A DNA stretch of 64,000 nucleotides from an uncultured Chloroflexia bacterium (GCA_963796715.1 CAWCMN010000009.1:262546-326545), one strand, 5' to 3'; shown: positions 1-64,000, numbered from the stretch's first letter. Made by a program: numbers and translations. The notes: generated by a model from the sequence alone, not told the origin.

Positions 1-50
1 CTCTCGTATCCGCCTCCCGCGGTCGCCGCTGTGGCTTACGCTGCGCCGCG

Positions 51-817
51 ATGACCTCATCGGATCACGTCGCCCGCAACCGTGCCGCCTGGGACGCCCT
101 GGCCCCCCAGTACATCCCGGCCGCTGAGCGCAACTGGGCCGCCGACGAGATCACATGGGGCATCTGGGGCGTGGCGGAGAGCCAGCTGCACATCCTGCCC
201 GAGGACCTGCGCGGCCTTGACACCGTCGAGCTGGGCTGCGGCACGGCGTAGGTGTCCGCCTGGCTGGCGCGGCGCGGCGCGCGCCCGGTGGGCATCGACA
301 ACTCGCCCGCCCAGCTGGCCACGGCGCAGCGTCTGCAGGCGGAGCATGGCCTGGAGTTCCCGCTCCACCTCGGCGACGCCGAGGCCACGCCGTTCGCCGA
401 CGCGAGCTTCGACCTGGCCATCAGCGAGTACGGCGCGGCCATCTGGTGCGACCCGTACCGCTGGATCCCGGAGGCGGCGCGCATCCTGCGTCCCGGTGGC
501 GCCTGATCTTCCTGGGCAACTCGACGCTGATGATCCTCACCGCTCCCGACGACGAGAATGAACCGGCCGCGGAACGGCTCCTGCGTCCGCAGCGGGACAT
601 GCAGCGCTTCGAGTGGCCGGACGACCCGGGCGTCGAATTCCACATCAGCCCAGGCGCCTGGATCCGCCTGCTGCGCGCCAACGGCTTCGAGGTGGAGGAC
701 CTCATCGAGGTCTACCCGCCTGACGGGTCGACGACGCGCTACCCGTTCGTGTCCCTGGCGTGGGCCCAGGGCTGGCCCTGTGAGGAGGTCTGGAAGGCGC
801 GCAAGCGCGCCGGCTGA
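51..817 (+). pseudogene. Class I SAM-dependent methyltransferase (Methyltransf_11-like), disrupted by an in-frame TAG at 249-251 and a frameshift near 497-506
   Basis: Three consecutive ORF-track pieces (51-251, 252-506, 446-817) together spell a typical methyltransferase. They contain motif I ELGCGTA, then PVGIDNSPAQL, motif II FDLAISEY and the ILRPGG|RLIFLGNS junction. The TAG replaces a sense codon inside the GxGxG motif. Confidence 0.6.
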
Positions 818-842
818 ACGTCGCCTGGGCTGAGCGCCGACT

Positions 843-880
843 CGGCGGCGGCGATCACGGAGGCGGCGATCACGGAGGCG
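843..880. repeat. Tandem direct repeat GGCGGCGATCACGGAGGC, about 2 copies
   Basis: Read directly: ggcggcggcgatcacggaggcggcgatcacggaggcg. Confidence 0.5.
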
Positions 881-1041
881 CCATGGCGCACTCGTTGTCG
901 TCTAGCGCCCCGCAGACTCATATGCACCACGCGGGGGCGTCGCGTTGTTGCTGCAGTCCGGACCGTGTTCCCGGCATGCGGACGCGACAACGCCGAGTTG
1001 CCTCCGGGCGCATACCAGTCCCCCGGCGACTGGACCACAAC

Positions 1042-1095
1042 GCCAAAGCAGGTTCGGCTGCGGGGCGGTTCGGCTGCGGGGCGGTCGGCTGAAGG
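1042..1095. repeat. Tandem direct repeat GGTTCGGCTGCGGGGC, 2 copies plus a degenerate third
   Basis: Read directly: ggttcggctgcggggcggttcggctgcggggcggtcggctgaagggg. It lies upstream of the small membrane ORF. Confidence 0.5.
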
Positions 1096-1163
1096 GGACT
1101 CGGTTGTGGGCGCGTCGGCGGAAGGCCGACTCCGCAGCCGCGCGCTTTGCTAGACTCGCGCCC

Positions 1164-1604
1164 ATGCTGAACGCGGTCCGCGGCCTGTTCATCACCGTCC
1201 TGGTCGTGACGATGCTGGCCGGTCTGGTCGGCGCGTTCGTGCCCCAGATCCCCCCCGGATCGGCCGACGGCATCCCCTACGCCATCCTGGTGCCGACCGC
1301 GCTGGTCTCGGGCATCGTCATCGCCAGCCTGACCGTCCTCCTCATCTTCCGCTCGATCCTCACCTCCAGCCAGCGCCACACCAGCTGGGTGAAGAGCCTG
1401 ACCAGCCCCAACGGACGCATCTTCTTCTTCATCCTGTTGCTGCTCTGGACGGGCGGGATGTTCATGCTGCCGACCATCGCCCAGGCGTGGCAGCCGGCCC
1501 TCAACGGCGCCCCGTCCGCGGCAGAGGGCGGCCTGGCGCTGATCGGCCTGCTGGCTGGCGCATTCCTCTTCCTGGGCTTCATCTGGGCCGTCATCGGCGA
1601 GTAG
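1164..1604 (+). CDS. Hypothetical 4-TM membrane protein (146 aa)
   Basis: ATG at 1164 lies inside the longer ORF 945-1604. There are four hydrophobic helices (for example LFITVLVVTMLAGLVGAFV and IFFFILLLLWTGGMFML). No recognisable family. Confidence 0.45.
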   Translation: MLNAVRGLFITVLVVTMLAGLVGAFVPQIPPGSADGIPYAILVPTALVSGIVIASLTVLLIFRSILTSSQRHTSWVKSLTSPNGRIFFFILLLLWTGGMFMLPTIAQAWQPALNGAPSAAEGGLALIGLLAGAFLFLGFIWAVIGE

Positions 1605-1634
1605 CCGACTGCGCCTCAGATCAACGGGGCCGAC

Positions 1635-2516
1635 TCACGCGAACCGCACCACCGCCAGCGCGCCCGCGATGAGGCAATAGGCGGCGAACGGCAGCAGCGT
1701 CCGCGTCGTGAAGTAGCGGCTCAGGAAGCGCACCGACGCATACGCGGCCAGGGCGGCCGCGATGCTGCCGACGAGGATCTGGCCCTGCACCCCGTCGCCG
1801 TTAGGACCGATCAGGTCGGGCAGTTTGTAGGCCCCCGCGGCGAGGATGATCGGCGTGGCCAGCAGGAACGAGAAGCGGGCCGCATCCTCGTGATCGAGGC
1901 CCCGCACGAGCCCGGCGACCATCGTGATGCCCGAACGGCTGATGCCGGCGAAGAGGGCGAGGACCTGGGCGACCCCGATCAGGCCGGCTTCCCGGAACTC
2001 GAGCGTGTCCAGCCGTCGACTCCCGGCCGCCATGGCCCCGTGGGCCCGCGCCACGGTGCGCACGGCTGCCCGGCGACGCACGACCTCCCCGCCCAGGAGC
2101 ATGAGCCCGTTCACGAAGAGGAACCCGGCCGCCGCGAGGGGCACGGCGAACAGGACGCGCAGGAGATGCTCGAAGAGGACCCCGGCCAGGCCGGCCGGGA
2201 TCGTGGCCACGATGAGCAGCCAGCCCAGCCGGGCGTCCGTCGTGGCGATCCGCCTGGTTCGCAGGGAGTCGAGCACGCCGCGCACGATGCGTGCCCAGGT
2301 CGCCCGGTAGAAGACGACCAGCGCCAGGGCCGTCGCCACGTGGAGGCCGACGAGGAACGCCAGGAAGTACGACTCGGAGGCCGACTGGGCGGCCACCACA
2401 TCGGTCCAGCCGAGCAGCTGCGGCACGATGACCGAGTGGCCAAGGCTCGAGATCGGGAAGAGCTCGGTCACGCCCTGCAGCACGCCGAGCACGATCGCCT
2501 GCAGGTAGGTCAGCAC
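1635..2516 (-). CDS. uppP: Undecaprenyl-diphosphatase (UppP/BacA)
   Basis: 293 aa with the BacA signatures VTELFPISSLGH and ISRSGITM and a multi-TM profile. Confidence 0.9.
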   Translation of the reverse strand: MLTYLQAIVLGVLQGVTELFPISSLGHSVIVPQLLGWTDVVAAQSASESYFLAFLVGLHVATALALVVFYRATWARIVRGVLDSLRTRRIATTDARLGWLLIVATIPAGLAGVLFEHLLRVLFAVPLAAAGFLFVNGLMLLGGEVVRRRAAVRTVARAHGAMAAGSRRLDTLEFREAGLIGVAQVLALFAGISRSGITMVAGLVRGLDHEDAARFSFLLATPIILAAGAYKLPDLIGPNGDGVQGQILVGSIAAALAAYASVRFLSRYFTTRTLLPFAAYCLIAGALAVVRFA

Positions 2517-2520
2517 GGGG

Positions 2521-4266
2521 TCACGTCAGGGGCACGACGAAGAGCTCGGTCCCGTCCGCGACCTGGAAGACCAGGAAGGGATCTTGTGCCGAGGCGGGCA
2601 TGGTCACTTCGAACCACCCTTCGAGGGTGTCGTCAACGGGCAGCACCTCGCTGCGCAGCTCGGGCGTGCGCGAGCCGGCCGTGATGGTCGTCTTGCTCGA
2701 ATCGGCCGTGATGACGCTCCATGCCGCAGGCCCGACCGACCATGCCGCGCTCCTGCTCGCATAGCGCACCTCGATGGCGACCCGGGTCGTCGAGGCTGAC
2801 GTGGCCGGGTCGATCGTCAGCACGGTCACCGTGCCAAGGGTCGTGCTGCCGCTCGTCACGGGCGTCGCGGCTCCGACGTCCACGATCGGCGGCAGGTTCG
2901 ACGGCTCTCCACTCGGCACGACCGTGGCCTCCGCCGAACCGGTGGCCAGCGGACTCGGCGCCACGACGACGAGCGGGCGGTCGGTCGGTTGGGCCTGGCG
3001 GGGCGATCCAAGCGGGCCCACAAGCACGGTCGCCAGGCCCGCCACGACCCCGATCACCACCAGGCCCCCGATCAACGTCGGCAGCGGATCCGCCAGGCTC
3101 AGACCAGCGAGCGGGTCGCGATCGAACCGGCGGCGGACGAGCACTGCCGCAACCAGCGTGGTCATCGGTACGGCGGCGACGATGCCGACGCTGCCCACCA
3201 GGGCGCGCACGATCTCGACCGCCAGGGTCTCCCCGTTGAGGACCTGACCGGCCGGCAACTGGCTGACGACGAGGAGCACGAGCAGGGGCAGGCCCGCCCC
3301 GACGTAGGCCAGGAACAGCGTGTTCACGGTGGCCGCGATGTGGGCACGACCGACACGCAGGCCGCGGCCGTACAGCTGGCGGACGCTCGCCCCTCCGTCC
3401 GCCGACAACTCCTCGACGACGACTGCCTGGGTCATCGTGACGTCCTCGAGGATGCCCAGCGAGCCCAGGATGAACGCCGCCAGGAGGAGCCCGCTGAGGT
3501 CCAGGCCGGCGCCCCCGGCGGACGTCTGGATCTGCGCCAGGTCGGCTGCACCGACGGTGGTGAACTGGGCGAAGTGGGTCGCCGCAGCCCCCAACAGGCC
3601 GGTCAGGGCGAGCGCTGCTGCCGTGCCCAGGATGGCCGCGACACTGGCGACCGAGAAGCCCTCGGTCAGGAGGATCGTGAGCAACGTGACGGCCGTCGCG
3701 GCGACGACCGCCAGCGGCACCGGTGGGTAGCCCGCCACGATGAGGGGCAGGACGACCCGCACGATCACGGCGATCGTCAGGCCGAGCGCCAGCAGCGCGC
3801 GCGTGCCTCGCCAGCCGCCCACCAGCACGACGGCGACCGCGAACAGGAGCGTCAGCAAACCCAGCTGGGGCAATCGCCAGTGGTCCGTCACCGCGATGAA
3901 CGGGCCCGCCCCCGGCTGTGGCGTGTACGTCACCACGACCGCGTCGCCCGGGTGGAAGGACGTCAGGTCCTCGGTCCCGCCCGGTCCCTGGAGGTACGCC
4001 GGCACATCGTGGCCCGCGTCGGGGCCTTCGGACATGTGCACCGTGGCGTCCGGGGCGAATCCGCCATCGGGGAGCTGGGTCGGGTTGGCGACGACCGTCA
4101 CTAACGTCCCCTGGTAGGCCGTGACCGTCCCCTGGCCGGCAGGGATCCCTGACAGGTCCGGCAGCGCCAGGACGAGGGTGAGCAGGGCGATCACGAGGGC
4201 GGGAAGGAGGAACGGTCGAGGCTCCAGGCGGTCGATGAACCCCGCCAGGCGTTGGCTGAGGCTCAC
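2521..4266 (-). CDS. YibE/F family membrane protein with a C-terminal extracytoplasmic domain extension of about 200 aa
   Basis: 581 aa. The N-terminal 380 aa are multi-TM and paralogous to the downstream YibE/F (HWRLPQLG, YLGTALPLLVL-type segments). The C-terminus is a Pro/Thr/Ser-rich linker plus a beta-rich domain ending FVVPLT. There is a 5-nt gap to uppP downstream. Confidence 0.8.
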   Translation of the reverse strand: MSLSQRLAGFIDRLEPRPFLLPALVIALLTLVLALPDLSGIPAGQGTVTAYQGTLVTVVANPTQLPDGGFAPDATVHMSEGPDAGHDVPAYLQGPGGTEDLTSFHPGDAVVVTYTPQPGAGPFIAVTDHWRLPQLGLLTLLFAVAVVLVGGWRGTRALLALGLTIAVIVRVVLPLIVAGYPPVPLAVVAATAVTLLTILLTEGFSVASVAAILGTAAALALTGLLGAAATHFAQFTTVGAADLAQIQTSAGGAGLDLSGLLLAAFILGSLGILEDVTMTQAVVVEELSADGGASVRQLYGRGLRVGRAHIAATVNTLFLAYVGAGLPLLVLLVVSQLPAGQVLNGETLAVEIVRALVGSVGIVAAVPMTTLVAAVLVRRRFDRDPLAGLSLADPLPTLIGGLVVIGVVAGLATVLVGPLGSPRQAQPTDRPLVVVAPSPLATGSAEATVVPSGEPSNLPPIVDVGAATPVTSGSTTLGTVTVLTIDPATSASTTRVAIEVRYASRSAAWSVGPAAWSVITADSSKTTITAGSRTPELRSEVLPVDDTLEGWFEVTMPASAQDPFLVFQVADGTELFVVPLT

Positions 4267-4968
4267 GCGTCGAGTTTCCGCGGGTCTGCCCCTGCTAGGC
4301 TTGCGCCTGCCCTGGAGAGGAGGTCACGCACGCGCTCGCGCCGCGCCCCTGACTGGCGCCTGATCGGCCCATCGGTCGGCCTGCTCGTGGCGGTGGCTGT
4401 CCTGCTGGTCCTCTCCCAGCCGCATCGCAGCCCGGCCGCGGCTCCGGGACCGGCCGCCCAGCAAACGGATGCTGCCTTCGCGTCGTCGCCTCCGACCGGC
4501 GACTCGTTGGTGTCCGACACGACCGAGCCCCCGACCACCCTGCTCCCCCCGACCGCCACACCCGGGACAACCTCCGCGACCGTCCCGACGGCCTCGCCGG
4601 TGACGGCATCGCTCGGCGAAGCCGTACGGATCGTCGACGCGGGCAGCTCGCTGGGCACGGTCACGGTCGTGGAGATGGATCCGTTCACCACGGGCCAGAC
4701 CGAACGCGTGGAGATCCGGGTGCGGTACCTCGCGGGCGCGGGCAGCTGGCCGATCGACCCCGCGGCCTGGGGCGGCATGAGCGCCGACGGCAGCACGTTC
4801 ACCGGGTACGCCGGCGGACGCACCCCGGCTCTCCGCGCCACGACGCTCGCGGCCCACGGGTCCCTCGAAGCGTGGTTCGAGATGGACTTCCCGACCGCGG
4901 CGCAGGGCCCGCTGCTGACGTACGCCGCGACCGACGGCACGGTCCTGTTCACGGTGCCGCTTCCCTGA
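4252..4968 (+). CDS. Membrane-anchored secreted protein; standalone paralog of the C-terminal domain of the 2521-4266 product
   Basis: 238 aa with an N-terminal TM (LIGPSVGLLVAVAVLLVL), a Pro/Thr-rich linker and a domain about 45% identical to the fusion's C-terminus (GTVTV..DP..RV.I.VRY..W...PAAW..AD....RTP.LR...LE.WFE..P.AQ.P.L....DGT.LF.VPL). The start is uncertain because it overlaps the divergent gene start. Confidence 0.6.
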   Translation: MAEAHASSFRGSAPARLAPALERRSRTRSRRAPDWRLIGPSVGLLVAVAVLLVLSQPHRSPAAAPGPAAQQTDAAFASSPPTGDSLVSDTTEPPTTLLPPTATPGTTSATVPTASPVTASLGEAVRIVDAGSSLGTVTVVEMDPFTTGQTERVEIRVRYLAGAGSWPIDPAAWGGMSADGSTFTGYAGGRTPALRATTLAAHGSLEAWFEMDFPTAAQGPLLTYAATDGTVLFTVPLP

Positions 4969-6109
4969 GTGCCGGTGCGTGTCGCACCGGCTCATGCCAC
5001 CACGCGGCGATGGCCGTGGTGGCCGGGACGGCGGCCAGGATGCCGATGCTGCCGACCGCGGCCCGCACGATCTCCACGGCCACCAGCTCCTGGTTGACGC
5101 TCAGGCTGAACTGGGCGAGCTGGAGGGACAACAGCACCAGCAGGGGCAGGGCCGTCCCAAGGTAGGCGAACACGAGGGTGTTGACCGTGGCGGCGAGGTG
5201 GGCGACGCCGACATTCATCGCATGGCCGTACAGCTCGCGACGGCTGAGGCCGGGGTCGGCAAGGGCCAGCTCCTGGACCGTGGCGGCCTGCCCGATGGCG
5301 ACGTCGTTGAGCACACCCAGTGCGCCGAAGATGACCGCTGCCAGCAGCAGGCCCGAGAGGTCGATCTTGTCACCCACGATCTGCTGGAGGTAGATGACCG
5401 TCTCGGAGCCCTGGGCCGGCGTGAACTGGGCGAGGCCTGTGACCACCACGGCCAGGAGACCGGTGAGTCCCAGGCCGATCGACGTCCCCAGGATCGCCGC
5501 CAGCGTGGCGCGCGTGAAACCCTGGGTCAGCAGGAACGACACCGCGGTGATGAGGATGCCCAGGCTGATGGCCAGGCCGACCGGCTGCCAGCCCGACAGC
5601 AGCAGCGGGATCAGCACGCGGATCGCCAGCACCAGCGTCAAGGCCAACGACACGAGCGCCCGCAGGCCGCGCCAGCCGGCCACGGCGATCGTGACCAGCG
5701 CGAAGAGGCCGACGAGCCCGCCGATGAGGGGCAGGCGCCAGCGATCGACGACCGAGACCTGGGTCGTCCCGTCGGGCAGGTGATCGATGGCCACGAGCAC
5801 CTGGTCGCCGACGTGGTAGTCGGGGATCTGGAGGGCGCCGCTCGGACCCTCGATGGTGGCCGGCACCGTCTGGCCCGCCTGTGGGCCGTCGAGGAACTTG
5901 ACGGTGCCGGTCGGGCCCTGCGGCCCCGTGGGGGGCACGATCGTGACGATGACGCCGTGTGCCTGGTCGGAGATCAGCCCCACGCCGGCCGGCGGCGTCA
6001 GGTCGGGCAGGAGGACGACGAGGGCCGCCACGAGCAGCACCCCCAGGCCGAACGCGATGACGTGTCGATCGCTCGACGGCCGACCATCGGTCGGGGGTCG
6101 GGCAGCCAT
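4949..6109 (-). CDS. YibE/F family membrane protein
   Basis: ATG at 6109 is preceded by AAGGAGAGGAGG. The product is multi-TM and paralogous to the N-terminal half of 2521-4266 (VVDRWRLPLIGGL, VVTGLAQFT, AATVNTLVFAYLGTALPLLVL). Confidence 0.8.
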   Translation of the reverse strand: MAARPPTDGRPSSDRHVIAFGLGVLLVAALVVLLPDLTPPAGVGLISDQAHGVIVTIVPPTGPQGPTGTVKFLDGPQAGQTVPATIEGPSGALQIPDYHVGDQVLVAIDHLPDGTTQVSVVDRWRLPLIGGLVGLFALVTIAVAGWRGLRALVSLALTLVLAIRVLIPLLLSGWQPVGLAISLGILITAVSFLLTQGFTRATLAAILGTSIGLGLTGLLAVVVTGLAQFTPAQGSETVIYLQQIVGDKIDLSGLLLAAVIFGALGVLNDVAIGQAATVQELALADPGLSRRELYGHAMNVGVAHLAATVNTLVFAYLGTALPLLVLLSLQLAQFSLSVNQELVAVEIVRAAVGSIGILAAVPATTAIAAWWHEPVRHAPALREAAP

Positions 6110-6228
6110 CGAGCCTCCTCTCCTTGGGCCGCGAGAGGGTAGCAGACCGGCCTGCGCCTTGACCACCATATTGAGACTCGGTATCATCTGCGCTTCCCAA
6201 GCCAATTCAGGCTGCACGACTTGGATGG

Positions 6229-7158
6229 ATGAGGAGGAACCACGAGATGAGACGCAGTCTTGGCATGGTCCTGGTCATCGCCGCTCTCGCTGTGACTGCG
6301 GCCTCGTGCGGTGAGGGCACCTCTCCCTCGAGCAGCGGGGGGAGCGGCTCACAGCTGGCGGTCATGGGGACGGAGAACTTCTACGCCGACCTGTTGACGC
6401 AGATCGGGGGTTCGCACGTGCGGGCGACGAGCCTGCTCAACGACCCCAACGCCGACCCCCACGCCTTCGAGACGAGCCCGCAGGACGCGGCGCTGGTGGC
6501 CGACGCGCGGCTCGTGATCGTCAACGGCATCGGCTACGACGACTTCATGCAGCAGCTCCTGGGTGCGGCCCCCGATCCGACGCGGGTCGTGATCAACGTG
6601 CAGCAGCTCCTTGGCGTGGGCGATGATGTCAACGTGCACATCTGGTACGACCCGGGCACGATGCCCAAGGTGGCGCAGGCGGCCGCGGCGGCATTGGGCC
6701 AGCTCGACCCGGCCAACGCGGCCTACTACGATGCCAACGAGCAGGCCTACCTCGCTTCACTGAAGCCGCTGACCGACGAGATCGCCCTGCTCAAAAGCAA
6801 GTACGGCGGCGCGCCGGTCGCGTTCACGGAGCCCGTGGCCGGGTACCTGGCAACCGCCATCGGCCTCCAGGTACTGACCCCCGAGGCCTTCCAGAAGGCG
6901 ATCGAAGAGGGCACCGATCCCGCCCCGGCCGACGTCGCAGCCGAGCAGGACCTCCTGACCGGCAAGAAGGTCAAGGTGCTGCTCTACAACAGCCAGGTCA
7001 CCTCGCCGATCACCCAGCAGGTCCACGACCTCGCCGTCCAGAACGGCATCCCCGTCGTCGGCGTGGCGGAGACGATGCCGCCCGCCTACCAGCACTACGT
7101 GGAGTGGCAGCTGGCCCAGATGCAGGCCCTCCAGGCGGCCCTGGCACAGGGCAGCTGA
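6229..7158 (+). CDS. Metal ABC transporter substrate-binding lipoprotein (TroA/ZnuA cluster A-I family)
   Basis: Lipobox LAVTAASC, a TroA-like fold sequence and operon context with an ATPase and permease. No His-rich loop. Confidence 0.8.
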   Translation: MRRNHEMRRSLGMVLVIAALAVTAASCGEGTSPSSSGGSGSQLAVMGTENFYADLLTQIGGSHVRATSLLNDPNADPHAFETSPQDAALVADARLVIVNGIGYDDFMQQLLGAAPDPTRVVINVQQLLGVGDDVNVHIWYDPGTMPKVAQAAAAALGQLDPANAAYYDANEQAYLASLKPLTDEIALLKSKYGGAPVAFTEPVAGYLATAIGLQVLTPEAFQKAIEEGTDPAPADVAAEQDLLTGKKVKVLLYNSQVTSPITQQVHDLAVQNGIPVVGVAETMPPAYQHYVEWQLAQMQALQAALAQGS

Positions 7159-7162
7159 CGGG

Positions 7163-8011
7163 GTGCCGGACCCGGCCGTCCGCTTCAGTGGGGCGACGCT
7201 CGAGTATCACGGGCGCCGCATCTGGACGGACATGTCGCTGGCCTTCGAAGGCGCCTCCTTCGTGGCCATCCTGGGGCCGAACGGCTCGGGCAAGACGTCG
7301 CTGTTGCGCGTCATCCTGGGCCTCGCGCCGCTGATCGCCGGCCAGGTCCAGGTACTGGGCCATGCCCCGCGGCGTGGTGACCCCGGGATCGGGTACGTGC
7401 CCCAGCACCAGGCGTTCGATCCGGACCTGCCGCTGCGCGGTCGCGACCTCATCCAGCTAGGCCTCGACGGGCACCGGTGGGGCCTCGGACGATCCGGGGC
7501 CGCGTCGCGACGACGCGTCGAGACGACGATCGAAGCCGTGCAGGCCACGGCCTACGCCGATGCGCCGATCGGACGCCTCTCGGGTGGCGAGCAGCAGCGC
7601 CTGCGGATCGCCCAGGCCCTCGTGGGCGACCCCCGGCTGCTCCTATGCGACGAGCCGCTGGCCAGCCTGGACCTTCGCTACCAGCAGGGGATCACCGACC
7701 TGATCGGGGACTGGCAGCGCGGTGGTGACCGCACGGTCCTCTTCGTGACGCACGACGTGAACCCCGTGCTCGAGCTGGTGGACCAGGTCCTGTTCGTCGT
7801 CAACGGCCGTTGGGCGATGGGCACGCCCGACGAGGTCCTGACCTCGGACCGGATGACCGAGCTGTACGGGTCGCATGTGGACGTCCTGCGTGTCCACGGG
7901 CGGATCCTCGTGGTCGGGGAGTCCAGCGGCTCGGGGTTCGAGATGGAGGAGCCGCACCACCTGCCGGCCCTGCCCGACGACGATCGTCATCCGGAGCGGC
8001 CCACCTCGTGA
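7163..8011 (+). CDS. Metal ABC transporter ATP-binding protein
   Basis: Walker A GPNGSGKT, signature LSGGEQQR and Walker B LLLCDEP. Confidence 0.9.
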   Translation: MPDPAVRFSGATLEYHGRRIWTDMSLAFEGASFVAILGPNGSGKTSLLRVILGLAPLIAGQVQVLGHAPRRGDPGIGYVPQHQAFDPDLPLRGRDLIQLGLDGHRWGLGRSGAASRRRVETTIEAVQATAYADAPIGRLSGGEQQRLRIAQALVGDPRLLLCDEPLASLDLRYQQGITDLIGDWQRGGDRTVLFVTHDVNPVLELVDQVLFVVNGRWAMGTPDEVLTSDRMTELYGSHVDVLRVHGRILVVGESSGSGFEMEEPHHLPALPDDDRHPERPTS

Positions 8012-8859
8012 TCGACCAGCTCGTCCACCTGCTGGGCTACGAGTTCGCCCAGAATGCGCTCGCCGCCGGCCTCGTGGTGGGCATCGTCTCGGGCGTGGTC
8101 AGCCGATTCGTGGTGATGCGCAACATGGCCTTCGCGGTCCATGCCCTTTCCGAGCTGGGTTTCACCGGTTCGGCCGGGGCGATCCTCATCGGCGCGTCGC
8201 CCGTCCTGGGCCTGATGGCGGGCACGACGATCACTGCCCTGTTCATCGGCGCCCTTGGGGTGCGCGTGCGAGAGCGGGACTCCGTCGTCGGCATCGCCAT
8301 GGCCTTCGGCCTTGGCCTGGGCGTCCTCTTCCTGTCCCTCTACCCGCGCTTCGCGACGCAGGCCTTCGCGATCCTCTTCGGCTCCATCACCGGCGTGAGC
8401 CGGGGTGACGTGGCGCTCCTCATCGGCATCGGCGTGGTCACCCTCATCGCCCTCGCCGTCATGTACCGGCCCCTGACGTTCGCCACGGTCGACCCCGAGG
8501 TGGCCGAGGCCCGCGGCGTCCCGGTACGGGAGCTGGCCATCGCCTTCCTGCTCATCCTTGCCGCGGCAGTCGCGGAGGCGGTCCAGGTCGTGGGCGTCCT
8601 GCTGATCCTGACCCTGCTCATCACCCCGGGCGCCACCGCCGAGCGGCTTACGGTCAACCCAGCCCGGGCCACCATCTACAGCGTCGCGATCGCCCTCGTC
8701 TCGGTGGAGGGCGGCATCCTTCTGGCGCTGGCGACGAACCTGCCCGTCAGCGTCTACGTGACGAGCCTGAGCTTCGCCGGCTACCTCGCCGCGCGCTTCA
8801 TCGTCGGGCCCATGGCGGTCGGCCGTGCCAGCCGCGGACGTCTCGAGGGCGCATCATGA
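8008..8859 (+). CDS. Metal ABC transporter permease (ZnuB/TroC-like)
   Basis: GTG at 8008 overlaps the ATPase stop (GTGA). Roughly 8 TM helices, the usual length for this family. Confidence 0.85.
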   Translation: MIDQLVHLLGYEFAQNALAAGLVVGIVSGVVSRFVVMRNMAFAVHALSELGFTGSAGAILIGASPVLGLMAGTTITALFIGALGVRVRERDSVVGIAMAFGLGLGVLFLSLYPRFATQAFAILFGSITGVSRGDVALLIGIGVVTLIALAVMYRPLTFATVDPEVAEARGVPVRELAIAFLLILAAAVAEAVQVVGVLLILTLLITPGATAERLTVNPARATIYSVAIALVSVEGGILLALATNLPVSVYVTSLSFAGYLAARFIVGPMAVGRASRGRLEGAS

Positions 8860-9289
8860 GGCCGTGAAGACGGTCCTCGTGACGTGGCAGCCGGATGCCG
8901 ACCGATTCGAGGCGCAGGGCGGGCTGCATGGCCACCTCGTCCACATCAACGCGCCCCACGAAGGTCGCCCGGCGGGGTTCTCGGCGAGCGAGCTGCTGCT
9001 TGCCGCGGCCGGTGCGTGCTCGGCCTGGGATGTCGTGGAGATCCTGCGCAAGCAACGGCAGGACCTCACCGCGCTCGAGGTCAGCGTGGAGGGCGATCAG
9101 CTGGACAGCCCGCCGTTCCCCTTCACGCGGGTCGCCCTCGTCTTCCGGGCGAGCGGCCACGGCCTGGACCCGGTGAAGGTGCAACGTGCCGTGGCCATGA
9201 GCGAGGAGCGCTACTGCTCGGTGATCGCCACGATCCGCGGCGTGGCCCAGGTCACCTGCCGCTCCGAGGTCGCCGAAGCGGCGGCCTGA
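8825..9289 (+). CDS. OsmC/Ohr family protein
   Basis: ELLLAAAGACSAWDVVEIL and ERYCSVIATIRG are typical OsmC motifs. The start overlaps the permease 3' end, so the exact start is uncertain. Confidence 0.75.
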   Translation: MPAADVSRAHHEAVKTVLVTWQPDADRFEAQGGLHGHLVHINAPHEGRPAGFSASELLLAAAGACSAWDVVEILRKQRQDLTALEVSVEGDQLDSPPFPFTRVALVFRASGHGLDPVKVQRAVAMSEERYCSVIATIRGVAQVTCRSEVAEAAA

Positions 9290-9299
9290 GGCCGTCGCG

Positions 9300-12200
9300 A
9301 TGCCGACCGTTCCCATGACACCCTCCCAGCGCGGCGGGCCCAACGGGTTGCCGCGATTCCAGCGCCTTGGCCTGTTCATGGCACGCCGGCGCTGGTGGGT
9401 CATCGGCGCCTGGGCCGTCGTGCTCCTGGCGGCCCTGCCGTTCGCGCCGCGGGCCGGCTCGGTCCTGCGCGCGGGTGGCTTCACGCTGCCCGACCTGCCC
9501 TCCGAAGAAGCCCGCGCCACGCTCGCCCAGCTTGGCGTGCCCCCGTCGGTCCTGGCCATCGTCATCGAGTCCACGGGGTCCGCGAGGGCGGGCCAGCCGG
9601 CGTTCGAGGCAGCGGCCGCGGCGGCCGTCGCCGACGTCCCGCACGCGGCGCACGTGACCGGGATCCAGAGCCATCTCGTGTCGCCCCGTCAGGTCAGCAC
9701 CGACGGGACGGTCGTCTACGACATCGTGGACCTTGACCTGTCACCGGACGACTCGCCGGCGGCGATGGCGCCGGTCCAGGCCGCCCTCCACGACGAGCCG
9801 GGCATCCGCACCCTGATCGGCGGCGCGCCCGCCTTCTACGGCGACATCCAGACGGCCTCCGAAGAAGACCTGCGACGGGCCGAGCTGGTGAGCCTGCCGC
9901 TCGCCGCGATCGCCCTCGTCCTGATCTTCGGCGGGATCGTGGCGGCCGGCGTGCCCCTCGTCGTGGGTGGCTCGGCCGTGCTGCTCGCCCTCGCCCTGAT
10001 CTTCCTGCTGGCCAGCGTCACGCCGATGAGCATCTTCGTGCTCAACCTCGCCACCCTGCTCGGGCTCGGCCTGGGGGTCGACTACTCGCTGTTGCTCACG
10101 AGCCGCTTCCGCGAGGAACTCGGCCGAAGGGGCGGCGGCCGGCGCGCCGACGGGTCGATCGACCGCGCGGCGGTGGACGAGGCTGTGGGGGTGACCGTGG
10201 CCACGGCCGGCCGGGCCATCTTCTTCAGCGGCTTCACGGTCCTGCTTGGCCTGGTCGGGCTGGTCCTCTTCGACTTCATGATCCTGCGCTCGGTCGGCGT
10301 GGCCGGGGCGATCGTCGTGGGCATGGCCGTGCTCGCCGCGCTGACCCTGCTGCCGGCCGTGCTGGCCGTCCTGGGGCCGCGGCTGGGGGCGCTCTCGGTG
10401 CGCAGCCTGCTGCGCCGGCCACCGCCGGACCCGGGCGTGCCGCCGCCCGAGAGTCGCTGGGCGCGGCTGGCGCGCTGGGTGATGCAGCGCCCCTGGCGCG
10501 TCTTCGTGCCCACGCTCGGCATCCTCGTCCTGCTGGGCGTGCCGTTCCTGCACGTCCAGTTCGACGCGCCCGACGAGACGATCCTGCCGGCCGACCTCCA
10601 GTCCAGGCAGGCCTACGACGTCCTCTCGACCACGTTCGGGGAGGGGACGTTCGCGCCGCTCGAGCTGGCCGTCCAGGCCACGGGTCCCATCACCGACCCG
10701 GCGATCCTGGGCAAGCTCTACGACTATTCGCGCGAGCTCGCGTCCGATCCGCGGGTGGTGCGGGTGGACGGCCTGGTGGATCTCGACCCCCGCCTGACGC
10801 GAGCCCAGTACGAGCTGCTCTACGCGACGCCGGGCGGGCCGCCCGACCGGTTCGCCGCCGCGGCCCTGGCCGCCACGACCAAGGGTGACCTGACGGTCTT
10901 CACGGTGACCACACCGTATGGGCCCAACGCGGCCCAGGGTCGCGATCTCGTCGCGGCGCTGCGCGATCCGACCTCCGCGCTGGCGCCGCCGGCCGGCCTC
11001 ACGGTCCAGGTCGCGGGAGGCGCGGCCGAGGTGACCGACGTGGTCGCCCGGATGGGCCAGGACTTCCCCCGCACCGCCCTGTTCATCCTCATCACGACCT
11101 ACCTCGTGCTGTTCCTGCTCTTGCGGTCGGTGGTGCTGCCGCTCAAGGCCCTGATCATGAACAGCCTCTCGATCATCGCCAGCTTCGGTGCGCTGGTGTG
11201 GATCTTCCAGGACGGGAACCTGTCGGCGCTGATCGGCTTCCAGCCGCTGGGCTACGTGGAGACGACCCAGCCGGTCATCCTCTTCTGCGTCCTGTTCGGC
11301 CTGTCGATGGACTACGAGGTCTTCCTGCTCAGCCGCATGAAAGAAGCGTTTGACGCAGGCGCCGACAACCGCACGGCGGTCGCACGCGGGCTCGAGCGCA
11401 GCGGCCGGATCGTCACGAGCGCGGCCCTCATCGTGGTCATCGTGGCCGGCTCGTTCGTCTTCTCGCAGGTCGTGCTCATCAAGGCGCTCGGCCTCGGCAT
11501 GGCCGTGGCCGTCGCGCTCGATGCGACCGTGGTGCGGGCCCTGCTGGTACCGGCCACGATGCGCCTGCTTGGCGACTGGAATTGGTGGATGCCGGCCCGC
11601 CTCGCCCGCTGGATCGCGGCCAGGCTGCCGGTCGTCGAAGGGGCGACCCTGGTCCAGGCCGTCGTCGTGGCGATTCTCGCCGCGTTCGTGCTGGGGGCGT
11701 GCTCGGCGAACGGGGCCCTGCTGGCGAATGCGCCAGCGGCGCACCCCCTGGTGGCGCGGCCAAGTGCCAGTCCGGTGGCCGCACCCGACCCGCAGCCGCT
11801 GGTCTTCCCGCGCGACGACGGGCCGCACGACCGCCTCACGGAGTGGTGGTACTACACCGGCCACCTGCGGACCGCGAGCGGCGCCACGTACGGGTTCGAG
11901 GACGTCATCTTCCGCGCCGAACGGGGCGCATTCCCGGTGACGTGGGCCTCGCACGTGGCCGTCACCGATGAGCAGGGCCATCGCTTCCTGTACGACCAGC
12001 GTTCGGAGGTGGGCCCGCAGGTGGACGCGGCGCAGTCCGTGTCCAGCGGCCCATACGGCTTCTTCCTGGCCATCTCCGGGACACCGGCTGCGCCCGGGGT
12101 GGCCGCCGCCGATCCTTGGGTGATGCGTGGCTACCTGGGCCACGATGCCCTGGCCGTGTCGTCTGCGACGGGCGGCTTCGCCTTCCAGCTGACGCTCGAC

Positions 12201-12797
12201 GCGGGCGGGCGGCCGCCGGTCCTGCACGACACGAGCGGGTACGTGCCGTTCGGCGCCGCCGGCGGCTCGTACTACTACTCCCGCCCGACCATGCAGGCGG
12301 CCGGCACCCTCACCATCGGCGGCCAGACCATGGCCGTGACGGGGGAGGCGTGGTTCGACCACCAGTGGGGCGACTTCGTGACCGTCGGCGGCGGCGGTTG
12401 GGACTGGTTCGCGGTCAACCTGCCCGACGGCTCGGCCGTCACGCTGTCGCTGATCCGCGACGCCGACGGGACGTACCCGCTCGCGTACGGCACGTATGTC
12501 ACGAGCGACGGCACGATCGTGCACCTCGCGGCGAGCGACTTCACGGTCACCGTGACCGACCACTGGACCAGCCCCCAGACCGGCGCCGTCTACCCATCGG
12601 GCTGGCGCGTCGAGATACCGAAGGCAGGCCTCGTCATCACCCTCCGGCCGACCGTGGCCGACCAGGAGCTGGACACGCGCAGCACGACCGGCGTCATCTA
12701 CTGGGAGGGTTCGCAGGTGGTGACCGCTACGCGCGACGGCGCGCAGATCGCCGCCGACGCCTATGTGGAGCTGACGGGCTACGCCACGGGGCGCTGA
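9300..12797 (+). CDS. MMPL family (RND superfamily) transporter fused to a C-terminal AttH/CrtC-like lipocalin domain
   Basis: 1165 aa. Residues 1-770 have MmpL topology with two 6-TM bundles (GLGVDYSLLL and GLSMDYEVFLLSRM). A 13th hydrophobic segment VVVAILAAFVLGACSANG carries an LGAC lipobox. The C-terminal 370 aa carry FPRDDGPHDRLTEWWYYTGHL and WFDHQWGDF...WDWFAVNLPDGS, which are AttH/CrtC and lipocalin_9-like hallmarks. Confidence 0.85.
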   Translation: MPTVPMTPSQRGGPNGLPRFQRLGLFMARRRWWVIGAWAVVLLAALPFAPRAGSVLRAGGFTLPDLPSEEARATLAQLGVPPSVLAIVIESTGSARAGQPAFEAAAAAAVADVPHAAHVTGIQSHLVSPRQVSTDGTVVYDIVDLDLSPDDSPAAMAPVQAALHDEPGIRTLIGGAPAFYGDIQTASEEDLRRAELVSLPLAAIALVLIFGGIVAAGVPLVVGGSAVLLALALIFLLASVTPMSIFVLNLATLLGLGLGVDYSLLLTSRFREELGRRGGGRRADGSIDRAAVDEAVGVTVATAGRAIFFSGFTVLLGLVGLVLFDFMILRSVGVAGAIVVGMAVLAALTLLPAVLAVLGPRLGALSVRSLLRRPPPDPGVPPPESRWARLARWVMQRPWRVFVPTLGILVLLGVPFLHVQFDAPDETILPADLQSRQAYDVLSTTFGEGTFAPLELAVQATGPITDPAILGKLYDYSRELASDPRVVRVDGLVDLDPRLTRAQYELLYATPGGPPDRFAAAALAATTKGDLTVFTVTTPYGPNAAQGRDLVAALRDPTSALAPPAGLTVQVAGGAAEVTDVVARMGQDFPRTALFILITTYLVLFLLLRSVVLPLKALIMNSLSIIASFGALVWIFQDGNLSALIGFQPLGYVETTQPVILFCVLFGLSMDYEVFLLSRMKEAFDAGADNRTAVARGLERSGRIVTSAALIVVIVAGSFVFSQVVLIKALGLGMAVAVALDATVVRALLVPATMRLLGDWNWWMPARLARWIAARLPVVEGATLVQAVVVAILAAFVLGACSANGALLANAPAAHPLVARPSASPVAAPDPQPLVFPRDDGPHDRLTEWWYYTGHLRTASGATYGFEDVIFRAERGAFPVTWASHVAVTDEQGHRFLYDQRSEVGPQVDAAQSVSSGPYGFFLAISGTPAAPGVAAADPWVMRGYLGHDALAVSSATGGFAFQLTLDAGGRPPVLHDTSGYVPFGAAGGSYYYSRPTMQAAGTLTIGGQTMAVTGEAWFDHQWGDFVTVGGGGWDWFAVNLPDGSAVTLSLIRDADGTYPLAYGTYVTSDGTIVHLAASDFTVTVTDHWTSPQTGAVYPSGWRVEIPKAGLVITLRPTVADQELDTRSTTGVIYWEGSQVVTATRDGAQIAADAYVELTGYATGR

Positions 12798-13090
12798 AGC
12801 GGCCGAGGCGCTGACTCCACGCGCCCGATGTGCATCAAAGGTGTCTAACGACGACGATGAGCGGCAGCGAGACTCGAATCGGCGCGTTCCATCGCTCAGC
12901 TGAGCATCAGGTGTCCATCCCGGCGAATGAGCGGCCCTTCGGCGGTCGTTAGCAACCTTTTGCGTGCATCGGCGCCGGGTTACGGACGGTCCGTTGGTCG
13001 GAAGGGCCCTTCCTGTCGCCCGAGGATGTGGCCCACCCGCCTTGACACCTCGGCCATGCGGTCCATCATCGGCACGAGGGGTGGTGAGGC

Positions 13091-13822
13091 ATGGTGGACG
13101 GGGCGGACACCGCGATCGAAGCGGAAGAGTCCACGACAGCAGTGGGTGAAGCTGACGCTGCCGAGATCCGCTGGCCCGGCGGCGACGACCCCGGCTGGGA
13201 AGCGTGGCGCAGCTTCCAGCCATCCTCCCGGTGGGCCGGCAAGCCGTCCGCGCCGGCCCCCGCGCCCGGCGTCGCCTATGCGGAATTGGGCTTGCGCGCC
13301 GCGGCCTTTGCCATCGACGTGGCGGTCGCGCTCCTCATCAGCAGTCTGGCCGACTCGTACCTGCAGGGTTTCATCGGGCTATCGGGCCTGCCCGGCGACG
13401 CCGTCGGGATGTTCACCGGCCTGCTCGCGATCGCCATCGTGGCGGCCGGCGCCATCGTGGTCGGCTCGACCTCTGCCACGTCGGTGCTGCGGGCGACGCC
13501 GGGCCAGCTGGCGGTGGGGCTCGTGACGCTGACCGCCGACGGCGGACAGGCGGTCCCGTTCCGCCGGGCCCTGGTCCGGCAGCTTCTGTTGATCGGTCCG
13601 GTGTGCCTGATCCCCGTCAGCACCACCCTCGCGTCGCTGCTGGTGGCCATGGCCGTCTCTCCGGACTCGGAGTCGACGACCATCGCGACCTGGCCCTATT
13701 GGATCTGGCCCGTTGTTGCTGTCTTGTGGTACCTGGTCCTCGCGTTGCCGGCGATCCGCGACCCTCGCGGCCGGGGCCTCCACGACCGGCTGGCGGACTC
13801 CGTCGTCGTGCGCGAGGCCTGA
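13091..13822 (+). CDS. RDD family membrane protein with an acidic N-terminal extension
   Basis: 3 TM segments and the C-terminal motif RGLHDRLADSVVV (RDD signature). Preceded by GGTGGTGAGG. Confidence 0.7.
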   Translation: MVDGADTAIEAEESTTAVGEADAAEIRWPGGDDPGWEAWRSFQPSSRWAGKPSAPAPAPGVAYAELGLRAAAFAIDVAVALLISSLADSYLQGFIGLSGLPGDAVGMFTGLLAIAIVAAGAIVVGSTSATSVLRATPGQLAVGLVTLTADGGQAVPFRRALVRQLLLIGPVCLIPVSTTLASLLVAMAVSPDSESTTIATWPYWIWPVVAVLWYLVLALPAIRDPRGRGLHDRLADSVVVREA

Positions 13823-14739
13823 TCAGCCCTCCGTCGCCTCGGCGGCGTCGATCGCGGCACGGAGCGGCATCCCTTCGCGGGCGCCGGCCACCGCGACCGA
13901 GAGGCCGGCCGCGATCGTGGCTCGCCGCACGGCCTCCGACCACGGCCGCTCCTCCAGCAGGCCCGCCGCGAGAACGCCGCTGAACGTGTCGCCCGCGCCG
14001 GTCGTGTCGACCACGGCGCCCGCGCGGTGAGCCGGCAGCCGGACGTCCGTGCCTTCGGGACCGGCCAGTCGCACGCCTGCCTGCGCCCAGGGTGATGGCC
14101 AACCGCAGCGCCGGCCGGTCGGGCGAGGAGCCCGGTCACGCCGCCAAGGGTCGCCAGCTCCGCCGCATTCGGGGTCAGCACATCCGCCAGGTCGGCCAGC
14201 CCTGCCGTGAACGCGCCCGCCGGCGCAGGGTCCAGGACGACCGTCGCGCCGACAGCGCGGGCCGCCCGGGCACCGCCCTCGACGACGCGCGCCGGGACCT
14301 CGAGGTTGCCGAGCAGCACTCCGCCGTCGGCCAGCAGGGAGCGGATGGTGGCCGCGCCCGATGACGCCTCGAGTCGGGCGTTCGCACCGGAAGCCACGGC
14401 GATCTGGTTCTCGCCATCGGACGCCACCACGATGAGGGCGACGCCCGTCGCGGCATCGTCGAGCACGCGGACCGCCTCCACGTCGATGCCCTCGTCCCAC
14501 AAGGCCTGGAGCGCCGCCCGACCGTGGTCGTCGTCGCCGACCGCCCCCACGAAGGCCACCCGTCCCTCGAGCGGGCCGCCCCGCAGGGCGCGCGCGGCCG
14601 CGACGGCGGCATTCCCGCCCTTGCCACCGTGGTGCTGCTCGAAACGACCGCCCGCGACCGTCTCTCCGGCAGCCGGGAGACGGACCCCCGCGACGACCAG
14701 GTCGACGTTCAGCGACCCGAGCACGACCAGGCGCTTCAT
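13823..14739 (-). pseudogene. rbsK: Ribokinase (PfkB family), frameshifted
   Basis: The N-terminal 200 aa (MKRLVVLGSLNVDLVV...GKGGNAAVAAARL...LTPNAAELATLGGVTG) are in one frame. The C-terminal part (AVVDTTGAGDTFSGVLAAGL...AAGLSVAVAGAREGMP) is in another frame (ORF 13823-14500). At least two frame changes occur within about 14080-14140. Confidence 0.65.
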
Positions 14740-14752
14740 CTCGCCGCCCGGC

Positions 14753-15601
14753 TCATCCGCTTATGAACTCGCCCCCGTCGACGCCGATGACGTTGCCGGT
14801 CACCCACGAGGTGCCGTCCTGTGAGAGACGCACGATGACGCTGGCCACGTCACCAACGGTCGTCATGCGTCCGCTGGGGTTGCGCTTGGTGGCATGGTCG
14901 ATGAGCGCGTCGTGCTCGGGGATCTGCATCAGCGCGGGCGTCACGGTGACCCCGGCGCGGATCGCGTTGACGGCCACGTCGGCGTGGTGCCGCGCGAACT
15001 CCATGGCCAGCTGGCGGCAGTGCGACTCCAGGGCCGACTTGGCCGCGCTCACCGCGCCGTAACTGTCGATGACCCGGGTGGACCCCTCGCTGGTCATGGC
15101 GTAGATCTTGGAACCGGCCTCCAGGAAGCCGCCGCGCCACAGGTCCTGCGCCCAGTAGACAAGGCTGTTGGCCATCACGTCCAGGGTCATCTCCATGTTC
15201 TTGCGGCTGATGGCCGCGTCCGCCTCGGCCGCCAGGAACGGTTTCAGCGTCCCGAAGGCCAGCGAATGGAGCAGCACGCGGACGTACGGGCGGCGCCCGG
15301 TCCGTTCGCGCTGGGCGTCGAAGCGGGTGCGGAGCCCGGCCAGGAATCCGGCCCGCCGCTCGTCGTCGGCCGCGTTCATGTTGACGAAGTGGGCCGTCCT
15401 GCCCGACGCCTCGATGGCCGCGGTCACCTCCGCCACGTGAGCCATCCCCTGGCGTCGGTCAAGATGGACGCCGGCGATGTCGTAGCCGGCGGCGGCGAGC
15501 GCGCGCGCCGTCGCCTCGCCGAAGCCGCTGCTCGCGCCAAGCACCAGCGCCCACGGCTGCCGGTCGCGGTCCGTATCGCCCGCTCGATCGTGCGCCGCCA
15601 T
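14753..15601 (-). CDS. SDR family oxidoreductase (enoyl-ACP reductase-like)
   Basis: Gly-rich LVLGASSGFGEATARALAAAGY and YGAVSAAKSALESHCRQLAMEF (YxxxK). ATG at 15601. Confidence 0.7.
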   Translation of the reverse strand: MAAHDRAGDTDRDRQPWALVLGASSGFGEATARALAAAGYDIAGVHLDRRQGMAHVAEVTAAIEASGRTAHFVNMNAADDERRAGFLAGLRTRFDAQRERTGRRPYVRVLLHSLAFGTLKPFLAAEADAAISRKNMEMTLDVMANSLVYWAQDLWRGGFLEAGSKIYAMTSEGSTRVIDSYGAVSAAKSALESHCRQLAMEFARHHADVAVNAIRAGVTVTPALMQIPEHDALIDHATKRNPSGRMTTVGDVASVIVRLSQDGTSWVTGNVIGVDGGEFISG

Positions 15602-15658
15602 GCCGCCTCCTTGGCCCTCCGCCCCGTGCACGAGTCTACCGTCCTAGACTGGGCCGCG

Positions 15659-16261
15659 ATGTCCGACGCCACAGGGACCCGCGTCACGTTGCCGCCCGTC
15701 GACGCGGAGCGCTACCGCGAGGTGATGGGCCGCTTCGTCACCGGGGTGACGGTCGTCACGAGCATGGTCCAGACGAAGGCCGGCTCGCATCCCTGGGGCA
15801 CGACCGTCAACGCGTTCACCTCGGTATCGCTGGACCCGCCACTCGTCCTCGTGTGCATCGGCCGCGAGCGGTCCATCCATGACGTCATCGCGGGCGCCAG
15901 CCGCTTCGCGGTGAACATCCTGGCGGAGGAGAGCCAGGGCCTCTCGGACTGCTTCTCCGGCGCGCCGTCGGACCTGCCGCGCAGCGCCTTCTGCGGCGCG
16001 GAGTACCGCACGGGCCGAACGGGTGTGCCGATCCTGGAGGCGGCCGTGGCCCATCTCGAGTGCACCGTCGAGCGGGTCCTCGACGCGGGCGACCACACGA
16101 TCTACCTCGCCCGGGTGGTCGAGCTCGGCGTCAGCGAGGTCCATCCGCTGCCGCTCCTCTACTACCGTGGCCGCTACCTGCGTATCGAGCGGGCCGCCAG
16201 CTCGGAGCTCCTCGGCAAGCCGGACGAGCGGTACCCCGAAGGTCGGGACAGCCTCATCTGA
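15659..16261 (+). CDS. Flavin reductase (NAD(P)H:FMN oxidoreductase, HpaC-like)
   Basis: FVTGVTVVTS....GTTVNAFTSVSLDPPLVLVCI is the typical flavin-reductase domain. ATG at 15659. Confidence 0.8.
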   Translation: MSDATGTRVTLPPVDAERYREVMGRFVTGVTVVTSMVQTKAGSHPWGTTVNAFTSVSLDPPLVLVCIGRERSIHDVIAGASRFAVNILAEESQGLSDCFSGAPSDLPRSAFCGAEYRTGRTGVPILEAAVAHLECTVERVLDAGDHTIYLARVVELGVSEVHPLPLLYYRGRYLRIERAASSELLGKPDERYPEGRDSLI

Positions 16262-16262
16262 G

Positions 16263-17144
16263 ATGCCGACGCTGCACGTCAACGGCCTGGACGTGGCCTA
16301 CTCCGCGGAAGGCGCCGGGCCCCCGGTGGTCATGCTGCACGGAGCGTCGAGCTCGGCGCGCGAGGATTGGTCGGCCCAGCTGCCCTTGTTCCGCAAGGCG
16401 TTCCGGGTCTACCTGCCGGATGCGCGAGGCCACGGCGGCACGCGCTGGGACGTCGCGCAGGGCTTCTCCACCGAGCTCCTGGTGGCCGACCTTGCGGCGT
16501 TCGTCGACGCCCTCGGGCTGACGACCTTCCATCTCGTCGGCTTCAGCCTTGGCGCGATGACCGCCCTGACCTACGCCACCCGGCATGCGGACCGGCTGCG
16601 GACGCTGCTCATCGCCGGCATCGACACGGAGCGGGAGCCGCGCACGAGCGTCGCGCGCCACCTCATGGACCCCGACCGTATCGCGCGAGACGAGCCAGCC
16701 TGGGCGGCGCAGCTGGACCGCCGCCACGGGCCTGTGCAGGGAGCAGGTGCGTGGCGGGACCTCATGCGCGCCATCGCCCATGACGTCGCGACCCAGCCTT
16801 TGCTGAGCCCCGCCGAGTTGCGCCAGATCCGTGTGCCGACCCTCCTGGCCTACGGCGACCGCGACGTGTTCGCGCCGCTGCCGCACGTGGTGGCCCTGTA
16901 CCGCCAGCTCCCGGACGCGCGGCTCCTCGTTGCGCCCGATTGCGACCACCAGGTCATGGTGTCGCGGCCGGGCCTCTTCAACGACGCGGCCGCCGCGTTC
17001 TATCGTGAGACGGAGACGGTCGCCCGGGCGCGTGCGGCGGGCGAGGAGGGCTCAGCCGCGCCCTCGAACCGCCGTGGCAACCGCGCCCCGATCCCTACGT
17101 CGCTGCCCCAGACCGAGCCGCTGACCAAGGAGGCGCACCCATGA
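16263..17144 (+). CDS. Alpha/beta hydrolase (enol-lactonase / meta-cleavage hydrolase-like)
   Basis: HGASSS...GHGGT, nucleophile elbow GFSLGA and C-terminal catalytic His (CDHQVM). The start directly follows the upstream stop. Confidence 0.8.
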   Translation: MPTLHVNGLDVAYSAEGAGPPVVMLHGASSSAREDWSAQLPLFRKAFRVYLPDARGHGGTRWDVAQGFSTELLVADLAAFVDALGLTTFHLVGFSLGAMTALTYATRHADRLRTLLIAGIDTEREPRTSVARHLMDPDRIARDEPAWAAQLDRRHGPVQGAGAWRDLMRAIAHDVATQPLLSPAELRQIRVPTLLAYGDRDVFAPLPHVVALYRQLPDARLLVAPDCDHQVMVSRPGLFNDAAAAFYRETETVARARAAGEEGSAAPSNRRGNRAPIPTSLPQTEPLTKEAHP

Positions 17145-17479
17145 CCACGACCCTGATGGCGCTCTACCGCCGGCCCGAAGGCGGCGATGACGCCGTGGCC
17201 ACGTTCCGGCGGCGGTACGCGGCGGAGCACCTGCCGCTCATCCGCCAGGTCCCCGGCCTCCAGAGCCTGCACGTGGCGGACGTGGTCCAGGTGTTCGGCG
17301 AGTCGGATCTCATGCTCGTCGCGCGCCTCGTGTTCGCCGATCGGCCGTCCCTGGACGCCGCGCTCGCGAGCGAACCCATGCGCGCCGCCGGCCGCAACCT
17401 GCGCGAGATCGCGCCCGGGCTGGTCACCATGGTCGTCGTGGAGCCCGACACCGATCTCGGCGCCGCGGGCGACGCATGA
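17141..17479 (+). CDS. EthD-like / small alpha-beta-barrel protein
   Basis: 112 aa with 4-nt overlaps to both neighbours. Its size and pattern match EthD family proteins. Low certainty. Confidence 0.45.
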   Translation: MTTTLMALYRRPEGGDDAVATFRRRYAAEHLPLIRQVPGLQSLHVADVVQVFGESDLMLVARLVFADRPSLDAALASEPMRAAGRNLREIAPGLVTMVVVEPDTDLGAAGDA

Positions 17480-19119
17480 CCGTCGCCTATGCCGTCGACG
17501 GCCGCCGCGCCACGATCCGGCTCGAGCGGCCCGCCCAACTCAACGCGCTCGACGGGCCCACGCTCGACGCGCTGGCCGCCCGGTTCGCCGAGGCGGCGGC
17601 GGACGATCATGTCGGGGTCGTCGTCCTCACCGGCTCAGGCGAGCGCGCCTTCTGCACCGGCGCCGACCTCCGCGAGCAGGAGGCGTTCCTGCGCCGGCCG
17701 CACGACTACTACGCGTGGATGGGCCGCTTCATCGCGGCCATCGAGGCCATCCGTGGCTGTCCCAAGCCGGTCGTGGCGCGGCTCAACGGCATCGTCGTCG
17801 GTGGCGGCAACGAGCTGAACCTGGCCTGCGACCTTGCCGTCCTGGTCGACGACGCCTACATCCGCCACGTCGGGCCGTCGCACGGCAGTCTGCCGTCCGG
17901 CGGCGCCACCCAGTGGCTGCCGATCTTCCTCGGCGACCGCCGGGCGCGCGAGATGCTGCTCCTGAACCGCGAGATCCCCGCTCGCCAGGCGCTTGACTGG
18001 GGGCTCGTCAACCGCGTCGTGCCGCGCGCCGAGCTCGACGCGGCGGTCGACGACTACTGCGCCGAGCTGCTGGCCAAGATGCCCGAGATCTCGCGTGCCA
18101 CCCGGGCGCAGCTGGACTTTTGGCGCGACCTCTCGTGGTCGCTCACGATCCGCATGGCACGGGAGTGGCTGACGCTCCACGCTGCCTCGGACGAGGTGCG
18201 CGAGGGGTTGGACGCCTTCGGGGGCAAGCGTCCGGTCGACTACGAGAAGCTGCGCGTGCGCCTTGAGCAGGGCGGCGACCTGGCCGGAGCGGAAGGGGTC
18301 GTCGTGACCGGCCCGGACGACGCGCATCGACTCCTGCTGCAGCATCCGGCCGTCGACGCCGACGGCGCGACCGTCGACGGCGTGGCCGTCGTGACCCTCG
18401 ACCGGCCGGAGGTGCTCAACGCGCTGGACGGCGAGGCGCTCCGCCAGCTGGCGGACATGCTGCGGCGGCTGGATGCGGATCCGACCTGTCGCGCGGTCGT
18501 CATCACCGGCCAGGGCGAGCGGGCCTTCGCGGCTGGCGCCGACATCAAGGAGATGGTCGACGCGACGCCCGACGAGCTCGAGGCGAGCGGCCGGTTCGGG
18601 TACTGGGACGAGTTCCGGGCCATCGGCCTGCCGCTCATCGCGGCGGTGCGCGGCTATGCCCTCGGCGGTGGTTGCGAGCTGGCCATGACGTGCGACATCG
18701 TCGTGGCGGCCGACGATGCGACCTTCGGCCAGCCGGAGATCAGGATCGGGGTGATGCCCGGCGCCGGAGGGACCCAGCGGCTGACCCGCGCGCTTGGCAA
18801 GGCGCGGGCGATGGAGCTGATCCTGACCGGCGACTCGTTCGGGGCACGCGAGGCGGAGGCGCGTGGCCTGGTCAGCCGGGTGGTCGCCCGCGAGGAGATG
18901 CTGACCGAAGCGCTCGCCCTGGCGGGCCGCATCGCGGCGATGCCGCCGCTCGCCGTGCGGGCGGCGAAGGCGGCCGTGAACCGCGCCTTCGAGCTGCCCC
19001 TCAGTGCAGGCATCGCCGCCGAGCGCCGCGAGTTCTTCCAGCTCTTCGCAAGCGCCGACCAGAAGGAAGGCATGCACGCCTTCATGGAGAAGCGCCCGCC
19101 CGTCTGGCGCGGTCGCTGA
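17476..19119 (+). CDS. Tandem-domain enoyl-CoA hydratase/isomerase (two crotonase folds in one polypeptide)
   Basis: 547 aa. The first domain has LNALDGPT...VVVLTGSGERAFCTGADL. The second starts around aa 290 with LNALDGEA...VVITGQGERAFAAGADIKEM....GYALGGGCELAM. Confidence 0.8.
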   Translation: MTVAYAVDGRRATIRLERPAQLNALDGPTLDALAARFAEAAADDHVGVVVLTGSGERAFCTGADLREQEAFLRRPHDYYAWMGRFIAAIEAIRGCPKPVVARLNGIVVGGGNELNLACDLAVLVDDAYIRHVGPSHGSLPSGGATQWLPIFLGDRRAREMLLLNREIPARQALDWGLVNRVVPRAELDAAVDDYCAELLAKMPEISRATRAQLDFWRDLSWSLTIRMAREWLTLHAASDEVREGLDAFGGKRPVDYEKLRVRLEQGGDLAGAEGVVVTGPDDAHRLLLQHPAVDADGATVDGVAVVTLDRPEVLNALDGEALRQLADMLRRLDADPTCRAVVITGQGERAFAAGADIKEMVDATPDELEASGRFGYWDEFRAIGLPLIAAVRGYALGGGCELAMTCDIVVAADDATFGQPEIRIGVMPGAGGTQRLTRALGKARAMELILTGDSFGAREAEARGLVSRVVAREEMLTEALALAGRIAAMPPLAVRAAKAAVNRAFELPLSAGIAAERREFFQLFASADQKEGMHAFMEKRPPVWRGR

Positions 19120-19265
19120 GGCTGGGGCGGGGCCACCAGCCCGCTCGGCTCGTGGCGTGAGCGGCACCGAGGTTTCAGGAAGCCGCGGCCAAGGGTGGGC
19201 TGGATGCTAGGCTTGCTGCACGCGCCCGACGGCGCGTGGGATGGGCATGTCGGGAGGGCTGACAC

Positions 19266-19880
19266 GTGGCGGATGAGTGGCAGCGCACGAAGGACGCTGT
19301 CTTCCCGTGCCTGCTGCCACCGGGGAGCCAGGGTGACCCCGCCGAGCGCAAGGTCGACTGGGCGAACGAGGGCATCCAGACGCACGCCCAGCCGCTGATC
19401 ACCGAGGGTCCCTGCGGCCTCGTCGTGGCGTTCACCCTGCAGGGCGCCGGCTTCGATGTCCTGGTCAATGCCCAGCACCTGCATGACTGGGGCATCACGC
19501 CGGAGGAGCTCGCGGTCACGGCCGGCCAGAACCTGGGCACGTGGTCGGACGGGGTCGGCTGGATCGACGAAGACTCCGGCGAGCGGCGCCTGCGAAGCTC
19601 GGAGAGCGGCACCGGCCGGGACGCCGCCCGCATCCTGCTGCCCGCGGTGCGCGCGAACCTGGCCGCGGAGCTCCGCCGCGGCGCCCCGCCCGGGACGCGC
19701 GTCCTGGTCGGCCTGCCGGACCGCGAGCTGCTCGTAGCGGGGGCCCTGCGCCCCGGCGACCACGAGTTCGCGGCGCTCCTCCACGACTTCGTCATGGACC
19801 ACTCCGAGTCGGCGGACCAGCCCATCGACCGCCGGCTGTTCGAGCTCCAGGGCGACGACCTCGTGGAGTTCACGGGCTAG
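19266..19880 (+). CDS. Hypothetical protein
   Basis: 204-aa ORF with a GTG start and no recognisable motifs. It sits inside the beta-oxidation-like operon. Confidence 0.4.
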   Translation: MADEWQRTKDAVFPCLLPPGSQGDPAERKVDWANEGIQTHAQPLITEGPCGLVVAFTLQGAGFDVLVNAQHLHDWGITPEELAVTAGQNLGTWSDGVGWIDEDSGERRLRSSESGTGRDAARILLPAVRANLAAELRRGAPPGTRVLVGLPDRELLVAGALRPGDHEFAALLHDFVMDHSESADQPIDRRLFELQGDDLVEFTG

Positions 19881-19885
19881 CGTCG

Positions 19886-20668
19886 GTGGCCGAACCCGCG
19901 CCCCTGCGCAGCGCACAGGCCGACCACGTCCTGACCCTCACGCTCGACCGGCCCGAGGCGCTGAACGCCCTCGACCCGGCCCTCAAGGCGGGCCTCCTGG
20001 CCGCCCTCAAGGCAGCGGCGCGCGACCGATCGGTGCGGGCGATCGTCCTCACCGGCGCCGGGCGCGCCTTCTGCGCCGGCCAGGACCTGCGCGAGACCGG
20101 CATCACCGGTTCGCGCATCGGGCGCGAGGTTCGCGACCGGTACAACCCGCTGATCCTCGCCCTCGCCCGGCTCGAGAAACCGGTCGTGGCCGCCGTGAAC
20201 GGCGTCGCGGCCGGGGCCGGCATGTCGCTTGCTCTTGCCTGTGACATCCGCCTGGCGGCCGACACGGCGACGTTCACCTGTGCCTTCGGCCGCGTCGGCC
20301 TCGTGCCGGACAGCGGCCTGTCGTGGTTCCTGCCCCGCATCGTGGGCCTGGGGCGTGCGCTGGAGCTGGCCCTGACGACGGATCCGGTCGACGCCGCGAC
20401 CGCCGAGCGGATCGGCCTGGTCAACCGGGTCGTGCCCGCGGCGGATCTCGCCGCCGAGGCCGCCGCGCTCGCCGGCCGGCTCGCCGGCGGTGCGCCGCTC
20501 GCCATGGGGCTCACCAAGCGCGCCCTGCTGGCGGCGACATCCCTGGACCTGGAGTCAGCGCTGGAGGCGGAGGCGCAGCTGCAGACCGCCGCCGGCCGCT
20601 CGCCCGATCACGCCGAGGGCATCGCCGCGTTCACGGAGAAGCGGCCGCCGCGCTTCGCGGATCGGTGA
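19886..20668 (+). CDS. Enoyl-CoA hydratase (crotonase family)
   Basis: LNALDPAL...[16 protein letters not shown]...[23 protein letters not shown] at 19886 lies 6 nt after the upstream stop. Confidence 0.85.
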
Positions 20669-21916
20669 GGCGGCCCGTCACCGCGACGACGGCCGCCGCC
20701 GGGCCGCTGGTCGTCGGGATCGTGGGCGCCGGCACGATGGGGGCCGGCATCGCCCAGGTCTGTCTCCAGGCGGGTCACACGGTCAGGCTGCACGACGTCT
20801 CGCCCCAGGCCGTGGCCGGTGGGCGCGCGCGCATCGCGGACGGGCTAGGTCGCCTCGTGGCCAGGGGCGACCTCACCGCGGCTGCCCGCGCCGGCGCCCT
20901 GCGTCGGCTGCACGACGCGGCCGACCTCGCGGCGCTCGCGCATGGGGTCGGCCGATCCGCTGCGGCGGGTATGGGCCGCCCGGTCGACCTCGTCATCGAG
21001 GCAGCCCTGGAGGACCTCGAGCTCAAGCGGGCCGTGTTCCGGGCGCTGGAGCCGCTGGTACAGCCGGCGGCGATCCTGGCCACGAATACGAGCGCCCTGT
21101 CGATCGACGCCATCGCGGGTGCGACCGCCCGCCCGGAGCGTGTCCTTGGCCTCCACTTCTTCAACCCCGCGCCGCGCATGGCGCTCGTCGAGGTGGTCGC
21201 CGGCGAGCGGACGGCCGCGGCCACGATGCAGGCCGGCTCTGCGCTTCACGACCGGGCTGGGCAAGACGCCGGTGGCGTGCGCGGATGCGCCGGGCTTCAT
21301 CGTCAACCGCATCAATCGGCCGTTCACCCTGGAGGCCCTGCGGATGGTCGAGGCGGGCGAGGCGGACGTGGCCAGGGTAGACGAAGCGGTCGTGGCCGCG
21401 GGCTACCCGATGGGCCCCTTCACGCTCATGGACCTCGTCGGCATCGACGTCAACTACGCCGTCGCGAACGCCATCTGGCACGCCTTCGAGGAGGCCGAGC
21501 GCTTCCGGCCGTCGCCCATCCAGGCGGCCCTGGTGGAGGCCCGGACGCTCGGTCGGAAGTCGGGCCAGGGCTTCTACCGGTACGGCGCGGACGGTCGCCC
21601 GACCGGCGTCGCGCCGCTGCCGGCGTCGGTGGAGCGGCCGGCGCCCGCGAGCGAGGCGCTGCCCCCCGGGGAGATCGTCGCGCGGCTGGAGCTCGCGATC
21701 ATCAACGAGGCGTACAACGCGGCCGGCGACGGCGTGGCCGACCCTCCCGGCATCGACCTGGCGATGCGGCTCGGCGCGGGCCATCCCTACGGCCCATTCG
21801 AGCGAGTGCGAGCGCTGGGCCTTGGCGCGATCGTGCGCGGTCTGGCCGGCCTGGAGCGGCGCTACGGCGAGCGCTACCGCGTGGCGCCCGCGCTTTGGCA
21901 GATCGCCGCTGTCTGA
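20665..21916 (+). pseudogene. 3-hydroxyacyl-CoA dehydrogenase (Hbd/PaaH-like), single-base frameshift near 21238 (possible sequencing error)
   Basis: The N-terminal Rossmann fold [14 protein letters not shown]...ATNTSALSI...[11 protein letters not shown] is in frame 1. The C-terminal part [19 protein letters not shown]...YRYG continues in frame 2 (ORF 20942-21916). The junction caggccggc|tctgcgcttc fits a 1-nt deletion. Confidence 0.7.
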
Positions 21917-21966
21917 GCCCGCGGCGCTCGAACCGCTACGATCGTGACCATGCAGGTCCCCGTCGG

Positions 21967-23202
21967 ATGAACCGTGATCTGGGCCGCGCGACGCGTGAGG
22001 CCTGGCTGGTCAGCGCCGTGCGGACGCCGGTCGGGCGTTACGGCGGGGCGTTGTCACGAGTGCGCCCTGATGACCTCGCGGCACTCGTCATCCGCGCCGC
22101 CGTCGACCGCTCGGGCCTGCCCCCGGAGCGCGTCGAGGACGTCATCCTGGGCTGCGCGAACCAGGCCGGCGAGGACAACCGCAATGTCGCCCGCATGGCC
22201 GGCCTGCTCGCCGGGCTGCCGGTCGAGGCCGGCGGGCTGACCGTCAACCGCCTCTGCGGCTCCGGCCTGCAGGCCATCAACAGCGCGGCCCACGCCATCA
22301 TGGTCGGCGACGGTGACGCGTTCGTCGCCGGTGGCGTGGAGTCCATGACCCGCGCCCCGCTCGTCACCTTGAAGGCCGAGACGGCATTCGCGCGCGGCGA
22401 CCGCCCGCTCGTGGACACCACCCTTGGCTGGCGCTTCGTGAATCCGGCGCTGGCCGCGCTGCACGCGCCCCTCTCGATGGGCGAAACGGCGGAGGAGGTG
22501 GCGACCCGCTGTGGCGTGACGCGCGAGGAGCAGGACGCGTTCGCCCTCGAAAGCCAGCGGCGGGCCGTTGCCGCGGCGGATGGGGGCCGCTTCGACGGGC
22601 AGATGGTGCCGGTCCCGGTGCCCCAGCCGAAGGGCGAGCCGATCCTCGTGACGCGCGATGAGCATCCCCGCGCCGACACGACCCTGGAGGCGCTGACCCG
22701 CCTCCGGCCGGCCTTCCGAGGCGACGGGTCGGTCACGGCCGGCAACAGCTCGGGCATCAACGACGGCGCCAGCGCCACGGTCCTCGTGGAGGCCGGCCTG
22801 GCCCGCGAGCTTGGCCTGCGGCCGCTCGCCAGGATCGTGGCGACGGCGGTCGCGGGGGTCGATCCGGCGGTCATGGGCCTCGGCCCCATCCCGGCCACCC
22901 GGAAGGTCCTGGCGCGGGCTGGGCTGAGCGTGGCCGATCTGGACCTCATCGAACTGAACGAGGCGTTCGCCAGCCAGTCGATCGCCTGCATCCGCGAGCT
23001 CGGCCTGGACCCCTCGCGGGTCAACGTGAACGGCGGCGCGATCGCCCTGGGCCACCCGCTCGGCATGAGCGGCGCGCGGTTGGTGACGATGCTGGCCCAC
23101 GAGCTTGCCGCCCGGGGTGGCCGCTACGGCCTGGCCACCATGTGCATCGGGGTCGGCCAGGGTATCGCCACGATCATCGAGCGGATCCCGCCCGAGGGCT
23201 GA
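21967..23202 (+). CDS. Acetyl-CoA C-acyltransferase (3-ketoacyl-CoA thiolase, PcaF/PaaJ-like)
   Basis: Thiolase motifs [28 protein letters not shown] and CIGVGQG. Confidence 0.9.
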
Positions 23203-23215
23203 CCTGGTCCGGGTC

Positions 23216-23416
23216 TCAGTGGTACGAGGCTACGTAGAGCAGGACGGCCACGAGGCCGGCGACCGCCACGCCGAGGAGTCCCGCGCCCCACGCCTGGGCA
23301 TCGACCGGCCCCAACGGCGTCTCGCCGTCGTCGTCATGGGCCTCCGCCGCGTGGCCGGATGGCGCCTCGTGCGTTTTGTGCGCGTTGGCGCCGGGTGTCG
23401 CGTGTGGCTCGGTCAT
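23216..23416 (-). CDS. Small hypothetical membrane protein (66 aa) translationally coupled to the upstream SBP gene
   Basis: The ATG overlaps the SBP stop (ATGA). The product has an acidic/His-rich N-terminus and a single C-terminal TM (LLGVAVAGLVAVLLYV). Confidence 0.4.
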   Translation of the reverse strand: MTEPHATPGANAHKTHEAPSGHAAEAHDDDGETPLGPVDAQAWGAGLLGVAVAGLVAVLLYVASYH

Positions 23417-24483
23417 GGCAGCAGGCCCTCGTTCACCACCTGGTCCACGGTCACGGGCCCCGCGACCACCTTCTCCGGCAATGTCTTCATGAAGTCGATC
23501 GAGCGGCTCCATGCGTCCTGGTCGATGGCCCCCAGCCCGTGGGCCTGAGTGTAGGGGCTCTCCCACGTCGCGATGGTCGCCTGCAGGATGGCCAGCTGGG
23601 TCGCGTCGGAGCCGGCCAGGGTCGGCTCGGCGGCGATCGAGGCGGTGAGGCCCGCCTGCGGGTCGGCCATGACCTCGTCCATCGCCCGCAGCGTCGCCGC
23701 CACGAACGCCTTGAGGGCGTCGTGCTTGCTGGCAAGCGTCGACGTGCCGACGATGAGGCCCGGGCCGGGGAGGGGCGTGGCCTGGTCCACGTGGAGCTCG
23801 GTCGTCGGCGTGCCGTTGAGCTGGAGCTGGACCGGCTCGTTGTTGGTGAACCCGGTCGCCGCGTCGACCGCGCCCTGCTGGACCGCCACCGCCTGGCCGT
23901 AGTCGGGATAGAGCACGACCTGGACGTCGCTCGGCGTCATCTGGCCCGAGGCCAGGAGCGCCTCGAGCATGATCCAGCTCGAGCCGTACCGCCCGGGCGT
24001 GCCGATCTTCTTGCCCTTCAGCTGGGCCACCGTCGTGATGTTCGCGCTGCTCTTGGCGAAGACGACGTTGGGGAACAGGCCGTAGAGCGTCGTCACGTAG
24101 GTGATCGGGATGCCCTGGCTGACGGCGGGGATGACGCTCGTGCCATCGGCCACCCCGACGTCGATGCTGCCCTGGCCCACGAGCGTCACCAGGTCGGGAT
24201 CGTTCTTGTTCTGGAAGGTGACGTCCAGCCCGGCCGCCCGGTAATAGCCCTGCTGCTGCGCGTAGTAGAACTGGGCGAACTGGACGCTCGGGATGTAGCC
24301 CAGGCCGACGACCAGGGAGGTCGGCGGTCCGGATGGGGTCGCGCTGGGCGACGCGGAACCCGAGGCCGAGGGCGTGCCGGTCGCGGTGGCCTCGGACGGC
24401 GTTGGCACGCCCGGGCCGCTCGAGCAGGCCACGAGCAGGAAGGTCGCGAGGACGGCCAGGCTGCGGTGGACGAACGGACGCAT
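23413..24483 (-). CDS. ABC transporter substrate-binding lipoprotein, NMT1/THI5-like (NitT/TauT family)
   Basis: Lipobox LLVACSS, a Ser/Thr/Pro linker and a type-2 PBP sequence (LVVGLGYIPSVQFAQFYYAQQQGYY...). Same-strand operon with a permease and ATPase. Confidence 0.8.
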   Translation of the reverse strand: MRPFVHRSLAVLATFLLVACSSGPGVPTPSEATATGTPSASGSASPSATPSGPPTSLVVGLGYIPSVQFAQFYYAQQQGYYRAAGLDVTFQNKNDPDLVTLVGQGSIDVGVADGTSVIPAVSQGIPITYVTTLYGLFPNVVFAKSSANITTVAQLKGKKIGTPGRYGSSWIMLEALLASGQMTPSDVQVVLYPDYGQAVAVQQGAVDAATGFTNNEPVQLQLNGTPTTELHVDQATPLPGPGLIVGTSTLASKHDALKAFVAATLRAMDEVMADPQAGLTASIAAEPTLAGSDATQLAILQATIATWESPYTQAHGLGAIDQDAWSRSIDFMKTLPEKVVAGPVTVDQVVNEGLLP

Positions 24484-24500
24484 GCGGACCTCCGAGGCGA

Positions 24501-25313
24501 TCAGGCGCGGACGCCGACGAGCCGGCGCTCCACGAGGACGACGAGCAGGTACAGACCGATCCCCAGCAGGGCGATCGTGAGGAGGGTGGCGAAGAGAAGC
24601 GGCGTGTCGAACAGGCTGCCGCGGGCCAGGTTGATGAGGACGCCGAGCCCGGCGTTCGCGCCCGCCCACTCCCCGACGATGGCGCCGACCACCGCCAGTG
24701 TCACGCCCACGCGCAGACCGCCCATGATCGCCGGCAGGGCGGCCGGGACCTCCACCCACAGCAATCGCTGGCGCGGCGTGGCGCGGAACGCCGCGGCCAT
24801 CTCCACGAGGCGTGGATCGACCGACCGCACGCCGACCATGGTGGCCACGGTGACCGGGAAGAAGAGGACGACGGCGCAGATCGCGGCGATGCTGATGAGG
24901 CCCGTGCCGAACCACAGGGCGATGAGCGGCGCGACGGCCAGGATGGGGGTTGCCTGCGCGGCCACGAAGTACGGCGCCAGCACCTGTTCTGCCAGCCGCG
25001 AGCGTCCCAGCAGCGCGCCGAGGGGCAGGGCCGCGCCGACGCCGATGATCAGGCCGCCGACGATCTCCTCGACCGTGGCCGCGGCATGCGGCTCGATCGT
25101 GCCGTCGGCCCACGCGCGCACGAAACGAGCGGCCACGACCTCCGGGGCCGGCAGCACGAACGTGGGGTAGCCGGCCACCACGACGAGCAGCTTCCAGGCC
25201 GCGAGCAGGACGACCACCCCCGCCAGGGCCAACAGCCAGCCGGGCAGGCGGCGGCGTTGCCGCAGGGGCCGGTACGGCGCGAGCCCGCCGACCGCGACCT
25301 CCCGTTCGTCCAT
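24501..25313 (-). CDS. ABC transporter permease (NitT/TauT family, SsuC-like)
   Basis: 6 TM helices and the BPD_transp_1 EAA-like region (AAAFRATPRQRLLWVEVPAALP). Confidence 0.85.
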   Translation of the reverse strand: MDEREVAVGGLAPYRPLRQRRRLPGWLLALAGVVVLLAAWKLLVVVAGYPTFVLPAPEVVAARFVRAWADGTIEPHAAATVEEIVGGLIIGVGAALPLGALLGRSRLAEQVLAPYFVAAQATPILAVAPLIALWFGTGLISIAAICAVVLFFPVTVATMVGVRSVDPRLVEMAAAFRATPRQRLLWVEVPAALPAIMGGLRVGVTLAVVGAIVGEWAGANAGLGVLINLARGSLFDTPLLFATLLTIALLGIGLYLLVVLVERRLVGVRA

Positions 25314-25321
25314 CGCCGCGC

Positions 25322-26221
25322 TCAACTCGTCGCCGCTTCCACAGGGACGAGCGCGGGGGCTTCCGCGCCATCGGCCAGCCACCGGCGGATCTGGAGGGCG
25401 ACGGCGTTGCCGGCCGGCGTGTCGACCTGCTCCGGCGTGCGGGGCCGGGGGAGCCGGACCGGGATGTCGGCCACGACGTGGCCCGGACGCGGCGAGAGCA
25501 TCAGCACCCGATCGGCCAGGAAGATTGCCTCGGGGATACTGTGGGTGACCAGCACGATGGTGGTCGCCGTGCGCTCCCAGATGCCCAGCAATTCCAGGCC
25601 GAACCGCTCGCGGGTGAGGGCATCGAGCGAGCTGAAGGGTTCGTCGAGCAGCAGGACGGACGGCTCCAGGGCCAGGGCGCGGGCGATCGCCGCGCGTTGC
25701 CGCATGCCGCCGCTGAGCTGGTGCGGACGGGCGTTGGCGAAGCCGGTGAGGTCCACCTGGGCGAGCAGCTCGGTGACCCGCGCCTGCCGTTCCGCGTCCG
25801 GTCGGTCTGCCAGCCGCAGGGGGAAGCCCACGTTGTCGCGGATCGACGCCCACGGCAGGAGGCGCGGTTCCTGGAACACGAAGCCCACCCGAGGATCGGG
25901 GCCGGTGACCGGCCGGTCGCCGAGGTCCACTGTGCCTTCCTCGGGGGTGAGCAGGCCGGCGATCAGCCGCAGGAGGGTGCTCTTGCCGCAGCCGTTGGGG
26001 CCCACGATGGCCACGATCTCGCGGGCGGCGACCTCGAACGTCACGTCGTCCAGCGCGCGCAGGGTCGTGTCGGCGGCGGCGGATCCGTTCACATCGGCGG
26101 GCGCGCGGAAACGCTTGCCCAGCCGCGTGACGCGGATGGACCCCGACCTGTCGACGCGGGGAGCGGTCGTGACCTGACCTCCCGAGGGGCGCTCGGGACC
26201 GGAGCGCAGCGGCGCCTGCAC
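25322..26221 (-). CDS. ABC transporter ATP-binding protein (NitT/TauT family)
   Basis: Walker A GPNGCGKST, signature LSGGMRQR and Walker B LLLDEPFS. GTG start at 26221, so the start is uncertain. Confidence 0.85.
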   Translation of the reverse strand: MQAPLRSGPERPSGGQVTTAPRVDRSGSIRVTRLGKRFRAPADVNGSAAADTTLRALDDVTFEVAAREIVAIVGPNGCGKSTLLRLIAGLLTPEEGTVDLGDRPVTGPDPRVGFVFQEPRLLPWASIRDNVGFPLRLADRPDAERQARVTELLAQVDLTGFANARPHQLSGGMRQRAAIARALALEPSVLLLDEPFSSLDALTRERFGLELLGIWERTATTIVLVTHSIPEAIFLADRVLMLSPRPGHVVADIPVRLPRPRTPEQVDTPAGNAVALQIRRWLADGAEAPALVPVEAATS

Positions 26222-26519
26222 TCGGGAGCTTGCGGAAGCGGTCGCGGTGCCAGCTCACTGTGACGGCCCGCTGCCCCGGCGCGACTCGCGTCGTTCGAGC
26301 GGTGCCCTCAGGCGGGCTCGTCCTGCCTTCTCCCGTCCGGACTGTGACCGTCGGCTCCCTGCAAGGGGATCCACCGCCGCCGCGGATCGACACGGCGTGC
26401 GGGTCGTGGGCTGGCGGCCGCACGGCTGGCGCCGCGCTCCGCCGACCACCGGTCGGGACTTCCACCCGACCCCGAAGGCGAGGCTATTGGTGATGTGCCA
26501 GGCAGTGTACCGCGCCGCC

Positions 26520-27026
26520 CTACAGGTCGCGGACGAGGTAGACCACCTCGCCCGCCGCGTTCGTGGTCTCGTGATGGCGCCTGAAGCCGACCTTCTCCAG
26601 CACCCGCAACGATGGCGTGTTCCAGGCCCCGACCGTGGACCAGAGCCGCTTTCGGCCGGTGTCGGCGGCCGCGGCCACCAGCGCACGGGCGGCTTCCGTG
26701 GCGTACCCATGGCCATGGAATCGCCGCAGCAGCTCGTAGGCGATCTCCGGCTCGTCGAGGCTGCAGCGGCCCACGATGAGCGCGCAGTAGCCGATCGCGT
26801 CGCCCTCGGCGCGTCGCGTGATCGTCAGCGGGCCCAGGCCGACGGCAAGCGCCTCGTCCCTGATCCGGACCAGGCGCGCCGTCGCCTCGTCGAGCGTCGG
26901 CAGCGCTTCGCCACGCTCGCCGACGAGCTCGCGGTACCACTCGGCGTCCCGCGCGTCGCGGAGTCGCAGGATCAGCCGTTCCGTCTCGATGTCGTGGGCC
27001 ATCGGTCGCCAGGTCACCGCTCCCAT
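26520..27026 (-). CDS. GNAT family N-acetyltransferase (RimJ/RimL-like)
   Basis: 168 aa with the typical RimJ-like N-terminus ETERLILR and a GNAT core. Confidence 0.75.
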   Translation of the reverse strand: MGAVTWRPMAHDIETERLILRLRDARDAEWYRELVGERGEALPTLDEATARLVRIRDEALAVGLGPLTITRRAEGDAIGYCALIVGRCSLDEPEIAYELLRRFHGHGYATEAARALVAAAADTGRKRLWSTVGAWNTPSLRVLEKVGFRRHHETTNAAGEVVYLVRDL

Positions 27027-27087
27027 CGTACGTGCGCTGATACGCTCCGGGCGCGGTGACGATCCTGCTGACGCGGCGCCATCCTCC

Positions 27088-27288
27088 TTAGAGGTCGCTC
27101 GAATTCATGAAGAGGATGAGCAGACCCATGGTGAGGGCGACACCCATGGCACCAAGGAGCGCTACCCCAGTCAGGTCATCGGCGTTCCGGGGTCCCGAGA
27201 GCAGGAGGTAGACCCACCCGGCGCCCGCGAAGCTCACCCCGATGCCCGCTGCCAGGGCGAACCAGCGATCCCGCAAGCGACTGCGCAC
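27088..27288 (-). CDS. Small 2-TM hypothetical protein downstream of ctaF
   Basis: 66 aa with two hydrophobic helices. Same strand and 67-nt gap after ctaF. Confidence 0.35.
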   Translation of the reverse strand: MRSRLRDRWFALAAGIGVSFAGAGWVYLLLSGPRNADDLTGVALLGAMGVALTMGLLILFMNSSDL

Positions 27289-27355
27289 CGCTCGACGCTA
27301 GGTCCTCGGCCGTTGCGGGCGCCGCTACACCGTGGACGTGGCCCTTGCGACCACC

Positions 27356-27802
27356 TCACATATGGGTCCCGGCGGGCGCGTCGCTGTCGATGGCGCGCCA
27401 CTCTCGGATCACGGCGCGCAGCCAGAGCGCCGCGCCGACCAGCAGCGGGGCCGCGGCGGCGACCAGCATGGCCGGGCCGAACACGATCGCCAGGAGCGCC
27501 AGCGCCAGCCCGCTCGCCGTCGCCAGCGGGGCCGCCGTCGGACCCGGCAGCCACCCCCCTTCCCCGGAGAACGGGTTCGGCTCGTCATCGGCGGCGAGGG
27601 GGATCAGGCCACGGACGGCCGCACCGGCCCCCTGACGGACGCCGCTCTCGCGCCGCAGCTCGAGGGCCAGGAATGCCCCGGCAAGGCCGAAGCCAAGGAG
27701 CAGGATCGTTCCCGCGGCCTCGTAGCTGATGAACCAGTAGGCCACGCCAACGACCAGCCCGAAGATCGCCGAGCGGGCGAAGAAGCGGACCTCCTCAGGC
27801 AT
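27356..27802 (-). CDS. ctaF: Cytochrome c oxidase subunit IV-like (actinobacterial CtaF)
   Basis: 148 aa and 3-4 TM. The N-terminal pattern [18 protein letters not shown] resembles CtaF. It lies immediately downstream of ctaD. Confidence 0.55.
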
Positions 27803-29435
27803 CTCCCACCTGCTGTCGGCGTCGCTGTTGCCGGGCGTCGAAGACGGGGCGCTCCGACGTCACAGGAGGCAGCGAACGGAAGTTGTGGTGGGGCGGTGGC
27901 GACGAGGTGGCCCACTCCAGCGAGTTGCCTTCCCAGGGGTCATCGGGAGCCGTCGCAGACTGCCGTAACGCGAGGATGAGGGCGGCGAGGAAGGGCAGGA
28001 TGCCCACGCCAAGAAGGAACGAGCCCACGGTGGAGATAAGGTTCAGGTCGCCCCAGCCGGTCGCCGGCGAGTAGTCGGCGATGCGGCGCGGCATACCCAG
28101 GGCTCCCAGCTCGTACTGCGGCAGGAAGGTCACCACCACGCCGACCGCCCAGCAGGCGAAGTGCAGCCGACCGAGGCGCTCGTCCAGGAACCTGCCCGTG
28201 GCCTTGGGAAACCAGTAGTAGATCCCCCCGAAGACCGCGAACACGGTGATTCCGATGAGGACGTTGTGGAGGTGCGCGACCACGAAGTACGTGTCCTGGA
28301 AGTCGAAGTCCAGGGGCGGCGAGGCCACGATGACCCCGCTGATGCCGCCCACGACGAACACGTAGATCACACCGACGGCCCACAGCATGGCCGTGGTGAA
28401 GCGGAGCCGGCCGTTCCACATCGTGGCGATCCAGTTGAACAGCTTGATTCCCGTGGGCACTGCGATGGCCAGCGACATGGCGGAGAAGAAGGGCAGTTCG
28501 ACCGTGGCCGTGGTGAACATGTGGTGTGCCCACACGCCCATCGACAGGGCGGCGATGGTGATGGAGGCGAGGACCATGATGCGGTAGCCGAAGAGCGGCT
28601 TGCTGCTGAAGGTCGGGATGATCTCGCTCACGATTCCGAAGAACGGCAGGGCCAGGATGTAGACCTCCGGGTGGCCGAAGAACCAGAAGAGGTTCTGGTA
28701 CAGGATCGCGTCGCCGCCGCGCGCCGGGTCGAAGAACGACCCGCCCAGGTGGCGGTCGATGAGGAGCATCGACAGGGCAGCGGTCAGCGGCGGGAAGGCC
28801 AGCAGGATGAGGATGGAGGCGATGAGCATGGTCCACGTGAACATGGGCATGCGCGTCATGGTCATGGCCGGCAGGCGCCGGGTCATGATCGTGGTGGTGA
28901 AGTTGACGGCCCCCATCACGGTGGAGATCCCCAGCAGGGCGACGCCGATGATCCAGAGGTCGGTCCCCGCGCCCGGGGCATAGACGATGTCGGTGTTGGG
29001 GACGTAGAACGTCCAGCCGCCGTTGGCCGGGCCGCCGACCGTGAGGAAGCTGGACAGGAGAATCAGGCCGGCGAACAGGAACAGCCAGTAACTCAAGGCG
29101 TTGAGGCGTGGGTAGGCCATCTCAGGCGCGCCGATCTGCAGGGGGATCAGGTAGTTGCCGAAGGCGGCCACCGCCGGCGTCCCGAAGGCCAGCAGCATCA
29201 GGGTGCCGTGCATCGTGAAGAGGGCCGCGTACGCCTGCGGTGAGAGGAACTGCTGGCCGGGCTGAGCGAGTTCGAGGCGCATCGCGAGGGCCATCAGGCC
29301 GGCCAGCAGGAAGAAGGTCAGGGATGTACCGAGGTACAGGAGCCCGATGCGCTTGTGGTCGGTGGTGGTGAGCCACTCCAGGAAGCCGTGCGTCACGAGC
29401 GGGCGGGCCGCGACGGCCGTCGTCTCCGCGGTCAT
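27795..29435 (-). CDS. ctaD: Cytochrome c oxidase subunit I
   Basis: 12-TM heme-copper oxidase signature ([24 protein letters not shown]). ATG at 29435 overlaps the ctaC stop. Confidence 0.95.
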
Positions 29436-30139
29436 GGCGTGGCCGCCGGCTGCTGGGCCAGCCAGGCCTGGAAGTCGGCCACGGGCTCGGCCACGATGGT
29501 GAACGTCATCTGGTAGTGCTCGAGCCCGCAGTACTCGGCGCACTGCCCGCTGTACGTGCCCGCCTGCACGATGTCGAGCTCGAACGTGGACGAGCGGCCG
29601 GGGATGGCATCCCGCTTGAAGAGGAAAGCCGGCACATAGAACGAGTGGTCGACATCGACGGACGTGATCGTGACGTGCACGGGTTCACCCACCGGCAGAT
29701 GCACGACCGGGGGGCTCGACGCGTCTCCCAGCACCTCGACCGCGGGTTGTGCGAAGTCGAAGCGCCAGCCCCAGCGGAACGCCGTGATGTGCAGTTCGAC
29801 GGCCGGTCCCGGTGAGACAGCGTCCACCCGTCCGATGACGACCACCGTCAGCCCGAACAGGACCGCCACGAGCACGGCCGGCAGGGCCGTCCAGGCCACC
29901 TCCAGGCGGAGCGAGCCGCGCGTCTGCGGGGGGAGGTCCGGCCCACGACGGCGCCGCGAGCGCAGGACGGCCAGTGACACGCCACCCCACACGACGGCCA
30001 GCACGGCGCCCGCGGCGACAAGGAACACGACGTAGAGCTGGCTGATGCTCTGGGCCTGCTGGGTGGCGGCCGCGGGCATGCAGCCGGCCACGGCGGCGCT
30101 GACGACGAGGACCAGCGCAGTGAGGCGGAGCCGGCTCAC
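29432..30139 (-). CDS. ctaC: Cytochrome c oxidase subunit II (CuA)
   Basis: Lipobox VAGC, two TM helices and CuA ligands DVDHSF...[12 protein letters not shown]. Confidence 0.9.
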
Positions 30140-31527
30140 GGGTCCGCCACGTCATACCCGCCTGCCTCGTTCCGCCGCCACGGCTGACCCGGTTCGCTGC
30201 CGTGACTGCGGCGCTCGCGCAGCTCGTGAGCGACCCGCCAGGCGACGAGCCAGGCGACGGGTGGCGCGAGCAGGAACAGCACGCGGAAGAGATCGGTGAC
30301 CTGCTCCAGGCCGAGGCTGAACGTCGCGGCCAGCACGTCGTTCGCGCCGGCGAAGGTCAGGACGATGAAGGCCGTGAGGAGGGCGGCCCCACTGGCCAGC
30401 CGGACCGGCTGCTCCCAGGGCAGGTCCAGGAGGTGGTGCGTCGCCGTGTCGCCCGTGAGGCGCCGCTCGATCCACGGCCAGGCGACGAAGATGCTGAAGA
30501 GGAGGCCCGGCAGGACCACGGCCGGCAGGAACAGCGTGGAGATGGTCACCCCCAGGATCGTGGGCTCGAAGGGCGGCCCGATCCGGATCGCCCCTTCCAG
30601 CCAGCCCATGTACCAGTCCGGTTGCGCCGGGGAACTGACCGCGTACGGGACGTAGGTGCCGTAGAGCCAGACCGGGTTGATCTGGACGAGCCCGCCGATA
30701 CCGGCGATGACCGCCGCCGTGAGGAAGAAGAGGCCGGCTGACCGAAAGGCCTGGCCGGGCCAGAACGCCCGCCCCACGACGTTGTCCTCGCGGGCCCGGC
30801 CTCCCCGGTACTGGGTGTGCTTCTGCACGACCAGGATCGTCAGGTGCAGCGCGACCCCGCCGATGAGCAGGGCCGGCACGAGGAAGACGTGGAACACGAA
30901 CAGACGGCTGATGATGGCCTGCGTGGGGAACTCGCCGCCGAACACCAGGGCGGCCAGGCTGGGCCCGACAAGGGGCACCGACAGGAACACCGAGTCCAGG
31001 ATCCGCAGGCCCGTTCCGGACAGCAGGTCATCCGGCAGCGAGTAGCCGGAGAACCCTTCCGCGAGGGCAAGCACCAGGAGGCCGATGCCGACCAGCCAGT
31101 TGAGCTCGCGCGGGCGACGGAACGCGCCGGTGAAGAAGATACGGCTGGCGTGGGCCACGATGCAGGCCACGAAGACGAGCGCCGCCCAGTGGTGGATCTG
31201 GCGCATGAGCAGGCCGGCCGGGACGTCGAAGCTGAGGTGAAGGACGGAGGCGAACGCGGCCGACACCGTGCTGCCGTTGAGCACGGCGTAGGCCCCTTCA
31301 TAGGTCACGGGACTCGAGTCGGGGACGTAGAAGAAGATGAGGAAGGTGCCCGTGGCCACGAGCACGACGAGGCAGAACAGCGCCAGCTCGCCGAGCAGGA
31401 ACGACCAGTGATCGGGGAAGACCTTGCGCAGACCGGTCCGGGCGATCTCGGCGACGCCGGTGCGCTCGTCGAGCCAGCGCACGAGGCGCTCCAGCTCGGT
31501 CGGCGGGCGGTCCGCGGGCTCGCTCAT
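30136..31527 (-). CDS. qcrB: Cytochrome bc1 complex cytochrome b subunit
   Basis: Heme-ligand His pairs in the cytochrome b fold (RQIHHWAALVFV..., HLTILVVQKHT). 463 aa, as expected for actinobacterial QcrB. Confidence 0.9.
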   Translation of the reverse strand: MSEPADRPPTELERLVRWLDERTGVAEIARTGLRKVFPDHWSFLLGELALFCLVVLVATGTFLIFFYVPDSSPVTYEGAYAVLNGSTVSAAFASVLHLSFDVPAGLLMRQIHHWAALVFVACIVAHASRIFFTGAFRRPRELNWLVGIGLLVLALAEGFSGYSLPDDLLSGTGLRILDSVFLSVPLVGPSLAALVFGGEFPTQAIISRLFVFHVFLVPALLIGGVALHLTILVVQKHTQYRGGRAREDNVVGRAFWPGQAFRSAGLFFLTAAVIAGIGGLVQINPVWLYGTYVPYAVSSPAQPDWYMGWLEGAIRIGPPFEPTILGVTISTLFLPAVVLPGLLFSIFVAWPWIERRLTGDTATHHLLDLPWEQPVRLASGAALLTAFIVLTFAGANDVLAATFSLGLEQVTDLFRVLFLLAPPVAWLVAWRVAHELRERRSHGSEPGQPWRRNEAGGYDVADP

Positions 31528-32387
31528 GACGAGGTTCGATCCCAGAAGCTGGGCCCGACCGGCTCGGGGAAGTCGCCCTCGGCGACGACCGTGCCATCGG
31601 CGGCGATCGTGATCTGGAGCTGCGGCAGGGGGCGGGCGGCCGGCCCGAAGACGGGGTCGGCCCCGGCGAGCACGTCGAAAGTGGACTGGTGGCAGGGGCA
31701 GATCAGCCGGTGGTCACTGGTGCGGTACAGGCCGACCGGACAACCCGCGTGGGTGCACAGCTTGGAGTACACGACGTAGCCCTGCGGCGCCCAGGAAGCG
31801 TGATCGGCAGGCAGCCGGAGGAGGCTCGGGTCGACGTGGATGAGGATGGCCTGTGAGTCGGCCGCCGTCGTGGCGCCCTCGGGGAAGACCGTTGCCACGC
31901 CGTCCATGGGCACGTCGGCGATGTGCAGCAGCGCGCCGTCCGGCGTGACCAGGCGCTTGCCGCGCCGCCACGACGTCTCGAAGAGGCTGCGGCCTGGGGC
32001 CGGCCCCAGCGAGAGCACGGGCACGGCGAGGGCGAGGCCCAGGCCACCCAGGGCCACGAACAGCATGCGCACCAGCAGCCTGCGGCGGCTGAACCCCGCC
32101 TCCTCCTCCAGCACGTCGCTCAGCGCGGCCGCGCCGGCCGGCCCACTGCCGAGCGGGTGCCGTTCCTCGACGTGGACCGGCGTGGCCATCAGCCGGCTGG
32201 CCCACACCACCATCCCGGCCCCCAGCGCGCCCAGGCAGACGGCGAGTAGCACGCCCTGGAGCTCGATGGGCCCGGCCGCCACGTAGACGACGAGCAGCGA
32301 CGCACCGCTGAGGGCAGTGACGCCGAACGCGCCCAGGACGAGCCGTTCGGCGTCTCGTTCGTGGGCCGGGTCCCGCCGCTCGATCAT
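31524..32387 (-). CDS. qcrA: Rieske iron-sulfur subunit of the bc1 complex
   Basis: CTHAGCPV and CPCHQSTF Rieske boxes with 3 N-terminal TM helices. Confidence 0.85.
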   Translation of the reverse strand: MIERRDPAHERDAERLVLGAFGVTALSGASLLVVYVAAGPIELQGVLLAVCLGALGAGMVVWASRLMATPVHVEERHPLGSGPAGAAALSDVLEEEAGFSRRRLLVRMLFVALGGLGLALAVPVLSLGPAPGRSLFETSWRRGKRLVTPDGALLHIADVPMDGVATVFPEGATTAADSQAILIHVDPSLLRLPADHASWAPQGYVVYSKLCTHAGCPVGLYRTSDHRLICPCHQSTFDVLAGADPVFGPAARPLPQLQITIAADGTVVAEGDFPEPVGPSFWDRTSS

Positions 32388-33151
32388 CAGCGCGGTTCCG
32401 GCGGCCGCGGTGGTTCGATCCGCCGGACGATCAGGACGAGGAGTCCGAGGCCCACGACCACGGCCAGGAGGCCTTCCGCGACCGTGCCCCCGGAGAGGGG
32501 CAGGCCGCCCGTGGCGGGCGCGGCGCGCAGGTACTCGACGTAGCTGGCGATCGCGTCCGTGTCCGCCGCGTCGTCATCGAAGACCGGCATGGCTCCGGGT
32601 CCGGTCCGCATCGCCTCCGCGACCTGGACCGGCGTCGCCTGGTCCAGCGGCGGGGCCGCGTAGCCGCCGCCGATGGCATCGCCCTGACCCTGCGCTCCGT
32701 GGCACGCCGCACAGGTGTTGATGAAGAGCGCGGCCCCGCGAGCCAGTTCGGCGTCATCGGTCACGACGGTAGGGATGCCGGGGCCGTTGCCCATGGACGC
32801 CACGTACGCCACGAGCGCCTGGATCTGCGCGTCCGTGAAAGCCGGCGGCTTGCGCACTGGGACGTCGCCTGGGTTGGCAAGCGGCATGCGGCCCGTGCTC
32901 AGCATGAAGTCGGCGCCGGCGGCGCCGGCATCGACGAGGGCCGGGCCCGTCGTCGTGCCCTGCCCCTGCACCCCGTGGCACGTGGCGCAGGACTGGAGGT
33001 ACAGCGACTGTCCCGACTGAGCGGCGGCCTGGACCATGCCGGTCCCGCCCGTGGGCGTCGACCGGGGGCCGCTGCGCACCAGCACGAGGCCCACGGCGAC
33101 GAGGACGAGCATAGCCAGCACGCCCCCGATCGCGCGCGCCCGTGCCGTCAT
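32387..33151 (-). CDS. qcrC: Diheme cytochrome c subunit of the bc1 complex
   Basis: Two CxxCH motifs (CATCH, CAACH) and a C-terminal TM anchor. ATG at 33151. Confidence 0.85.
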   Translation of the reverse strand: MTARARAIGGVLAMLVLVAVGLVLVRSGPRSTPTGGTGMVQAAAQSGQSLYLQSCATCHGVQGQGTTTGPALVDAGAAGADFMLSTGRMPLANPGDVPVRKPPAFTDAQIQALVAYVASMGNGPGIPTVVTDDAELARGAALFINTCAACHGAQGQGDAIGGGYAAPPLDQATPVQVAEAMRTGPGAMPVFDDDAADTDAIASYVEYLRAAPATGGLPLSGGTVAEGLLAVVVGLGLLVLIVRRIEPPRPPEPR

Positions 33152-33256
33152 GCTGACCACCCGCGAAGTCCGGACGACCCGCCCCCGGTGAGCTTGTATC
33201 GTACGCGTCGAACGCGCCGCCCGCCGCCCGGCACCAGCGTCTTCGGAGCCGAGGTG

Positions 33257-33625
33257 ATGACCGAACCGCTTGCGACCGTCCATCTCGTCCTCGCGGCCTT
33301 GGCCGGCACGGCGGTCGTCGGCGGCATGATCGTCGGCGCTGCGGGCTGGTTCATGGACCGCGTCGTCGACCGCTGGCTGGATCGGGCCATCCTGCTGCTG
33401 CTTGCGGCCAGCGCGGGCACGGCGCTCGTGGGCCTGCTCCTGCTGGCCACGGGCCACCAGCCGTCGGACCTTCTGCATCTGCTGTACGCCGCGGCCATCG
33501 CTGTGACCGTGCCGCTCGTTCGGGTCTGGGCCGCGTCCCGGCCGCCGCGGCGTCGCGCGGCCCTGCTGGCGCTGGCCTTCCTGGTCAGTGCGGCGTACCT
33601 CGCGCGGCTGGTCATGACGAGCTGA
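33257..33625 (+). CDS. Hypothetical small membrane protein (122 aa, 3-4 TM)
   Basis: ATG at 33257 within the longer ORF 32699-33625. Hydrophobic helices. Divergent from qcrC. Confidence 0.4.
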   Translation: MTEPLATVHLVLAALAGTAVVGGMIVGAAGWFMDRVVDRWLDRAILLLLAASAGTALVGLLLLATGHQPSDLLHLLYAAAIAVTVPLVRVWAASRPPRRRAALLALAFLVSAAYLARLVMTS

Positions 33626-33646
33626 GTGCTCGCGACATGCTTTGGG

Positions 33647-34654
33647 TCAACGCTGCGTGGACCCGGACGCGCTCCTGAAGCCGCGACGGAGCACGGTCCC
33701 CACGGTCAGCACGGTCGCGGCGACGACCGCGATGAGGCGGCGGTGCAGCGACACTTCCAACAGCGCCGAGCGACGATGGGCTCGGTCATCGAAACGACCG
33801 TGCGCACCGTGGTCCTGCAGCGCATCGACGGGAGCGGCCAGATCGTCCGGCCGAACCCGGCGGCGCTCCCCGGTCTGCTGGCCGGTATACGCCGTCAGGG
33901 CCAGGTAGCGGTCGAGAAGGCCCGGCACGAACTTTTGGGCCCACACGGCGAGGAGCGTGGGACCGCCCACGAACAGCTCGCGCCGCGGGTGGTGGGCCGA
34001 GTAGACGATCGCCCGCGCAGCCACCTCGGGCTGGAAGATCGGGGGGACCGGCTGGGCCCGGTGGGGCAGGCGACTGCGGACCCAATCGAACTGGGGCGTG
34101 TTGACGGCGGGCAGATGGACCACCGTGACCCGGACGTGACTGCCATCGTGGAGCAACTCGCAGCGAAGGGAATCGGTGAAGCCGACGATCGCATGCTTCG
34201 TCGCGCAGTACGCCGACTGGAGGGGGATCGACCGGTAGGCCAGGGCCGAGCCAACCTGGATGATGACGCCGTCGTCGCGCGGCGCCATGCATCTCAAGGC
34301 AGCGAGGGTGCCGTGCACGTAGCCGAGGTAATTGACCTCGGTGACGCGACGATATTCCGGCGGCTTCGTCTCCTGCACGGGGGCGAAGACGGACTCCATC
34401 GCGACGTTGACCCAGGCGTCGATGGGCCCCAGCTCACGTTCTGCCTGCAGCGCCGCCGCCACCACGGCATCCGCATCGGCGACGTCGCAAGGCAGGACGA
34501 GGGCCCGGCGTCCGACAGACCGGACCTCTGCTGCGGCAGCCTCGAGGGCGGACCGGCCCCGCGCCATCAGTGCCACGTCCCATCCGTCGCTGGCGAAGGC
34601 CCTGGCGGTCGCGCGTCCGACGCCGGCGGATGCACCGGTGATGACCACGATCAT
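33647..34654 (-). CDS. SDR family oxidoreductase with a C-terminal membrane anchor
   Basis: TGASAGVGRA, NAG-like VNVAM, YCATKHA (YxxxK) and a C-terminal TM (LIAVVAATVLTVGTVL). The ATG overlaps the upstream stop. Confidence 0.8.
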   Translation of the reverse strand: MIVVITGASAGVGRATARAFASDGWDVALMARGRSALEAAAAEVRSVGRRALVLPCDVADADAVVAAALQAERELGPIDAWVNVAMESVFAPVQETKPPEYRRVTEVNYLGYVHGTLAALRCMAPRDDGVIIQVGSALAYRSIPLQSAYCATKHAIVGFTDSLRCELLHDGSHVRVTVVHLPAVNTPQFDWVRSRLPHRAQPVPPIFQPEVAARAIVYSAHHPRRELFVGGPTLLAVWAQKFVPGLLDRYLALTAYTGQQTGERRRVRPDDLAAPVDALQDHGAHGRFDDRAHRRSALLEVSLHRRLIAVVAATVLTVGTVLRRGFRSASGSTQR

Positions 34655-36975
34655 GGTCGGACTCCTTCGTACTCGCGTGAGATCGCCCCGCCCGCCGCGG
34701 GCGGGCCACCTTCGGCATCGACCCTGGCGTCGTCGACCGTGACGTCCAGGTCGCCGTGGATCCGCTCCACGGTGACCGTCGTGGCCGTCCCCTCCCGCTC
34801 GAAGCGGAGGTCCGCGGTCGCCGAGCCGACCGCCAGGCCGCGCAGCCGCAGGCGGTCGACGAAGCCGGGGAGCCGCGGTCGCACGATCCGCAGGCGTCGT
34901 TCGAAGGCCGCCGGCTCGAGGCCGAGCGTCGTCGTCAGGAGGTAGGGCACGCTCCCGGCCGCCCAGGCCTGCGGGTGGCAGGCCACCGGATAGCGGACAG
35001 GGATGCCGAAGGTGCTGCGCTCCAGGCCGGCGAAGCACTCCGGCAGCCGCCCATGGGCGAAGTCGGCTCCGGCCTCGACGAGCGAGTCCAGGAGGCGGCC
35101 AGCCTCCTCATCGAACCCGTAGCGCCGGAAGCCCGCGGCGATGAGGCTGTTGTCATGGGGCCACACCGTGCCCAGGTGGTAGCCCACCGGGTTGTAGGCG
35201 ACGGCCTCGGAGGACAGGGTGCGGATCCCCCAGCCGCTGAACATGTCGTCGGCCATGAGGCGCCGCGTGACGGCCCGTGCGTGTTCGGCGGAGGCGATGC
35301 CGGAGAAGAGGACCTGGCCCGCGTTCGAACTCACGACCTCGCACGGCTCGCCGTCCTTCTGGAGGGCCATCACGTAACAACCGAGGGCTTCCGACCAGAA
35401 GTCGCGCTCGAAAGCCGCCCGGAGTCTGTCGGCCGCACCGCGCAGGGCCTGGGCCCGCGTCCCGTCGCCGGCCAGCTCGAAGAGGTCGGCCACGCGGCGC
35501 CGGGCGAGGAAGACGTATCCCTGGACCTCGGCCAGGATGATCGGCGGCGTGGCGACGCGCCCGCGGGCGTCGACGATGCCATCGCCCGAGTCCTTCCACC
35601 CCTGGTTGACCAGTCCGCCGTCGGACGTGCTGGCGTACCCCACGTAGCCATCTCCGTCTTCGGCACCTTGGCGGTCGAGCCAGGCCAGCGCACGGTCCAC
35701 GTTCGGCCGTAGCTCCTCGAACAGCTCCAGCGAGCCGGTCCATGCGGCGTGCTCGGCGAGGAGGATCAGGAACAGGGGTGTCGCGTCGACGGTGCCGAAG
35801 TAGGGCGTCTGGGGGATGCGGTCCAGTCTCGCCAGCTCACCAACGCGCAGTTCGTGGAGGATCCTGCCGGGCTGCTCGTCCCGCCATGCGTCGACGTGGT
35901 CGCCCTGCCGCCGGGCGAGCAGGCGCAGGGTGCCCGCCGCGACGGACCGGTCGAACGCCAGCGTCTGCAGCGCGGTGATCAACGAGTCACGCCCGAACAG
36001 GGCCGAGAACCACGGCAAGCCGGCGCCGTAGTACGGCAGCCCGTCCAGGCGGGCGCGGAGCAGCACGAGATCGTGGAGCGACCGGGCCAGGACGTGGTCG
36101 AAGGACGGGGCGTTCGTTCCGAGCGACACGGCCCATGGGCTGCCGCCGACCAGCTGTCGGCGGGCCATCCGGGCGCTCACCGGCGGGTCCGGCTCGCCTT
36201 TGGGCCGAACCGGCGCCTGGTCCGCGATACCCGGCACATCGGCGGCCGCCTCCTCGCCGATCCTGAGCACGATGTGGACGGTCGCCGATCCCCGGGCCGC
36301 GACGGGGAGGCGGATCGAGCAAGCCGGCCCGCGGTGCGTCGAAGGCGGCGGGTCGAACGTCACCTCCAGGGTCCGCCTGACGTGGTCCTTCCCCGCGAAG
36401 GCGAAGACGAGACGATGGTCATGCCACGCCGGCTTCTCCTGCGCCCCTGGCGGTTCATCCAGCAGACCCCGGATCTCGAAGACGTCCCGGAAGCCGGCCG
36501 CCAGCTCGATCCGCAACGGCAGCGTGGCGTCGGTGGCGCCGTGGTTGTGGATCTCCAGCGTGTCTGCCAGCTGGGGCAGGTCCCCATCCAGCTCGCGCGT
36601 CCACCGGATGGCGAGGCGATCCTTGCCGATCTTCCGGCCATGCCCGATCCGGATCTCAGGGTTCGTCAGCTCGATGATCGCCATCCGGCCGGCCTCAGCG
36701 GTCGCCGCCAGCGCCTCGGGCGCGACCCCGGCGACCCGGACCTCGTACCCGCCCAGGAACCGCGTGTCGTGATGGTAGAGACCGAACCCGTGCGCTCCGT
36801 CGACGGGGATCTGACCGTTCGGCGGGCACAGGAAGAACGGGTCGCCATCCTTGATGACGACGGCATCGCTGATGCTCCGGACCTGCGACGCCTGCGACCG
36901 CTTGAGGACCTTCCGCTTGCGCGCCGCCTGATCGGACGGCCGCCGCGGGACACGCCCCCGGTGCTGCTCGGCCAT
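34651..36975 (-). CDS. Amylo-alpha-1,6-glucosidase / glycogen-debranching-enzyme-like protein (GDE_N + GDE_C)
   Basis: 774 aa. N-terminal beta-sandwich and C-terminal (alpha/alpha)6-type region (GYHLGTVWPHDNS, VGYASTSDGGLVNQGWKDS). The first 35 aa form an unusual Lys/Arg-rich tail. Confidence 0.7.
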   Translation of the reverse strand: MAEQHRGRVPRRPSDQAARKRKVLKRSQASQVRSISDAVVIKDGDPFFLCPPNGQIPVDGAHGFGLYHHDTRFLGGYEVRVAGVAPEALAATAEAGRMAIIELTNPEIRIGHGRKIGKDRLAIRWTRELDGDLPQLADTLEIHNHGATDATLPLRIELAAGFRDVFEIRGLLDEPPGAQEKPAWHDHRLVFAFAGKDHVRRTLEVTFDPPPSTHRGPACSIRLPVAARGSATVHIVLRIGEEAAADVPGIADQAPVRPKGEPDPPVSARMARRQLVGGSPWAVSLGTNAPSFDHVLARSLHDLVLLRARLDGLPYYGAGLPWFSALFGRDSLITALQTLAFDRSVAAGTLRLLARRQGDHVDAWRDEQPGRILHELRVGELARLDRIPQTPYFGTVDATPLFLILLAEHAAWTGSLELFEELRPNVDRALAWLDRQGAEDGDGYVGYASTSDGGLVNQGWKDSGDGIVDARGRVATPPIILAEVQGYVFLARRRVADLFELAGDGTRAQALRGAADRLRAAFERDFWSEALGCYVMALQKDGEPCEVVSSNAGQVLFSGIASAEHARAVTRRLMADDMFSGWGIRTLSSEAVAYNPVGYHLGTVWPHDNSLIAAGFRRYGFDEEAGRLLDSLVEAGADFAHGRLPECFAGLERSTFGIPVRYPVACHPQAWAAGSVPYLLTTTLGLEPAAFERRLRIVRPRLPGFVDRLRLRGLAVGSATADLRFEREGTATTVTVERIHGDLDVTVDDARVDAEGGPPAAGGAISREYEGVRP

Positions 36976-36978
36976 GGC

Positions 36979-38733
36979 TCAGACCATCTCCCGGATCGCC
37001 TCACCCAGGGCGTGCCTGGCGACGGCGACCCCGTCCGGCTGGCCGCGAAGGATCGCGGCGGCGAAATTGGTGGCCTGCTCGCGGGTCGTCCGGGCCGGCA
37101 TGGGCGCCTCGAGCGGATCCACTACGGCCTCGATGAGCACCGGCCCCTGCCGGCCGAGGGCGGCGGCGACCTGCTCCCCGCAGCGGCGCGGATCCTCGAT
37201 CCTGACGCCGGTGCCGCCGCATGCCTCGGCCACCCGGGCGAAGTCGATCGGTTGAAGCTCGACGCCGTACTCGGGGTGGCCCAGGAAGACCATCTGCTCC
37301 CATTTGATCTGGCCCAGGTAGTCGTTCTTGATGACGACCACCTTGATGGGCAGTTCGTACTTCACCGCGGTGGCGAAGTCGGCCATGAGCATGCTGAAGC
37401 CGCCGTCGCCGACGATGGCGACGACCTCACGCTCCGGATATGCGATCTGCGCACCGATGGCGTAGGGCAGGCCGCAGGCCATCGTCGCCAGGTTGCCCGA
37501 CAGCGAGAACCGCTGACCGCGCCGCGCACGGATATGGCGCGCGAACCAGGTCGTGATCGTGCCCGAATCCGACACCACGATGGCCTCATCCGACAGACGC
37601 TTGCTGACCTCGGCCACCACCACCTGGGGCCGCATGGGGACATCCATGCGGGCCTCACGCTCGGCCATGAGCGTCCACCACTCGGCCATGCCCGAGCGGG
37701 CCCGGTCGAGGAACGAGCGGTCGTCGTGGTTGCGGAGCCGCGGCAGCAGCGCCTCGAGCGAGGCCCGGGCGTCGCCCACGAGGCCCACCTCGACGGGGCA
37801 GCGCAGCCCGATGCGGCCCGCGTCCAGGTCGATCTGGATCGCTCGCGCCCGTCCCGGCCGGGGATAGAACTCGATGTAGGGGAACGAGCTGCCCACGATC
37901 AGCAGGGTGTCGCAGTCGCCCAGCGCTTCTTCGGACGGCTTGGTGCCAAGCAGCCCGATGGGGCCCGTCGTGTAGGGGCTGTCGTCCGGGACCACGCCCT
38001 TGCCCAGGAGCGGCGTGACGATGGGGGCCGCCAGCCGGTCAGCGACTCGCTCGAGCACGTCCCCGGCGCCCAGGGCGCCACGTCCCGCGAGGATCGCCAC
38101 CCTGGTCCCGGCATCGAGGACCTCCGCGGCGTGCTGCAGGTCCGCGTCCGCCGGCATGGAAGCGCCATGGGCGGCGACATCGCTCGTGTGGGCCGGGATG
38201 TCCGTGGCGGCTCGCGGTCCGGCGTCGGCGTCCAGCTCCTGGAGATCGGTCGGGAAGCAGATGTGGGCCACGCCTCGGTGGGCGAGCGCCATCCGACAGG
38301 CCAGCGGCACCACGTTCGCGACGTGGGCCGCATTCATGATCCGCGTGTTGTAGACGGTCACGTCCTCGAAGACGCGGGTGAGGTCGACGTCCTGCTGCTG
38401 GGCGGTGTCGATGAGATCGCTGTAGTGATGGCCCGTCACGGCGAGCACCGGCGCGCCGTCGAGCTTGGCGTCATAGAGGCCGTTGAGCAGGTGCAGGCCA
38501 CCCGGCCCCGAGGTCGCCAGGCAGACGCCGAGCCGGCCGCTGAACTTCGCGTATGCGGTGGCCGCGAAGGCCGCCGACTCCTCGTGCCGCACCTGGATGA
38601 AGTGGATCTCATCCTGGTGGGTTCGCAGCGACTCCATGAGGCCGTTGATCCCGTCGCCGGGCAGCCCGAACACCGTGTCGACCCCCCATTCGATCAGGGT
38701 CTCCACCAGGACGTCCGCAGCCGATCTCGTCAT
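36979..38733 (-). CDS. Thiamine-diphosphate-dependent pyruvate oxidase / pyruvate dehydrogenase (quinone)-like enzyme
   Basis: TPP-enzyme N, M and C domains and the TPP-binding motif GDGGFSM...N. Confidence 0.8.
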   Translation of the reverse strand: MTRSAADVLVETLIEWGVDTVFGLPGDGINGLMESLRTHQDEIHFIQVRHEESAAFAATAYAKFSGRLGVCLATSGPGGLHLLNGLYDAKLDGAPVLAVTGHHYSDLIDTAQQQDVDLTRVFEDVTVYNTRIMNAAHVANVVPLACRMALAHRGVAHICFPTDLQELDADAGPRAATDIPAHTSDVAAHGASMPADADLQHAAEVLDAGTRVAILAGRGALGAGDVLERVADRLAAPIVTPLLGKGVVPDDSPYTTGPIGLLGTKPSEEALGDCDTLLIVGSSFPYIEFYPRPGRARAIQIDLDAGRIGLRCPVEVGLVGDARASLEALLPRLRNHDDRSFLDRARSGMAEWWTLMAEREARMDVPMRPQVVVAEVSKRLSDEAIVVSDSGTITTWFARHIRARRGQRFSLSGNLATMACGLPYAIGAQIAYPEREVVAIVGDGGFSMLMADFATAVKYELPIKVVVIKNDYLGQIKWEQMVFLGHPEYGVELQPIDFARVAEACGGTGVRIEDPRRCGEQVAAALGRQGPVLIEAVVDPLEAPMPARTTREQATNFAAAILRGQPDGVAVARHALGEAIREMV

Positions 38734-41700
38734 GCCATGCCTCCGTTCGTGTGGTCGTGGGGGGCGGAGAGCGCGCTGGCCAGCAGTTCGGCCGGATGCC
38801 ATACGGTGCGGCCCGTCGCCTGCTGGATCTGCTCGCGACAGCTGTAGCCGCCGGTTACGATGTAGCTCGCCGGGTCGGCGGCTCGCACGGCCGGCAGGAG
38901 CACGCGCTCACCCGCCGCCAGCGACACTCGGTAATGGTCGCCGCGCTCAAAACCGAACGCGCCGGCCATGCCGCAACAACCGCTTTCGGGCACCTCAAGC
39001 TGCAGCCCGGTGGCGCGCAGGACCGTGAGCTCGGCCTCGAAGTCGAGCACCGATCGGTGGTGGCAATGACCATGGACGAGTGCACGCCCCGCGAGATGTG
39101 GTGGCCGGTAGCCGTCCAGTGACGCCAGGAATTCGGTCAAGGTCATCGTCTGGCTGGCCAGGCGAGCCGCATCGGCATCACCGTGGAGTAGATCGGTGGC
39201 CTCGTCTCGGAAGACGGATACGCACGACGGTTCCAGGCCCACGATGCGCGTACCGGCGCGGATCTCTGCCCTCAGGTCGGTCACGATGGTCGTGAGGAGC
39301 CGCTTGGCCTGGCCGAGGAAGCCCCAGTCGTACAGCGGTCGGCCACAGCAGAGCTGGGTATCGGGCACGACGACGTCGCATCCGGCCGCTTCCAGGACCC
39401 GCACCGCCGCACGAGCAACCTCCGGATGGAAGTGATCGTTGAAGGTGTCCACCCACAGCAGGACGCGCCGCGAAGGTGCCCTCGGTGGGGCGCTCGTGGG
39501 CGCGCCTCCGCGCCCGGTCGTCGCCCCGTCTCGAGCGCGCCACCAGGCCCTGAACGTCTGACCGGCGAAGCGCGGGATCCGGCGTTCTGGTTCGATACCC
39601 GCTACGGCCTTGCCGAGCCGCCCGAACACGGGCGCACGGGCCAAGGTGTTCACCAGCCGCGGCTGGTGGGCGGCCAGCTTCGCCCACCAGTGGATCAGGC
39701 CCATGGAATAGGCGGCTCGGGGTCGCAGGCGCCCCGCGTAGTGGTGCGCCCGGAACTCCGCCTTGTAGGTCGCCATGTCCACGCCGACCGGGCAATCGTG
39801 CTTGCAGCCCTTACAGGCGAGGCAGAGGTCGAGGGCCTCTTCGACCGCCGCATTCCGCCAGCCGCCGTGCAGCTCGCGCCCGTTGAGCAGCTCGAACAAC
39901 AGCCGCGCCCGACCTCGCGTCGAGTGCTTCTCCTCCCGAGTGACCATGTAGCTGGGGCACATCACGCCGCCGTCGTGCCGCCGGCACTCTCCGACGCCGA
40001 CACAGCGCAGCGCCGCGTGGGCGAAGGACTCGTCGTCACGTGGGTATCGGAACCAGGTCCTGGGCCGCGGCGGGGCGTACGACGTGCCCAGCCGGAGGTC
40101 GGACAGGATGGGGTTGGGCCGGACCACCTTGCCCGGATTCATGCGCCAGCGTGGATCCCAGATCCCCTTGAGGGCATCGAACGCCCCCACCAGCTCGTCC
40201 CCGAACATGATGGGCAGGAGTTCCCCACGCGCCTGGCCGTCGCCATGTTCGCCCGAAAGCGAACCACCGAAGTCGACGACGAGCCGCGCGGCTTCATCCA
40301 GGTAGCGACGGAAGGTCTCGAGGCCTTTCGCCGTCTCGAGGTCGAAGTCGACCCGACAGTGCAGGACGCCCTGGCCGAAATGGCCGTACATGTCGGCGTC
40401 GTATCCATAGCGATGCCACAGCGCCTGGATGGCGCGAAGGTAGTCGCCAAGCCGCCCGGGCGGCACCGCCGAATCCTCCCAACCGGGTGCAGTCAGAGCC
40501 TTGTCGGGCACCATCGCCGTCGCCCCCAGCCCGGATTCGCGGACCTTCCACAGGCGTGCCTCGTCGGATGGGTCGTCGTAGCTCCTTGGTGTCGCGCCGG
40601 GATGCCGTGCCCGCAGCTGGGCCATGAACGTCTTCGCGCGGTCGTCCGATTCGGCCCGGTCGGCCCCGCCGAACTCGACGAGCAGGAAGCCCCGGCCCTC
40701 GGGCAGCAGGCGCAGGGCATCGAGATGGCGCCCGCGTTGGCGGACATCCCGCACCAGCTTGTCGTCCATGCCCTCGCACGCGATGCAGCCCGACTCCATC
40801 ACATGGGGCACGTCATCCGCGGCCGCGAACACGTCCTCATAGCCGACCACGACGAGGGTCCGACCGGGAGGGCTCTCGACCAGTCGAACGGTGGCCTCCA
40901 GCACCGTGACCAGTGTCGACTCTGAGCCCACCAAGGCCTTGGCCACGTCGAAGCCGTGCTCGGGCAGGAGGCGAGGCAGGTTGTAGCCGGAAACGCGCCG
41001 CGGGATCTCCGGGAATCGCGACCTGATCGCCTGCTCGTGCGTCGCGGTGAGGTCGCGCATGGCTCGGTAGATCTCCGCCTGCCGCCCGCCGCCGGCGAGG
41101 ATCCGTCCGAAGGCCTCGTGATTCGTCGGGCCCACGCGGAACCGTGAGCCGTCGTAGGTCAGGACCTCGAGTTCCAGCACGTTCTCTTCGGTCTTGCCAG
41201 CCATGACCGAGTGGACGCCGCAGGAGTCGTTGCCGATCATGCCGCCGAGCGTGCAGTGGTCGTGCGTCGCCGGATCGGGGCCGAACGTCAGGCCGTGCGT
41301 CTCCGCCGCCCGGCGCAGCTCATCGAGCACGAGGCCGGGTCGGACACGGGCGCGCCGGCCTTCCACATCCAGCTCGACCAGGTCGTTGTCGTATTTCGAG
41401 TGGTCCAGGACGACCGCCACGTTGCAGGCCTGCCCGGCGAGGCTCGTCCCACCGCCGCGGGAGAGGACGGGCACGTCATGCGCACGGCACACCGCCATGG
41501 CGGCGACCACGTCCTCCGGATCGCGAGGGATGACGACGCCGATGGGCAGCTGCCGGTAGTTCGACGCATCGGTCGCATAGAGGGCCCGGCTGCCGGGATC
41601 GAAGCGGACCTCGCCCCGCACGACGTTCAGCAGGTCGACCGCCAGGCGCTCGACGGGCGTGGGCAGTTCACGGACCGAGCGCCGATCGAGCGCCATAGGC

Positions 41701-41744
41701 CGTCGCAGACCGGCCACCGGGGCCTGCCACGTGGGGACGCTCAT
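38730..41744 (-). CDS. FAD-binding (GlcD-like) plus Fe-S/CCG-domain (GlcF-like) fusion oxidoreductase, YdiJ-like
   Basis: 1004 aa. FAD_binding_4 N-terminal region (RGGGTSLAGQ), a 4Fe-4S Cys cluster (CLACKGCKHDCP) and two CCG motifs (LCCGRP, CCGMAG). 4-nt overlaps with both neighbours. Confidence 0.8.
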   Translation of the reverse strand: MSVPTWQAPVAGLRRPMALDRRSVRELPTPVERLAVDLLNVVRGEVRFDPGSRALYATDASNYRQLPIGVVIPRDPEDVVAAMAVCRAHDVPVLSRGGGTSLAGQACNVAVVLDHSKYDNDLVELDVEGRRARVRPGLVLDELRRAAETHGLTFGPDPATHDHCTLGGMIGNDSCGVHSVMAGKTEENVLELEVLTYDGSRFRVGPTNHEAFGRILAGGGRQAEIYRAMRDLTATHEQAIRSRFPEIPRRVSGYNLPRLLPEHGFDVAKALVGSESTLVTVLEATVRLVESPPGRTLVVVGYEDVFAAADDVPHVMESGCIACEGMDDKLVRDVRQRGRHLDALRLLPEGRGFLLVEFGGADRAESDDRAKTFMAQLRARHPGATPRSYDDPSDEARLWKVRESGLGATAMVPDKALTAPGWEDSAVPPGRLGDYLRAIQALWHRYGYDADMYGHFGQGVLHCRVDFDLETAKGLETFRRYLDEAARLVVDFGGSLSGEHGDGQARGELLPIMFGDELVGAFDALKGIWDPRWRMNPGKVVRPNPILSDLRLGTSYAPPRPRTWFRYPRDDESFAHAALRCVGVGECRRHDGGVMCPSYMVTREEKHSTRGRARLLFELLNGRELHGGWRNAAVEEALDLCLACKGCKHDCPVGVDMATYKAEFRAHHYAGRLRPRAAYSMGLIHWWAKLAAHQPRLVNTLARAPVFGRLGKAVAGIEPERRIPRFAGQTFRAWWRARDGATTGRGGAPTSAPPRAPSRRVLLWVDTFNDHFHPEVARAAVRVLEAAGCDVVVPDTQLCCGRPLYDWGFLGQAKRLLTTIVTDLRAEIRAGTRIVGLEPSCVSVFRDEATDLLHGDADAARLASQTMTLTEFLASLDGYRPPHLAGRALVHGHCHHRSVLDFEAELTVLRATGLQLEVPESGCCGMAGAFGFERGDHYRVSLAAGERVLLPAVRAADPASYIVTGGYSCREQIQQATGRTVWHPAELLASALSAPHDHTNGGMA

Positions 41745-42934
41745 CGGCTCGTCCAGGCCAGGAAGCGGTCGGCGTCCGGGCGCCGGAGGTCGAGTCCCAG
41801 CCCCGGCCGTGACCGATCCGGCGCGATCAGGCCAGCCCGGGGCCGCGGCGCGCCGTCGAAGAGGAGGGCTTCGAGGCGGGCGTGGTCGTGGAACCACTCG
41901 AGGTTGAGGGCCGGTCGCGCCGCGCACGTCAGATGCACGTGCAGCGCCGGCGCGCAGTGGGCCGATAGGGGCACGGAGCTGGCCTCGCACAGCGCGGCGG
42001 CCATCTGGAACCCAGTCGTCCCCAGGCAGCGCGTCGCATCCGCCTGGAGGACATCGACGGCGCCGGCATCCAGCAGCCGCCGGAGGGAGAACTGGTCCCA
42101 GCCGTACTCGCCGGCCGTGATCGCCATCCCCGCAGGCGCGCGGTCGCGCAGGACCCGGAGGCCGGCCACGTCGTCGGAGCTCACGGGCTCTTCGAACCAC
42201 ACCACATCGCGGTCGGCGAGCCAGGCCGCGGTCGCCAGGGCGTGAGCTCGATCGTAGGCGCCGTTCGCGTCCACGAAGAGCTCCACGTCCGGTCCCACCG
42301 CCTCACGTGCCACGTCGACGCGTCGCCGATCCCGGGCGGGCTCGCGGCCGATCTTCATCTTGACGGCGGCGAACCCGTCGGCGGCCCAACCGCCGAGCTG
42401 GTCGGCCAGCCGGCCATCGTCGTATGAGCAGAACCCGCCGCTGCCGTACGCGGCGATCGCCTCACGGCTGCGACCCAGCAGATCGGCCAACGACAGGCCA
42501 AGGAGGCGACTCTTGAGGTCCCACAGGGCGTTGTCGAGGGCCGAGATCGCCGTTGCCGCAAGACCGGGCCGCCCCAGGTTCCGGACAGCGCCCACGGCGG
42601 TCGCCCAGATACCCGCCACGTCCCACGCGTCCCGGCCCACGGCAAGGGGCCGCAGGACGTCCGCGACGAGGTGGGCCGCGGCCGTGTCGGCATAGGCGTA
42701 GCCCAGCGACCGGACACCGCCCGCCTCGGCCTGGACGACCACGACCGTCGTGTCGCCCCAGGCGAGCGTGCCGTCGGACTCGGGCGCGTCGGTAGGGACG
42801 GTGTACGCGGCAACGTCGATCGCGTCGACCGGCGGGCCTCCGGTCCCCGGTCCCGAATCCAGCGTCGCCGGGGCTTCGTGCAGGCCCGTAGGTCGAGGTT
42901 GAGTCGCTGCAGGCGAGATCACCGTGCCCGTCAT
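41741..42934 (-). CDS. Enolase-superfamily enzyme (mandelate racemase / muconate lactonizing enzyme family)
   Basis: KMKIG....VDANGAY....EEP...DD metal-binding pattern of MR/MLE-type TIM barrels. ATG at 42934 overlaps the upstream stop. Confidence 0.75.
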   Translation of the reverse strand: MTGTVISPAATQPRPTGLHEAPATLDSGPGTGGPPVDAIDVAAYTVPTDAPESDGTLAWGDTTVVVVQAEAGGVRSLGYAYADTAAAHLVADVLRPLAVGRDAWDVAGIWATAVGAVRNLGRPGLAATAISALDNALWDLKSRLLGLSLADLLGRSREAIAAYGSGGFCSYDDGRLADQLGGWAADGFAAVKMKIGREPARDRRRVDVAREAVGPDVELFVDANGAYDRAHALATAAWLADRDVVWFEEPVSSDDVAGLRVLRDRAPAGMAITAGEYGWDQFSLRRLLDAGAVDVLQADATRCLGTTGFQMAAALCEASSVPLSAHCAPALHVHLTCAARPALNLEWFHDHARLEALLFDGAPRPRAGLIAPDRSRPGLGLDLRRPDADRFLAWTSR

Positions 42935-44136
42935 GCCCGTTCTCGACTCCAGGCGCGACCCGATCCCCTTGCGCTTTCGACCAGCACCCCGGTCGGCTCT
43001 GCCGCCCCGCTCGCGACGCGTGCCGGGAGCGCCTCGAACGCGGCCGCGCGCGTCACTCCTTGCATGCGCGCCGGGGCGCGGACCTGCCCGCCGCCACGGA
43101 GCACGCGGGCATACACCGCTTCGTAGTCCAGCGTCATGCGCTCCGTTGAGAACCGTTCCAGGGCCCGCTGGCGGATGAGGGTCCGGTCGAGCGTGGCGAC
43201 TTGGCGGACCGCGAGTTCGGCCTCGCTCAGGTCGTCGACCAGGAACCCATCCACGCCCGGTTCGATCAGCTCCGGCAGGGCCCCCGCGCGTCGTGCGATG
43301 ACCGGCGTGCCGGTGGCCAGCGATTCGATCGCGACCAGGCCGAACGGCTCGGGCCAACTGCCGAGCATCAGGGTCGCCAGGGCACCGGATAGGAGCTCGT
43401 CTCGCTCAGGCGCCACCAACTCGCCGAGGAACGTCACGCGGCCGGTTTGTACGGCAGGTCGCACGACGGAGTCAAGCAACGCTTTCTCGTCGGGTGCGTA
43501 CGCCTTGGCGGCGATCTCAAGCGGCACGCCGCATCGCTCGGCCAGCCGGATGGCATCGCTGATCCCCTTCTCTTCGGACAACCTACCGACCAGGGCGAAG
43601 TACACGCCCGGCTCGGACTGGAACGGCATGTCGTCAAGGGGGAGACCGTGATGCACCGTCGCCATCCAGTTCAGATCCGGGAACCAGCGTCGCTGGTTCG
43701 CGCTGATCGCCACCAGCGGGATCTCCGAGAATCCGGCCAGTGCCTCCGGCATGCCGCCCTGGTCCAGGCGTCCGTGGAGCGTGCTCACGACTGGCGTGGG
43801 GCAATGACGTGCGAGCGTGAAACCGTAGCTCTCGAGATGGGAGTGGATGACGTCGAACCGCTCGTGCTTGGCCCACGCAAGGCTCGCCGCGATCTGCATG
43901 TAGGCGCCAAGATCGCCGCGATACCCCGCTTCCCAGAGCGCCCGCGGGACGATGGGCACGAGCCTGGCCGGGGTCTGCGAGTCCCCGCTGGCGAAGAGGG
44001 TCACGTCGTGGCCGCGATCAACGAGCCCAGCGGCAAGGGCCGCCACGACGCGTTCCGTCCCTCCATATCCCACGGGCGGGACCGCCTTCACCGGAGGCGC
44101 CACGAGCGCGATGCGTAGCGCCACACCCGGATCCAT
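42931..44136 (-). CDS. Glycosyltransferase family 4
   Basis: GT-B fold. N-terminal RIALVAPP..GGTERVV and C-terminal EPFGLVAIESLATGTPVIA (E-X7-E motif). An alternative start lies at 44157. Confidence 0.75.
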   Translation of the reverse strand: MDPGVALRIALVAPPVKAVPPVGYGGTERVVAALAAGLVDRGHDVTLFASGDSQTPARLVPIVPRALWEAGYRGDLGAYMQIAASLAWAKHERFDVIHSHLESYGFTLARHCPTPVVSTLHGRLDQGGMPEALAGFSEIPLVAISANQRRWFPDLNWMATVHHGLPLDDMPFQSEPGVYFALVGRLSEEKGISDAIRLAERCGVPLEIAAKAYAPDEKALLDSVVRPAVQTGRVTFLGELVAPERDELLSGALATLMLGSWPEPFGLVAIESLATGTPVIARRAGALPELIEPGVDGFLVDDLSEAELAVRQVATLDRTLIRQRALERFSTERMTLDYEAVYARVLRGGGQVRAPARMQGVTRAAAFEALPARVASGAAEPTGVLVESARGSGRAWSRERA

Positions 44137-44369
44137 GTTCGGTCGGATGACACTCATGCCGTGGCCTCTGGCGTCCCAGCCAGTGTCAAGCGGGTCGCGA
44201 TCCAGGGGTCATATGCAAACCTTGATGCAGACACCCCAACAGATCCGACCTTCACGTCGCGGGACCCGTTACATCCGCCTTGCGACCGATAGACCTGCCT
44301 GGACGCCGACGCCGGTGTCGAGGACGGAGTCGAGGATCGTCGGCGCGTTCGCGCTGGTACGCTCCGGGC

Positions 44370-45023
44370 GTGTTGACCGTGGTCCTGACGCGGCATGGGG
44401 GCACGACTCGCTCCACGCCCGAGCAGCACCTGGGCCAGCACCTGGACGTGCCGCTCTCGGAGTCAGGCCGGGCCCAGGCGGCCGCGCTCGGCCGTCGGTT
44501 GGCCGGCGTGGGCTTCGACCGCGTGGTGGCGAGCCCGTTGCGGCGGGCGGTCGAGACGGCGCGGCTCATCGTCCCGGGCCGCGAGCCTGAGACCGACCCG
44601 CGGCTGCTGGAGATGGACTACGGCGCCTGGGAGGGCCTGACCTACGAACAGGTCGCCGCCCGTGACGGCCCGGCTCGACTGCTCTGGGAGGCGGATCCCG
44701 CCACGCTGGCGTGCCCTGGCGGGGAGAGCGGCAACGAGGTCGCCGCCCGGGTCCGCTCCTTCCTCGAGGCGGCCATCGACGACCACGCCGGGACCGACAC
44801 GACGAACCAGCGGATCCTGGTGGTCGGGCACAGCACGACCGATCGCATCCTGTTGTGTATCGCGCTCGGGGTCCGCATCCGCGACTATCGCCGGTGCTTC
44901 GTCCAGGACCCCGCCAACCTGAGTGTCCTGCGGTTCGAGGGGCCTGCCGCGGCGGGGGCACAGGCACTCGTGGTGAACGACGTCGGCCATCTGCGCGGCC
45001 TCGCGGGCGCGACCTGGGACTGA
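44370..45023 (+). CDS. Histidine phosphatase superfamily (phosphoglycerate-mutase-like) protein
   Basis: N-terminal catalytic RHG (LTRHGGT) and an internal GHS...H region. GTG start. Confidence 0.7.
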   Translation: MLTVVLTRHGGTTRSTPEQHLGQHLDVPLSESGRAQAAALGRRLAGVGFDRVVASPLRRAVETARLIVPGREPETDPRLLEMDYGAWEGLTYEQVAARDGPARLLWEADPATLACPGGESGNEVAARVRSFLEAAIDDHAGTDTTNQRILVVGHSTTDRILLCIALGVRIRDYRRCFVQDPANLSVLRFEGPAAAGAQALVVNDVGHLRGLAGATWD

Positions 45024-45065
45024 GTCGAGCCAGAACCGGTCGAGCGGCCGGCCGCCGCTGTCCTA

Positions 45066-45100
45066 TCCTGCCGACGTGCCCATTCCTGCCGACGTGCCCA
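45066..45100. repeat. Tandem 17-bp direct repeat TCCTGCCGACGTGCCCA x2 spanning the hutH start region
   Basis: Read directly: tcctgccgacgtgcccattcctgccgacgtgccca. Each copy contains a candidate GTG start. Confidence 0.6.
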
Positions 45101-46665
45101 CCTCGTCGCCCGTCGTCCTGACCGGCCACGACCTTTCCCTCGAGGCCGTCGAGGCGGTGGCCCGCCACGGGGCGTCGGCCACCCTGGATCCGAAGGCGCG
45201 GGAGCGGATGGTGGCCAGCCGCCGGACCATCGAATCGATCGTGGCGTCAGGCGAGGCCGTGTACGGCGTGACGACCGGCTTCGGCGATCTCGCCAACCGG
45301 CGCATCGAACCGGCCGAGGCGGCCCACCTCCAGCGCAACCTGCTGGTAAGCCACGCGGTGGGGGTCGGCGCCCCGTTCGACACGGCGACGGTGCGCGCCA
45401 TGCTGCTGCTGCGCGCCAACACCCTGGCGCTCGGCCACAGTGGCTGCCGGCCCGAAGTCGTCGAGCGCCTGCTGGCGTTCCTGGAGCGGGGCATCCATCC
45501 GGTCGTGCCCGAGCAGGGCAGCGTGGGTGCGTCGGGCGATCTGGCGCCGCTGGCCCACCTGGCGCTGCCCCTCATCGGCCGCGGTGAGGTCGACTACGAC
45601 GGCCGGCGCGTGCCCGCCGCCACAGCCCTCACGGCGGCCGGGCTGGAGCCCCTCGAGCTCCAGCCGAAGGAGGGTCTGGCGCTCCTCAACGGCACCCAGA
45701 TGATGACCGCGGTCGGTGCGCTCGCCGTCCTCGACGCCGGACGACTGGGCCGCACCGCGAGCGTCGTCGCGGCCATGAGCATCGAGGCCCTGCTTGGCAC
45801 GGACGTCGCCTTCGCCGCGGCCTACCACGCGGCGCGCCCCCACGAGGGTCAGCGCGTGGTCGCCGCCGAGCTGCGCCACCTGTTGCGCGGCTCCCGACTC
45901 CAGCGCAGCCACCACCGCCAGACGCACAAGGTGCAGGACCCCTACTCGCTGCGCTGCGTGCCGCAGGTCCACGGCGCGTCCCGCGACGCCCTGGCCTATG
46001 CGCGGCGGGTCCTCGAGGTGGAGATCAACAGCGCGACCGACAACCCGCTCGTCTTCCCCGATGGCGGCGGCCCGGACGCCGACCCGTCGGCCACGGCCAC
46101 GGCGCACGGCCGCGTCATCTCGGGCGGCAACTTCCACGGCCAGCCGGTGGCTCTGGCCATGGACTTCGCGAAGATCGCCATCGCCGAGCTGGGCTCGATC
46201 AGCGAGCGCCGCACGGCCCTGCTGCTGGACGCGCGCCTGTCCGGGCTGCCGGCCTTCCTCGTGGAGGAGGCCGGTCTCAACAGCGGGTTGATGTTGCTCC
46301 AATACACCGCTGCCGCCCTTGCCTCCGAGGACAAGGTCCTGGCCCATCCCGCCTCGGTCGACTCGATCCCGACCTCCGCCAACCAGGAGGACCACGTGTC
46401 GATGGGCTCGATCGCGGCGCGTCATGCGCGGGACGTGCTGGCCAATGTCCAGCTGATCGTGGCCCTGGAGCTCCTGTGCGCCGCCCAGGGCCTCGACTTC
46501 CGCACGGCGGACGGCACCTCGCCGGGCGAGGGGGTCGCCATGGCACTCGCCCGGACGCGCGAACGGATCCCCCATCTGGCCGCCGATCGCGACCAGGGGC
46601 CGGACATCGCCAGCGCCCTCGACCTTGTCAGGAGTGGCGCACTGCTGGATCTGGTCGCCGCCTGA
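45076..46665 (+). CDS. hutH: Histidine ammonia-lyase
   Basis: MIO-forming GSVGASGDLAPLAHL and overall HAL architecture. 529 aa. Confidence 0.9.
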   Translation: MPIPADVPTSSPVVLTGHDLSLEAVEAVARHGASATLDPKARERMVASRRTIESIVASGEAVYGVTTGFGDLANRRIEPAEAAHLQRNLLVSHAVGVGAPFDTATVRAMLLLRANTLALGHSGCRPEVVERLLAFLERGIHPVVPEQGSVGASGDLAPLAHLALPLIGRGEVDYDGRRVPAATALTAAGLEPLELQPKEGLALLNGTQMMTAVGALAVLDAGRLGRTASVVAAMSIEALLGTDVAFAAAYHAARPHEGQRVVAAELRHLLRGSRLQRSHHRQTHKVQDPYSLRCVPQVHGASRDALAYARRVLEVEINSATDNPLVFPDGGGPDADPSATATAHGRVISGGNFHGQPVALAMDFAKIAIAELGSISERRTALLLDARLSGLPAFLVEEAGLNSGLMLLQYTAAALASEDKVLAHPASVDSIPTSANQEDHVSMGSIAARHARDVLANVQLIVALELLCAAQGLDFRTADGTSPGEGVAMALARTRERIPHLAADRDQGPDIASALDLVRSGALLDLVAA

Positions 46666-46760
46666 CCGGCAGAATCGTGCTTGCGTAGCGGCGCAGGTTC
46701 GCTAAAGTGCACGCAACGTGCCCGGCGCACTCCGATCGGGCCACCGGAAGGAGAGGGTCT

Positions 46761-47297
46761 ATGGGGTTCCAGATGCCGAGCGCGCCCGCAGTGGGACCGG
46801 CGGGCCTCGTCTACGCCGATGTCCCGAACCGGATCATCGCGTACGTGATCGATGTCATCATCGTGGCCGTCGTCGAGTTCATCGTCGGGGCCGTGCTCGT
46901 CGCGATCAGCCTCGGAACCGCCACGATCGGCATCGGCTGGCTGATCTGGGTGGTGATCAGCCTCATCATCAGTGCTGGCTACTTCATCTACACGTGGACC
47001 GCGATGCGCGGGACCATCGGGATGAAGGTGCTGGGGATGCAGATCGGTAATGCCGGCGATGGCAAGACCCTGACGATGGACCAGGCCGTCAAGCGCTGGC
47101 TGTACGTCGGCGGCTGGATCTCGTTGGTGAGTCTCATCACCAACCAGCTGGGCCTCCTGGGCCTGCTGGTCGCACTGGTCGGTCTCATCTATGAGATCTA
47201 CCTTCTGTACACGACGGCGCAGAGCCCGACCAAGCAGGGCTTCCACGACGTCATGGCCCATACCCAGGTGGTCAAGGCGACCCGCTCGGTCGCCTGA
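46761..47297 (+). CDS. RDD family membrane protein
   Basis: 178 aa and 3 TM with C-terminal QGFHDVMAHTQVV (RDD-type). Preceded by GGAAGGAGAGGG. Confidence 0.7.
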   Translation: MGFQMPSAPAVGPAGLVYADVPNRIIAYVIDVIIVAVVEFIVGAVLVAISLGTATIGIGWLIWVVISLIISAGYFIYTWTAMRGTIGMKVLGMQIGNAGDGKTLTMDQAVKRWLYVGGWISLVSLITNQLGLLGLLVALVGLIYEIYLLYTTAQSPTKQGFHDVMAHTQVVKATRSVA

Positions 47298-47357
47298 TCT
47301 CGTCCTGCAGCTCCAGAGCCGGGGGCGCCCAGCCGCCTCCGGCTCTTCCATGTCCGA

Positions 47358-48106
47358 GTGTCGTGGGACAATCGGGGCGTGGCGAGCATCCGCATCGTCG
47401 ACGTCGATGACGAGCCCACGTTCCGGCTCATCCCACCCTGCGCCGACCCCGGTTTCGACCACCGCACCTGCGACTACTGGGAGGACGCCGAGCGCGGGTC
47501 GCGAGCGGCCCGATCGGCCTGGCTGGAGGCACCGGCCGCGCCGCGACCGCGACCGGCCCTCGCCGACAACCCGTTCGCCCCGTCCGCCGACCGGGCCATC
47601 GTGAACCCCTTCCTGGCCGACGATGACGACGCGGAGCCGGTCGACAACCCCTTCGCCCCCAGGCGCACGATCGAGCGCGGCCGGACGAGCGGCGTCCCGC
47701 GCAAGTTCGCCCTGCTCGACCGCGGACGCGGCATCTTCGGCACGTATGCCAAGGTGCTCCTGGTCGACGAGACGCCTGCGACGTACGTGCAGTTCGGGCC
47801 GTTGTCGGCGTACCCGCGGGCCCAGCGGTTGCGTGACCTGTACCCGCAGCTGCCGGTCATGCCGCTGCCCGCCGTCATCACGTGCGTCGCCACGACTGCG
47901 CAGGCCCGGCGGGACGGCCATGCTGCCCGCCTGGCGGCCGCGGTCTGCGACGACCTGGCCGAGCGCGGCTTCGCCGCTGTGGAGGCCTATCCCGACCTGA
48001 CCCGCGGCGCCGACCAGCAGAGCGGCGCGACGCCGGGGTTCTGGGAAGCACTGGGGTTCACCGTCGCCGTGGTCGACGCGCGCTTCCCGGTCATGCGGCG
48101 CGAGCT

Positions 48107-48110
<4 letters not shown>
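47358..48110 (+). CDS. Hypothetical protein, GNAT-like C-terminal half, with an N-terminal Cys/His motif and three NPF repeats
   Basis: [15 protein letters not shown] near the N-terminus, three NPF(A/L) repeats in an acidic segment, and a C-terminal GNAT-like beta-bulge (VEAYPD...GFWEALGF). The stop overlaps the hutU GTG. Confidence 0.45.
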
Positions 48111-49771
<1,661 letters not shown>

Positions 49772-49802
49772 TCCCAGGCGTCCCTGCCGAGCAGCGGGTC
49801 GC

Positions 49803-50597
49803 TCATCCGGTCAGCACGTCCTCGCCGGACGCGATGGCGGTCGCGAGACGGGCCACCTCGCGCATCGCCAGCCGATGGATCCATGGCCCGAAGGACACGC
49901 GAGCGACGCCAAGCTCGGCCAGCCGTGCAGGTGACGGCGCCTCCGGCCGAGCGAAGATGTTCACCGGCCCGCGGATGCCCGCCACGAGGGTCTCGATGGT
50001 CGGCTCGTCGGCGACCCAGATGGGATAGATGCAGTCGGCGCCCGCCTCCAGGTACAGGTTGCCGCGACGGATCGCTTCGTCCGTTCGCGCCTCCGGCGGC
50101 CCGACCCAGCGGATGTGCACGTCGATGCGGGCATTGATCACCAAGGGCACGCCGGCCGCCGTGGCCGCGGCACGCACCTCAGCCAGCCATCGCGCCTGCG
50201 CCTCAGCGTCCCGCACGCCACCGGCGCGGTGGTCCGTGTCCTCCAGGTTGCAGCCGACCACGCCGGCTTCGACCACGCAGTCGACGAATCCACCCGGCGT
50301 CAGTCCGTACCCCGCCTCGGCATCCATGGTCACCGGGCCTTCGACGGCCGCGGCGATCCGACCGGCGGCGGCGAACATCGCGTCCGGCGGGGCCTGCTCG
50401 CCGTCCTCGAAGCCGAGCGCCTCGGCGACGGCCGCGCTCGAGGTCGCGATGGCGGGGAACCCCGCGGCCTCGACCGCGCGCGCGCTCGGGACGTCCCACG
50501 CGTTCGGCAGGATCAGCGGACGACCCGGGACGTGGAGGGCCCGCAACCGCTCGGCCAGCGCGACCAGCCCTGCCCGATCGGCGGCCGCGGCGTTCAT
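49803..50597 (-). CDS. Isocitrate lyase / PEP mutase family protein (methylisocitrate-lyase / carboxyvinyl-carboxyphosphonate phosphorylmutase-like)
   Basis: 264 aa and ICL/PEPM TIM-barrel motifs (GCNLEDT, EAGADCIY). ATG at 50597. Confidence 0.7.
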   Translation of the reverse strand: MNAAAADRAGLVALAERLRALHVPGRPLILPNAWDVPSARAVEAAGFPAIATSSAAVAEALGFEDGEQAPPDAMFAAAGRIAAAVEGPVTMDAEAGYGLTPGGFVDCVVEAGVVGCNLEDTDHRAGGVRDAEAQARWLAEVRAAATAAGVPLVINARIDVHIRWVGPPEARTDEAIRRGNLYLEAGADCIYPIWVADEPTIETLVAGIRGPVNIFARPEAPSPARLAELGVARVSFGPWIHRLAMREVARLATAIASGEDVLTG

Positions 50598-51349
50598 CCC
50601 CGGCGCCGCCCGGCCGCGACGATGTCGGGGACGTGGTGGAAGAGCGTCGGATCGGCGCGCCCGGGCAGGACGCGGATGAGGCCCGCCGGGCGGAGGCCCA
50701 TCGACGAGCGGCCGCGTGGCCCGTCCAGAGTGATCGAGTCCCGCCCCGTCGACACCTCCAGGACCGTGGCGTGCGCCCCTGGCACCAGGCCCTGCTGCTC
50801 CAGGTAGACGAGCAGCTCGGCGTCTTCCTCGGCCTGTTCGGTGATGCGGTAGATGGTGATCGTCGCGCCCGCCTCGACCTGGTTGAGCGCCGTCCCGCGG
50901 GGCCGGGTACGGGCAGCGGCTGCGTCGATGGGATTGCCGTGCGGGCACGTCGAGGGATAGCCGACAAGTTCCGCGATGGCGGCCTCCACCCGCGGCGACA
51001 CCGAACCCTGGAGACGGCCGGCCTCCTCGTCGGACTCGGCCCAGCCCAGCCCGATGACGGCTGTCAGCAGCCACTCCAGGAGCGAATGGCGACGGAAGAT
51101 CGTGTCCGCGGCCGCGCGGCCGGCCGGCGTCAGCGACAGTTCGCGCCCGTCGGCTGCCCGCACCAGTCCTTCGGCGGTCAGCCGGGCGAGCATCTCCGAG
51201 GCCGCCTGTGGCGAGACGTGGAGGCTGCGCGCGAGGACCGACGCCTGCGTCGTGGTGTCCCCGTCGGTCATGGCCCGCACGGCCAGGAGGTAGTGCTGGG
51301 CCGCCTCGGAGAGCGGCGTCTCCTCCGCCCGCGTCTCGCGTCGAGCCAT
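50594..51349 (-). CDS. DtxR/MntR family metal-dependent transcriptional regulator with a C-terminal FeoA/SH3-like domain
   Basis: HTH region (YLLAVRAM..TTTQASVLARSLHVSPQAASEMLARL), metal-site residues and a C-terminal SH3-like segment. ATG at 51349. Confidence 0.8.
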   Translation of the reverse strand: MARRETRAEETPLSEAAQHYLLAVRAMTDGDTTTQASVLARSLHVSPQAASEMLARLTAEGLVRAADGRELSLTPAGRAAADTIFRRHSLLEWLLTAVIGLGWAESDEEAGRLQGSVSPRVEAAIAELVGYPSTCPHGNPIDAAAARTRPRGTALNQVEAGATITIYRITEQAEEDAELLVYLEQQGLVPGAHATVLEVSTGRDSITLDGPRGRSSMGLRPAGLIRVLPGRADPTLFHHVPDIVAAGRRRG

Positions 51350-51433
51350 GGGCTCATGGTACCCGTCGGCCCCGACCAGCCTGGGTCGGATGCGCATGTA
51401 TCAAGGGCCCCTGACAGCGCCAATCAGGAGTGC

Positions 51434-51463
51434 TTGACACGTCGGACGCCGTCCCGCTAGCAT
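51434..51463 (+). promoter_or_regulatory. Sigma-70-like promoter TTGACA-N18-TAGCAT for the ZIP transporter gene
   Basis: Hexamers read directly in the divergent intergenic region. Confidence 0.45.
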
Positions 51464-51472
51464 CCGTGACGC

Positions 51473-51496
51473 AATCCCGACCCCCGTCGTCGGGAT
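51473..51496. promoter_or_regulatory. Perfect 9-bp inverted repeat AATCCCGAC-N6-GTCGGGATT, candidate metalloregulator operator or 5'-UTR hairpin
   Basis: Read directly, between the putative -10 and the ZIP start codon. Confidence 0.45.
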
Positions 51497-51572
51497 TGAC
51501 CACCGCCCCCGGCCCGCCGCAGGGGCCAGTCGACCCGGCCCAGCTTCGTCGCGTCCACCAGGAGGGCTCCGC

Positions 51573-52349
51573 GTGTCGTTCGCCCAGACCGTGCTTCTCG
51601 CCGCGTTCGCCGGCGCCACGATCTTCCTGGGCCTGCCGGTGGGGCGGCTGCGCGTGTCGACGCGCGTGCAGGTGATCCTGACGGCGGCCGCGGCAGGCGT
51701 CGTGCTGTTCCTCATCTGGGACATCCTGAGCAACGCCGTCGAGCCGCTCCAGACGGCCCTCGATCACGCGCAGGCGGGCACCGGGCCGGTGGGAGACGCA
51801 GTCGCCGACGCCGTGGCGCTCGCGGCGAGCCTGGCCATCGGCCTGCTGTCGATCGTCTGGTTGACCCGCCGGATGCGGGGCGCCCGAAATGAGATGGACC
51901 TGCGCCAGATCGCCCTCGGCACGGCGGTCGGGCTGGGCCTCCACAACTTCTCGGAAGGCCTTGCCATCGGCCAGTCGGCCGCCACGGGTGCCACGTCGCT
52001 GGCCCTGTTGCTCGTCATCGGTTTTGCGCTGCATAACGCGACCGAGGGCTTCGGCATCGCCGCGCCGCTGTCGTCGGGGCCGCAGCCCAGCTGGGGGTTC
52101 CTGGCGCTGGCCGGCGTCATCGGCGGCGGTCCGACCTTCCTCGGCGGCGTGGTCGGCTACACGTTCGTGTCGCCCCTCATCAGTATCATCTTCCTGGGGG
52201 TGGCGGCCGGGGCCCTGATCCATGTGTTCAACGAGATGGTGAGTGTCGCCCGGCGCTTCGCCGATCCCATGGCTGCCAACGCGGCCCTCGTGGCCGGCCT
52301 CATCGTGGCCCTCGCGACGGACATCATCCTGACGCTCGCCGGAGCCTGA
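51573..52349 (+). CDS. ZIP family metal transporter (ZupT-like)
   Basis: 8 TM and the signature LHNFSEGLAIG / HNATEGF motifs. GTG start with AGGAGGG upstream. Confidence 0.85.
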   Translation: MSFAQTVLLAAFAGATIFLGLPVGRLRVSTRVQVILTAAAAGVVLFLIWDILSNAVEPLQTALDHAQAGTGPVGDAVADAVALAASLAIGLLSIVWLTRRMRGARNEMDLRQIALGTAVGLGLHNFSEGLAIGQSAATGATSLALLLVIGFALHNATEGFGIAAPLSSGPQPSWGFLALAGVIGGGPTFLGGVVGYTFVSPLISIIFLGVAAGALIHVFNEMVSVARRFADPMAANAALVAGLIVALATDIILTLAGA

Positions 52350-52425
52350 TCGGGCCTCGCCGGACCTCGCCGACGAGCCGACTGGTCTATCGTCGTTGGC
52401 CAGCCGATCCACATGGAGGCCCTGG

Positions 52426-52902
52426 ATGATCAGCGAACCGGTTCGTGCTCTGCTCGTGGCCCAGGTCGGGCACGAGCTCGGAGCTCACCAGATGTACATG
52501 GGCATCGGGCTCAGCTTCGAGCGGCAGAGCCTGAACGGGTGGGCCAAATTCTTCCGTGACCAGGCCATCGAAGAGGCCGGCCACGCGACACGGATCGCCT
52601 CGTTCCTCATCGACAACGAGGTGCCGTTCGACCTGCCGGCGGTGCGATCCGCGGTGACCACCTACGCGTCCGCCAAGGAGGCCGTCCAGGCGGCGCTCGC
52701 CAGCGAGGTGCGCGTCACGGCCCAGTTCGACGCCCTGGCCGCGGCCGCCACGAAGGCCGGCGACCACCGCAGCCTGCAGTTCCTGCAGTGGTTCATCGAT
52801 GAGCAGGTGGAAGAGGAGCGCACGATGCGCGGCCTCCTCGACCTCCTGGCCAGTGGCGTCAACCTCTTCCAGGCTGAGCCGCTCCTGGAGAAACTGGGCT
52901 GA
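52426..52902 (+). CDS. Ferritin-like iron-storage protein
   Basis: Ferritin di-iron site pattern (E...E..H, EEAGHA, QFLQWFIDEQVEEE). ATG at 52426 with GGAGG upstream. Confidence 0.8.
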   Translation: MISEPVRALLVAQVGHELGAHQMYMGIGLSFERQSLNGWAKFFRDQAIEEAGHATRIASFLIDNEVPFDLPAVRSAVTTYASAKEAVQAALASEVRVTAQFDALAAAATKAGDHRSLQFLQWFIDEQVEEERTMRGLLDLLASGVNLFQAEPLLEKLG

Positions 52903-53305
52903 TCGTGGCCCGGGGCATTCGGGGGGCATCGTCGAGCCATCGCCGAGCCCGCCGCCGGGCCTGGGTGCCATCGTCGTCACGCCATCGTTCGGGGCGTTGT
53001 TGTTCAGTCCCCAAGGGACTCGTAAGCGCCCCCGCGCGGTATCCGTCGTCGGCCGAGCGCGTCTGTAGTCGCCAGCCGACTGGGCGACAACAGGTTGGTC
53101 CGCTGGGGGCGCTTACCAGTCTCCACGCGACTGGACGACAACGTGACCTGTCGCGCCGTCCGGTGGGGCGTGTGACGACTGCCTCGACCCGGCACCGGGC
53201 AGCGCGCATCCAGCTGACGGCGGCCTCGTAGACTGGGGCCAGCCACGAGACCTCGTGTCCGAGGCGCGCTGTCCGCGGCGTCAAGCGCATGTGCAGGGAG
53301 GACCC

Positions 53306-54277
53306 GTGGCCCGACTGGTCGAGTGCGTGCCCAACTTCAGTGAGGGCCGCCGGCCGGAGGTGGTCGACCAGCTGGTGGCCGCCGTGGCGACGACGCCGGA
53401 CGTCTACCTCCTGGACCGCACGTCGGATGCGGACCACAACCGTTCGGTGCTGACGTTCGCCGGGCCGCCGGAGCCGGTCGTGGTGGCCATGGAAGCGGCG
53501 GTCGCCGTGGCCCTGCGGCGCATCGACATGACCGTCCACGAAGGCCAACATCCACGCATCGGGGCCGTGGACGTGGTGCCGTTCGTGCCGCTTGGCGACA
53601 GCACCATCGACGAGTGCGTCGAGCTGGCACGACGGTTCGGCGAACGGGTCGCGGAGCGCTTCGACCTGCCGGTCTACCTCTACGCACGGGCGGCGACCCG
53701 GCCCGACCGGGTCGTCCTGGCGGATCTGCGCCGCCCGCAGTTCGAGGGCCTGCGCCAGACCATCGGCCAGCATGGACGGGAGCCCGACTTCGGCCCACCG
53801 CGGCTGCATCCGACCGGTGGCGCGGTCGCCGTCGGGGCGCGGCCGTTCCTCATCGCCTACAACATCAACCTCGCCTCGCCCGACGTGGACCTTGCCAAGC
53901 GCATCGCGCGGCGGGTCCGCGAAAGCTCGGGCGGCCTGCCACGCGTGCAGGCCCTGGGCCTGCCGCTGGAGGAGCTGGGCTGTGCCCAGGTCTCGATGAA
54001 CCTGCTGGACTTCAGCGTGACCTCGCTCTGGCTGGTCTGGGAGACGGTCCGGGCGCTCGCAGCGGACGAGGGCGTCGAGCTGCGCGAGTCCGAGCTCATC
54101 GGCCTGGCGCCCCTGGCGGCGCTGCGCGACGTGGCGGATCACATCGACGTGCCGCCCGACCGCCCGGTGGAGGCGCGCCTGCGTGCTGCGGCCGAGTGGC
54201 TGCGCATCCGCGACTTCCGGCCCGACATGGCGCTGGAGCTGCGGCTGACGGCGGCCATGGGCGGAGCTGCAGCATGA
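53306..54277 (+). CDS. ftcD: Glutamate formimidoyltransferase (FtcD N-terminal formiminotransferase domain only)
   Basis: Hallmark VECVPNFSEGR plus the rest of the formiminotransferase N and C subdomains. GGAGGA lies 5 nt upstream of GTG 53306. No cyclodeaminase domain. Confidence 0.8.
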   Translation: MARLVECVPNFSEGRRPEVVDQLVAAVATTPDVYLLDRTSDADHNRSVLTFAGPPEPVVVAMEAAVAVALRRIDMTVHEGQHPRIGAVDVVPFVPLGDSTIDECVELARRFGERVAERFDLPVYLYARAATRPDRVVLADLRRPQFEGLRQTIGQHGREPDFGPPRLHPTGGAVAVGARPFLIAYNINLASPDVDLAKRIARRVRESSGGLPRVQALGLPLEELGCAQVSMNLLDFSVTSLWLVWETVRALAADEGVELRESELIGLAPLAALRDVADHIDVPPDRPVEARLRAAAEWLRIRDFRPDMALELRLTAAMGGAAA

Positions 54278-55617
54278 CGCTCCGCGTCCTGGCCGGCGGC
54301 CGCGGGCGCAGCGGCGCCAGGCCGGGCCTGCTCGTCACGGGCGCGGCCGAGATCACGACGTTCGCCGGCGGCGTCCGCCGCGGTGCCGCCCAGGACGAGG
54401 CGGCCGCCCTGACCGGCGATCGGCCGGAGCTGGCCGTGTTTGACGGGCGCATCGTGGCCCTGGGGACTCACGATGAGGTGCAACGTGGACTCGAGGCAGA
54501 GGGCCTGACCGACGAGCGGCGCTTCACGACCCTCGACGCGCGTGGCGGCACGGTCACGCCCGGGCTCATCGACCCGCACACCCACCTGCTCTTCGCCGGC
54601 ACGCGCGAGGCGGAACTGCGGCTGCGCCAGCGCGGCGCGGGCTACCTGGAGGTCCTCGCCGTCGGCGGCGGGATCCTGGCCACGGTGGCCCGCACGCGCG
54701 AGGCATCCGAGGAGGAGCTGGCGGACCACGGGCGCCACTGGCTGGACCAGATGCTGGCCCACGGCGTGACCACGGTCGAGGCCAAGTCAGGGTACGGGCT
54801 TGATCGAGCGACCGAACTGCGGCTCCTCGAGGTGGCCGCCCGCCTGGGTGCCGAGGGTCCGGTGGAGGTGGTGCCGACCTTCCTCGGTGCGCACGCCGTG
54901 CCGGCCGAGTTCCGTGACCGGCCCGAGCCGGCCGAAGCCTACCTGCGGTCGGTGATGCGTGACCAGCTGCCGGCCGTCGCGGCGCAGGGCAGGGCACGGT
55001 TCTGCGACGTCTTCTGCGAGGCCGGCGTCTTCACCGCGGACCAGTCGCGGCGGCTGCTCGTGGAGGCCCAGCGGCTGGGGCTGGAGCCGCGCCTCCATGC
55101 CGACGAGCTGGAGCCGTCGGGCGGTGCCGAGCTGGCGGCCGAGCTTGGCGCGGCCTCCGCCGACCACCTGGCCGCGCCGTCACGGGAGGGCGTCGCGGCC
55201 CTCGCCCAGGCGGCAGCCGGCGACACACCGGTGGTGGCCACCGTCCTGCCGGCCACGAGCCTCTTCCTCATGAAGGACCATGGCGCGCCGGCCAGGACGT
55301 TCATCGAGCGGGGCATCCCGGTCGCCCTTGGCACCGACTTCAACCCCGGCACGTCGCCCACGCCGAACCTGCCGCTCGTGGTGTCCCTGGCGGTGTTGCG
55401 CCTGGGGCTCACGCCCACCGAGGCCCTGGCGGCCGTGACCATCAACGCCGCCCAGGCGCTCCACCTCACCCAGACGCACGGCTCGCTCGAGGTCGGCAAG
55501 CAGGCCGACCTCGTCGTGTGGGACGTGCCTGGCCACGAGCTGATCCCGTACTGGCTTGGCGCCGACCTGGTGCGCGCCGTCGTCAAGCAGGGCCAGGTGG
55601 TGCTCGCCCGAAGCTGA
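54274..55617 (+). CDS. hutI: Imidazolonepropionase
   Basis: Amidohydrolase motifs PGLIDPHTHL and HADE. The ATG overlaps the ftcD stop (ATGA). Confidence 0.9.
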   Translation: MTLRVLAGGRGRSGARPGLLVTGAAEITTFAGGVRRGAAQDEAAALTGDRPELAVFDGRIVALGTHDEVQRGLEAEGLTDERRFTTLDARGGTVTPGLIDPHTHLLFAGTREAELRLRQRGAGYLEVLAVGGGILATVARTREASEEELADHGRHWLDQMLAHGVTTVEAKSGYGLDRATELRLLEVAARLGAEGPVEVVPTFLGAHAVPAEFRDRPEPAEAYLRSVMRDQLPAVAAQGRARFCDVFCEAGVFTADQSRRLLVEAQRLGLEPRLHADELEPSGGAELAAELGAASADHLAAPSREGVAALAQAAAGDTPVVATVLPATSLFLMKDHGAPARTFIERGIPVALGTDFNPGTSPTPNLPLVVSLAVLRLGLTPTEALAAVTINAAQALHLTQTHGSLEVGKQADLVVWDVPGHELIPYWLGADLVRAVVKQGQVVLARS

Positions 55618-55638
55618 CAGCCAGGGCGGCCCCGCGGA

Positions 55639-56325
55639 TCAGCCGCGGCCGCGCTGCTCCAGCATGATGAGCGTCAGCTCCTGGGGCACGGACGAGACGG
55701 TCACGACGAGGCGCGCCTGGGTGGCAGGCGCCTGCCCGACGCCCATCTCGTGCAGGAACCGGGCGACCTGCTGCTGGCCCTCTGCCTCGTCCTCGGCGAC
55801 CGCCAGCGGCACGACCAGGTTGGCATCGAGCTGGGCGACCAGCTCCGAGGCGCGGACGGCGGTCAGGCGGCCGCCGATGGGGATGCAGACCACGTCGACC
55901 GTACCGATCTCCCCGATCATCGCCTCGGTCAGCGGGTGGCCGATGTCCCCCATGTGCACCGCGTGGAGTCCGTCGAGCTCGTAGACGAAGGCCACGTTGG
56001 GACCGTCGACCGCGCCCTTCTGGTCGTCGCGGAAGGTGCGCACCCCGTTGATCAGGACGTGGCGGATCTCGTACTCGCCGGGCCCGTCGAGCTGGAACGC
56101 CGGCTCCAGGCTGGTGGGGCGGACCACCCGGCCGTCGGGCGTGGCGTGCGCCCCGCGCCTGCCGCGGCTGACTTCGGGATGCGGATCGGCGTGGCTGTAC
56201 GTGACGATGTCCGCCGTGAGGCCGCGGCCGGTCGGCCCGACCACGCTGCGGTACGCGTCCGCGGCGATCGTGCCTTCCTTGCCACGCAAGCGTACGCAGC
56301 CGCCGCCGTACCAGCTGATCTCCAC
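55639..56325 (-). CDS. MBL-fold metallo-hydrolase (UPF0173-like)
   Basis: HADPHPE and VHMGDIGH motifs. GTG 56325 was chosen because the TTG at 56370 lies inside a stable hairpin. Confidence 0.6.
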   Translation of the reverse strand: MEISWYGGGCVRLRGKEGTIAADAYRSVVGPTGRGLTADIVTYSHADPHPEVSRGRRGAHATPDGRVVRPTSLEPAFQLDGPGEYEIRHVLINGVRTFRDDQKGAVDGPNVAFVYELDGLHAVHMGDIGHPLTEAMIGEIGTVDVVCIPIGGRLTAVRASELVAQLDANLVVPLAVAEDEAEGQQQVARFLHEMGVGQAPATQARLVVTVSSVPQELTLIMLEQRGRG

Positions 56326-56353
56326 GTGGCGATTCTGCCAGACAAGGGAGAAC

Positions 56354-56382
56354 GGGGAGCGCCTGCCCAATCGGCGCTCCCC
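56354..56382 (-). terminator. Stable hairpin GGGGAGCGCC-N9-GGCGCTCCCC downstream of argS
   Basis: 10-bp perfect stem read directly. On the minus strand it is followed by GTTCTCCCTTGTCTGG, a weak T-tract. Confidence 0.4.
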
Positions 56383-56509
56383 GTTCGGAGGGAGGGAGAG
56401 GGAACTGGAAGCGGTGGGCTTCTCAATTCCGCAGTCCGTACGCTACCGGGGCTCCATGAAGCGACAAGCGCCGACTCGATGAAGAAACCGACACCTCGCC
56501 TGTTCGGAT

Positions 56510-58216
56510 CTACATCGCCTCGGGGGCCGAGATGCCCAGCAGGGCCAGGGCGTTGGCGAGCGCGAGACGGGTCGCGTCGACGAGCCTGAGCCGCCGCGCG
56601 GACGTCGCTGGATCGGCTGGATCGACCACCCGCCGATCCCGGTAGTAGGCGTGGAAGGTCGTCGCCAGCTCGGTGGCGTAGGTGGGCACGCCCTGCGTCT
56701 CCTCGGCCGCGGCGGCATCCTCCACCACCTCCGGCAGGCGCAGCACGATCTTCGCCAGGCCCTGCGCGACCTCGTCACCCTCGAGCCCCCCGGTCATCGA
56801 CGCGGCCGGCGTCAGGCCTGCCTCGGCCGCCTTGCGGAGGAGCGAGGCGATGCGCGCGTGCGCGTACTGCACGTAGTAGACGGGGTTCTCGGCCGACTGC
56901 TTCTTGGCCAGCTCGATGTCGAAGTCGATGCCCACGGTCGCCCCGCGGGCGGCGAAGAACCAGCGGGCGGCGTCGACGCCGATCTCGCTCAGCAGCTCGT
57001 CGAGGGTGATGAACTCGCCGGCCCGCTTGGACATGGAGATCTCGCGGCCCTCGCGCACGAAGCGCACCCAGGCGATGAGCAGGACGCGCACCGACTCCTC
57101 CGGCAGGCCCATCGCCAGCGCCGCGTTGCGCAGCCGGGCCACCGTCCCGTGATGGTCCTGGCCCCACAGGTAGAGCAGCGGGTCGAAGCCGCGCTCCCAC
57201 TTGTCCAGGACGTAGCCGATGTCGGAGCCGAAGTAGGTGAAGTCGCCGTTCGAGCGGCGCACGACGCGGTCCTTGTCGTCGCCATATTCGGTCGAGCGGA
57301 ACCACAGGGCGCCGTCCTGCTCGAACAGCTTGCCGGCCGCCTGCAGCCGCTCGACGGCACGCGCGACCCAGCCGTCCCGGTACAGGGAGCTCTCGCTCTT
57401 CCACACGTCGAAGCGCACACCGAGGCGGGCGAGTGACGCCTCGATGCCCGCCCGGACGCGCTCCGAGGCCCACCGCCCGACGACGTCATCCGCATCTGCG
57501 CCCGCGGCCGCGGCCGCGGCCAGCACGTCGGCGGGGAGCTCACCGGCCAGCTCCGCCACGTAGTCGCCGCGGTAGCCGTCCTCCGGCACGAGGCGGCCCT
57601 CACGGAGCGCCAGCACCGACGCGCCAAGGTGGCGGACCTGTGCCCCGAAGTCGTTGAAGTAGTACTCGCGCGTGACCTGGTGGCCGGCCCCCTCGAGCAC
57701 GCGGCAGAGGAGGTCGCCCACGAACGCCCCGCGCGCGTTGCCGATGTGCAGCGGGCCCGTGGGGTTGGCCGAGACGAACTCCACGTTGATGTGCCGGGGA
57801 TGCGCCTGGGCGAGCCGCCCGAACCCCGGGCCGGCCGCCAGCCCCGCGTCGATGGTCGCCTCCAGCCAGCCGGGGGCGAGCCGCATGTTGACGAAGCCCG
57901 GCGCGACCGCGGTCACGTCGGAGAGGAGCGGCACGCCGCCTGCAGCGGCCGACTCCGCGCGGAGCGCGGCGGCAAGCGCCTCAGCGATGGCCAGGGGCGC
58001 CCGCCGCATCGGTCGGGCAAGCTTCAGGCCGAGGTTCGTGGCCAGGTCGCCGTGGGCGGGATCGGCCGGGTGCGAGACCTCGATGACCGGACGGTCGGCG
58101 TCGGGCACGCCGGGCAGTGCGCCGCCGGACTCGGCTGCCAGCCAGGCGCGCTCGAGCAGGTCGTGGACCGCTCGTCGAGCGGAAGGCAAGGCGGCGGTAT
58201 CTCCGGTGGGGACCAT
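56510..58216 (-). CDS. argS: Arginine--tRNA ligase
   Basis: HIGNARG (class I HIGH) and KMSKR-like ISMSKRAG, with full ArgS architecture. ATG at 58216. Confidence 0.95.
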   Translation of the reverse strand: MVPTGDTAALPSARRAVHDLLERAWLAAESGGALPGVPDADRPVIEVSHPADPAHGDLATNLGLKLARPMRRAPLAIAEALAAALRAESAAAGGVPLLSDVTAVAPGFVNMRLAPGWLEATIDAGLAAGPGFGRLAQAHPRHINVEFVSANPTGPLHIGNARGAFVGDLLCRVLEGAGHQVTREYYFNDFGAQVRHLGASVLALREGRLVPEDGYRGDYVAELAGELPADVLAAAAAAGADADDVVGRWASERVRAGIEASLARLGVRFDVWKSESSLYRDGWVARAVERLQAAGKLFEQDGALWFRSTEYGDDKDRVVRRSNGDFTYFGSDIGYVLDKWERGFDPLLYLWGQDHHGTVARLRNAALAMGLPEESVRVLLIAWVRFVREGREISMSKRAGEFITLDELLSEIGVDAARWFFAARGATVGIDFDIELAKKQSAENPVYYVQYAHARIASLLRKAAEAGLTPAASMTGGLEGDEVAQGLAKIVLRLPEVVEDAAAAEETQGVPTYATELATTFHAYYRDRRVVDPADPATSARRLRLVDATRLALANALALLGISAPEAM

Positions 58217-58457
58217 CGGCCAGAGCGTACCCGTTCCGGTGGCCCGCCGAAGGTCATGGTCTGGGGAGGACCGATTGCGTTGCTGCGACACAACGGGCGG
58301 TGTCGGTCAGGTGCAGACTGGTGGGGTCCGGTCCACCGAGGGGTCAGTCGAAGGTCCTAGACAACCCCAGGACCGAAGGCCACTATCAAGGTCATCAATC
58401 GGACCAGTGGCGCCGACCTTCATCCCGGCGCCCGAGCACTCATCGAAAGGGCGTCAT

Positions 58458-59202
<745 letters not shown>

Positions 59203-59248
59203 TCCGATGAACCGGGCGCGACCCGATCGCGCCCAACTCGCCGCCACA

Positions 59249-59283
59249 GGACGGACGCCGGCCCCTGAACCGGCGTCCGTTCC
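59249..59283. terminator. Strong hairpin GGACGGACGCCGG-N8-CCGGCGTCCGTTCC between convergent genes
   Basis: Read directly. It is followed on the plus strand by TGTTCGC. Confidence 0.4.
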
Positions 59284-59289
59284 TGTTCG

Positions 59290-60042
59290 CTAGTCGATCT
59301 CGACCTGGAGCCCCGGGCGCGCGAGCTCGACAGGACCGTGGAACGTCCGGCGGGCGCCGGCCGCGGCACCCCGCAGGTTCTCGTCGAGGACATGGGTCAG
59401 CAGCAGCCGGCTCGCGCCGCCATCGCTGGCCGCCTGCCCGGCCTGGGCAGACGTGAGGTGCTCCACCTCGTCCACGGGAGCGGCGTTCCCGAAGCTCGCC
59501 TCGGACAGCAGGACGTCGCCCGGCCGCAGCAGGGCGACCAGGTCCTCCGGGCGGCCGCAGTCGCCGGAGTAGACCAGGCCCTTGCCATGGCCCTGGCCGC
59601 GACCGAGGGTCACGCGGAAGCCGAAGCTCGCGTCGGTGTGCGTCACCCGCCCGACCGTCACGCGGAAGGGCCCGATCTCGCGCGTCCCGGGCTCCAGCGC
59701 CGGCTCCGCGCCAAGGACGTCCAGGAAACCCGCCTCGCCGTTGAGCTCGTCGTAGCGCCGCCGCAGGTCGACAGGCGCGTGGAGCGCGACATGCCCGGCG
59801 GGATGCGGGGCGTACATCAAGTAGTGGCGCAGCGGGATGAGGTCGATGTGGTGGTCGGGATGCAGATGGCTGATCAGGATCGCGGTGAGGCTGGCCGGCT
59901 CGCGCCGTCGGGCGAGGTTGGCGAAGCTGCCGTGACCCAGGTCCAGCAGGAGGGCCGCCGGTCCGTGCTCGACGAGGTAGCAGGATGAGCTGAGGCGGCG
60001 CCGCGTGTAGGCGGGCCCCGGTCCGACCACCGTGAGCCTCAT
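59290..60042 (-). CDS. MBL-fold metallo-hydrolase (RNase Z / beta-lactamase-domain-like)
   Basis: HLHPDHH motif (HxHxDH) plus downstream His/Asp ligands. 250 aa. Confidence 0.7.
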   Translation of the reverse strand: MRLTVVGPGPAYTRRRLSSSCYLVEHGPAALLLDLGHGSFANLARRREPASLTAILISHLHPDHHIDLIPLRHYLMYAPHPAGHVALHAPVDLRRRYDELNGEAGFLDVLGAEPALEPGTREIGPFRVTVGRVTHTDASFGFRVTLGRGQGHGKGLVYSGDCGRPEDLVALLRPGDVLLSEASFGNAAPVDEVEHLTSAQAGQAASDGGASRLLLTHVLDENLRGAAAGARRTFHGPVELARPGLQVEID

Positions 60043-60935
60043 CGCGCCCCCTCCGCCACCAGCGGGCGAGTGGCCAGATCGATCTCGACGGGGCCCCCGC
60101 CACGTCTGAAGGTCAGGCGTTCGAAGCCGGCCTCACGAAGCACCGCGTAGGCCTCGGGCAGGGCGCCCGCGAAGCTCGCCACGCGATGGGCGTCCGACCC
60201 GGCCACGACGCGCGACCCTCCGAGGGTCCTGAAGCGGGCCACCACGTCCGCCGGTGGGTAGGGCTCGCCGGGATGCGGGAAGGGGCCGGGGATGTCGGTG
60301 CGCAGGCCCGAGCTGTTGACTTCCAGCGCCACGCCCGTCTCGACGAGCGCGTGGAGGACGGTGTCGTAGATGTCGGCGTGCGCCTCGAACTCGAACGGTC
60401 CGTAGTAGGGGACGAGCCAGCGCTTGATGACGTCGAGATGGCCGAGCGTGTCGAAGAGCCCGCTCCGGATCGCGCCGAGCACCTCCGCCCAGTACCACTC
60501 GCCCGCCTCTTCCACCGTGCGCGACCGGGTCCACGCGGCAGCCGTCGCCGCGCGCGCCAGGGGGTGCTCCCGCGCCACATGGATCGACCCGATGACGTAG
60601 TCGTACGCGTGGGCGCGCAGGTGCTCCCGGATCGCCCCCTCGTAGTGCGCCTGATAGGTCACCTCGACGCCCAGGCGGATCGCCGGCCGGCCCTCCCAGC
60701 GTTCGGCGGCCTCGCGCACGACGCGCTCGCGTCGGTCGAACTCCGTGTAGCCGTAGGCAGGTGCCCCGGGCTCGAAGTCCAGGTGGTCGGTGATGGCCAG
60801 CTCGGCCACATTCCTCGCCCGGGCCAGCGCCGCATAGGCGTCGAGGGGCACGTCGGCGTCCGGGGACAGGTCGGTGTGGAGGTGCGCGTCCAGCGGGAGG
60901 TCGAGCGCCGCTGCGGTGGGCTCGGTCGGGGTCAT
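60039..60935 (-). CDS. PHP-domain phosphoesterase (histidinol-phosphatase HisJ family-like)
   Basis: LDAHLHTDLS (PHP motif I), ITDHLD and later His/Asp motifs. ATG at 60935 and a 4-nt overlap with the downstream gene. Confidence 0.7.
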   Translation of the reverse strand: MTPTEPTAAALDLPLDAHLHTDLSPDADVPLDAYAALARARNVAELAITDHLDFEPGAPAYGYTEFDRRERVVREAAERWEGRPAIRLGVEVTYQAHYEGAIREHLRAHAYDYVIGSIHVAREHPLARAATAAAWTRSRTVEEAGEWYWAEVLGAIRSGLFDTLGHLDVIKRWLVPYYGPFEFEAHADIYDTVLHALVETGVALEVNSSGLRTDIPGPFPHPGEPYPPADVVARFRTLGGSRVVAGSDAHRVASFAGALPEAYAVLREAGFERLTFRRGGGPVEIDLATRPLVAEGAR

Positions 60936-61051
60936 CGGCCACAGCGTACAGGAGCGACCGGTGCGCTCGGGCGGCGCGGCCCCCGCCCGTCCGCTAGCAT
61001 CGGCACGATGCACACGATGGGCGGGCCCCGGTCCCTCGCGCGGAGCCGCGC

Positions 61052-61798
61052 ATGATCGTCGTGGTCATGCCCGCCTACAACGCGGCCAAGACCCTCGAGC
61101 GCACCTACCACGACATCCCCAAGGACATCGTCGACCACGTCATCCTCGTCGACGACGTGTCACGCGACGAGACCGTCGAGATCGCCCAGCGCCTGGGCCT
61201 GCAGGTCGAGGTCCACCGCCAGAACCGCGGCTACGGCGGCAACCAGAAGACCTGCTACCGACTGGCCCTCGCGGCCGGGGCCGACATCGTCGTGATGGTC
61301 CACCCCGACTACCAGTACGACCCCACCCGCATCCCCGCCGTGGTCGCCCCGATCATCGCCGGCACGGCCGACATGGTCCTGGGCTCGCGCCTCCTGGGCG
61401 ACCCGCTGGCCGGCGGCATGCCGCGCTGGAAGTTCATCGCCAACCGCTTCCTCACGGGGCTCGAGAACCGCGCCTTCGGGCTCCACCTCTCCGAGTACCA
61501 CACCGGCTTCCGAGCCTACTCGGCACGGCTCCTGCGGGCGGTCGACATGGAGCGCGACAGCGACGACTTCGTCTTCGACCAGGAGTTCGTGGCCCAGGTC
61601 GTGGCGGCCGGCTTCACCATCACCGAGGTGGCCGTGCCGACGCGCTACTTCGCCGAGGCATCGTCGGTCAACTTCCGCCGCTCCGTGCGCTACGGCATGG
61701 GCACCCTGGGCGTCGTGGCCAGCTACACGCTGCACCGCCTGGGCTGGCGCCGTGACCGGCGTTTCGTGCCGCTGACCCCACCACCGGGCAGCGGCTAG
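61052..61798 (+). CDS. Glycosyltransferase family 2 (polyprenyl-phosphate sugar synthase-like)
   Basis: VVMPAYNAA...VDDVSRDET...DPDYQYDP (DxD-type motifs). Confidence 0.85.
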   Translation: MIVVVMPAYNAAKTLERTYHDIPKDIVDHVILVDDVSRDETVEIAQRLGLQVEVHRQNRGYGGNQKTCYRLALAAGADIVVMVHPDYQYDPTRIPAVVAPIIAGTADMVLGSRLLGDPLAGGMPRWKFIANRFLTGLENRAFGLHLSEYHTGFRAYSARLLRAVDMERDSDDFVFDQEFVAQVVAAGFTITEVAVPTRYFAEASSVNFRRSVRYGMGTLGVVASYTLHRLGWRRDRRFVPLTPPPGSG

Positions 61799-61890
61799 CG
61801 GCCGACTGGGTACCGCCGGCGTACGGTTCTCGCCCCGGACGGCCCGGGCGGGCCCCGTCCCGATCGCCAAAGGGCGCCTGGCACCGCCAA

Positions 61891-61912
61891 GCCCGTCCCG
61901 CCGGGCCTTTTT
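61891..61912 (+). terminator. Rho-independent terminator GCCCG-tcccgc-CGGGC + CTTTTTG
   Basis: Hairpin followed by a T5 run, read directly after the GT2 gene. Confidence 0.5.
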
Positions 61913-62096
61913 GCATCCAGCGGTCACAGCGACCGAGGAACCTCGTTTCGACCGTCGTTATCGTCGCGGCATGCAAGGAACGACGGTGGAAGGGGCCTCT
62001 GGACGGGTATTGGGCGTCCCGCTCCGTCGTTGTCGCCGCCAGATGCAAAAGGGGATGGGGCAGGCGATAGGGCGATGGGCAGGGCCCGCCGCCTGG

Positions 62097-63129
62097 CTAG
62101 GCCGGCGGCCGGGCCGCCTCGTCGCCCTCCGCGGTCACCCCGGCCTCGCCGCGGCGCAGGGCGGCCAGGCCTCGGAGCTGGTCGAGCCGCCAGTCGACCG
62201 AGGGCAGGCTGAGCGCGCCGGCAGCGGCGATCGGTACGGTCCCCACGAGGTGGGCCAGGATGCCCAGCGCAAGAGCCTGCGAGCCATCCAGGCCGGCGGC
62301 CGTGCCCACGTACACGACGGCGAACTCGAAGGGCCCGATGCCGGCCGGGGCGGACGGGATGGCCGCCCCAAGGTTCGCCGCGGTCACCATCGCCAGCAGC
62401 ACGAGCGGGGGGACCGAGAGCCCCAGTGATGTCGCCACGAGCGCGAAGACGGCGGTGCCCGTGGCCCAGCTGATGAGCGTCAGGCCGAGCGCCGCGACCA
62501 CCAGGCGCGGTGCGGCGGCATCGATCAGGGCGTGGCCGAACGAGCCGAGGTGGGGCAGCACGAGGCGGGCCGGGCCGCGGCTGAAGCGCTCGACGACGCC
62601 ATCCAGGAGCCGCCGCGCCAGGTCGTGCGGCACCAGCGTGACGGTCAGCAGCACGATCCAGCCCAGGGCCGCCACGACGGTGAAGGCGCCGGTGATGCCG
62701 TTGCCCAGCCCCAGGCTGGCCGCGGCGAGAGCGCCCAGGGTAGCGGCGCTGACCAGGTCAAGGCCCCGCTCCAGGGCGATCGACCCGAGGGCGCGCAGCT
62801 GGCCCACGTGCGCCCGCGTGCCGGCCAGGTGAGCCCGCACGAACTCGCCGAGCCGCCCCGGCAGGACGATGTTGACGAGGTAGCCCACCACGAGGTACCG
62901 GAACGTCTCGCGGTAGCCGGGTCGGGGCTCGTGGGCGAGCAGGAGGTGCCAGCGGACGGTCCGCGCCGCCTGGTCGAGTCGCCAGCAGCGGCAGGACCAG
63001 GATCAGGATGAGCGGCTGGGCACGCCCCAGGGTCGCCGCCGCGGCGCCCGGGTTGACCTCCAGCAGCACGACCCCGATCAGCACGGCGCTGACCGCCAGC
63101 CCGATCAGGCTGGTCGTCAGGCGACGCAC
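62097..63129 (-). pseudogene. UPF0104 / lysylphosphatidylglycerol-synthase-TM-region-like (flippase-like) membrane protein, frameshifted near 62985
   Basis: The N-terminal 45 aa (MRRLTTSLIGLAVSAVLIGVVL...AQPLILILVLPLL) are in the ORF 62758-63129 frame. The rest (RLDQAARTVRWHLLLAHEPRPGYRETFRYLVVGYLVNIVLPGRLGEF...) continues in the 62097-62891 frame. Confidence 0.6.
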
Positions 63130-63130
63130 A

Positions 63131-64000
<870 letters not shown>

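Follow-up and report, generated by a model that had tools for sequence, protein, structure and literature searches.

We propose, with evenly balanced confidence, that the region described here lies in a metal-starvation island, the metal probably being zinc, and that YibE/F is a candidate metal permease. Four independent lines of evidence point to metal homeostasis: the genes that neighbour yibE/F in two phyla, the canonical Zur boxes of Actinomycetota, a palindrome that recurs in Chloroflexota and histidine-rich tails. YibE/F is a widespread membrane family that is present in pathogens. The sole phenotype found for it in the literature consulted concerns S. aureus, which is less fit in human blood when the YibE/F pair is missing (PMC13227979). 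Neither a published function for the family, nor a transport or metal-binding experiment on any YibE/F, nor a link of YibE/F to Fur/Zur and ZnuABC was found in the literature consulted. The four lines make the question of YibE/F function experimentally tractable. The window, i.e. the whole stretch of 64,000 nt that was analysed, comes from a metagenome-assembled genome of Chloroflexota (Limnocylindria-like) and not from Actinobacteria, the host group assumed in the sequence-only reading. The comparison set comprised about 170 related loci, including 80 genome loci and 80 metagenome loci.

As the sequence-only reading had described, two paralogous YibE/F proteins flank a small gene. YibE/F-1 (2521-4266, minus strand) has 581 aa and matches PF07907 with 206.8 bits (cutoff 27.2) over aa 137-374. 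YibE/F-2 (4949-6109, minus strand) matches PF07907 with 216.1 bits (cutoff 27.2) and is without a C-terminal extension. It has 386 aa when started at the ATG at 6109, which is preceded by the ribosome-binding site GGAGAGGAGG; the longest open reading frame in this frame extends to 6217, and the orthologues are 386-392 aa in length. Over 341 aa the two proteins share 47% identity (E=2e-78). The small gene (4252-4968, plus strand) lies between them on the opposite strand, and the order past yibE/F-2 on the minus strand is yibE/F-1, then uppP. Paralogues side by side are known in the YibE/F family (PF07907; TCDB 9.B.141), as in L. lactis YibE/YibF and S. aureus SAUSA300_0442/0443, whereas one of the paralogues here has an extra helix and an outward beta-sandwich.

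A ZnuABC/Azt-like ABC importer (6247-8859, plus strand) is divergent from yibE/F-2. It is encoded by genes for a ZnuA-family metal-binding lipoprotein (6247-7158; lipobox AASC; Pfam ZnuA, 164 bits), a metal ABC transporter ATPase (7163-8011) and an ABC-3 family metal permease (8008-8859), all on the plus strand. According to Pfam, the composition of a zinc-type importer is complete, with a ZnuA-type binding protein, an ATPase and an ABC-3 permease (ABC_tran and ABC-3 in the orthologues). The best NCBIfam models were AztC, AztA (for the ATPase) and AztB (for the permease) with 74.6, 141.9 and 130.5 bits, and the zinc-specific cutoffs are 350, 220 and 280; with scores below these curated cutoffs, zinc is a putative substrate of the importer. 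The three components are those of znuABC-zur and aztABCD systems, and relatives have an adjacent Fur-family gene and Zur boxes. In contrast to these systems, the window has no AztD-like chaperone, and no Fur-family gene was present in its 64 kb.

Metal genes recurred in the comparison set. A Fur-family gene, which may encode Zur, Fur or PerR, was found in 15 of the 80 genome loci and ZnuA in 12; on the short metagenome contigs the numbers were 9/80 and 11/80, respectively. Among the metagenome loci with the fused domain, 8 of 18 had a Fur-family gene or ZnuA. The order of the metal genes varied among loci (divergent, tandem upstream or tandem downstream), and about three quarters of the YibE/F loci had no metal gene within 8 kb. 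In some fused loci the neighbours are CopC/CopD and cytochrome c instead, which leaves room for a metal other than zinc; genes for envelope metallation, SCO1 and PCuAC, also lie near fused loci. About 20 actinobacterial YibE/F proteins carry (GH)n histidine tails before TM1 or after the last helix. Such tails, when cytoplasmic, typically belong to proteins that deal with the metal ion directly.

A sigma-70-like znuA promoter (6159-6187, plus strand; TTGACC-17-TATCAT) was located in the region shared divergently with YibE/F-2. It was the sole promoter-like site in positions 1400-6400, where 0.1 was expected by chance, and it is kept in L085 and L082. Between its -35 and -10 elements lies an operator-like 7-1-7 palindrome, TGAGACTCGGTATCA (6172-6186), with two mismatches to TGAGACTnAGTCTCA. 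This match alone was not significant within the window; the sites orthologous to it in L082 and L085 each differ from TGAGACTnAGTCTCA at a single position. Across 1.84 Mb of loci, 27 sites matched TGAGACTnAGTCTCA with at most two mismatches, against about 1.2 in shuffled sequences; in Chloroflexota the numbers at 0, 1 and 2 mismatches were 1, 10 and 16, and the shuffles gave 0, 0 and 1.2, a count to be read with the fact that TGAGACTnAGTCTCA was partly derived from the loci in which its sites were then counted. Most of the 27 sites lie beside fur, znuA or yibE/F starts; such sites occur in the window (6172) and in L082, L085, L084, L093, L094, L100, L002, L095 and L127. We propose from this distribution that TGAGACTnAGTCTCA is a Fur-family operator-like palindrome of a Chloroflexota type. 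Ten loci contain the published actinobacterial Zur box TGAnAAnnnTTnTCA (PMC5472717), and in six of these (five of Kribbella and one of 'Streptomyces sp.' SID13031) the box is situated between znuA and yibE/F. L036 was the sole locus inspected at single-base level, and there the box precedes the yibE/F ATG by 15-55 nt. No canonical Zur box TGAnAAnnnTTnTCA occurs anywhere in the 64-kb window.

YibE/F-1 is predicted to have nine helices and, facing outward, a beta domain at the N-terminus and a beta-sandwich at the C-terminus; the full-length AF2 model has a pLDDT of 77. The N-terminal beta-rich ectodomain (3877-4161, minus strand; aa 36-130) lies between TM1 and TM2, with strands in aa 49-129 at a pLDDT of about 90 and with G81, P82, G94-G97 and D128-W130-R131 conserved. 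We infer from the positive-inside rule that it is located outside: Arg-rich segments were read in the N-terminus, in loops 153-156 and 296-307 and at 378-384, and the remaining loops have no charges. The YibE_F core (3145-3858, minus strand; aa 137-374) comprises seven helices and is the region of the Pfam match. All 71 aligned homologues match PF07907, and E202, D275, T279, Q280, H309, N315, T316, E346, E351 and R354 are the invariant polar residues of the core in this alignment. A search of the PDB found no structural neighbour of the transmembrane core. The ninth transmembrane helix (3007-3087, minus strand; aa 394-420, a helix in the AF2 model) follows the cytoplasmic loop RRRFDRD and returns the chain outside. 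Its hydrophobic stretch is kept in fused homologues, and neither YibE/F-2 nor the 386-aa homologues have this helix. It is followed by a Pro/Ser/Thr/Ala low-complexity linker (2902-3006, minus strand; aa 421-455), for which the AF2 model gives pLDDT values below 50 (aa 416-456); dN/dS is 0.34 for the linker versus 0.07 for the core.

The C-terminal part of YibE/F-1 (2524-2901, minus strand; aa 456-581) is a DUF4352/MPT63-like beta-sandwich modelled with a pLDDT above 90. The likeness between this extension and the small protein, claimed from the window alone, held up when the two were aligned, at a level far above chance: they are 44% identical over 126 aa without gaps (E=3e-33). The stretch IVD...LGTVTV, taken as an aligned part of the Pro/Thr linker, belongs to the domain instead: it forms the first pair of beta-strands and aligns there without gaps. 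The gapped IVD-to-IVD match was in the wrong register. The analyses support the shared domain as genuine and extracytoplasmic, the latter because the extra ninth helix places it outside the cell. Homologues of YibE/F-1 of 560-656 aa are common, and the fusion is present in 91 of 108 long homologues, all of them from Chloroflexota (Limnocylindria-like).

A new fold was considered for the shared domain and rejected in favour of a divergent DUF4352/MPT63-type beta-sandwich. Neither copy in the window matches Pfam DUF4352 (PF11611, gathering score 25.9 bits) at E<=0.1, and 15 of 71 fused homologues gave sub-threshold matches (best E 0.002). A profile of the domain retrieved 37 matches, among which P0145, P0150, P0151 and P0158 score 28-35 bits on PF11611. 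Membership of PF11611 was thus reached transitively, through proteins that pass the DUF4352 cutoff and are found by the domain profile. The AF2 model of the free-copy domain (pLDDT 92.9) matched YjhA (3cfu), MPT63 (1lmi), YcdA (4r4g) and YxkC in Foldseek at TM 0.61-0.66 with probability 1.0 (0.64-0.66 for 3cfu, 1lmi and 4r4g), and the fused domain of the YibE/F-1 model also matched 3cfu and 1lmi. Phage proteins named DUF4352 matched at TM 0.69-0.70. The shared domain has the same fold (TM 0.61-0.70) as B. subtilis YjhA, YcdA and YxkC, M. tuberculosis MPT63 and M. smegmatis Mpr, and like them it would be held outside the membrane by a helix or lipid anchor and a low-complexity linker. Unlike the DUF4352 proteins, both copies here fall below the Pfam threshold, and each is either fused to a polytopic YibE/F or encoded next to one; a nuclease or nucleotide-hydrolysis context like that of Mpr is absent here. 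The divergent DUF4352 domain hereby gains a context. In the homologue alignment the sandwich has no conserved His, Cys or Met, and W516 is its sole invariant residue.

YibE/F-1 and YibE/F-2 may form a hetero-oligomeric membrane permease, whose invariant Asp, Glu, His, Asn, Thr and Gln residues, set in a ring within the membrane, would act on a divalent metal ion. The direction would most simply be uptake under scarcity. The ninth helix of YibE/F-1 would take the chain outside and display the DUF4352/MPT63-type sandwich on a flexible linker. The absence of conserved metal ligands from the sandwich makes a metal site less likely than a module for scaffolding, oligomerisation or envelope contact. 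A polytopic permease with an outward beta-sandwich, fused or separate and membrane-anchored, and a metal-responsive regulator is also the arrangement of the copper uptake systems CopC-CopD and YcnJ with YcnI. The families are unrelated, and CopC and YcnI have defined copper ligands, whereas the sandwich of YibE/F-1 has no conserved ligand residues. Counted against a metal permease are the lack of a Fur gene and a Zur box in the window, the two mismatches of its operator-like site, the partial derivation of TGAGACTnAGTCTCA from the loci counted, the roughly three quarters of YibE/F loci with no metal gene nearby, the CopC/CopD and cytochrome c neighbours, the sub-cutoff ABC scores and a transmembrane core with no solved relative. 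More tentatively, YibE/F could be a family of divalent-metal (probably zinc) transporters that has gone unrecognised in Gram-positive-type bacteria and responds to metal, under Zur control in Actinomycetota and under Fur-family control through the undescribed operator TGAGACTnAGTCTCA in Chloroflexota. The Chloroflexota branch could then have recruited the DUF4352 sandwich as an outward accessory module that is also able to act as a separate subunit.

The gene next to yibE/F-1 suggested another role to the sequence-only reading, which tied YibE/F to lipid-carrier recycling. The uppP/bacA gene (1635-2516, minus strand) encodes an undecaprenyl-diphosphate phosphatase of 293 aa (Pfam BacA, 229 bits) that passes the NCBIfam equivalog NF001395 with 414.9 bits (cutoff 394). 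It does adjoin the fused yibE/F on the same strand, but at a distance of 4 nt (2517-2520) rather than the 5 nt given in that reading. YibE/F with its outward domain would then act with UppP from one operon, in the recycling of the undecaprenyl-phosphate carrier or in another envelope step. The uppP gene has the same close position and strand in the window, L085 and L090, and is therefore probably co-transcribed there; moreover, for YxkC, a DUF4352 protein of B. subtilis, there is a model of its complex with DacA, an enzyme of the cell wall (PDB 9a4z). Nevertheless, uppP was within 8 kb of YibE/F in none of the 80 genome loci, was near it in one of the 80 metagenome loci, which is a near-identical relative, and was in none of six fused loci from more distant lineages. 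Among the close relatives, L082 has uppP in the opposite orientation and L091 lacks it although the surrounding gene order is preserved. With uppP inverted, absent or rare in these loci, the linkage is not conserved, which the sequence-only reading had itself named as grounds for refutation, and we regard a partnership with UppP as highly improbable. To judge from gene order, the adjacency is lineage-specific and uppP is a neighbour through local synteny only, and taking the adjacency as a local accident stops a wrong annotation from spreading.

Two further explanations start from the domain and from its metal context. YibE/F may be co-regulated with metal uptake yet not be an importer; it could supply extracytoplasmic enzymes with exported metal, release a metallophore or reshape the envelope when metal is scarce, and the sandwich would bind a protein or wall partner. 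The linkage and the operators speak for this as they do for a metal permease, and it would agree with a sandwich in which only W516 is invariant, with the CopC/CopD, SCO1 and PCuAC neighbours of fused loci and with the documented ability of Zur to activate an exporter gene too (PMC5472717). We consider it unlikely, given that the operators are found within or beside promoters of uptake genes, where a repressor usually binds. The cytoplasmic (GH)n tails of YibE/F also argue against it. Alternatively, the sandwich could be a surface defence or exclusion module against phage or competitors, with YibE/F as a mere membrane anchor. Phage DUF4352 proteins and phage lipoproteins are its best viral structural matches, and in the anti-phage protein Mpr the DUF4352 domain drives oligomerisation (PMC12596739). 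The domain also evolves much faster than the YibE/F core: their identities are 72% and 98%, respectively, for P0018 and 51% and 82% for P0028, and comparison with L082 gives dN/dS values of 0.43 (domain) and 0.15 (core). However, dN/dS stays below 1, and between close relatives it is 0.19 for the fused and 0.11 for the free domain; purifying selection acts on both copies. Defence genes were not found nearby, where metal genes occur instead, and a mere anchor would not look like the fusion partner, which is polytopic, strongly conserved and furnished with invariant polar residues. A role in defence thus seems quite improbable.

For a metal permease of two YibE/F subunits, the small gene may provide YibE/F-2 with the domain that YibE/F-2 lacks. 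Its product has an Arg-rich N-terminus, a membrane helix (4363-4416, plus strand; aa 38-55), a Pro/Thr linker and the beta-sandwich (4609-4965, plus strand; AF2 model); the last 119-126 residues of the product align with YibE/F-1. The length of 238 aa and the membrane anchor described earlier are obtained from the TTG at 4252, and the public call starts at the GTG at 4387 and gives 193 aa; the complete membrane helix is contained only in the long form. The free copy nests inside the clade of fused domains and is limited to relatives with at least 93% core identity, being absent in L082 and L091 and at core identities of 82% and 89%. By these criteria it is a lineage-specific duplicate of the 'helix + linker + sandwich' unit, retained by selection. 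The module had been described as existing both fused and free; the fused form does recur, in at least 91 homologues, but the free copy is not a recurring partner. Homologues of the free copy form 16 protein clusters with 77-100% identity, and the GC3 of the gene in its own frame is 0.90.

The locus is encoded in the first 9 kb of the window. On the minus strand lie uppP (1635-2516), the gene for the 581-aa YibE/F-1 (2521-4266) and that for the 386-aa YibE/F-2 (4949-6109). The plus strand carries the small gene between the two yibE/F genes (4252-4968) and, divergent from YibE/F-2, genes for a ZnuA-family lipoprotein (6247-7158), an ABC ATPase (7163-8011) and an ABC-3 permease (8008-8859), beyond which OsmC and a large MMPL protein are encoded. 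This arrangement, described from the sequence alone, is real and needed three minor corrections. Both YibE/F proteins, which are 47% identical to each other, widely exceeded the PF07907 threshold, and no further family was found in them in Pfam and NCBIfam. An Rfam search of the window returned no RNA family. The MMPL/RND transporter gene (1165 aa, 9300-12797, plus strand) immediately follows OsmC, downstream of the metal ABC genes, and the same order is found in the related loci L082 and L085. Its C-terminal AttH-like domain was assigned from the Pfam families of the L082 orthologue.

YibE/F-1 is separated from uppP by 4 nt, not by the 5 nt given in the sequence-only reading, which had tied YibE/F to lipid-carrier recycling through this linkage. 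The interpretation based on uppP does not hold. Within 8 kb of YibE/F, uppP was found in none of 80 reference-genome loci of Chloroflexota and Actinomycetota; it was near YibE/F in 1/80 metagenome loci, the near-identical L090, and was lacking from all six more distant fused loci. In L082 it is adjacent but convergent, and it is missing from L091, where the flanking 146-aa membrane gene and methyltransferase gene are retained. The 146-aa membrane protein, encoded beside uppP in the window (1164-1604, plus strand), is conserved and has no family match; in L091 its gene (3510-3950, minus strand) abuts yibE/F-1 directly. The gene calls of L085, a 97%-identical relative, divide uppP in two (150 and 142 aa, 7751-8634), probably because of a frameshift or an assembly error.

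A recurrent linkage was found with Fur-family and ZnuABC genes. Of 80 genome loci, 15 have a Fur-family gene and 12 a ZnuA gene near YibE/F; the metagenome loci gave 9/80 and 11/80, respectively, despite short contigs, and one or the other gene was present in 8 of 18 metagenome loci with the fused domain. Most YibE/F loci have no metal neighbour. fur and yibE/F are divergent in L084, L093, L094, L100 and L101, whereas the order is fur-znuA-yibE/F in tandem in L095 and L127 and yibE/F-fur-znuACB in tandem in L002. In the window, L082, L085, L091 and L092, znuABC is divergent from yibE/F-2 yibE/F-1. The best-scoring models for the ABC components of the window were those of AztABC. Typing of the Fur-family regulators as Zur, Fur or PerR gave no assignment. 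(GH)n histidine runs are present in about 20 actinobacterial YibE/F proteins, either immediately ahead of the first helix or C-terminally, as in the Kribbella example PQGHGHGHGHGHGDH. Such or other His-rich runs are N-terminal in L032, L033, L035, L036, L039, L046, L047, L051, L066, L068, L073, L074, L079 and L081 and C-terminal in L014, L015 and L048; the YibE/F proteins of the window have none.

Operator-like sites were found in both phyla. The actinobacterial Zur box as published, TGAnAAnnnTTnTCA (PMC5472717), is present in the tiny divergent region between znuA and yibE/F of five Kribbella species and one 'Streptomyces sp.'. In L036, which was read base by base, the box lies 15-55 nt upstream of the yibE/F ATG. 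From base composition we estimated that about 0.04 such sites would be expected by chance over all loci together. The Chloroflexota loci contain a recurrent 7-1-7 palindrome, TGAGACTnAGTCTCA. In 1.84 Mb of loci, 1, 10 and 16 sites occurred at 0, 1 and 2 mismatches and 0, 0 and 1.2 in shuffles, that is, 27 sites with at most two mismatches versus about 1.2. Most of the sites adjoin fur, znuA or yibE/F starts, and many come from loci outside the motif-defining set. They include window 6172-6186, L100 3288, L084 5940, L094 774, L093 2299 and 2325, L002 9771 and 10298, L095 2071, 2575 and 2587, L127 4248 and 4792, L082 4697 and L085 4119.

The window site (6172-6186), with two mismatches, falls within the only promoter-like sequence of the region, between its -35 hexamer and its -10 hexamer; L082 and L085 have orthologous sites with one mismatch each. 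Taken alone, the match in the window is not significant. No inverted repeat was found in the two intergenic regions with a seed of 6, and the operator-like site was recognised only through comparison with other loci. We regard TGAGACTnAGTCTCA as a candidate operator of a Fur-family regulator and TGAGACTGAGTCTCA as a candidate binding sequence for a Limnocylindria Fur-family protein. We know of no earlier description of the TGAGACTnAGTCTCA palindrome. A weaker match with three mismatches, TGAGACGCAGTCTTG, lies 76 nt downstream of the first window site at 6248-6262, its first base being the second of the znuA start codon. It may be due to chance, with roughly one match of this kind expected in the window.

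The C-terminal 126 residues of YibE/F-1 and the C-terminus of the small protein form an ungapped alignment (44% identity, E=3e-33), so that the common domain proposed earlier was confirmed. The aligned motif taken for a linker belongs to the first strands of the sandwich domain. The domain had no match of its own in Pfam and NCBIfam. With the domain alone as query, word-indexed protein searches returned close relatives only and missed the fused protein of the window itself, and an exhaustive profile search was required. That search yielded 37 proteins, several of them above the DUF4352 (PF11611) threshold, and sub-threshold DUF4352 matches occurred in 15 of 71 fused homologues. The AlphaFold model of the free domain (pLDDT 92.9) is an all-beta sandwich. 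Its best solved neighbours were B. subtilis YjhA, M. tuberculosis MPT63 and B. subtilis YcdA, together with a YxkC model (TM 0.61-0.66, probability 1.0), and its best viral neighbours were phage proteins named DUF4352 (TM 0.69-0.70). These profile, sub-threshold and structural matches indicate that the shared domain is a divergent DUF4352, a member of a known fold group and not a new domain. The sandwich was also considered as a metal-binding site and rejected as such; a conserved site is unlikely because a single tryptophan is the only invariant residue. A scaffold or oligomerisation role seems more plausible by analogy with Mpr, whose DUF4352 domain has a reported role of this type (PMC12596739).

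Nine helices were predicted in the full-length model of YibE/F-1. Arg-rich segments are found N-terminally, downstream of helix 2 and of helix 6, and in the RRRFDRD loop between helices 8 and 9; the remaining loops carry no positive charge. The positive-inside rule predicts an outward-facing N-terminal beta domain (aa 36-130) and, past the extra ninth helix (aa 394-420), an outward-facing linker and sandwich. YibE/F-2 terminates directly after helix 8. Read from TTG 4252, the small protein comprises an Arg-rich tail, one helix, a Pro/Thr linker and the sandwich, which would then be outward as in the fused copy. Residues E202, D275, T279, Q280, H309, N315, T316, E346, E351 and R354 of the membrane core are invariant in a 71-sequence alignment, a set that would suit ion handling. 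Neither a full-length Foldseek search nor a profile search of PDB sequences found a solved relative of the core.

The view of a module that exists both fused and free was borne out for the fusion. The 120 best YibE/F homologues (53-98% identity) comprised 108 of 552-656 aa and 12 short ones; the domain profile matched the C-terminus of 91 of the former and of none of the latter. By source names and genome hits, the fused clade consists of Chloroflexota, Candidatus Limnocylindrales or 'Chloroflexia' MAGs and not of Actinobacteria, where the context had been sought. The fusion is thus a common Chloroflexota variant of YibE/F. P0022, a homologue 93% identical to YibE/F-1, has the NCBI source 'Candidatus Sulfotelmatobacter sp.' (Acidobacteriota); the record is probably a mis-binned contig, since every other relative belongs to Chloroflexota.

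The free copy is much less common: its 16 clusters all reach 77% identity or more, and it is limited to loci with a YibE/F-1 core at least 93% identical (L001, L085, L090 and L092). L091 and L082, with core identities of 89% and 82%, lack it, and the gap between their two yibE/F genes is about 98 and 38 nt, respectively. P0138, P0147 and P0149 had the look of further free copies, but each is a fragment of a fused protein and comes from a short contig. Neighbour joining placed the free copies within the fused domains of their closest relatives. When the window was compared with L085, dN/dS was lowest for the core (0.07), followed by the free domain (0.11) and the fused domain (0.19). The reading frame of the free copy has a GC3 of 0.90. 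Both the selection and the composition data support a genuine gene under selection, a recent, lineage-specific duplicate of 'helix + linker + sandwich'; no DNA-level similarity is left between the two copies or at the insertion junction. The sandwich (fused copy, 2524-2901 in the window) evolves much faster than the core, with sandwich vs core identities to the window protein of 72% vs 98% for P0018, 60% vs 94% for P0021, 61% vs 90% for P0026 and 51% vs 82% for P0028, which may reflect either relaxed constraint or diversifying selection.

The small gene has an ambiguous start, TTG 4252 or GTG 4387. Public calls use GTG 4387, which cuts the membrane helix. CTG 4360 of the window is replaced by ATG in relatives (window 4252-4416 and L085 5800-6045 compared). 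The frame is open and Arg-rich further upstream in both the window and L085, with an in-frame indel between them, and the long form would share 15 nt with the start of yibE/F-1.

The more valuable result is a testable lead that places YibE/F in Fur/Zur-controlled metal homeostasis. The mechanism we propose starts from the observed architecture, fold, purifying selection, recurrent Fur-family/ZnuABC linkage and operator-like sites. YibE/F would be co-repressed with the ABC importer and would act on a divalent metal, most likely zinc, because of the AztABC best scores, the canonical actinobacterial Zur boxes and the His-rich tails. More speculatively, YibE/F-2, which lacks the sandwich module, may obtain it from the free copy. 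Searches of the literature on YibE/F gave nothing but tables and lists and turned up no experiment on the family.

A CopC/CopD-cytochrome c pair adjoins several fused or related YibE/F genes, at some fused loci in place of metal-uptake genes (L084 7771-10853, L086 7818-10246, L087 2219-4089, L127 489-3335, and L110 and L131 9302-10720). At the locus of the homologue P0066, where fur is divergent from yibE/F-yibE/F(fused)-znuA, SCO1 and PCuAC genes lie alongside. These neighbours suggest a wider link of YibE/F to envelope metal handling, copper included.

Follow-up and report, generated by a model that had tools for sequence, protein, structure and literature searches.

An MmpL3-like transporter joined in frame to an AttH/CrtC-like domain through a segment with a conserved lipobox in a Chloroflexota bacterium

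Architecture of the fused gene

In the window, a 64,000-nucleotide stretch of DNA from an uncultured Chloroflexia bacterium, a single gene encodes a product of 1165 residues in which an MmpL3-like RND transporter is followed by a hydrophobic segment bearing a lipobox, a Pro/Ala-rich linker and a two-barrel AttH/CrtC-like domain. The reading we lean towards is that of a proton-driven exporter of lipids that works with its own, dedicated lipoprotein outside the cytoplasm; the fused precursor would probably be lipidated and possibly cleaved by signal peptidase II. The open frame was found at the position and length claimed in an earlier note on this DNA.

9300..12797, plus strand: whole fused gene, 1165 aa plus stop, ATG start (ORF list, translation, Pfam)
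9288..9291, plus strand: Shine-Dalgarno-like GAGG, 8 nt before the ATG at 9300, overlapping the stop of the OsmC-like gene (read from the sequence)
8825..9289, plus strand: OsmC-like gene directly upstream, likely start GTG 8866 (Pfam OsmC, E 5.5e-15)

An AlphaFold2 model of the full chain reached a mean pLDDT of 86 and a pTM of 0.82. Low confidence was limited to residues 775-809, the rest of the chain being modelled confidently.

The transporter part

9300..11624, plus strand: MmpL3-like RND (MMPL) body, residues 1-775, with 12 TM helices and two extracytoplasmic loop domains (Pfam, phmmer, Foldseek)
10080..10085, plus strand: Asp261-Tyr262 in TM4, putative first half of the proton relay, invariant in 111 fused homologues
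11310..11315, plus strand: Asp671-Tyr672 in TM10, putative second half of the proton relay, invariant in 111 fused homologues

Pfam MMPL (PF03176) matched the transporter part in two stretches (E 1.3e-83, well over the curated cut-off). Hydropathy and the AlphaFold2 model placed 12 TM helices before about residue 762, the first and the seventh being followed by large loops as in the MMPL family; a short tail helix (766-775) and a further hydrophobic helix (786-799) come next. Compared with MmpL3 chains by phmmer, the transporter gave an E-value of 2e-81; Foldseek against the MmpL3 structure 7n6b gave E 1.7e-34 and a target-normalised TM-score of 0.82, and the matches of the RND core included MmpL3/4/5 and NPC1 structures. 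The NCBIfam MMPL/MmpL3 models also matched, but under their equivalog cut-offs. We therefore rejected an assignment as orthologue of MmpL3, the trehalose monomycolate exporter: model NF052608 scored 317.6 bits against an equivalog cut-off of 1400 bits, which indicates an MmpL3-like fold rather than an MmpL3 orthologue.

The motif GLGVDYSLL (D261/Y262) aligned with GLGIAIDYGLF of M. smegmatis MmpL3, and GLSMDYEVFLL (D671/Y672) with GLSTDYEVFLV of MmpL3. From published MmpL3 structures we take such Asp–Tyr pairs to be the proton relay, and the transporter is thus putatively proton-coupled through them.

The AttH/CrtC-like part

11838..12371, plus strand: N-terminal lipocalin-like barrel of AttH/CrtC type, residues 847-1024 (PF07143, E 2.7e-34), with EWWY and WFDHQW inside
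12393..12782, plus strand: second lipocalin-like barrel, Lipocalin_9, residues 1032-1161 (PF17186, E 3.1e-36), beginning with the invariant GWDW

Both Pfam scores lie well over the curated cut-offs. Aligned with NE1406 (PDB 2ICH), the domain gave an E-value of 6.7e-37 and 31% identity over domain residues 32-362, covering both barrels, and Foldseek gave a target-normalised TM-score of 0.86 against the NE1406 structure. Two consecutive barrels thus match both Pfam models and the solved structure, as expected of the AttH-like/CrtC superfamily. The earlier note had assigned the two halves of the protein to MMPL and AttH/lipocalin families, and Pfam, the NE1406 alignment and Foldseek agree; the motifs it quoted, FPRDDGPHD..EWWYYTGHL and WFDHQWGDF..WDWFAVNL, can both be read in the translation.

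The AttH-like part could also be an extracytoplasmic hydratase acting on a lipid C=C bond rather than a carrier, a tentative reading that would fit a cleaved or an uncleaved protein alike. Acidic and aromatic residues that are invariant across the family, including E848, W849, Y851, D1020, W1034, D1035 and W1036, speak for it. Enzymes are known in this fold, fungal Diels-Alderases with two beta-barrels forming a further enzymatic group, and the characterised family members treated in the papers cited here are hydratases of isoprenoid double bonds. They are carotenoid 1,2-hydratase CrtC, with catalytic His239, Trp241, Tyr266 and Asp268 in Rubrivivax numbering (PMC4717167), and kievitone hydratase and the archaeal hydroxy-GDGT synthase (bioRxiv 10.1101/2025.10.20.683597). 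H1021-Q-W1023, invariant in the 111 fused homologues, resembles the essential His239-x-Trp241 of CrtC, where NE1406 has R-E-W. Against an enzyme, the NCBIfam models specific to CrtC gave no match up to E 0.01, and NE1406, the nearest solved relative, is without known activity and has been proposed to be a ligand binder tied to transporters (PMC2954199).

Fused and split relatives

All three Pfam domains were present in one protein of about 1100-1300 aa in 117 of the 120 best database homologues (62-93% identity), which come from many independent assemblies and are mostly labelled Limnocylindrales (Chloroflexota). At three loci of syntenic relatives, by contrast, the MMPL gene ends 4 nt into a separate gene, which encodes an AttH-like lipoprotein of about 400 aa. 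This is what the earlier note had supposed in deriving the C-terminal part from a downstream lipoprotein gene. Its question whether orthologues are fused or split thus has a double answer: nearly all of the best homologues are fused, and split forms occur in syntenic and distant relatives.

Among the best 80 loci in species-representative genomes, nine were fused, 48 had an MMPL gene immediately upstream on the same strand and 23 were without MMPL. An ATGA/GTGA overlap was found in 32 of the 40 split loci that could be fully analysed, and an N-terminal lipobox in the partner at all 40. The split pair reaches Ktedonobacteria, Thermomicrobiales, Dehalococcoidia and a Rubrobacter MAG. Since the genes flanking the pair are not conserved in distant taxa, the pair itself is the conserved unit. 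The cassette, as we define it, consists of an MMPL gene and, immediately behind it on the same strand, an AttH-like gene whose product has a lipobox, in most cases with stop and start overlapping by 4 nt; by synteny with the split loci, the gene in the window is a fused derivative of it. The RND–lipocalin pairing is consequently not peculiar to the fusion, as had been thought, but belongs to a widespread two-gene cassette in Chloroflexota. The fused gene almost certainly derives from such a split operon.

That the fusion is a frameshift or assembly artefact of this single assembly, in an organism that really has two genes, might be suspected because fused and split forms differ by small indels at the 4-nt overlap, and one or more database homologues, P0008 among them, show an obvious frameshift at another place in the gene. 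However, the 117 in-frame fusions come from NCBI, ENA, JGI and Logan assemblies, and 14 fused loci inspected at the DNA level have an open frame across the junction. At fused junctions, moreover, nothing is left of the stop, the start or the n-region, which does not look like a one-base shift. We regard the probability of an artefact as negligible.

In simple neighbour-joining trees with 200 bootstraps, fused forms fell into two clades, F1, which contains the window (186/200), and F2 (200/200). F1 and F2 were monophyletic in 0 of 200 bootstraps, whether MMPL alone, AttH alone or the concatenated sequences were used. By eye, their breakpoints differ as well: F1 retains the MMPL tail through RLPxxE, whereas F2 joins right after NWWxPxxLRR. 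As the two clades never grouped, at least two fusion events are suggested; given trees of the simple neighbour-joining kind, a single fusion followed by several fissions keeps a small probability.

The segment between the two parts

11571..11630, plus strand: native MMPL C-terminal tail, G758..P777, GDWNWWMPARLARWIAARLP (alignment to the MmpL3 tail; conservation)
11640..11702, plus strand: signal-peptide-derived segment, residues 781-801 (hydropathy peak; homology to signal peptides of split-form lipoproteins)
11691-11702, plus strand: lipobox L798-G799-A800-C801, with the Cys801 codon TGC at 11700-11702
11703..11837, plus strand: Pro/Ala-rich flexible linker, residues 802-846 (modelled without secondary structure and with low pLDDT)

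The extra hydrophobic segment with a lipobox described in the earlier note is present, as a hydropathy peak ending in LGAC at 798-801. The charged stretch before it, "MPARLARWIAARLP", had been taken for the remnant of a signal-peptide start. We find that it belongs to the transporter instead, being the NWWxP tail typical of the MMPL family rather than a fossil n-region: it aligns with 'LLGDDCWWAPRWM' of MmpL3, the same tail stands before the stop codon of separate MMPL genes, and G758, N761, W762, W763 and P765 are invariant in the 111 fused sequences, in which position 764 varies. An in-frame ATG does lie at 11589-11591 (M764), near the position given, and it could in principle start a separately made lipoprotein. 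Position 764, however, is the x of NWWxP, where homologues also have L, I, V, A or other residues in place of M; the sole purine-rich stretch (GGTGG) runs directly into the ATG, leaving no spacer; and upstream of the hydrophobic segment no further in-frame start is conserved. With a methionine that is not conserved and no usable Shine-Dalgarno sequence, the proposed internal start is therefore unsupported, and we consider it very improbable.

The lipobox had also been called a fossil, and its conservation contradicts this. Cys801 is invariant (111/111 fused sequences) and is the sole invariant residue between P765 and D830. Position -1 is G or A in 110 and position -3 is L or V in 106 of the 111, giving a canonical context, [LV]-x-[GA]-C-[ST], in surroundings that are free to vary. 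Just after the Cys, a G-x-[IL]-L-A-N-P motif (G805 86%, L808 95%, N810 76% in fused sequences) is also found in split-form lipoproteins. The mature domain is without a further Cys in 109 of the 111 fused sequences, so a role in a disulphide is unlikely. As in a lipoprotein precursor, for which we took the pattern [LVI][ASTVI][GAS]C closing a hydrophobic stretch behind positive charges, LGAC comes after 20 uncharged residues, with R767, R770 and R775 upstream; the segment differs in its placement, which is N-terminal in split orthologues and here follows 775 transporter residues. Because the lipobox Cys is strictly kept, we infer that the fused precursor would still be recognised by the lipoprotein pathway, and the lipobox is quite likely functional. 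Whether signal peptidase II would also cleave the fused precursor appears evenly balanced.

Alternatively, the fusion may be permanent, an uncleaved 13th TM helix tethering the AttH-like domain beside the MmpL loop domains; the Cys would then either be lipidated without cleavage or be conserved for another reason. This is the model of the earlier note and has a parallel in the 13-TM eukaryotic RND protein NPC1; we hold it to be a serious possibility, if the less probable one. Most fused sequences have at least 17-20 uncharged residues before the Cys (median 19-20, versus 14 in split forms). AlphaFold2 models a helix there, the pTM of the chain may mean a defined docking of both parts, and a tether would guarantee 1:1 stoichiometry and proximity. 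Yet a permanent anchor would have no need of a lipobox, and the 111 sequences, which span two independent fusion clades, retain the Cys without exception and a G or A at -1 in 110 cases. The uncharged stretch is only 13-14 residues long in 22 of the 111, a length that is signal-peptide-like and would be short for a stable TM helix. The segment is moreover where model confidence and conservation are lowest in the protein: AlphaFold2 gives only the 14-residue helix 786-799, with flanks at pLDDT below 50.

Proposed working of the module

The gene would encode a complete two-part module for handling lipids in a single polypeptide. By homology, the transporter, an RND protein of the monomeric type, would be powered by the proton-motive force and bring a hydrophobic compound of the membrane to the external face of the cytoplasmic membrane, the outward direction being itself an inferred one. 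The AttH-like double beta-barrel, outside the membrane, would receive the exported compound or modify it chemically. Its location on the outer side, already proposed in the earlier note, is plausible given a cytoplasmic MMPL C-terminus behind TM12 (by homology to MmpL3), the arginines at 767, 770 and 775 and an exported partner in the split form. An isoprenoid-type lipid is a possible but rather doubtful substrate, put forward because isoprenoid double bonds are what the AttH-family enzymes characterised in the papers cited above work on; the genomic context of the fused gene and of its distant relatives gave no clue to the substrate.

The ancestral state would have been separate, translationally coupled MMPL and lipoprotein genes (ATGA), as in most Chloroflexota examined. 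A deletion across the stop/start overlap would have joined the frames in at least two Limnocylindria lineages, the window's among them, and the lipoprotein signal peptide would thereby have become an internal 13th hydrophobic segment. Lgt would add diacylglycerol to Cys801, and signal peptidase II may then cut before it. The products would be those of the split system, namely an MmpL extended by one short helix at its C-terminus, and an AttH-like protein fixed to the membrane by a lipid anchor through a linker about 30-45 residues long.

In its full form, this describes a transporter–lipoprotein polyprotein, with an internal signal peptide that follows 12 TM helices and would serve as substrate first of Lgt, for lipidation, and then of signal peptidase II, for cutting. 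We consider it credible, somewhat short of an even prospect. One translation product would then yield an RND pump and a lipid-anchored partner at strict 1:1. As the products would equal those of the split operon, the fusion would be nearly neutral, and near-neutrality would in turn explain both its two or more origins and a lipobox that does not decay. We know of no natural polytopic membrane protein that signal peptidase II processes internally, so this would be the first. It would also represent a previously undescribed MmpL–AttH module for lipid export or modification, widespread in Chloroflexota.

Comparison with known systems

With MmpL3 and the MMPL proteins of Actinobacteria the transporter shares the 12-TM RND core, the two loop domains, the Asp–Tyr pairs of TM4 and TM10 and the NWWxP tail, at 28-29% identity and target-normalised TM-scores of 0.82-0.86 to MmpL3 structures. 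Unlike mycolate-exporting MmpL3, it belongs to a host in Chloroflexota, which are not known to make mycolic acids. MmpL4/5 act with a small operon-encoded partner, MmpS4/5; the partner here is an AttH-like two-barrel lipoprotein, not MmpS, and is fused at the C-terminus.

AttH and NE1406 (PDB 2ICH) have the same two-barrel fold and Pfam pair and are likewise encoded immediately downstream of, and overlapping, a membrane transporter gene. The earlier note had AttH-like genes beside ABC-type permeases, and the archetypal Agrobacterium AttH indeed sits behind an ABC ATPase and an FtsX-like permease. The partner here is a proton-driven RND protein rather than an ATP-driven FtsX/MacB-type permease, and the motif is DHQW where NE1406 has DREW. 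The hydratases (CrtC, kievitone hydratase, Hgs) share PF07143 and the H-x-W motif and act on membrane-embedded or hydrophobic isoprenoids; none is reported fused to or paired with an RND transporter.

Transporters fused to their binding proteins through a former signal peptide include the ABC systems OpuABC and GlnP of Lactococcus, and NPC1 is a 13-TM eukaryotic RND protein with a fused sterol-binding domain and a soluble partner, NPC2. In these, as here, an extracytoplasmic ligand-handling domain is covalently joined to a transporter by an extra hydrophobic segment. FbcH of Bradyrhizobium, the cytochrome b-c1 precursor, is processed at an internal signal peptide and so provides a precedent for cutting a polytopic precursor there. 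They differ in being ABC permeases (OpuABC, GlnP), in using signal peptidase I (FbcH) or in an N-terminal fusion (NPC1), and the literature searched yielded no natural case of an internal lipobox of the signal peptidase II type after a 12-TM transporter. In mycobacteria, the lipid-binding lipoprotein LprG is co-transcribed with the membrane transporter Rv1410c (P55). This operon resembles the present pair in joining a transporter and a lipoprotein in lipid export to the envelope, with an MFS transporter, another lipoprotein fold and no fusion.

Genomic surroundings

A tblastn search of about 1 Mb of DNA with approximate E. coli Lgt and LspA queries gave no match to lgt or lspA, an uninformative negative. 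Separately, a ZnuA-like protein encoded in the same window has a lipoprotein-like signal peptide at its N-terminus, which suggests that the host organism produces lipoproteins. The OsmC-like gene and the fused gene probably share a transcript. OsmC also lies directly upstream at loci L001, L002 and L003 and is absent from that position in L004-L007; the association holds only inside the clade of the window.

Domain architecture of the fused gene

The MmpL–lipocalin fusion is encoded by one gene preceded by a GAGG sequence, in a region of ~72% G+C. Its main features are the following (all on the + strand).

Features of the fused gene and its protein
9300..12797, +: fused gene, 1165 aa (ORF list, translation)
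8 nt before the ATG of the fused gene, +: GAGG (sequence read directly)
two stretches of the protein, +: MMPL (Pfam, E 1.3e-83)
residues 847-1024, +: CrtC N-terminal lipocalin, PF07143 (Pfam, E 2.7e-34)
residues 1032-1161, +: Lipocalin_9, PF17186 (Pfam, E 3.1e-36)
11589-11591, +: in-frame ATG, M764 (sequence)
11691-11702, +: lipobox L798-G799-A800-C801 (sequence)

All three Pfam matches lie well over their cut-offs and bear out the earlier assignment of MMPL and AttH/CrtC-lipocalin domains. An antisense ORF of 1160 aa (9741..13223, - strand) mirrors the fused gene almost exactly; since the + strand frame holds all homology found, it is regarded as a shadow ORF, an artefact of a high-G+C gene. 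Hydropathy and an AlphaFold2 model (alignment of 111 homologues, mean pLDDT 86, pTM 0.82) both gave 12 TM helices and two large loop domains through about residue 762, a short tail helix at residues 766-775 and an additional 14-residue helix at 786-799. In the model, this last helix is followed by a Pro/Ala-rich disordered linker and then an all-beta domain, and pLDDT falls below 50 at residues 1-6, 10-12, 775-788 and 799-809 and in short loops at 914-916 and 930-933.

Residues 1-775 matched solved MmpL3 chains by sequence (E 2e-81) and MmpL3 7n6b by fold (E 1.7e-34, target-normalised TM-score 0.82, 28% identity), with MmpL4/5, HpnN, NPC1 and Dispatched lower in the fold-match list. NCBIfam MMPL/MmpL3-type models score the window protein at 318 bits, below their equivalog cut-off of 1400, so by these scores it is MmpL3-like and not an MmpL3 orthologue. 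Throughout the family, D261/Y262 ('GLGVDY') and D671/Y672 ('GLSMDYEVF') do not vary, and they align with the Asp-Tyr pairs of MmpL3, which, going by the MmpL3 structure papers, we take to be the proton relay. Because these pairs are invariant and so aligned, the transporter half looks active.

The C-terminal 365 residues matched NE1406 (PDB 2ICH, 'putative AttH') over both barrels (E 6.7e-37, TM-score 0.86). Likeness to CrtC enzymes was compared at H-x-W alone, outside which the CrtC Tyr/Asp pair lies; H-x-W is found in the window protein as H1021 and W1023. All sequence and fold criteria tested place the window protein in the MMPL and AttH-like families. Those characterised AttH-family members that the cited papers name are isoprenoid hydratases, namely CrtC (PMC4717167), kievitone hydratase and archaeal Hgs (bioRxiv 10.1101/2025.10.20.683597). 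The AttH-like domain may be a carrier or an enzyme.

The fused architecture is conserved

A protein search covered 5.8 billion sequences, and we examined the best 120 matches (62-93% identity), drawn from NCBI, ENA, JGI and Logan assemblies; those with names are mostly 'Candidatus Limnocylindrales/Limnocylindria' (Chloroflexota). MMPL, PF07143 and PF17186 occur in one chain of ~1100-1300 aa in 117 of the 120, the three exceptions being one partial sequence, one truncated sequence and P0008, which is out of frame past residue 879. The fusion is genuine and conserved. Database entries for the homologues carry no label beyond 'MMPL family transporter' or 'putative drug exporter', and an identity look-up found no database record of the exact window-protein sequence.

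P0008, from a 794-kb contig, shares 92% identity with the window protein through residue 879 and then continues as an Arg/Gly/Pro-rich out-of-frame translation of almost equal length. Its sequence shows a frameshift, which in that MAG reflects either an assembly error or a pseudogene. Some fused homologues exceed the window protein by 80-150 residues (P0009, P0010, P0012, P0015, P0022 and P0032 have 1242-1315 aa), and several cover only ~76% of it in one BLAST segment, which suggests insertions or extended termini.

A split two-gene cassette

When the C-terminal part alone was searched against 1.84 billion cluster representatives, one fused representative was returned; the others were mostly stand-alone proteins of ~350-410 aa, many of which carry a lipobox at the N-terminus. 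Nearest among them is P0121 (60% identity), at the head of a large family of ~400-aa lipoproteins in Limnocylindria. Three such lipoprotein genes on long contigs (loci L005-L007) lie directly 3' of an MMPL gene (745-765 aa) with an ATGA stop/start overlap. The separate MMPL proteins end in '...NWWMPATLERFVGNRLPASEADVEASLR' before the stop, and the N-termini of the lipoproteins read 'M..RR..hydrophobic..L[AG][AG]C'. These syntenic loci with overlapping genes uphold the proposal that the transporter had captured a downstream lipoprotein gene.

The window, fused loci L001-L004 and the three split loci are taken to be orthologous because they have surrounding genes in common. ZnuA and ABC genes are common to the window, L005 and L007; PfkB to the window, L003, L006 and L007; and a short-chain dehydrogenase to the window, L001, L002, L004 and L006. 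A radical-SAM/LAM_C gene is found in L001-L004 and all three split loci and was not identified in the window.

We surveyed one genome per species with an AttH-domain alignment, kept the best 80 loci and classed them by tblastn and frame analysis.

Classes among the best 80 AttH-domain loci, taxa by record label
Fused: 9 loci; Chloroflexota/'Chloroflexia' MAGs, one labelled Limnocylindrales
MMPL directly upstream, same strand: 48 loci; Limnocylindria, Ktedonobacteria, Thermomicrobiales, one of four Dehalococcoidia loci, a Rubrobacter MAG
No MMPL: 23 loci; Nitrospira, Nitrosomonas, cyanobacteria and others

The Ktedonobacteria in the second class include the complete genome of Ktedonosporobacter rubrisoli (NZ_CP035758.1), a cultured organism with the split pair at ~10.03 Mb. 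Among 40 fully analysable split loci, the genes overlap by 4 nt in 32 and the partner carries a lipobox in all 40. Genes flanking the MMPL-AttH pair in distant taxa bear no relation to one another, and therefore the pair itself is the conserved unit. P0128 and P0132, the closest AttH relatives outside the MMPL-linked group, have no MMPL on their short contigs. The archetypal Agrobacterium AttH gene is preceded by an ABC ATPase and an FtsX-like permease, and the NE1406 paper agrees with the placement of AttH behind ABC-type transporter genes (PMC2954199).

The fusion probably arose more than once

Neighbour-joining trees, which are simple distance trees, were built for 54 loci from MMPL alone, AttH alone and the concatenation of the two, Ktedonobacteria serving as the outgroup. 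These trees place the split state basally and, with species-representative loci and proper outgroups, it clearly appears ancestral; a first domain-only tree had nested split forms within fused ones and was overturned by these loci and outgroups. Fused forms fall into two clades, F1 (the window and seven others, 186/200 bootstraps) and F2 (five loci, 200/200), which were monophyletic together in 0/200 bootstraps in all three data sets. By eye, F1 junctions retain the MMPL tail through 'RLPxxE' before the hydrophobic stretch, and F2 proteins are joined straight after 'NWWxPxxLRR'. On these trees at least two fusions are likely; a single fusion with several later fissions would be less parsimonious.

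One candidate for a third independent fusion, L040 (JBJMMR010000058.1), was left out of the count as a mosaic or chimeric MAG contig. In its MMPL part it shares 94% identity with a split lineage (L030), and its junction and AttH part are most like F2 (70%). The same MAG also carries a split copy, L031.

The internal lipobox is strictly kept

The earlier note described a 'fossil' lipoprotein signal peptide. Decay is not what the alignment of 111 fused sequences records: the lipobox Cys is kept in every one, with G/A at position -1 in 110, L/V at -3 in 106 and S/T at +1 in 99. Cys801 is the sole invariant residue between P765 and D830, and a disulphide role is unlikely because 109 of the 111 mature domains have no further Cys. 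The proposed relic n-region, 'MPARLARWIAARLP', belongs instead to the transporter: G758, N761, W762, W763 and P765 are invariant, the stretch aligns to MmpL3 'LLGDDCWWAPRWM', and the same stretch sits before the stop codon of separate MMPL genes. Internal initiation at the M764 ATG is likewise unsupported, since position 764 may be M, L, I, V, A or others and no spaced Shine-Dalgarno sequence precedes the codon.

Strict retention of the lipobox in two independent fusion lineages leads us to infer that the internal signal peptide remains in use. The fused precursor is probably lipidated, and there is roughly an even chance that signal peptidase II cleaves it. Cleavage would yield the same products from fused and split systems, which would explain why fusion recurs and the lipobox is retained. 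A permanent 13-TM tether, NPC1-like in logic, is the chief alternative. The uncharged stretch before the Cys bears on both: it spans 13-26 residues among the 111 fused sequences, and most fused forms have the longer hydrophobic stretch that a tether would favour (median 19-20, versus 14 in split forms); in 22 sequences it has just 13-14 residues, a usual length for signal peptides and a short one for a stable TM helix. We regard a processed polyprotein as a tentative reading. A tblastn search for lgt and lspA, with approximate E. coli query sequences, gave no match in the ~1 Mb of DNA examined.

Beyond the Cys, a G-x-[IL]-L-A-N-P motif is conserved in a linker of roughly 30-45 residues. The longer form C-[ST]-x-x-G-x-[IL]-L-A-N-P (residues 802-814, 11703-11740) is kept in fused and split Limnocylindria proteins (P0121, P0270-P0280), and the linker around it is otherwise variable and disordered. 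The motif could serve the mature lipoprotein in docking or sorting.

A transporter with a lipid partner

Homology and gene order show an MmpL with proton-relay residues and a predicted extracytoplasmic AttH-like lipoprotein to be a conserved pairing, confirmed by the fusion. By homology, the MmpL would extract a hydrophobic compound from the membrane and pass it to, or expose it to, the AttH-like domain. MmpL4/5 with MmpS4/5 resemble this arrangement in joining a transporter to a lipid partner, as do LprG with Rv1410c and NPC1 with NPC2; ABC permease-binding-domain fusions are comparable. Literature searches on MmpL with AttH/lipocalin, Limnocylindria and internal lipoboxes found nothing relevant, and the searchable literature appears to hold no description of the MmpL-AttH cassette, of its recurrent fusion or of the conserved internal lipobox.

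The fusion links two families without a described partnership: MMPL transporters, well studied in Actinobacteria only, and AttH-like lipocalin proteins, whose archetype has no known function. Split and fused forms are Rosetta-stone evidence for joint working and a handle on bacterial AttH-like function, with K. rubrisoli as a cultured source of the split pair. The conserved lipobox makes it testable whether Lgt/LspA act on a signal peptide behind a large polytopic protein. To our knowledge, current lipoprotein predictors and annotation pipelines inspect N-termini only; if Lgt/LspA do act internally, such lipoproteins would be missed.

Genomic neighbourhood

In the window, the fused gene neighbours a ZnuABC-type importer, OsmC, an RDD protein, PfkB and a short-chain dehydrogenase.

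Other genes of the region
1635-2516, -: BacA (undecaprenyl-diphosphatase family), upstream of the region
2521-4266 and 4949-6217, -: tandem pair of YibE/F-like membrane protein genes
6229-7158, +: ZnuA-like, lipoprotein-like signal peptide
7163-8011, +: ABC ATPase
to 8859, +: ABC-3 permease
8825-9289, +: OsmC-like (peroxiredoxin-type), ends 10 nt before the fused gene
17476-19119, +: 547-aa ORF, two separate enoyl-CoA hydratase matches (ECH_1, E 1.8e-129)

A radical-SAM (LAM_C) gene and genes for metal homeostasis (Fur, ZnuABC, Zip, multicopper oxidase, Rrf2) are common to related Limnocylindria loci; of these, Fur, ZnuABC, Zip and multicopper oxidase are encoded close to the split pair in L005-L007. 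Neighbours in Ktedonobacteria, Rubrobacter and Dehalococcoidia are unrelated (SmpB, PhoD, MFS, GyrA and others), so local context is read here as a sign of lineage synteny and not as functional evidence. Metallophore export, prompted by the Zn/Fur neighbours, was rejected on this ground.

The ZnuA-like, ABC ATPase, ABC-3 permease, OsmC and fused genes form a tight array on one strand (6159-12797, +). This packing, with the only sigma-70-like sites in the region at 6159-6187 and, past the fused gene, 13042-13069, suggests one long transcription unit from the ZnuA-like gene through the fused gene. OsmC also lies directly upstream in three F1 loci (L001 7460-7984, L002 5374-5937, L003 5439-5915) and is absent from that position in the F2 and split loci examined. 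A lipid-hydroperoxide connection of OsmC and the AttH-like gene is conceivable because the NE1406 paper loosely ties AttH relatives to oxidative-stress survival (PMC2954199). Further downstream, the ORF at 17476-19119 may be either a tandem-domain protein or two adjoining genes read as one.
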